Part shown: one piece after another, positions 1 through 18,092 of the stretch | Position numbering within the stretch: the stretch's first letter is position 1 | Layout of the letters: each line of letters begins with the position of its first letter | Virus record (IMG/VR): IMGVR_UViG_3300045988_024225 | From: a virus | DNA length: 18,092 nt | Direction: 5' to 3' (one strand) | Notes under the pieces: generated by a model | Seen by the model: the letters and a program-made list of their open reading frames with translations, nothing else | What the model was told of the DNA's origin: nothing | Databases searched by the model: none | Made by a program: the position numbers and the translations under genes

Positions 1-119
1 ATGTGATTGTTGAGAATCTGTATCATGTGGCGGTGGTTAATAATATGGCTATTGAGGGTTATAAGGATTGTGATTCGTTTCCGTCTGATGATTTTATTGA
101 AGCGTTCGAGGAAGCGTGA
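1..119. repeat. Left inverted terminal repeat (119 bp)
   Basis: Positions 1-119 are the perfect reverse complement of 17974-18092 (119/119, checked block by block). Identity stops at position 120. Terminal repeats of this kind are typical of protein-primed linear genomes. Confidence 0.95.
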
Positions 120-170
120 AGGGTTGTTGAAGCGTTTTGAGTCGTTTGACCGTTGATTGGAGATAAATAA

Positions 171-407
171 ATGAACACTATAATTGTTGTCAATTGGGTA
201 CGTAATACTATTACAGTTTCTTTTACTGATAACGATGATATGGCTTACACGATTGGTTTAGGTAAGGTTTCGACCTTGAGGGGCGTGCGTGCCCGTGTCT
301 GTCGTGTGTTGTTCGATAAGTATGGCATTGCTCTTACTCGCATGAATTTTGTGAAGTCTACTAATACTGTTGACTATTTCCGTTCTAATCGTGTTGAGGA
401 GGTTTGA
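171..407 (+). CDS. Hypothetical early protein (78 aa)
   Basis: ATG at 171 with GGAG at 159-162. First gene of a tightly packed + strand operon. No recognisable motif. Confidence 0.6.
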   Translation: MNTIIVVNWVRNTITVSFTDNDDMAYTIGLGKVSTLRGVRARVCRVLFDKYGIALTRMNFVKSTNTVDYFRSNRVEEV

Positions 408-408
408 C

Positions 409-639
409 ATGTGGTATTTTATTATTACTGCCGATGGTTTTCAGGTTTTTGAGGTTTTCCCTGATTGTGTGAAGCCTAGTGAAATGTTTTACACTGCATC
501 ACTTAAGGATTCTTTGGATGGCGTTCTATCTCATATCCGTCATGTGTATGCGGGTATGGATGTGAATGTGGATATTGACAATGCCACGTTTGACATGGAT
601 TCTACTATGGTTGGCATGGTGAAGGTGGTGCTGGTATGA
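409..639 (+). CDS. Hypothetical early protein (76 aa)
   Basis: In-frame ATG at 409, preceded by GAGGAGG (396-402), starts 2 nt after the stop of the previous gene. I prefer it to the 370 start in the track, which overlaps the previous gene and lacks an SD. Confidence 0.6.
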   Translation: MWYFIITADGFQVFEVFPDCVKPSEMFYTASLKDSLDGVLSHIRHVYAGMDVNVDIDNATFDMDSTMVGMVKVVLV

Positions 640-806
640 TGATGCTTATGAGTATTGTTGTCATTCTGTTTGCGATTCTGCTTGTTGCGACGTGTGCGGT
701 GGCGTTTCGCGAGACTCAGCGTGACGTGAGTGACGTCTTTTGTTTTCTTGCTATGCTTGTAGTAAGCGTAGTCCTTGTATTGGTTTTTGTAGTGAAAGGG
801 TTCTGA
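636..806 (+). CDS. Small predicted two-helix membrane protein (56 aa), absent from the ORF track
   Basis: Hand translation gives MMMLMSIVVILFAILLVATCAVAFRETQRDVSDVFCFLAMLVVSVVLVLVFVVKGF. The ATG overlaps the upstream TGA (ATGA) and an AAGGTGG SD sits at 622-628. Two hydrophobic stretches flank a charged loop. The stop at 804-806 lies 1 nt before the next ATG. Confidence 0.6.
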   Translation: MMMLMSIVVILFAILLVATCAVAFRETQRDVSDVFCFLAMLVVSVVLVLVFVVKGF

Positions 807-807
807 A

Positions 808-1056
808 ATGGTCAAGAGTGATATGATGGTTGCAAAGTTTGACTCTCCATTCGTGGGTGGTCAAGTGGGGTTATGGTATTGTCCTCATGGCCAACGGTAT
901 GAACTTCGGTATGATGTCCAGTTTCGCACGCCGTGCGGTGGCGTGTGTGGTGCGTCGGCCTTGTGTGCCTATGATGCGGGTGATGGTAGTCAGGTAGTTG
1001 ATCTCATGTTGGATGCTATCGATATCGCCCACACGCCTCTTTTAGAGAGGGATTAG
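808..1056 (+). CDS. Hypothetical early protein (82 aa)
   Basis: ATG at 808 with AAAGGG upstream. It fills the gap between its neighbours exactly. Several Cys residues, no recognisable family. Confidence 0.55.
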   Translation: MVKSDMMVAKFDSPFVGGQVGLWYCPHGQRYELRYDVQFRTPCGGVCGASALCAYDAGDGSQVVDLMLDAIDIAHTPLLERD

Positions 1057-1058
1057 TC

Positions 1059-1262
1059 ATGTATTTTCGTGGTTGGTTGCATTCGTGGACGTGCGGTGAT
1101 TGCTTCTCTGCCTACTCGTATTGGCGGTTGAGAGCGTTTTGGGATGGTGTAAAGCATGAGCGTGGTGCCGATAACCCACCGAAACGTTGCCCTAGTTCTT
1201 TCTTGTGGGAAGCAATGTGGATGGCCGGGTATAATAGTGCCGATGATACTTTGGAGTTTTAA
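1059..1262 (+). CDS. Hypothetical early protein, Trp/Cys-rich (67 aa)
   Basis: ATG at 1059 with GAGAGGGA SD (1045-1052), starting 2 nt after the previous stop. Contains CGDC and 8 Trp. Confidence 0.55.
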   Translation: MYFRGWLHSWTCGDCFSAYSYWRLRAFWDGVKHERGADNPPKRCPSSFLWEAMWMAGYNSADDTLEF

Positions 1263-1264
1263 CC

Positions 1265-1441
1265 ATGTATGAAACTTTTGTCGCACTGGCGTATTTGAGA
1301 CATGGCGATAAACCACCTATTGAAGTGGGATTCGCCAATTCGTATGATGATGCCGCTAGCTTGGTTCGTAAGTGGGCTGCAGTGCCTTTGCATGTAAGGA
1401 ATATTGCATATTTCAAGGTGGAAAGAAGGTATTATGTTTAA
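1265..1441 (+). CDS. Hypothetical early protein (58 aa), absent from the ORF track
   Basis: Hand translation gives MYETFVALAYLRHGDKPPIEVGFANSYDDAASLVRKWAAVPLHVRNIAYFKVERRYYV. GGAG at 1253-1256 lies 8 nt before the ATG. Its stop overlaps the start of the next gene (ATGTTTAA). Confidence 0.5.
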   Translation: MYETFVALAYLRHGDKPPIEVGFANSYDDAASLVRKWAAVPLHVRNIAYFKVERRYYV

Positions 1442-1952
1442 CCGCGGCAATGATCGTACGCCAATCTATCGTATGCGCCGTTTTGATGACGGGATTATGG
1501 AAAGCCCCCGTATTGTCAAGGCTACGCGGGGGCATACTCGTGAATTGAATCTCAGACGCTATGACATGGGTTATGGTGATTTTGAAACGTGCTGCAGGGC
1601 GGTCAACATGCTGTGCGAACTGTGGCGGGAAGCGCCTAGCGAGTGGTTTACGCAAGCGGTGATCACTGTGTCGCAGATTTGCGGGAGCATGTGTATAGGT
1701 GATGGACTCGCCGACGCTTTATCTCGCACGTATGATGTGGAATATTTGGACGGTTCTATCAATCCACCTCATTTGACTGCATGGTGCGCGGTCTGCGCGG
1801 TCAAGGGAGCCACGTCGTATGACTGTTGCGCAGTTTACGATGATCCTCAAGCGCAAAACTTGATTATCGCCGTGTTTAAAAATTTTGACAGACTTGACAC
1901 GACACGGTATAATGATACCGAATTAGAAAAAATCTTACTGCAAGGGAGGTAA
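1434..1952 (+). CDS. Hypothetical early protein, Cys-rich (172 aa)
   Basis: The internal ATG at 1434 (MFNRGND...) follows GGAAAGAAGG and overlaps the previous stop. I prefer it to the 1404 start in the track. Ten Cys residues, no recognised family. Confidence 0.6.
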   Translation: MFNRGNDRTPIYRMRRFDDGIMESPRIVKATRGHTRELNLRRYDMGYGDFETCCRAVNMLCELWREAPSEWFTQAVITVSQICGSMCIGDGLADALSRTYDVEYLDGSINPPHLTAWCAVCAVKGATSYDCCAVYDDPQAQNLIIAVFKNFDRLDTTRYNDTELEKILLQGR

Positions 1953-1955
1953 AAA

Positions 1956-2255
1956 TTGGCTAGAACCAAAACCGACATTTTCAGAACCCGCGTCTATGCT
2001 GTACTTAAGGGCATGGAGCTTGTTGACGGCGACTTTATGGAAGCCGAGCACGTTATCGACGGACGCTTGAAGGATACACGCGCGTATTCGATTCGTGCCA
2101 AAAAACTGTTTCCGAACTTCATTCCACGTTCTATCAATATCTTTTCTCAAAAAGTGTCCATGAATGAGGAAACTTTTTACAAGTATGCGACTTTTGAGGA
2201 ACCGCAGGAATGGAACCCAGAAGAACACACAAACAAAACGACACGCCGAAATTGA
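1956..2255 (+). CDS. Hypothetical protein (99 aa); sits where phi29 has its small DNA-binding protein, a positional analogy only
   Basis: TTG start 6 nt after a GGGAGG SD (1944-1949), directly after the previous stop. It lies immediately upstream of the SSB-like / TP / polymerase genes. Function is not supported by any motif. Confidence 0.5.
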   Translation: MARTKTDIFRTRVYAVLKGMELVDGDFMEAEHVIDGRLKDTRAYSIRAKKLFPNFIPRSINIFSQKVSMNEETFYKYATFEEPQEWNPEEHTNKTTRRN

Positions 2256-2271
2256 AAATAACGACGGCATG

Positions 2272-2280
2272 TGATATAAA
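2272..2280 (+). promoter_or_regulatory. Extended -10-like box TGaTATAAA
   Basis: Lies in the 84-nt intergenic gap before the SSB-like gene. The context GCATGTGATATAA resembles the boxes at 5491 and 15674. Confidence 0.4.
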
Positions 2281-2339
2281 AGATTTTAGGCATAAACCTG
2301 AAAACAAAAACAATAATAACCATAAGGGAAGGTAATATC

Positions 2340-2777
2340 ATGGAAAACACCAACACTGCTCTAGTCGCATTCAACACCGAGTCCACCGAACTCGGTACCG
2401 TCCAGCACTTTATCGACACTTCCACCCGTGAGGGTAAAATCAAGCTCTACTCGGCATTGCAGAACGCCGAAAAGCTGGACGAACATTTGAATGAAACGCT
2501 CAACATGGTGAACGCAGTCGCGCAGGCCGTACAGGTCACGGACGATCAGACGGGCGAAATCTCCAATACGGTGCGCGTTATCATCGTGACCGACGATAAT
2601 AAGGCGTATGCGGCCACCTCCCCCACGTTGGCGGCAGGATTGAACACTATGTTCGGCATCTTCGGAACGCCGAACACTTGGGAAGCACCATTGGCCATCA
2701 AGGTGGTGGAACGTCGTTCTCGCCGTGGCTTCAAGTTTTTCAGCATTGAGCCGGTGGACGATCAGGAAGCCAAGTGA
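2340..2777 (+). CDS. Putative phage single-stranded DNA-binding protein (145 aa)
   Basis: SD AAGGGAAGG at 2324-2332. Its size and its position just upstream of TP and polymerase fit an SSB. The pattern ...TGE..N.VRVIIVTDD.KAY.ATS.....L..MFGIFG....W..P... resembles phage-type SSBs of Gram-positive phages as I remember them. Not verified by a search. Confidence 0.4.
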   Translation: MENTNTALVAFNTESTELGTVQHFIDTSTREGKIKLYSALQNAEKLDEHLNETLNMVNAVAQAVQVTDDQTGEISNTVRVIIVTDDNKAYAATSPTLAAGLNTMFGIFGTPNTWEAPLAIKVVERRSRRGFKFFSIEPVDDQEAK

Positions 2778-2780
2778 GCT

Positions 2781-2789
2781 TGCTATAAT
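2781..2789 (+). promoter_or_regulatory. Extended -10 promoter box TGcTATAAT
   Basis: Perfect TGnTATAAT 4 nt after the stop of the SSB-like gene and about 70 nt upstream of the TP-candidate ATG. Confidence 0.5.
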
Positions 2790-2811
2790 AACGAGTAAGC
2801 GTTCGTTCATT

Positions 2812-2836
2812 GAGAGCACCCAATTTGGGTGCTCTC
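2812..2836 (+). promoter_or_regulatory. 5' leader hairpin (11-bp stem, 3-nt loop) with no U-tract
   Basis: GAGAGCACCCA att TGGGTGCTCTC. It lies between the 2781 box and the SD/ATG at 2861 and is followed by GCCATCTT, so it is not a classical terminator. Confidence 0.6.
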
Positions 2837-2860
2837 GCCATCTTAAAAGGGGTGCGAACT

Positions 2861-3826
2861 ATGTCCCGAAGCCGCAAACAGAAGCATGTCAAGGCACGTC
2901 AGGCCGCACAAGCCCGCGCCACACGCAACATCAAACAGCTCGGCGCTTACTCCCATTCGAATCTTGCTAAAACTGCAGACCAGCAACTAGTCAATATTGC
3001 GAAAACCTTAGGTAAGGAGTGGGAGCGGCAGAAGAAACAGGCCATAGCGGAAGCGAAGGCAACCCCATACCATGCCACCGCCGTGGAAAAGCCGACGAAA
3101 AAAGATTATCTGTTTGCCCAGCGCACACCCATCACGAACGCGCAAATTCAGGCGGAACCCGTAGCGAAACGGCGCAAACTCCTGCGGCAACAGCAACGGA
3201 AAATCAATGCGGCACGACGCAAAATCAACGAATGGAACAAAGAACAGGCCATGCTCCAGCGAAGCGTGTATGACCAGCGCGTGGCAGAACTTGAAGGCAC
3301 CACCGGCGAAGGTTTTGGACGCACTCAAATCATCCCATCAAAACTCACGGACTTTCTGCAAATGACCAATGTGCTCAGTGATGAAGCCTTCGTGCGAAGT
3401 CAATTGGAGAGCGGACACCGGAACGAATTGCGCGAACAGATGCACGATGTGGCCGAAATCCTAGGACTCCGTACGGAACAGAAACGCAAGTCGACTAAAA
3501 AGCGGAAGACGGATACTCGACCCGATTTGTATGATGATCATAATTGGCCGTCCTACATGAGTCGCGGACGCTACGAAATTTTCGAGAAAATTTTGGCAAC
3601 TACGCTCGGCTCGAAACGGCTAAAGCGGTTCCGTCAACTGTCAGCGGCGCAAAAACGCGCGTTTATTGAACAGACGGACGCTCCCCGAATCGTGTTTGAT
3701 TGGACGGTATATGACCCTGTTCGGCACGGTTTTACTTCGGTGTTCCGAGATAACAGCGAAGGGTATCAGCGCTCACGGCAGCAGTTTGACCGGTGGTTGA
3801 CGGAAGCTGGCGCACTGGAAAAGTAG
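2861..3826 (+). CDS. Candidate terminal protein (321 aa, very basic)
   Basis: ATG at 2861 (MSRSRKQKH...) follows AAAAGGGG. I prefer it to the 2810 start in the track, which lies inside the leader hairpin. The protein is Lys/Arg/Gln-rich and sits immediately upstream of the protein-primed polymerase, as phi29 gene 3 does relative to gene 2. The genome has ITRs. No sequence motif was recognised, so the call rests on position and composition. Confidence 0.5.
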   Translation: MSRSRKQKHVKARQAAQARATRNIKQLGAYSHSNLAKTADQQLVNIAKTLGKEWERQKKQAIAEAKATPYHATAVEKPTKKDYLFAQRTPITNAQIQAEPVAKRRKLLRQQQRKINAARRKINEWNKEQAMLQRSVYDQRVAELEGTTGEGFGRTQIIPSKLTDFLQMTNVLSDEAFVRSQLESGHRNELREQMHDVAEILGLRTEQKRKSTKKRKTDTRPDLYDDHNWPSYMSRGRYEIFEKILATTLGSKRLKRFRQLSAAQKRAFIEQTDAPRIVFDWTVYDPVRHGFTSVFRDNSEGYQRSRQQFDRWLTEAGALEK

Positions 3827-3853
3827 CGGTCAGCGATCAAGGGAAGTTATACT

Positions 3854-5305
3854 ATGACAGTGCAAGACAATAGGGTGGGATTATGGTGCGCGGATAACGT
3901 CATACGATTCACGGACGGAACAGCATTACGTGACATTACCGCCCCTAATCGCCTTTTGGCGTCCATCATGACGGGCGGCAAACTCACCATCTACGTGACT
4001 GACCCCGACATGTTAGACCCGTTCATGGCGCACGTCGTACACTCACTTCCCCATAACGAGCATAATGCTAATCTGAGCTGGGATGCCATCATCTCGAAAA
4101 AGGGCAAATTTTTCAGCTTCACGGCACGTATCGACCGTGAAAACTCGGCACGATTTTTTGACATATCGAATCTTTTACGGGAAAACTGCAGTCTCACCAT
4201 GACCGATACCCAGCTACTCAATATCCTACGTGAATACGATAATCGTGGCCTGTGCAAGATCACGGCGGGCGGTGCGAGCATGGAGGCGTTCGCCGCAGGT
4301 GAGTGGAAATGGTATTACGACAAATTCCCACAATTAGAATCCGAAACAAAAAAATCACTGCATGACGCCTATATCGGTGGATTCATGACCGCCAAAGAAG
4401 GTGTGTACGGCAAGGCTATCGACGTTGACTGCAATAGCATGTATCCGAGCATTCTGAGGGACGAATGGATCCCATGGGGCGAACCCGAACCGTACGAAGG
4501 CAAATACGAGGAAGATAGCGACATGCCCTTGCATTGTGACGAACTCACGTTTCGTGCGGAACTCAAACCAAACGGATACCCTTTTCTACTCGACAATCGC
4601 AGCGTCTACGGCTTGAATCGACTCACCTCAACCCGTGGCTATGTCACAAGAGTATTGACCGACATCGATCAACAACTACTGTATAACAATTACGAAGTGA
4701 GCGTCTACAAGCACGTACGCGGGTGGAAATTCCGGCAAAGCAAGGGCTTTTTCCGCTCGTTCGTAGACGAATGGGGAGAACTGAAACAGCGGGCGACGGG
4801 CGAACAACGGCAAATGGCCAAACTCATTATGAACGCTCTTGTAGGGAAAATGGCGAGTCTGCCCAAGGGTGCCGTCCTACTTCCCACCTCTAAAGACGGC
4901 ATCACATTGGACTGGGATGTGGCGCAACGTGAGGAATCGAATTTGAAAACCGATTTTCTCCCCGTGCCCGTATGGGTGAATGCTTATGCGCGTCGCAAAC
5001 TTATGGCCGTCTGTTATGCCAACTCGGATAGACTACTGTATGCGAACACGGACGGTTGCATATTGTCCGGCTGGGATCCGGTACGATCATGTGACATACA
5101 CCCGACCGAACTTGGAAAGTGGAAGATCGCCGCACGATACGAAAAATTGACTATCCTCGGAATGAACCGGTATCAAGGCTGGAGGGAAGACGGCGAAGTG
5201 GATGTATGCATGGCCGGAAACATGTTCTCACAGCCCATCCCCTACGAAAAGTTCAGGCATGGAACGCAAGTCATGGACGACTACGGAACAATGGTCATGC
5301 TATAA
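3854..5305 (+). CDS. Protein-primed family-B DNA polymerase (483 aa)
   Basis: Motif A DCNSMYPS (D192; nt 4427-4447), motif B KLIMNALVG (nt 4820-4846) and motif C YANTDG (nt 5039-5056). Long stretches match phi29 polymerase as I remember it: ITAGGASMEAF vs MTAGSDSLKGF, AYIGGF vs AYRGGF, PWGEPEPYEGKY vs PYGEPIVFEGKY, and FVDEWGELK...AKLIMNALVGKMAS vs FIDKWTYIK...AKLMLNSLYGKFAS. The A-B and B-C spacings (about 131 and 75 aa) leave room for TPR1/TPR2-type insertions. Confidence 0.9.
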   Translation: MTVQDNRVGLWCADNVIRFTDGTALRDITAPNRLLASIMTGGKLTIYVTDPDMLDPFMAHVVHSLPHNEHNANLSWDAIISKKGKFFSFTARIDRENSARFFDISNLLRENCSLTMTDTQLLNILREYDNRGLCKITAGGASMEAFAAGEWKWYYDKFPQLESETKKSLHDAYIGGFMTAKEGVYGKAIDVDCNSMYPSILRDEWIPWGEPEPYEGKYEEDSDMPLHCDELTFRAELKPNGYPFLLDNRSVYGLNRLTSTRGYVTRVLTDIDQQLLYNNYEVSVYKHVRGWKFRQSKGFFRSFVDEWGELKQRATGEQRQMAKLIMNALVGKMASLPKGAVLLPTSKDGITLDWDVAQREESNLKTDFLPVPVWVNAYARRKLMAVCYANSDRLLYANTDGCILSGWDPVRSCDIHPTELGKWKIAARYEKLTILGMNRYQGWREDGEVDVCMAGNMFSQPIPYEKFRHGTQVMDDYGTMVML

Positions 5306-5306
5306 T
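5298..5306 (+). promoter_or_regulatory. Extended -10 promoter box TGcTATAAT overlapping the polymerase stop codon
   Basis: Perfect TGnTATAAT, and the polymerase TAA (5303-5305) lies inside it. The predicted start near 5313 coincides with the first base of a long-range helix in the downstream non-coding RNA candidate. Confidence 0.45.
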
Positions 5307-5312
5307 GCCTAT

Positions 5313-5481
5313 TGTCTTCTGAGCGTCGATTTTCGACTGGGAGCAACACGGGTCGGACTGCCACGGCTGAGAATGTCGCCGACCGTGAACATCACTATCG
5401 TGGCGGTAGTGCCCTACGATTTTCAACTCGCGCTCACATAAGACAGTTTTGACCCCGCGTGATTGCGGGGTCATTTATTTT
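5313..5481 (+). ncRNA. Candidate structured small RNA of about 165-170 nt, pRNA-like in architecture
   Basis: No SD-preceded ORF. Bounded by the 5298 box and the terminator at 5451-5481. Hand fold: a closing helix 5313-5318/5440-5445 plus 5320-5325/5431-5436. Inside it are a hairpin at 5326-5336, a stem-loop at 5347-5356/5379-5387 and a hairpin at 5393-5399/5405-5411. GCCAC (5360-5364) is complementary to the loop GTGGC (5400-5404). Confidence 0.45.
5451..5481 (+). terminator. Rho-independent terminator
   Basis: GACCCCGC gtgatt GCGGGGTC followed by ATTTATTTT. Confidence 0.85.
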
Positions 5482-5490
5482 CCCGTCGCA

Positions 5491-5499
5491 TGATATAAT
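5491..5499 (+). promoter_or_regulatory. Extended -10 promoter box TGaTATAAT, likely the late/structural promoter
   Basis: Perfect TGnTATAAT 10 nt after the terminator U-tract and 36 nt upstream of the scaffold gene ATG. Confidence 0.6.
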
Positions 5500-5534
5500 T
5501 TTAGTGGAAATATTATCGATCATAAGGAGCTTGC

Positions 5535-5813
5535 ATGGCAGACCCAAACAATAACGACGAGGAAAACACTACCCCGCCGCCGACCGAAGAGGAACAGCAG
5601 ACCGAAACCGTGGATGATGAGGTCAAGCCGAAAGAACCGGAACCGGAACCGAAGCAGGAGCCGGACGTTTCCGCACGACTTGACAGCATCGAAAAGGAAT
5701 TGGCCGCACTCAAGGCCATGATGGACACACTCGGCTATAATGACCTCACCCCATCCGACGATGATAACGACGATGACGGTGACAACGAGTCCATCGAAGA
5801 TTTGTTCGACTAA
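5535..5813 (+). CDS. Putative scaffolding protein (92 aa, highly acidic)
   Basis: AAGGAG SD at 5524-5529. Sits immediately upstream of the major capsid gene, as phi29 gp7 (98 aa) does. Asp/Glu/Pro-rich ends flank a central helical segment (SARLDSIEKELAALKAMMDTL). The call rests on position and composition. Confidence 0.6.
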   Translation: MADPNNNDEENTTPPPTEEEQQTETVDDEVKPKEPEPEPKQEPDVSARLDSIEKELAALKAMMDTLGYNDLTPSDDDNDDDGDNESIEDLFD

Positions 5814-5833
5814 ACAGTTAGGAGATATACATA

Positions 5834-7555
5834 ATGTCCAATATTCGACCGTTGGCCTGTAAGGGGGACGTTGAGATTTTCAACGCCGTCCGAAACGCCA
5901 CCAGCCCCCAGTTCCAGACCCGTATCCCGTCTGCCACGCAGGGCAATATCCGCAACGCGGTAGACACCATGCGCAATTTCCCCTACCTGCGCGACGAATT
6001 CACGGGCGTGCTGATTCAGCGTCTCATCGGCCTGTACGTCCAGCACGCCGACTGGGATGACCCGCTCAAGCTGATCGGCTCCCCGCGCACCCTCAAGCGC
6101 TACGGTTCCACCTACGAACAGGCCGCCGTGGGTCTCGTCAAGGCCCGCACCCGCAACTTCAACAAAGAATATCTCGGGGATGATGTTTACGGGCGTTACT
6201 CGCTGCCGACTGCTTCGGTATTCCACCCCCTAACTTTCGACCATTATTACCCCGTCACCATTCCAGAAGACGCTCTGTTGACCGCGTTCGACGGCGAAAG
6301 CGGCATGTCGGATTACATCGCTGAAATCATGAACGCGCCCGTTCTCTCGGATAGAAACGATATGTACTTGATGAAGACACAGACCTTCGCGGAATACGCC
6401 CGTAAGGGCGGTTTCTACCGCGTGCATACCCCCGACGTTGGTAAGGCGGATTCCACGGAAGCTGACGCTAAGGGCTTGTTGCGCCTTATCCAGCAGGTGG
6501 CGAACGAGCTGAAGGCGTCTCCAATGTCGGCCATGCCGCGATATAATGCCATGTCGTGGGTGACTCCATGGCGCGACTCTGAAGCGATCTTGTTCGCTAC
6601 TCCGCAGGTGATTGCCGCGCTCAACGTGGAAGCTCTCGCCGCCGCCTTCAACATCGATAAGGTCAATGTTCCGTATCGCATCATTCCGATTCCAGAAGAT
6701 ATGTTCGGCATTGGCGGGCAGGGCGGCAAGGTACAGGCCGTCCTGACCACGGAAGATTTCTTTTTCTGCTGGGATGAGATGCTCGAAACCGCAAGTTCCC
6801 CCGTGAATCCGATTGACGGCACCCGCAACATCTTCTACAAGCACAGGGGCAGCATTACCCCGAATCCGTTCGCCAACGCTATTCTGTTCTGGACTGGAAA
6901 AGGCTCTACGCAGTCGGTAACATTGCCGGATACGCTTACTACGTCGAAACCAGTATTCGAGCTGAAAGTACAGAAATATGGTCAGCCCGCCATCACACCG
7001 CAGAATGTGGAACGTGGCGATTTGGTGCAGGTGGTGTCTACTATCGAAAGCGCTAATAAGGCTAAGGCGTCTTTCCAGCCGGTCGGTATTACATATGCCG
7101 TTGAGGGTGCATCTTCGCAGTTTACAGCTATCGACAATGACGGTATTTTGCGTTGCGGCCTTGACGAAACCGCCGAGTCCCTTAAAGTCACTGCTCAGGC
7201 AACCTATATCAACCCGGATACACCTGAAATCGACCAAACAATTTCCGCCGCACTGGACGTACCTGTCAAGGGCACTTGGGTGGGCGGCATCAAGATTGGC
7301 GCACTCAAGAGTCTGACAATTCTCCCGCCAAACCCGCCGAGTGTCAAGGTGGGTGAAAGTACGAAACTTACCGCTCAAGCGATCATGGCAGACGGTTCAA
7401 CCGTTGACGTAAGCAATCTTGCGACATGGGGCGTAGACAAGAACGCCACTGTCGATAAAACTGGAAAAGTCGTTGGTGCAAATGCCGGAGATGCAGTCGC
7501 TAGCGCGAAATTTGCAGGAGAAATAACGTACAAGACTGTGCACGTTGTCTTATGA
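5834..7555 (+). CDS. Major capsid protein, phi29 gp8-like, with C-terminal bacterial Ig-like (Big_2-type) domain (573 aa)
   Basis: The N-terminal half parallels phi29 gp8 as I remember it: IFNAVRNA...IPSAT..NI, DEFTGVLIQRLIGL, DPLK, EDALLTAF...YIAEIMNA....D.YLMK. The C-terminus LTILPPNPPSVKVGESTKLTAQAIMADGSTVDVSNLATWGVDKNATVDKTGKVVGANAGDAVASAKF is a typical Big_2 pattern. Synteny also fits. Confidence 0.85.
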   Translation: MSNIRPLACKGDVEIFNAVRNATSPQFQTRIPSATQGNIRNAVDTMRNFPYLRDEFTGVLIQRLIGLYVQHADWDDPLKLIGSPRTLKRYGSTYEQAAVGLVKARTRNFNKEYLGDDVYGRYSLPTASVFHPLTFDHYYPVTIPEDALLTAFDGESGMSDYIAEIMNAPVLSDRNDMYLMKTQTFAEYARKGGFYRVHTPDVGKADSTEADAKGLLRLIQQVANELKASPMSAMPRYNAMSWVTPWRDSEAILFATPQVIAALNVEALAAAFNIDKVNVPYRIIPIPEDMFGIGGQGGKVQAVLTTEDFFFCWDEMLETASSPVNPIDGTRNIFYKHRGSITPNPFANAILFWTGKGSTQSVTLPDTLTTSKPVFELKVQKYGQPAITPQNVERGDLVQVVSTIESANKAKASFQPVGITYAVEGASSQFTAIDNDGILRCGLDETAESLKVTAQATYINPDTPEIDQTISAALDVPVKGTWVGGIKIGALKSLTILPPNPPSVKVGESTKLTAQAIMADGSTVDVSNLATWGVDKNATVDKTGKVVGANAGDAVASAKFAGEITYKTVHVVL

Positions 7556-7561
7556 TATAAT
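7553..7561 (+). promoter_or_regulatory. Extended -10 box TGaTATAAT overlapping the capsid gene stop codon
   Basis: Perfect TGnTATAAT. The capsid TGA (7553-7555) forms its TGa. Confidence 0.45.
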
Positions 7562-7575
7562 CAGATAATCGTTAG

Positions 7576-7614
7576 AATGGGTGTGAGAAGACAATTCTCA
7601 CACCCATTGTTTCT
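7576..7614 (+). terminator. Strong hairpin (14-bp stem) plus GTTTCT; attenuator or terminator after the capsid gene
   Basis: AATGGGTGTGAGAA gacaa TTCTCACACCCATT, then GTTTCT, then AGGAGG (7615-7620) and the ATG at 7625. Confidence 0.65.
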
Positions 7615-7624
7615 AGGAGGACTT

Positions 7625-9865
7625 ATGAGCGCCAATGACCTACCCATCAATTTCAGTTACGCGAAATGGACGCCAAACACCAGATTCAAACTCTGCAACG
7701 TTCCGTGGGACATGGGCTATAGGGATATTGTCAAATGGGATAAAAACGCCCAGAAAGAGTATTTCAATCAGCTGGATGGTATAGAGTTCACAAATTGCTC
7801 CATGTCAAAATACGGACTGCCCGTGAGACTGCCCGTACCATTTGCTCAAGCATGCCAATACAATTACCTGATCGCCACGAATGATTACGATTTTGACACC
7901 CCCCGTAGTTGGTATTATTTCATCCAGACGTGCGACTATATCAACGCTAATACGACACAGCTCAATATTCAGTTGGATGTATGGCAGTCATTTCAGTACG
8001 ATATTCAACTGGGTAACGCCTACGTAGAAAGAGGGCATGTTGGCGTAGCGAACGAGAATGCGTGGAAGGACTGGGGCAAAACCTATCTTGATCTACCCGA
8101 AGGCTTGGATACCGGTAAATGCACCGTACTGACCAACGAATCATGGAAGCCGCTCATGGATGTAGGCACTCACGATGGCGTGAAATACACCTCCTACGGA
8201 TTGATTATCGTGAGCACCACCGATCTGGAAGCCAATACTGGTACGAAGGATAATCCGGTGGTCAACACCGCCACCGGTAGCGCTTTTGAAAGCCAGTTGA
8301 ATGGCACATCTATGTATTATTTAGACACTCCCGCCGATATTGTCGCATTCTTTACTGAAGGCATGAATGCACCATGGGTGACGCAGGGTATTTGCGGTAT
8401 CTACGCCGTGCCGCATCTTCCACAAGCCTTGTTGGACGGTCAGCCGAAAAAGACGGAACTGTTCGGACATTCGGTCGGTTTCATCGGCAATTGCTGGGAA
8501 CTACGCACACGAAACGACAATAGCAACGCACGCTATACGGATATTATCAATCTGAAGAATTTCCGCGACACCTTTAATCTGCCCGAACGCTACAAGTATT
8601 TGAAGAAATTTCTCACCGCCCCTTACGCCTACATCGAATGTTCGTGCTTGAACGGGACCGTGGTCACGTATGAGCCTGAGCAAATTCCGTCTGCAGATCT
8701 GATTATCCGCGAATCATGGAATTACGCGCCCCCCTCCCCACGATTGAACTTTTATGCGAGGGGTTATCATGCGGGCAATCTTGGCGAACGCCAGCCACTA
8801 CCAGACGGTAAGGGATTACCGATTGATACGGGCGAAATGCTCAACGCCAGTTTTGGTATCACCAATTTCCCGACCTTCATGGCAGTAAACAATGGTTCTG
8901 CTCTCGCCCTTGCGAACAGCGCTTATACGCGCCAATACGCCCAGCAGAGCGCCGATTGGTCACAGCAAAAAACGCAAATGGGCATTAACAATGCGTACTC
9001 TCAAGCCCAGCTCGGCACTCAATACGCGAGTGCGCAAAACAGGCTCGGCATGTCGAACCGAAACGCAATGAACGCGATCAGCAACCAAAGTGCGCAAATG
9101 GGCACCGATCTGACGTTGAAGAATCTCGGATTCAATAACCAGATGGCTCAGCTTAACACTATTGGGTCGGGCGTGGCGAACGCGGTCGGTTCCGCCGTCA
9201 CCGGCAATATGGGCGGTGTAGCCGGTGCCATCGCAGGTACGGCCATTGGAGCATGGACGAACCAGCAAACCTACAATAACAACGTGTCAACCGCTAACCA
9301 ACAATTGGCGAACACGCAAACCACGAACAACGCTTCGATCTCACAGGCTAACGCCTACTCTCTCGCGCAAACCAATCTATCCAATCAACAGGCCATGCAA
9401 ATGGCTGATATGAACAGGCAACTGGCTCAGGCCACGGCGCAAGGCGATTATGAAAATACGATCGCGGGCATCAACGCGCAGGTGCAGCAGACCCAGACCG
9501 TACCGCCTACCACGTCCGGCGCATTAGGCGGTGACGCGTTCAACCTTGCCAACGGCTTGATCGGTGTCATGGTGCGTTTCCGGCAGATTCCACCCGCCGC
9601 CATGCAAGCCATTGGCGAAGTATGGTTACGATACGGGTATTACGTACAACGGTTTATGAAACTTCCTGAAAATCTTATGGCCATGTCCAATTTCACGTAT
9701 TGGAAATTGCATGAATTGTACGTACGGAGTTCGACGTGCCCCGAAGAGTGCCGGTTGACTGTCAAGGGTATTTTTGAGAGTGGTGTGACCGTATGGACTG
9801 ACCCCGACAAAATCGGTGTCACCGATTACGCGGACAATGCGCCTTTAAGCGGTATTGCATACTGA
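7625..9865 (+). CDS. Tail knob / distal tube protein, phi29 gp9-like (746 aa)
   Basis: ATG at 7625 lies 4 nt after AGGAGG. The 7577 start in the track lies inside the hairpin. The N-terminal part parallels phi29 gp9 as I remember it: VPWDMGYRDIVKW vs VPFSNDYKNTRWF, and YNYLIATNDYDF...SWYYFIQTCDYINANTTQLNIQLDVWQSFQYDIQLGNAYVERGHV vs [57 protein letters not shown]. It sits between the capsid and connector genes. Confidence 0.85.
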   Translation: MSANDLPINFSYAKWTPNTRFKLCNVPWDMGYRDIVKWDKNAQKEYFNQLDGIEFTNCSMSKYGLPVRLPVPFAQACQYNYLIATNDYDFDTPRSWYYFIQTCDYINANTTQLNIQLDVWQSFQYDIQLGNAYVERGHVGVANENAWKDWGKTYLDLPEGLDTGKCTVLTNESWKPLMDVGTHDGVKYTSYGLIIVSTTDLEANTGTKDNPVVNTATGSAFESQLNGTSMYYLDTPADIVAFFTEGMNAPWVTQGICGIYAVPHLPQALLDGQPKKTELFGHSVGFIGNCWELRTRNDNSNARYTDIINLKNFRDTFNLPERYKYLKKFLTAPYAYIECSCLNGTVVTYEPEQIPSADLIIRESWNYAPPSPRLNFYARGYHAGNLGERQPLPDGKGLPIDTGEMLNASFGITNFPTFMAVNNGSALALANSAYTRQYAQQSADWSQQKTQMGINNAYSQAQLGTQYASAQNRLGMSNRNAMNAISNQSAQMGTDLTLKNLGFNNQMAQLNTIGSGVANAVGSAVTGNMGGVAGAIAGTAIGAWTNQQTYNNNVSTANQQLANTQTTNNASISQANAYSLAQTNLSNQQAMQMADMNRQLAQATAQGDYENTIAGINAQVQQTQTVPPTTSGALGGDAFNLANGLIGVMVRFRQIPPAAMQAIGEVWLRYGYYVQRFMKLPENLMAMSNFTYWKLHELYVRSSTCPEECRLTVKGIFESGVTVWTDPDKIGVTDYADNAPLSGIAY

Positions 9866-9872
9866 CATATAT

Positions 9873-9904
9873 AATAGGGAGAGTATAACAACACTCTCCC
9901 TATT
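9873..9904 (+). terminator. Hairpin after the tail knob gene (12-bp stem, 8-nt loop) with a weak U-tract
   Basis: AATAGGGAGAGT ataacaac ACTCTCCCTATT, followed by ACTATGTT. Its 5' arm overlaps a TATAAT at 9870-9875. Confidence 0.5.
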
Positions 9905-9907
9905 ACT

Positions 9908-10864
9908 ATGTTAAGGACGGTTATAGTGGGTAAACGCAATAATGCGCGCAAGGCGGCACACTGGGATAATCAGAGCGTGCTCGGATCCATGTGGGGCGAC
10001 TTGAATTTGCCTGAAATGCGGCAGTCCCTTCGTATCAACCAGTATATGAAGCTTATTGAAATGCTGGCCGTAAGCCGATTCAAATGGATCAACTTACCCT
10101 CATATATCGATGAAAGATATTTGGAACTCACCCTATTCGAGAATGGTTTAGCCCTCTTTTTTCCCGACAAACGTAAGGGCGTCAACCGTTTCATGGTCAC
10201 GTCCGGCAACATCGGGGGGGTGAACAACTACAACAATCCGACCAGTTTTCAGCCCGTCGCCACGAACTACTCGCACCCCCAGATTGGCTCGAAGAAATGC
10301 GTACCCATTTGGGACAACCAGCTCAGGTGCACTATGGTCGATGTCATGTGGAACTACGCCGCGCGATTGGCTATTGCAGACCGCGCTTTGGACGTGAATT
10401 TGGACAATATTTCGGTGCCGTTGATTATCGCCACGTCTGAAACCAACAAACTCACCGCCCAAAATTTGATGAAGGCACGCGAGGATGGTGACCCATACGT
10501 GTACGCCTACGACTCGGCGGACATTACCGGCATGTTTCAGACTTTCCCCAACATGACCCCCTTTTTGGCGGATAAAATTATCACCACAAAAACACAGATT
10601 TGGAATGAGCTCGTAAACTACTTGGGCATTGACAATTCGGCCGCGGAAAAGAAGGAGCGGTTGCTTGAATCGGAAGTGACTGCAGGAAACTCTCGTACGA
10701 ACGTGTTCCGCCTGAGCTATTTGAAGGCGCGGCAACAGGCGTGCGATACGATCAACCGATTGTGGCCGCAAATGGCCGACTCTGGATACCCCATCGGCAT
10801 TGAATGGAATGACACCACGTCCGGTGGTTTGCTGGACGTGGAAGGCAATAAGGAGGAAGACTAA
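9908..10864 (+). CDS. Head-tail connector (portal / upper collar), phi29 gp10-like (318 aa)
   Basis: [23 protein letters not shown] matches phi29 [49 protein letters not shown] matches [26 protein letters not shown], and [12 protein letters not shown] matches REEACEKINELY. The length matches gp10 (309 aa). The ATG at 9908 has no SD. An alternative GTG at 9926 follows AAGGA. Confidence 0.9.
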   Translation: [318 protein letters not shown]

Positions 10865-11676
10865 TGGTGCAGGACTTGAGCATGTACGCCATCAAGGACA
10901 GCATGGCGGATTACACGTTGACGCTCGGCAATCTTATCGACCGTGGTTTTAATACGGACGAAAAACTGCATTTAAGTTCGCAATATTATCCGATTTTCGA
11001 CGAAAACTATAGGGCGAAACTGAACGAAAAAATCGTAGCACACTACGCACTACGCGAAATTGGGTCGGAAACCCCGCAAATGTTCGTTTTCTACCTAGGC
11101 CGTACCATGCGCGAACAGATGGATTATTTCAATCAACTGTATTTGTCTGCTCAACGTAAGTTCGACCCTTTTATTACGTCCGATATCAGGCAGGAAATGG
11201 ATTCGATCAGTACGAACGAATCCAGCGGCAAATCCACAGGCACTCAATCCAATGAGTCCACGGCTAACAGCACGTCCGACACCACCGCCGACAATTCGTC
11301 AATGACTTTTAATTCCGAATTTCCGCAGACCCGTATCGACGATTTTCGCAAATACGCCACCACCGCAAGTCAGACAGATTCTACCGGCAATACGCATACG
11401 GCCACCCAGCAGGACAGTACGGCCACCGCAACCAGCGCCAGCAACACGGATTACGCGCACTCCTCGGACAAGGGAAACAGCACGTCGCATATGCTCGGTA
11501 CCAGTGGTTCGCAATCCCAGCTCTTGCTGGACTGGCGCAGTACCATGCTCAACATTGATATGATGGTCATTGGTTCGCTTGAAGATCTGTTTATGGGCAT
11601 GTGGGGAAGTGGCGACAATATGACCAACGTACCGCAACTCTACAGTACGAGTCTCGCCTATAATCTCGGCCACTAG
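10864..11676 (+). CDS. Lower collar protein, phi29 gp11-like (270 aa)
   Basis: The ATG overlaps the connector stop (TAATG), and AGGAGG sits at 10851-10856. Its position directly after the connector and its size (phi29 gp11 is 293 aa) fit. An N-terminal YPIFDENYRAKLNEKIVAHYALREIGSETPQMF-type segment is as I recall for lower collar proteins. The centre is Ser/Thr-rich. Confidence 0.65.
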   Translation: MVQDLSMYAIKDSMADYTLTLGNLIDRGFNTDEKLHLSSQYYPIFDENYRAKLNEKIVAHYALREIGSETPQMFVFYLGRTMREQMDYFNQLYLSAQRKFDPFITSDIRQEMDSISTNESSGKSTGTQSNESTANSTSDTTADNSSMTFNSEFPQTRIDDFRKYATTASQTDSTGNTHTATQQDSTATATSASNTDYAHSSDKGNSTSHMLGTSGSQSQLLLDWRSTMLNIDMMVIGSLEDLFMGMWGSGDNMTNVPQLYSTSLAYNLGH

Positions 11677-11710
11677 AGTATACTAGATACAGACAGATAG
11701 GAGGAAACGC

Positions 11711-12310
11711 ATGGATGGAATCAACATGTGCGCCGCACCGTTGGATATTGACCCGCGACAACGCTATTTCACGACGGTTCAGCCGTTTTCGTACCGTGAC
11801 ACGCTCACGGTATTGGGGTATGTGCAGGAGGTGGCCGACCATCTCGACCAGCTCAGAGAACAGCTCGATAATCTCGCCAAGGACGAAAACGCTGACATTG
11901 AAGCGATCAAACGGTTGGTAGCCGGTTTCGGCGAGCGGTTCGAGCGCATCAACAAGGCGCTGGATGACTTGGAAAAGCAGGTCGGACAGTATGAAGATAG
12001 TGACTTGACCTATAATCCGACTCGCGGCAAATACGAAGACTCCAAAAGCACGAATCGCGATCTGTATCGAGAGCTGGCCGTGTTTGGGGCGCGTGTCAAT
12101 CAAATGGCTCAACTTTCCGCGCCAATGGCGGCAGCGCACACCTGCTTGGAGTTCGCCGTGCTCGGCAACAAAACCATTTTTCACAATGACGAGCCACGCA
12201 TCACACCGCGTGATGTGCACGTGGATGATGAGGGGCCGGTCAATCCATTGACGGTCGAAAATCTTGCCAACGGCATCGTGGCCAACAATTTTATGAAAAT
12301 CGCAAAATAA
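11711..12310 (+). CDS. Hypothetical virion-module protein with predicted coiled coil (199 aa)
   Basis: AGGAGG at 11699-11704. Heptad-like segment VADHLDQLREQLDNLAKDENADIEAIKRLVAGFGERFERINKALDDLEKQV. Sits between the collar and fibre genes. No family recognised. Confidence 0.6.
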   Translation: MDGINMCAAPLDIDPRQRYFTTVQPFSYRDTLTVLGYVQEVADHLDQLREQLDNLAKDENADIEAIKRLVAGFGERFERINKALDDLEKQVGQYEDSDLTYNPTRGKYEDSKSTNRDLYRELAVFGARVNQMAQLSAPMAAAHTCLEFAVLGNKTIFHNDEPRITPRDVHVDDEGPVNPLTVENLANGIVANNFMKIAK

Positions 12311-12328
12311 TAGGAAGGATTATTAGAA

Positions 12329-12682
12329 ATGACTAAAAAAACCACAAATTATAATCTCGAAAAATATGACGCAACCGACCCGCCAAACCTACTAGGCGGG
12401 TACAACCACAGTATGGATATCATCGACACGACTCTAAAAACACAGTCGGACAAAATCGAAGCCATTCCAAAGCCGGAAAATCTGCCGGACGGACTAAAAG
12501 CATTCTGCACCGCTTTGAGTCTAACCAATTCAAACGCGGCAGCGCTCGGAACCGCGCTCAACCACTTCCTTAACCGCACACCTGCCGCAAGCGGCGGACA
12601 GTATACCGTCAAAAACCTCACCGATACCAAGGTCACGGCTGAAGGACTGCTGTTCGTGTCCACAGCCGCTTCGGGGGCCTGA
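12329..12682 (+). CDS. Fibre/appendage-like protein with shared N-terminal anchor motif (117 aa)
   Basis: SD AGGAAGGA at 12312-12319. The N-terminus NYNLEKYDATDPPNLLGGYNHSMDIIDTTLKT shares a motif with the next two ORFs. Confidence 0.6.
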   Translation: MTKKTTNYNLEKYDATDPPNLLGGYNHSMDIIDTTLKTQSDKIEAIPKPENLPDGLKAFCTALSLTNSNAAALGTALNHFLNRTPAASGGQYTVKNLTDTKVTAEGLLFVSTAASGA

Positions 12683-12688
12683 TAGGCT

Positions 12689-12871
12689 ATGGTAGATAAC
12701 CAGCAAGCAACCCCCGTTGACGTGGCCGCATATGATGTGACCCGTCATTGGGGGTTACCCCTCTACAATGATGCAACACCAATGGACATGAGGGATGGCT
12801 ACAATCATGCCATGCGTATGATTGATCAGATTCTCACTCAATTGCAGACTCAAATTCGAGAAAAGGATTGA
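12689..12871 (+). CDS. Anchor-motif-only mini ORF (60 aa)
   Basis: Contains LPLYNDATPMDMRDGYNHAMRMIDQILTQLQT, the same motif as its two neighbours, and almost nothing else. The SD is weak. It may be a real small protein or a truncated fibre remnant. Confidence 0.4.
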   Translation: MVDNQQATPVDVAAYDVTRHWGLPLYNDATPMDMRDGYNHAMRMIDQILTQLQTQIREKD

Positions 12872-12876
12872 AGCAA

Positions 12877-14421
12877 ATGGCTACAGTGTACACGAAAACC
12901 GACAATTACGGTTTGAACCTCTACGGAGACAATGATCCTGCAGACCTACGCGACGGATATAACGGGTCCATGCGCACCATTGATACAACTTTGAAAACCC
13001 ATTTGAATCGTATCGAGGGGGTGGAAGCGCGGGAAACCCATGACGAGGAAGTGGTTAAAGCACTGCTTGGCGATAACACGGTGGATAGCGCTACCACTGC
13101 GAAAGCCAAGTGGGATAAGTCAAGCACGGACGCCACTACCGCCAACAGCAAGGCCAATGCAAACACGGCAATTCTCGCCGCATTGGGTGCAAATTCTGCT
13201 GTCGACGCCGCCGCCGCGAAAACCAAGTGGAACGACGCGGCAACTACCGCCACTGGCAACAATCACGCATTGGTTGCGCTCGGGAGCGAAACCACTGACA
13301 AGGCGGACGCCAATAAGGGTAAGTGGGATACCGCCGCCACTACCGCCACCGGCAACAATCAGGCATTGATCGCGCTCGGAAGCAATACCGTCGCCACTGC
13401 CTCTGCCAATAAAACCAAGTGGGATAAAGCTTCTTCGGACGCTACCGCCGCACTCAATGCGGTCAACACGCCAAATAAACTCAAGGACTACGTTGTAGTG
13501 CTGGGCGATAGCTGGGTTGATGGATATTATGGTGGCGCGAAGCATATCGACCAGTCGCCCGCCGTCGCCATTCGGGAAAAACTTTCCCCGCAACGCTTCT
13601 TCTACAAGGGATCCTCGGGTGGAGGTTTCGCCGCGTCCGGTGATGATGGCACGTTTGCGAACATTTGGGATACCGTACCGGATAAAAGCAAAGTGACGGC
13701 CGTTATCATCATCGGCGGGCAGAATGACGCCAATGGCAACATTGACGAAGGTACGGTTATGAGCAATGCCCGTAGCCTTATGGAAACCATTCACGCGGAA
13801 GCGCCGAACGCCGACATTCACGTTTGCCCCATGGTGCTAGCGGTCGGCCAGACATTGACCAGAAAGCAGAATCACGGTACCTCAAGGGCTGCCCGGCTAG
13901 GCATTTACCGCGTATTGACCCTCAATTTAAAGGATATCGGATTCGATTATATCCATGTGCATGAGGGCGGATATCGCATCGGCGTGGTAGCCTCCCAAGC
14001 GGAGGATGGGGGCGACGGTGGCGACGGTGCGCACCTCAGTCGTGCAGGATACATATTGGCCGGATACTGGATAGCGTCCTGTGTGGCCACAGATAGTGAC
14101 CTATGGCCGACCAACTACGGCAACCCGGATGACAGTCAGATCAGCGGTACTTGGAATTATGTCAACATTTATGAATGCGGCGGCATGTTGCATGTAAACT
14201 ACAAGTGCGAATACAATGTGAAACCGGCTAACGGAAACCGTATTTTCAAGCTCCCGAAATGGGCGACGGTCGGCGATGCACAATATTATCGCAGCTACCA
14301 CACCGGCTCAGATGGATATTTTATCGCCATCGATGGCGATACTATTTCTATCCAAGGATGCGACGGAATGGCGGCTACTGGACTTATAACCGATGCCTTC
14401 ACCATTCCATCAGGGTTCTGA
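12877..14421 (+). CDS. Tail fibre/appendage protein with SGNH (GDSL-type) esterase domain (514 aa)
   Basis: ATG at 12877 lies 9 nt after AAGGA. The track's TTG at 12868 is an alternative start. N-terminal anchor motif NYGLNLYGDNDPADLRDGYNGSMRTIDTTLKT, then four repeats of about 32 aa. SGNH blocks are present: GDS (13504-13512), GGQND (13714-13728) and DGAH (14023-14034). Confidence 0.8.
   Translation: MATVYTKTDNYGLNLYGDNDPADLRDGYNGSMRTIDTTLKTHLNRIEGVEARETHDEEVVKALLGDNTVDSATTAKAKWDKSSTDATTANSKANANTAILAALGANSAVDAAAAKTKWNDAATTATGNNHALVALGSETTDKADANKGKWDTAATTATGNNQALIALGSNTVATASANKTKWDKASSDATAALNAVNTPNKLKDYVVVLGDSWVDGYYGGAKHIDQSPAVAIREKLSPQRFFYKGSSGGGFAASGDDGTFANIWDTVPDKSKVTAVIIIGGQNDANGNIDEGTVMSNARSLMETIHAEAPNADIHVCPMVLAVGQTLTRKQNHGTSRAARLGIYRVLTLNLKDIGFDYIHVHEGGYRIGVVASQAEDGGDGGDGAHLSRAGYILAGYWIASCVATDSDLWPTNYGNPDDSQISGTWNYVNIYECGGMLHVNYKCEYNVKPANGNRIFKLPKWATVGDAQYYRSYHTGSDGYFIAIDGDTISIQGCDGMAATGLITDAFTIPSGF
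13063..13470 (+). repeat. Imperfect tandem repeats inside the fibre gene (4 units; 96-nt period for the last three)
   Basis: Protein units have the form LG(S/A)x(T/S)..A.(K/N)(T/G)KW(D/N).A.TTATGNN.AL(V/I)A. The DNA segments near 13243 and 13339 are near-identical (ACTACCGCCACYGGCAACAATCASGCATTG). Confidence 0.8.
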
Positions 14422-14447
14422 TCGCCGTATAACGATAGCCATATCAC

Positions 14448-14453
14448 TATAAT
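14448..14453 (+). promoter_or_regulatory. TATAAT box 6 nt upstream of the tail-lysin ATG; possible leaderless start
   Basis: The sequence reads TATAAT ggtggt ATG. No SD is correctly spaced. The box lies in the loop of a 9-bp hairpin (14435-14443/14459-14467) whose 3' arm contains the ATG. Confidence 0.3.
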
Positions 14454-14459
14454 GGTGGT

Positions 14460-15671
14460 ATGGCTATTACTTTTACCCAATGGATTGATCAGACGAAAAA
14501 CCGATACTGGGATATGGACGGGGCATATGGGGCGCAATGCTGGGACTTATGGGCTAAATATTCCATGGATATGTACGGCATGAGTATTCAAGACTGCATT
14601 ACTCCAACCGGCTATGCGGGCGGACTGTACACCTCATATCCCGTGTCTGCACGGTGCGGACAGGTGTACGAGCGTATCCCCGCCAATGGATACACGCCCG
14701 TAGCGGGCGACGTGGCAATATGGTGGTACGGCACGTATACCCCTTACACTCACGTTGCCATAGTTGCCGGTGATGGGGTGAAAGACGGCAGGATCTACGT
14801 TATCACTCAGAATCCGGACGCAAGCGCGTTGAAATGGTTCCCCACCACCGGACTGTTGGGTTATCTGCATCCCCGTACCATGCCGAAACCGGACGCGGAT
14901 AATCCGACCGGCGACAATAATCAGGGGAACCCCGACACGGCGCGGAGCGGTGCGTGGATACATTGGCAGGGCGATAACCTCTACTTGCACGAGACGGACA
15001 ATAGCGGTGCGCGTACCCGTATTTTTTACAAGACTACGGCCAATAATTTTTCCGAGAAAGCGTCACAAGGGCAGCCGTCCGACTCGCAAGGACAAGGCCA
15101 CCCGTCCAGTTCGGTCAGCGCGGAAAACTCGTATGCCCTCTATGTGGTCGGCACGGTGGAAGCTGGGCTGAGGTGGGATGCAGTGGAAGCCGCCAATCTA
15201 CAGGGTATTGGTATTGCGCAATGGAGTTTTGGCAGGAGACTACAAGTGCTCAATGCCATGAAAGCGGCAGACCCAACCGGCTATGCCGCATTCAAGACGG
15301 CAGCGCCACAGATCGCCGCCCTTATGGAGAGTGGGGGGGAGTTTACGAGAAATCTCACTCAAGTGGAAGCTAGCGCGTTCCAAACATGGGCGGCACGTAA
15401 TGAATCGCATGAGGGACAGCGCAAGCAGTTTGCCGAAGACTATGCGGGCTATCCACAGGAATACGAAGACAATAAGATGCAGATCCTATGGGTGACGGCT
15501 TATCATCAGTCGCCCGCTAACGCGCTAAAAGTTCCAAAAGCGTCCAATCTCACACAGCTTAAAAACAATATTCTGAGTACGTACCCGTTTCAGCCTTACT
15601 CGAATCGATACAATCAAGCATATTCTCTACTGAGCGTGTGGGATGGAAAATCGAACCCGCCCGCATTCTAA
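14460..15671 (+). CDS. Tail-associated peptidoglycan hydrolase: N-terminal CHAP domain plus C-terminal possible lysozyme-like domain (403 aa)
   Basis: CHAP signature DMDGAYGAQCWDLW ... THVAIV, paralogous to the endolysin. A low-complexity linker (PKPDADNPTGDNNQGNP) follows. The C-terminal part has VEAG ... GIGIAQWS ... YHQSP, reminiscent of transglycosylase motifs (weak). It occupies the position of phi29 gp13. Confidence 0.75.
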   Translation: MAITFTQWIDQTKNRYWDMDGAYGAQCWDLWAKYSMDMYGMSIQDCITPTGYAGGLYTSYPVSARCGQVYERIPANGYTPVAGDVAIWWYGTYTPYTHVAIVAGDGVKDGRIYVITQNPDASALKWFPTTGLLGYLHPRTMPKPDADNPTGDNNQGNPDTARSGAWIHWQGDNLYLHETDNSGARTRIFYKTTANNFSEKASQGQPSDSQGQGHPSSSVSAENSYALYVVGTVEAGLRWDAVEAANLQGIGIAQWSFGRRLQVLNAMKAADPTGYAAFKTAAPQIAALMESGGEFTRNLTQVEASAFQTWAARNESHEGQRKQFAEDYAGYPQEYEDNKMQILWVTAYHQSPANALKVPKASNLTQLKNNILSTYPFQPYSNRYNQAYSLLSVWDGKSNPPAF

Positions 15672-15673
15672 TG

Positions 15674-15682
15674 TGATATAAT
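15674..15682 (+). promoter_or_regulatory. Extended -10 promoter box TGaTATAAT
   Basis: Perfect TGnTATAAT 3 nt after the tail-lysin stop and 104 nt upstream of the ATPase ATG. Confidence 0.5.
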
Positions 15683-15730
15683 AAGGCATGTCGGCATGTG
15701 ATGACTTCCCTTGAGCCGACCGTAACTAGT

Positions 15731-15772
15731 GGGAGCGTAACGGTGGTCATGACGTTACGCTCCCATTGTTTT
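15731..15772 (+). terminator. Strong hairpin (12-bp stem) plus ATTGTTTT; terminator or attenuator just before the ATPase SD
   Basis: GGGAGCGTAACG gtggtcatga CGTTACGCTCCC, then ATTGTTTT, then AGGAGG (15773-15778) and the ATG at 15786. Confidence 0.65.
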
Positions 15773-15785
15773 AGGAGGTGAGCGC

Positions 15786-16853
15786 ATGGCATTACAGACA
15801 TTGGCTGAAGATGATTACTACGACTTGCATAATCTGCTTACCCGTAACGCCCCGTGGAATTTCGTGATCGGCGCACGCGGCCTAGGCAAAACGTTTGCCG
15901 CAAAACGGTATGGAATCAAAGAATATATCAAACACGGTCACGAGTTCATTTATCTCAGGCGTACGGACGTGGAACAGCACCGTAAGGAAACGTTTTTCAA
16001 AGACATTCAAGAATTCTTTCCACAATACGAATTTCGTGTAAATGGTGAGAAAGGGCAGATTCATAAGACGTCATGGGACGAAAAGGATTGGCGCACCTGT
16101 TGCTATTTCGTCGCCCTTTCACAAGCGGGCGGCTTGAAATCAGTAGCCTATCCAAAAGTTCACTTGATTATTTTCGACGAAATTTTCCCCGACAACCTCA
16201 GGTTTTTAAGCAATGAGGTAAATTCGTTTTCCGAATTTTACAATACGGTCGACCGTTGGCAGGATAGGACAAAAGTACTGTTTCTGTCTAACGCAGTCCA
16301 GAAGGCTAACCCGTATTTCGCAAAATACCGTTTGGACATTGGATCCCAGCAAACCAACCAGCAACAGTACAAATTATATTGCGGGGGGTTCGTCTGTCTC
16401 GAATTGGCCGATTATGGCGGATTCTCAGCCAAAGTCGCACAATCAAAATTCGGCCGGTTCCTTGAACGGTACGACGGCGACTATGCGGACTACGCCATTC
16501 GTAACAAATTCCGCGACGAGTCAGACACGTTGTTAGCGCCTATACCGATCGACGGTGAACTCTCGTACATTTTGGACACTACCGATTACGCTCGTTTCGG
16601 TATTTGGGTTTCCGTGTCCGAACGGGACGGGCATGTTTCACAATATGTTTCACGACGTATTCCAAAAGACAACACTCGACCCGTCTACACACTAGACCCC
16701 AACCATGTCGACGAACACACTTGGTACGTCAAAAAATCAGATGATATCATACGACGGCTCACCACCGGCTATCGACTCGGTAAAATCCGTTTCGATGATT
16801 CACAAGTCAAAGCCGATTTTGGACTGATCATAGGCGAACTATTAGGCAAATAA
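15786..16853 (+). CDS. DNA encapsidation (packaging) ATPase, phi29 gp16-like (355 aa)
   Basis: NFVIGARGLGKTFA is almost identical to phi29 gp16 NFVIGARGIGKSYA (Walker A, nt 15870-15893). EFIYLRR matches QFIYVRR, Walker B is VHLIIFDEIF, and LSNAVQKANPYF matches LSNAVSVVNPYF. Confidence 0.92.
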   Translation: MALQTLAEDDYYDLHNLLTRNAPWNFVIGARGLGKTFAAKRYGIKEYIKHGHEFIYLRRTDVEQHRKETFFKDIQEFFPQYEFRVNGEKGQIHKTSWDEKDWRTCCYFVALSQAGGLKSVAYPKVHLIIFDEIFPDNLRFLSNEVNSFSEFYNTVDRWQDRTKVLFLSNAVQKANPYFAKYRLDIGSQQTNQQQYKLYCGGFVCLELADYGGFSAKVAQSKFGRFLERYDGDYADYAIRNKFRDESDTLLAPIPIDGELSYILDTTDYARFGIWVSVSERDGHVSQYVSRRIPKDNTRPVYTLDPNHVDEHTWYVKKSDDIIRRLTTGYRLGKIRFDDSQVKADFGLIIGELLGK

Positions 16854-16867
16854 GAAAGGATATACAT

Positions 16868-17239
16868 ATGACAATGACGGCAACAGACGTGTGGTGTGTG
16901 TTTGCAGTAGTCTTTTTTATTATTGTGGATTATGTGACAGGCATTGCAAAAGCCATACTTAACGACACATTGAGTTCACAGAAAATGCGACAAGGGTTAT
17001 GGCATAAGTTCGCCTATCTCATGCTTACCTTGGTAGCCTATTTCGTGGACATGATTAATCTGCATGTAGACCTCGGACTGCCGGTCAGCGTGTTCATGTG
17101 CACGGTCGGCGGTATTAGTCTCATTGAACTTACGTCGATTTTGGAAAACATTACCGCCATTAATCCCGAGCTAGCGGACGCCCCTTTTATGAGCGTGTTT
17201 GCTAATACCAATACCCCCAAGCACAAGAAGGAAAACTGA
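16868..17239 (+). CDS. Holin (phage_holin_4_1 / toxin-secretion holin type, 123 aa)
   Basis: Three hydrophobic segments. DYVTGIAKA ... SS.KM..GL.HK ... ELTSILEN is characteristic of this holin family. Sits immediately upstream of the endolysin. Confidence 0.8.
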   Translation: MTMTATDVWCVFAVVFFIIVDYVTGIAKAILNDTLSSQKMRQGLWHKFAYLMLTLVAYFVDMINLHVDLGLPVSVFMCTVGGISLIELTSILENITAINPELADAPFMSVFANTNTPKHKKEN

Positions 17240-17240
17240 C

Positions 17241-17918
17241 ATGAACACCCAAGAATGGATGAACTCAATCAACGGACAGGTTATCGACATGGACGGCGCA
17301 TACGGCGGACAATGCTGGGACTTATGGAGCAGCTACGCCCAAAACGTATACGGCATTCCAGCCGCCGACACCAACACCGTAGACGGATACGCCGCAAGCG
17401 TCTACAATACACGATATGACCGCTCCCGCGCTCTGCAGGACACATTCAGCCGAGAGGGTGCCGACTATACGCCAACCTACGGAGACGTAGCATTCTGGGA
17501 CGGCAATAGCATGAACCACGTCGCCATCGTAGTCAAAGACAACGACAACAACACCCTCGACACCATGTCACAGAATCCAAACAAGGCCGGATACGTGACA
17601 CTCAGCAAGGCCGGTATTATCGGCTACTTCCACCCACATTCCACAAGCGCACCGGCACCCGCACCGGCAAACAATAGCGTGACCATCATTCCACGCACAT
17701 ACAAAGTCAATGTGAATACGCTCAACGTACGCTCAGCACCCTCAGTCAACGCGGAAGTGGTAGCACAATACCACTACGGACAAACCGTCAACCTAGCCGA
17801 AGGCGGTGTGATCGCAGACGGATACATTTGGGCACACTACATTGGCGGCTCAGGAGCCACCAGGTACGTTGCACTCGCACCCGCCGACAAATCAGCATGG
17901 TATCTTGTTTTTGCCTAA
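17241..17918 (+). CDS. Endolysin: N-terminal CHAP amidase/peptidase plus C-terminal SH3b-like wall-binding domain (225 aa)
   Basis: ATG at 17241 follows AAGAAGGAAA, 1 nt after the holin stop. The 17199 start in the track overlaps the holin. CHAP signature DMDGAYGGQCWDLW ... NHVAIV, linker APAPAPA, then YKVNVNTLNVRSAPSVNAEVVAQYHYGQTVNL...DGYIWAHY, which is SH3b-like. Confidence 0.88.
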   Translation: MNTQEWMNSINGQVIDMDGAYGGQCWDLWSSYAQNVYGIPAADTNTVDGYAASVYNTRYDRSRALQDTFSREGADYTPTYGDVAFWDGNSMNHVAIVVKDNDNNTLDTMSQNPNKAGYVTLSKAGIIGYFHPHSTSAPAPAPANNSVTIIPRTYKVNVNTLNVRSAPSVNAEVVAQYHYGQTVNLAEGGVIADGYIWAHYIGGSGATRYVALAPADKSAWYLVFA

Positions 17919-17931
17919 ATGACGGCATAAG

Positions 17932-17966
17932 AAAGCCCCTAGGATATTAACCTAGGGGCTTTTACT
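17932..17966. terminator. Terminal intrinsic terminator (12-bp stem)
   Basis: AAAGCCCCTAGG atattaa CCTAGGGGCTTT, followed by TACTTT. On the opposite strand it is flanked by CTTATG, so in principle it could act in both directions. Confidence 0.8.
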
Positions 17967-17973
17967 TTACCTA

Positions 17974-18092
17974 TCACGCTTCCTCGAACGCTTCAATAAA
18001 ATCATCAGACGGAAACGAATCACAATCCTTATAACCCTCAATAGCCATATTATTAACCACCGCCACATGATACAGATTCTCAACAATCACAT
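17974..18092. repeat. Right inverted terminal repeat (119 bp)
   Basis: Exact reverse complement of 1-119. Confidence 0.95.

Follow-up and report, generated by a model that had tools for sequence, protein, structure and literature searches.

In the literature that we found, no RNA other than the packaging RNA, or prohead RNA (pRNA), of phage phi29 is known to serve as an essential component of a motor that packages viral DNA. This RNA has been regarded as peculiar to phi29 and its relatives on Bacillus, explicitly so in a 2024 review (PMC11476376). Two claims have been made for phi29-like phages of other hosts. A pRNA has been proposed for Streptococcus phage Cp-1, and the Cp-1 RNA is not reliably found by a covariance model derived from known pRNAs (PMC6266182). 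In addition, the GenBank record of Actinomyces phage Av-1, which infects an actinobacterium as does the phage described here, holds a misc_RNA labelled 'packaging RNA' at 16295-16402. Both are single-sequence predictions, whereas the RNA reported below has 100 sequences, covariation and co-varying loops in its favour.

The window, that is, the whole stretch of 18,092 nucleotides that was analysed, is a complete phi29-like Bifidobacterium phage genome of 18 kb, closed at its ends by inverted terminal repeats of 124 bp and with nearly all of its genes in one direction. We propose, with a probability of roughly three in four, that positions 5313-5481 encode a divergent prohead RNA. An earlier note on this DNA had read the locus as pRNA-like, and this reading is supported by the fold, the covariation, the loops and the motor genes, the exception being the Rfam model. 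The RNA gene lies mid-genome, flanked on one side by the polymerase gene and on the other by those for a small acidic protein and the capsid. The polymerase is of the protein-primed type B (PF03175), the capsid protein is of the Phi29 type (PF25622, Phi29_MCP), and a gp9-type tail knob is encoded as well. The gp10-like connector and gp16-like ATPase that had been reported for this genome are both matched by Pfam and PHROG families:

9908..10864, plus strand: gene for a gp10-type connector (portal); PF05352 Phage_connector, E = 5e-39; phrog_2038
15786..16853, plus strand: gene for a gp16-type DNA encapsidation ATPase; PF05894 Podovirus_Gp16, E = 1e-44; phrog_2150

By analogy with phi29, the connector is the presumed docking partner of the RNA, and the ATPase the presumed partner of its A helix. 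The basic N-terminus of the connector (MLRTVIVGKRNNARK) is a hint, taken from the protein sequence, that would be consistent with binding of the RNA to the prohead and connector. The nearest relatives of the window genome are the cultured Bifidobacterium phages BP1 (on B. pseudocatenulatum) and BD811P1-3 (on B. dentium), which carry the RNA gene. The homologous gap is without any annotation in their records, and we found no annotation or description of the 5313-5481 RNA in records or literature.

The interval 5298-5481 forms a self-contained unit, made of an extended -10 box, a structured RNA and an intrinsic terminator, and is followed by a further promoter box:

5298..5306, plus strand: predicted extended -10 box TGCTATAAT, with a transcription start predicted near 5313
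5313..5481, plus strand: predicted small RNA gene of about 165-169 nt, consisting of a core (5313-5446, about 135 nt) and a terminator hairpin
5450..5481, plus strand: intrinsic terminator with a 10-bp G+C-rich stem (5450-73), loop UGAU and tail UUUAUUUU
5491..5499, plus strand: extended -10 box TGATATAAT, a putative late promoter; the box is conserved

Specifically, the first box overlaps the polymerase stop codon (5303-5305) and is kept across 52 homologues in which nearby wobble positions are variable; visual inspection found no -35 hexamer for it. The motif TGNTATAAT occurs five times in the window, against 0.63 occurrences expected, always on the plus strand and always at a gene boundary. 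The terminator ranks first among those predicted in the whole window, and its stem changes in a compensatory manner in relatives, from CCCCGCG/CGCGGGG to CCCTCCG/CGGAGGG. Downstream of the second box lie the gene for a 92-aa acidic protein, possibly the scaffold, and then that for the capsid. The positions and sequences previously given for the boxes, helices, loops and terminator were all found again on re-reading the DNA. From this arrangement we infer that 5313-5481 yields a discrete transcript.

The minimum free energy (MFE) fold of 5313-5481 has a z-score of -3.9, with none of 200 shuffles folding as well, and it recovers the closing helix of the earlier note (UGUCUU 5313-18 with AAGACA 5440-45, and UGAGCG 5320-25 with CGCUCA 5431-36); for the core without the terminator, z is -2.1. 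A covariance model built on the RNA, R1, collects 100 distinct homologues at 82-155 bits, among which are the isolates BP1 and BD811P1-3, and conservation of the gap extends to about 106 distinct full-length sequences. Across the 100 distinct sequences 96.3% of cells pair, and compensatory changes on both sides are found at 26 of 45 pairs, as against 3-10 in slid controls; the observed covariation count is reached by none of 500 shuffles. Covariation among relatives, put forward earlier as a check on the reading, is therefore abundant. These structure-specific counts with slid controls took the place of all-against-all column covariation, in which shared ancestry creates too much noise. Helices A2, B1, B2, C, E and D are also predicted, independently, by RNAalifold. 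The G.U pairs, 283 of the 3200 cells in the counted helices, fit the plus strand only.

In the fold that these data support, a long A helix with interruptions opens into a three-way junction, from which a C/E arm and a D hairpin branch off:

5313..5341, plus strand: A helix, 5' strand (A1 5313-18, A2 5320-25, A3 5327-29, B1 5333-35, B2 5339-41)
5347..5387, plus strand: C/E arm, comprising helix C, a 5'-side bulge and hairpin E
5360..5364, plus strand: R-loop equivalent GCCA(C), at the end of the C/E bulge and directly abutting helix E
5393..5411, plus strand: D hairpin, with a 7-bp stem (5393-99/5405-11) and the 5-nt loop GUGGC (5400-04)
5412..5445, plus strand: A helix, 3' strand (B2 5412-14, B1 5417-19, A3 5428-30, A2 5431-36, A1 5440-45)

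Compensatory changes are present in A1, A2 and A3. RNAalifold extends the A helix by UCG 5333-35/CGA 5417-19 and GGG 5339-41/CCC 5412-14, the latter (B2) being uninformative because it is invariant, and the 3' strand contains the invariant stretch GCCCUACGA. Helix C joins 5347-49 and 5351-56 to 5379-87 in 9 bp, with G5350 bulged, and shows compensatory changes in 7 of 9 pairs. The segment ACUGCCA (5357-63) forms a bulge on the 5' side only of the C/E arm, and hairpin E (5364-67/5375-78, loop UGAGAAU) follows, with a compensatory change in one of its four pairs and 99.8% of cells pairing. In the D hairpin all 7 pairs change in a compensatory manner and 99.9% of cells pair. Covariation thus argues strongly for the 9-bp stem and the 7-bp hairpin that had been drawn for this RNA. 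The 22-nt apical region drawn on top of the 9-bp stem fared differently: its GCCAC is indeed at 5360-64, while the open loop gives way to a 7-nt bulge and the 4-bp hairpin E. A small hairpin at 5326-36 does not hold either, its first pair becoming an A.C mismatch in 12 of the 100 sequences; in those same 12 the competing pair 5325-5431 goes from G-C to A-U (overall G-C in 86, A-U in 12 and G-U in 2), which disfavours the hairpin. An inner helix of the MFE fold, 5332-38/5351-57, accumulates mismatches and is not part of the conserved fold.

The D loop GUGGC (5400-04), which corresponds to the L-loop, is the exact complement of the bulge end GCCAC (5360-64). Among the 100 sequences, the pair 5360-5404 is G-C in 81, G-U in 13 and A-U in 6, with no mismatches, A never standing opposite C. 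The pair 5363-5401 is non-standard in 9 of the 100 (8 U.U, where GCCUC faces GUGGC, and one A.C), and 5364-5400 is C.A in 4 of the 100. Within the close family the two loops read GCCA/UGGC, ACCA/UGGU and G.U intermediates; a full double change is seen at a single loop pair, and the sequences are phylogenetically related. The loop co-variation that the earlier note had named as a test is accordingly seen in the family, and in distant clades the loops stay complementary with other sequences. Pairing of GCCAC with GUGGC is worth -6.9 kcal/mol, with up to 5 bp, compared with -1.8 for AACC/GGUU of phi29. Around the loops as many as 9 nt are complementary (5358-66 with 5398-5406), and in the thermodynamic centroid these two segments form a helix in cis; this helix conflicts with helix D and is not the conserved fold.

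When the same Rfam procedure was applied to phi29 as a control, its pRNA displayed the same helix order, the same bulge side and the tetranucleotides in the same places as the window RNA, and one descriptor script recovers both. The likeness extends to the setting and to the details of the fold. Both RNAs belong to small protein-primed podophages that encode a connector of the gp10 type and an ATPase of the gp16 type. Both genes lie 3' of the early operon's polymerase end, with a promoter of their own that is a predicted one in the window. The phi29 gene order assumed earlier was roughly right, the actual order being polymerase, gene 1 and small ORFs, then pRNA. In both molecules a long bulged A helix runs into a three-way junction, and one nucleotide is bulged from the 5' strand of a 9-bp C helix. 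A bulge confined to the 5' side ends in 4 nt that are complementary to the final 4 nt of the D loop, itself 5 nt long. The E hairpin has 4 bp in each, and its loop is purine-rich and 6-7 nt long (UUGAGU in phi29, UGAGAAU here), with 0 nt after E and 0 nt after D before the A helix resumes.

The two RNAs also differ. In the window RNA, unlike that of phi29, the loop pairing is G+C-rich and reaches up to 5 bp, and the A helix has extra internal loops, invariant stretches (GAUUUUCGACUGGG and GCCCUACGA) and a direct repeat, CGAUUUUC. Its junction is larger, with strands of 5 nt each compared with 1 and 3 nt in phi29, and contains invariant single-stranded stretches. The 3' part of phi29 pRNA is domain II, whereas the window RNA ends in a plain terminator hairpin. 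The gene itself is mid-genome here and at the left genome end in phi29, and the host is an actinobacterium, whereas the phi29 relatives (Salasmaviridae) grow on Bacillus.

At gathering thresholds no Rfam family matches the window, and RF00044 (Phage_pRNA), a model derived from the pRNAs of Bacillus phages, gives no match in 5250-5540 (291 nt) even at E values up to 10, a scan that returned only chance-level, terminator-driven matches. The gathering score of RF00044 is 100 bits and the phi29 control scores 145 bits. The Rfam check suggested at the outset therefore misses the RNA, an outcome that had been called non-decisive beforehand; the RNA falls outside RF00044 as currently modelled and would need a model of its own, R1. 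With a phi29-like fold and matching loops in the window RNA, pRNA is probably not limited to Bacillus phages.

R1, which has no loop-pairing term, also produces weak matches (13-18 bits) 3' of the polymerase gene in other clades. It gives no convincing match in BadAargau2, in MT835861 or in Av-1 (nothing above 10 bits in the latter, E 3.1), being weak or silent on distant phages because it is too sequence-specific. Some of the distant RNAs were recovered as such weak matches and others by the descriptor script only. The permissive form of this script matches almost every locus, and it is the stricter form, together with a comparison of target and control sites, that is informative. At architecture-matching sites, complementary loops were found in 12 of 67 cases 3' of the polymerase versus 11 of 293 elsewhere (p = 1.7e-4). 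For the complementary loops of the individual distant RNAs, the chance of such a match is about 0.02-0.09 per case. A pattern scan of metagenomes brought many chance matches in environmental samples, and only sequences passing an nhmmer or R1 filter were kept.

The clades concerned are phi29-like phages of the human gut, uncultured, with polymerases only 25-30% identical to that of the window. Their RNAs share with the window RNA the C/bulge/E/D architecture and a bulge end complementary to the D loop, and differ from it in the loop sequences. Specifically, 3' of the polymerase, the loops are ACAA/UUGU in the MT835826 clade, UGCUA/UAGCA in L431 and CCCU/GGGG in L474 and L458; the L398 RNA, located via its polymerase, has GCCG/UGGC, and UGCAA/UUGCA is also among the pairs of the distant clades. 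Further pRNA-like candidates lie 3' of the polymerase in L432, L476, L451/L465 and L434. In those examined for promoters (the MT835826 clade, L398 and L431), a canonical TTGACA-17-TAnnnT promoter is present, its end separated from the A helix by about 7 nt. In L431 a terminator lies 3' of the RNA, and in L398 the 3' strand of the A helix is succeeded by a U-run. None of the pRNA-like RNAs of the gut clades is annotated or described. In BadAargau2 the homologous gap holds a structured, terminator-ended RNA, which does not fit the pRNA plan with confidence, its loop complementarity being 3 bp at best.

Among the other explanations, the one that survives best, although we consider it unlikely, is a structured small RNA or 3'-UTR element with another role (an early-to-late switch, mRNA stability or host interference), in which the two loops pair in cis as a pseudoknot. 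The loop complementarity fits cis pairing equally well, the centroid fold contains precisely such pairing with flanking positions that are mostly compatible, and the locus sits exactly at the early/late boundary, beside a terminator and a late promoter; the failure of the Rfam pRNA model to recognise the RNA points the same way. The nested cis helix is, however, incompatible with helix D, in which every pair covaries. Moreover, no other Rfam family claims the RNA, and the point-by-point match to phi29 would have to be a coincidence, yet one that occurs only in phages with a gp10/gp16 motor.

Much less probable is a put-like or attenuator-like element, a leader or antiterminator acting in cis, that would bring about read-through of 5450-5481 into the late genes by modifying RNA polymerase or by a change in its own conformation. 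The order of promoter, structured RNA, strong terminator and late genes is what such an element would call for, and there is a sub-threshold likeness to a Leu leader (17 bits, compared with a gathering score of 50) that comes from the terminator alone. Against this, a conserved extended -10 box that belongs to the late operon itself follows directly on the terminator, covariation supports no alternative anti-terminator pairing, and the arrangement is absent from the distant clades, where the RNA forms a separate unit from promoter to terminator or else extends into the start of the next ORF.

The earlier note had itself pointed to a 22-codon ORF at 5373-5441 as a possible rival functional element, and an ATG-to-TAA frame is indeed present in the window. 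Among the 100 homologues, however, the ATG is missing in 35, the frame from the ATG runs for 10, 11, 21 or 22 codons or without a stop in the RNA core, and half of the members have a span whose length is not divisible by 3. Variation is lower at third codon positions than at first and second ones (entropy 0.40, versus 0.56 and 0.58), and no Shine-Dalgarno sequence was seen by visual inspection. With its reading frame not conserved, the micropeptide is effectively refuted. Equally negligible is a trans-acting antisense RNA directed against the plus-strand message at 17096-17116, to which 5372-92 is complementary at 18 of 21 positions, given that the complete genomes of BP1 and BD811P2 offer nothing at 17/21 or better and that the segment is buried in helices E and C.

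If the locus does encode a divergent prohead RNA, as we favour, the RNA would be transcribed from its own extended -10 promoter, end at the intrinsic terminator and fold into the three-way junction. The gp16-type ATPase would be carried by the long A helix (5313-41/5412-45), and the connector and prohead would be contacted by the C/E arm and D hairpin. If the analogy with phi29 applies, each molecule would pair its bulge GCCA(C) with the D loop (G)UGGC of its neighbour, so that several copies form a closed ring on the prohead; after DNA packaging the RNA would leave. Such intermolecular loop pairing and ring formation, together with binding to prohead and ATPase and a requirement of the RNA for packaging, are what the comparison leads us to expect. 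Cultured phages BP1 and BD811P1-3 carry the RNA, so the hypothesis is directly testable.

In conclusion, if this reading is true, the empty gap in published Bifidobacterium phage genomes would receive a corrected annotation, the loops would provide a natural series of loop-pair specificities, and RNA nanotechnology would gain new G+C-rich three-way junctions. In addition, an actinobacterial homologue and its look-alikes in the gut would bear on whether pRNA is ancestral or a late invention. On balance we lean towards pRNA being an ancestral and widespread part of the phi29-type motor, carried 3' of the polymerase by Bifidobacterium phages and several other gut clades, with a loop pair that has been repeatedly re-coded while the architecture stayed fixed.

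Between the polymerase and capsid genes, every element listed in the earlier note for a candidate packaging RNA was found where it had been placed:

5298-5306 (+): TGCTATAAT extended -10 box, overlapping the polymerase stop codon (5303-5305)
5313-5318/5440-5445 and 5320-5325/5431-5436: complementary segments UGUCUU/AAGACA and UGAGCG/CGCUCA at the two ends
5360-5364: GCCAC
5400-5404: GUGGC
5450-5481: G+C-rich 10-bp hairpin with a U-tract
5491-5499: TGATATAAT box

The hairpin at 5450-5473 is the best terminator-like site of the entire window. Five TGNTATAAT extended -10 boxes occur in the window, against 0.63 expected (2781-2789, 5298-5306, 5491-5499, 7553-7561 and 15674-15682), all on the plus strand and each at a gene boundary; no recognisable -35 element accompanies any of the five, and they look like a phage promoter set.

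The window itself carries inverted terminal repeats of 124 bp, 98% complementary, at 1-124 and 17969-18092, so its 18,092 bp form a complete linear genome of the protein-primed type. Its nearest relatives are a human-faecal contig and the Bifidobacterium phages BP1 and BD811P1-3, whose GenBank records leave the corresponding gap (about 230 nt) without a feature. The following genes were recognised:

Protein-primed type B polymerase (PF03175)
Phi29-type capsid protein (PF25622)
gp10-type connector (PF05352)
gp9-type tail knob
gp16-type encapsidation ATPase (PF05894)

Since connector and ATPase are both encoded, the premise that the genome has the motor genes with which pRNA works in phi29 is correct. 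A 338-aa ORF immediately upstream of the polymerase gene (2810-3826), for which no family match was found, is judged by its position to be probably the terminal protein. The first ORF past the RNA (5535-5813) encodes a very acidic, low-complexity protein of 92 aa, also with no family match, which may act as a scaffold. At the C-terminus of the capsid protein (5834-7555) is a Big_2-like Ig domain scoring just under threshold (E = 4.6e-4).

Homologues were collected by scanning IMG/VR with two 14-mers and one gapped pattern, and from one metagenome scan. Filtering by blastn, nhmmer and a covariance model left about 106 distinct copies of full length, nearly all on 17-19 kb contigs from human-gut samples. 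The RNA interval is well conserved, with invariant runs GAUUUUCGACUGGG, CGGCUGAGAAUG and GCCCUACGA, unlike the adjoining polymerase codons, which vary at wobble positions.

When 100 distinct sequences were aligned to R1, the covariance model built from this family, standard pairs occupied 96.3% of the cells and 26 of the 45 pairs showed changes on both sides, compared with 3-10 such pairs and 34-49% pairing in controls with slid partners; 0 of 500 shuffles reached the observed values, and an earlier MAFFT alignment of 52 sequences gave the same picture. The compensatory covariation anticipated among relatives is thus present. Specifically, it affects all seven pairs of the 7-bp hairpin (helix D, 5393-5399/5405-5411) and seven of the nine in the 9-bp stem (helix C, 5347-5349 and 5351-5356 with 5379-5387, G5350 being bulged). 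Of 3200 cells counted in helices, 283 are G.U pairs; this identifies the plus strand as the functional one.

RNAfold on 5313-5481 recovered the closing helix (z-score -3.9, none of 200 shuffles folding as well; -2.1 without the terminator), and the earlier hand fold proved more accurate than the MFE fold. Given no prior structure, RNAalifold yielded helices A2, C, E and D and added two short helices, UCG 5333-5335/CGA 5417-5419 and GGG 5339-5341/CCC 5412-5414, both prolonging the A helix. Two details of the hand fold changed. The small hairpin at 5326-5336 is disfavoured, its first pair turning to A.C in 12 sequences, exactly those in which the alternative pair 5325-5431 goes from G-C to A-U. 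The 22-nt apical region does contain GCCAC, at 5360-5364, and proves to be a 7-nt 5'-side bulge, ACUGCCA, plus hairpin E (CGGC-UGAGAAU-GUCG). A nearly invariant direct repeat, CGAUUUUC(G/A)AC, lies at 5327-5337 and 5418-5428, one copy per A-helix strand, and possibly forms a symmetric internal loop or binds a protein such as the ATPase.

A discrete small RNA would be the most economical prediction for this interval, because the box at 5298 is kept across the family, in distant homologues the A helix starts about 7 nt past the end of a canonical TTGACA-17-TACAAT, -TATAAT or -TATATT promoter, and, in two of these homologues, the RNA is followed by a terminator (L431) or the 3' strand of the A helix by a U-run (L398). 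In conclusion, that 5313-5481 holds a real, conserved, structured RNA gene is close to certain.

The Rfam pRNA model RF00044, suggested as a check in the earlier note, scored 145 bits on the left end of phi29, run as a control, and gave the window RNA no score at all. The latter is a new sequence family, outside RF00044 as modelled. We then compared its structure with the RF00044 consensus.

Structural elements of phi29 pRNA (given first) and of the window RNA (given second)
A helix: present, bulged; present, interrupted more often
5' junction strand: 1 nt; 5 nt
C helix: 5 + 4 bp around a 1-nt 5'-strand bulge; 3 + 6 bp around a 1-nt 5'-strand bulge
5'-side-only bulge: 9 nt, GAUUAAACC, ending in AACC; 7 nt, ending in GCCA
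E hairpin: 4 bp, 6-nt loop UUGAGU; 4 bp, 7-nt loop UGAGAAU
E to 3' strand of C: 0 nt; 0 nt
Junction strand between C and D: UUU (3 nt); 5 nt
D hairpin: 6 bp, loop UGGUU of 5 nt, ending in GGUU; 7 bp, loop GUGGC of 5 nt, ending in UGGC
D to A helix: 0 nt; 0 nt

The two RNAs have the same plan, with complementary tetranucleotides at the same places, and one descriptor script recovers both.

The expected co-variation of the loops is seen within the family, with exceptions. Pair 5360-5404 compensates, being G-C in 81, G-U in 13 and A-U in 6 sequences, with no A.C; six sequences have U.G through a change of C5362 to U, and two have G.U through a change of A5363 to G. As exceptions, pair 5363-5401 is non-standard in nine members (eight U.U from GCCUC, one A.C from GCGGC), and G5400 to A breaks pair 5364-5400 in four. 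Because the sequences are related, this evidence, taken alone, is suggestive and falls short of decisive.

Distant clades offer a stronger test. Downstream of the polymerase gene in phages with 25-30% polymerase identity to the window, R1, which has no loop-pairing term, matched weakly (13-18 bits); L398 was found through a polymerase search and folding of its gap. The entries below for L432, L476, L451 and L465, and L434 come from a descriptor search.

Loop pairs in distant phages, with the C/E bulge, then helix E and its loop, where given
MT835826 clade: bulge AGUACAA, then CGGC(GAAGA); D loop UUGU; pair ACAA/UUGU
L398: pair GCCG/UGGC
L431: bulge AUUGCUA, then CGG(GUGAUA); D loop AUUAGCA; pair UGCUA/UAGCA
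L474, L458: bulge AUUGCCC, then UGG(GUGAAA); D loop GGGG; pair CCCU/GGGG
L432: pair GCCA/UGGC
L476: pair GCUA/UAGC
L451, L465: ACCG or ACCA with UGGU
L434: pair UGCAA/UUGCA
Sites: L220 11173-11300 (minus); L388-L398; L431 2437-2553; L474 and L458 2404-2519

With random loops, at least four abutting pairs would arise with a probability of about 0.02-0.09 per case. Since a descriptor search can be biased, we also took architecture-matching sites irrespective of their loops: of 67 such sites downstream of the polymerase gene 12 had complementary loops, and of 293 at other places 11 did (Fisher p = 1.7e-4, on loci that are not wholly independent). In the MT835826 clade, helix C covaries by itself, and the next ORF's start codon may be mis-called, because the called ATG overlaps the A-helix 3' strand.

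Uncultured gut phi29-like clades (L220, L388-L398, L431, L474, L458, L432, L476, L451, L465, L434) have RNAs downstream of the polymerase gene, preceded by a promoter where examined (MT835826 clade, L398, L431), with a common C/bulge/E/D plan and each with its own complementary loop pair. In some clades a 55-aa ORF, of a type absent from the window, separates polymerase gene and RNA (L431 2238-2405; Actinomyces phage Av-1, L218, 4303-4470); judged by eye, it may encode a ribbon-helix-helix-type DNA-binding protein. In Av-1, 4303-4612, downstream of the polymerase gene, comprises this ORF, a promoter and a short structured RNA that ends in a strong terminator. The 'packaging RNA' of its GenBank record lies elsewhere, at 16295-16402, close to the right end, where it overlaps ORFs B and C, and is unsupported by the Rfam pRNA model. 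Bifidobacterium phage BadAargau2 (L217, honeybee gut) has a strongly folded RNA (-73.6 kcal/mol) at 13051-13229 (minus), between the polymerase gene and the gene of a 124-aa protein upstream of the capsid gene; it is closed by a GUGAGCG/CGCUCAC helix, contains the E-like hairpin CGUA(UUAAGU)UACG and a GUGGU loop, has a terminator, and does not fit the pRNA plan cleanly.

A serious competing reading has the loops pairing inside a single molecule and the RNA serving another role. The complementarity extends to 9 nt, 5358-5366 with 5398-5406 (CUGCCACGG/UCGUGGCGG), into helices E and D, and the thermodynamic centroid prefers this helix in cis; however, the nested helix is incompatible with helix D, and on this reading so exact an agreement with the pRNA plan would be coincidental. 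The 9-nt complementarity could be an alternative conformer or a lengthened contact between molecules. The late genes are served by a conserved promoter of their own beyond the terminator, which makes a put-like or attenuator role unlikely. RNA 5372-5392 is complementary at 18 of 21 positions to a plus-strand site (17096-17116) in an ORF downstream of the ATPase gene, a match probably due to chance, since it is absent from BP1 and BD811P2. The 22-codon ORF, whose conservation would have spoken against an RNA, is not conserved, its ATG missing in 35 of 100 members, its frame broken in half of these members and its third codon positions without excess variation.

Bifidobacterium phage BD811P1 appears in the list of a 2024 review on phi29-like phages, according to which pRNA occurs only in phi29 and its relatives among Bacillus phages (PMC11476376). 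In a 2018 study, a covariance model identified pRNAs in Bacillus phages only and was unreliable for Cp-1 (PMC6266182). Our full-text literature searches found no report of pRNA in Bifidobacterium phages.

In conclusion, the window RNA is likely, at a probability of about three in four, to be a divergent prohead RNA. This reading is directly testable in cultured phages, and the RNA is of high interest for specialists in phage packaging and RNA structure.
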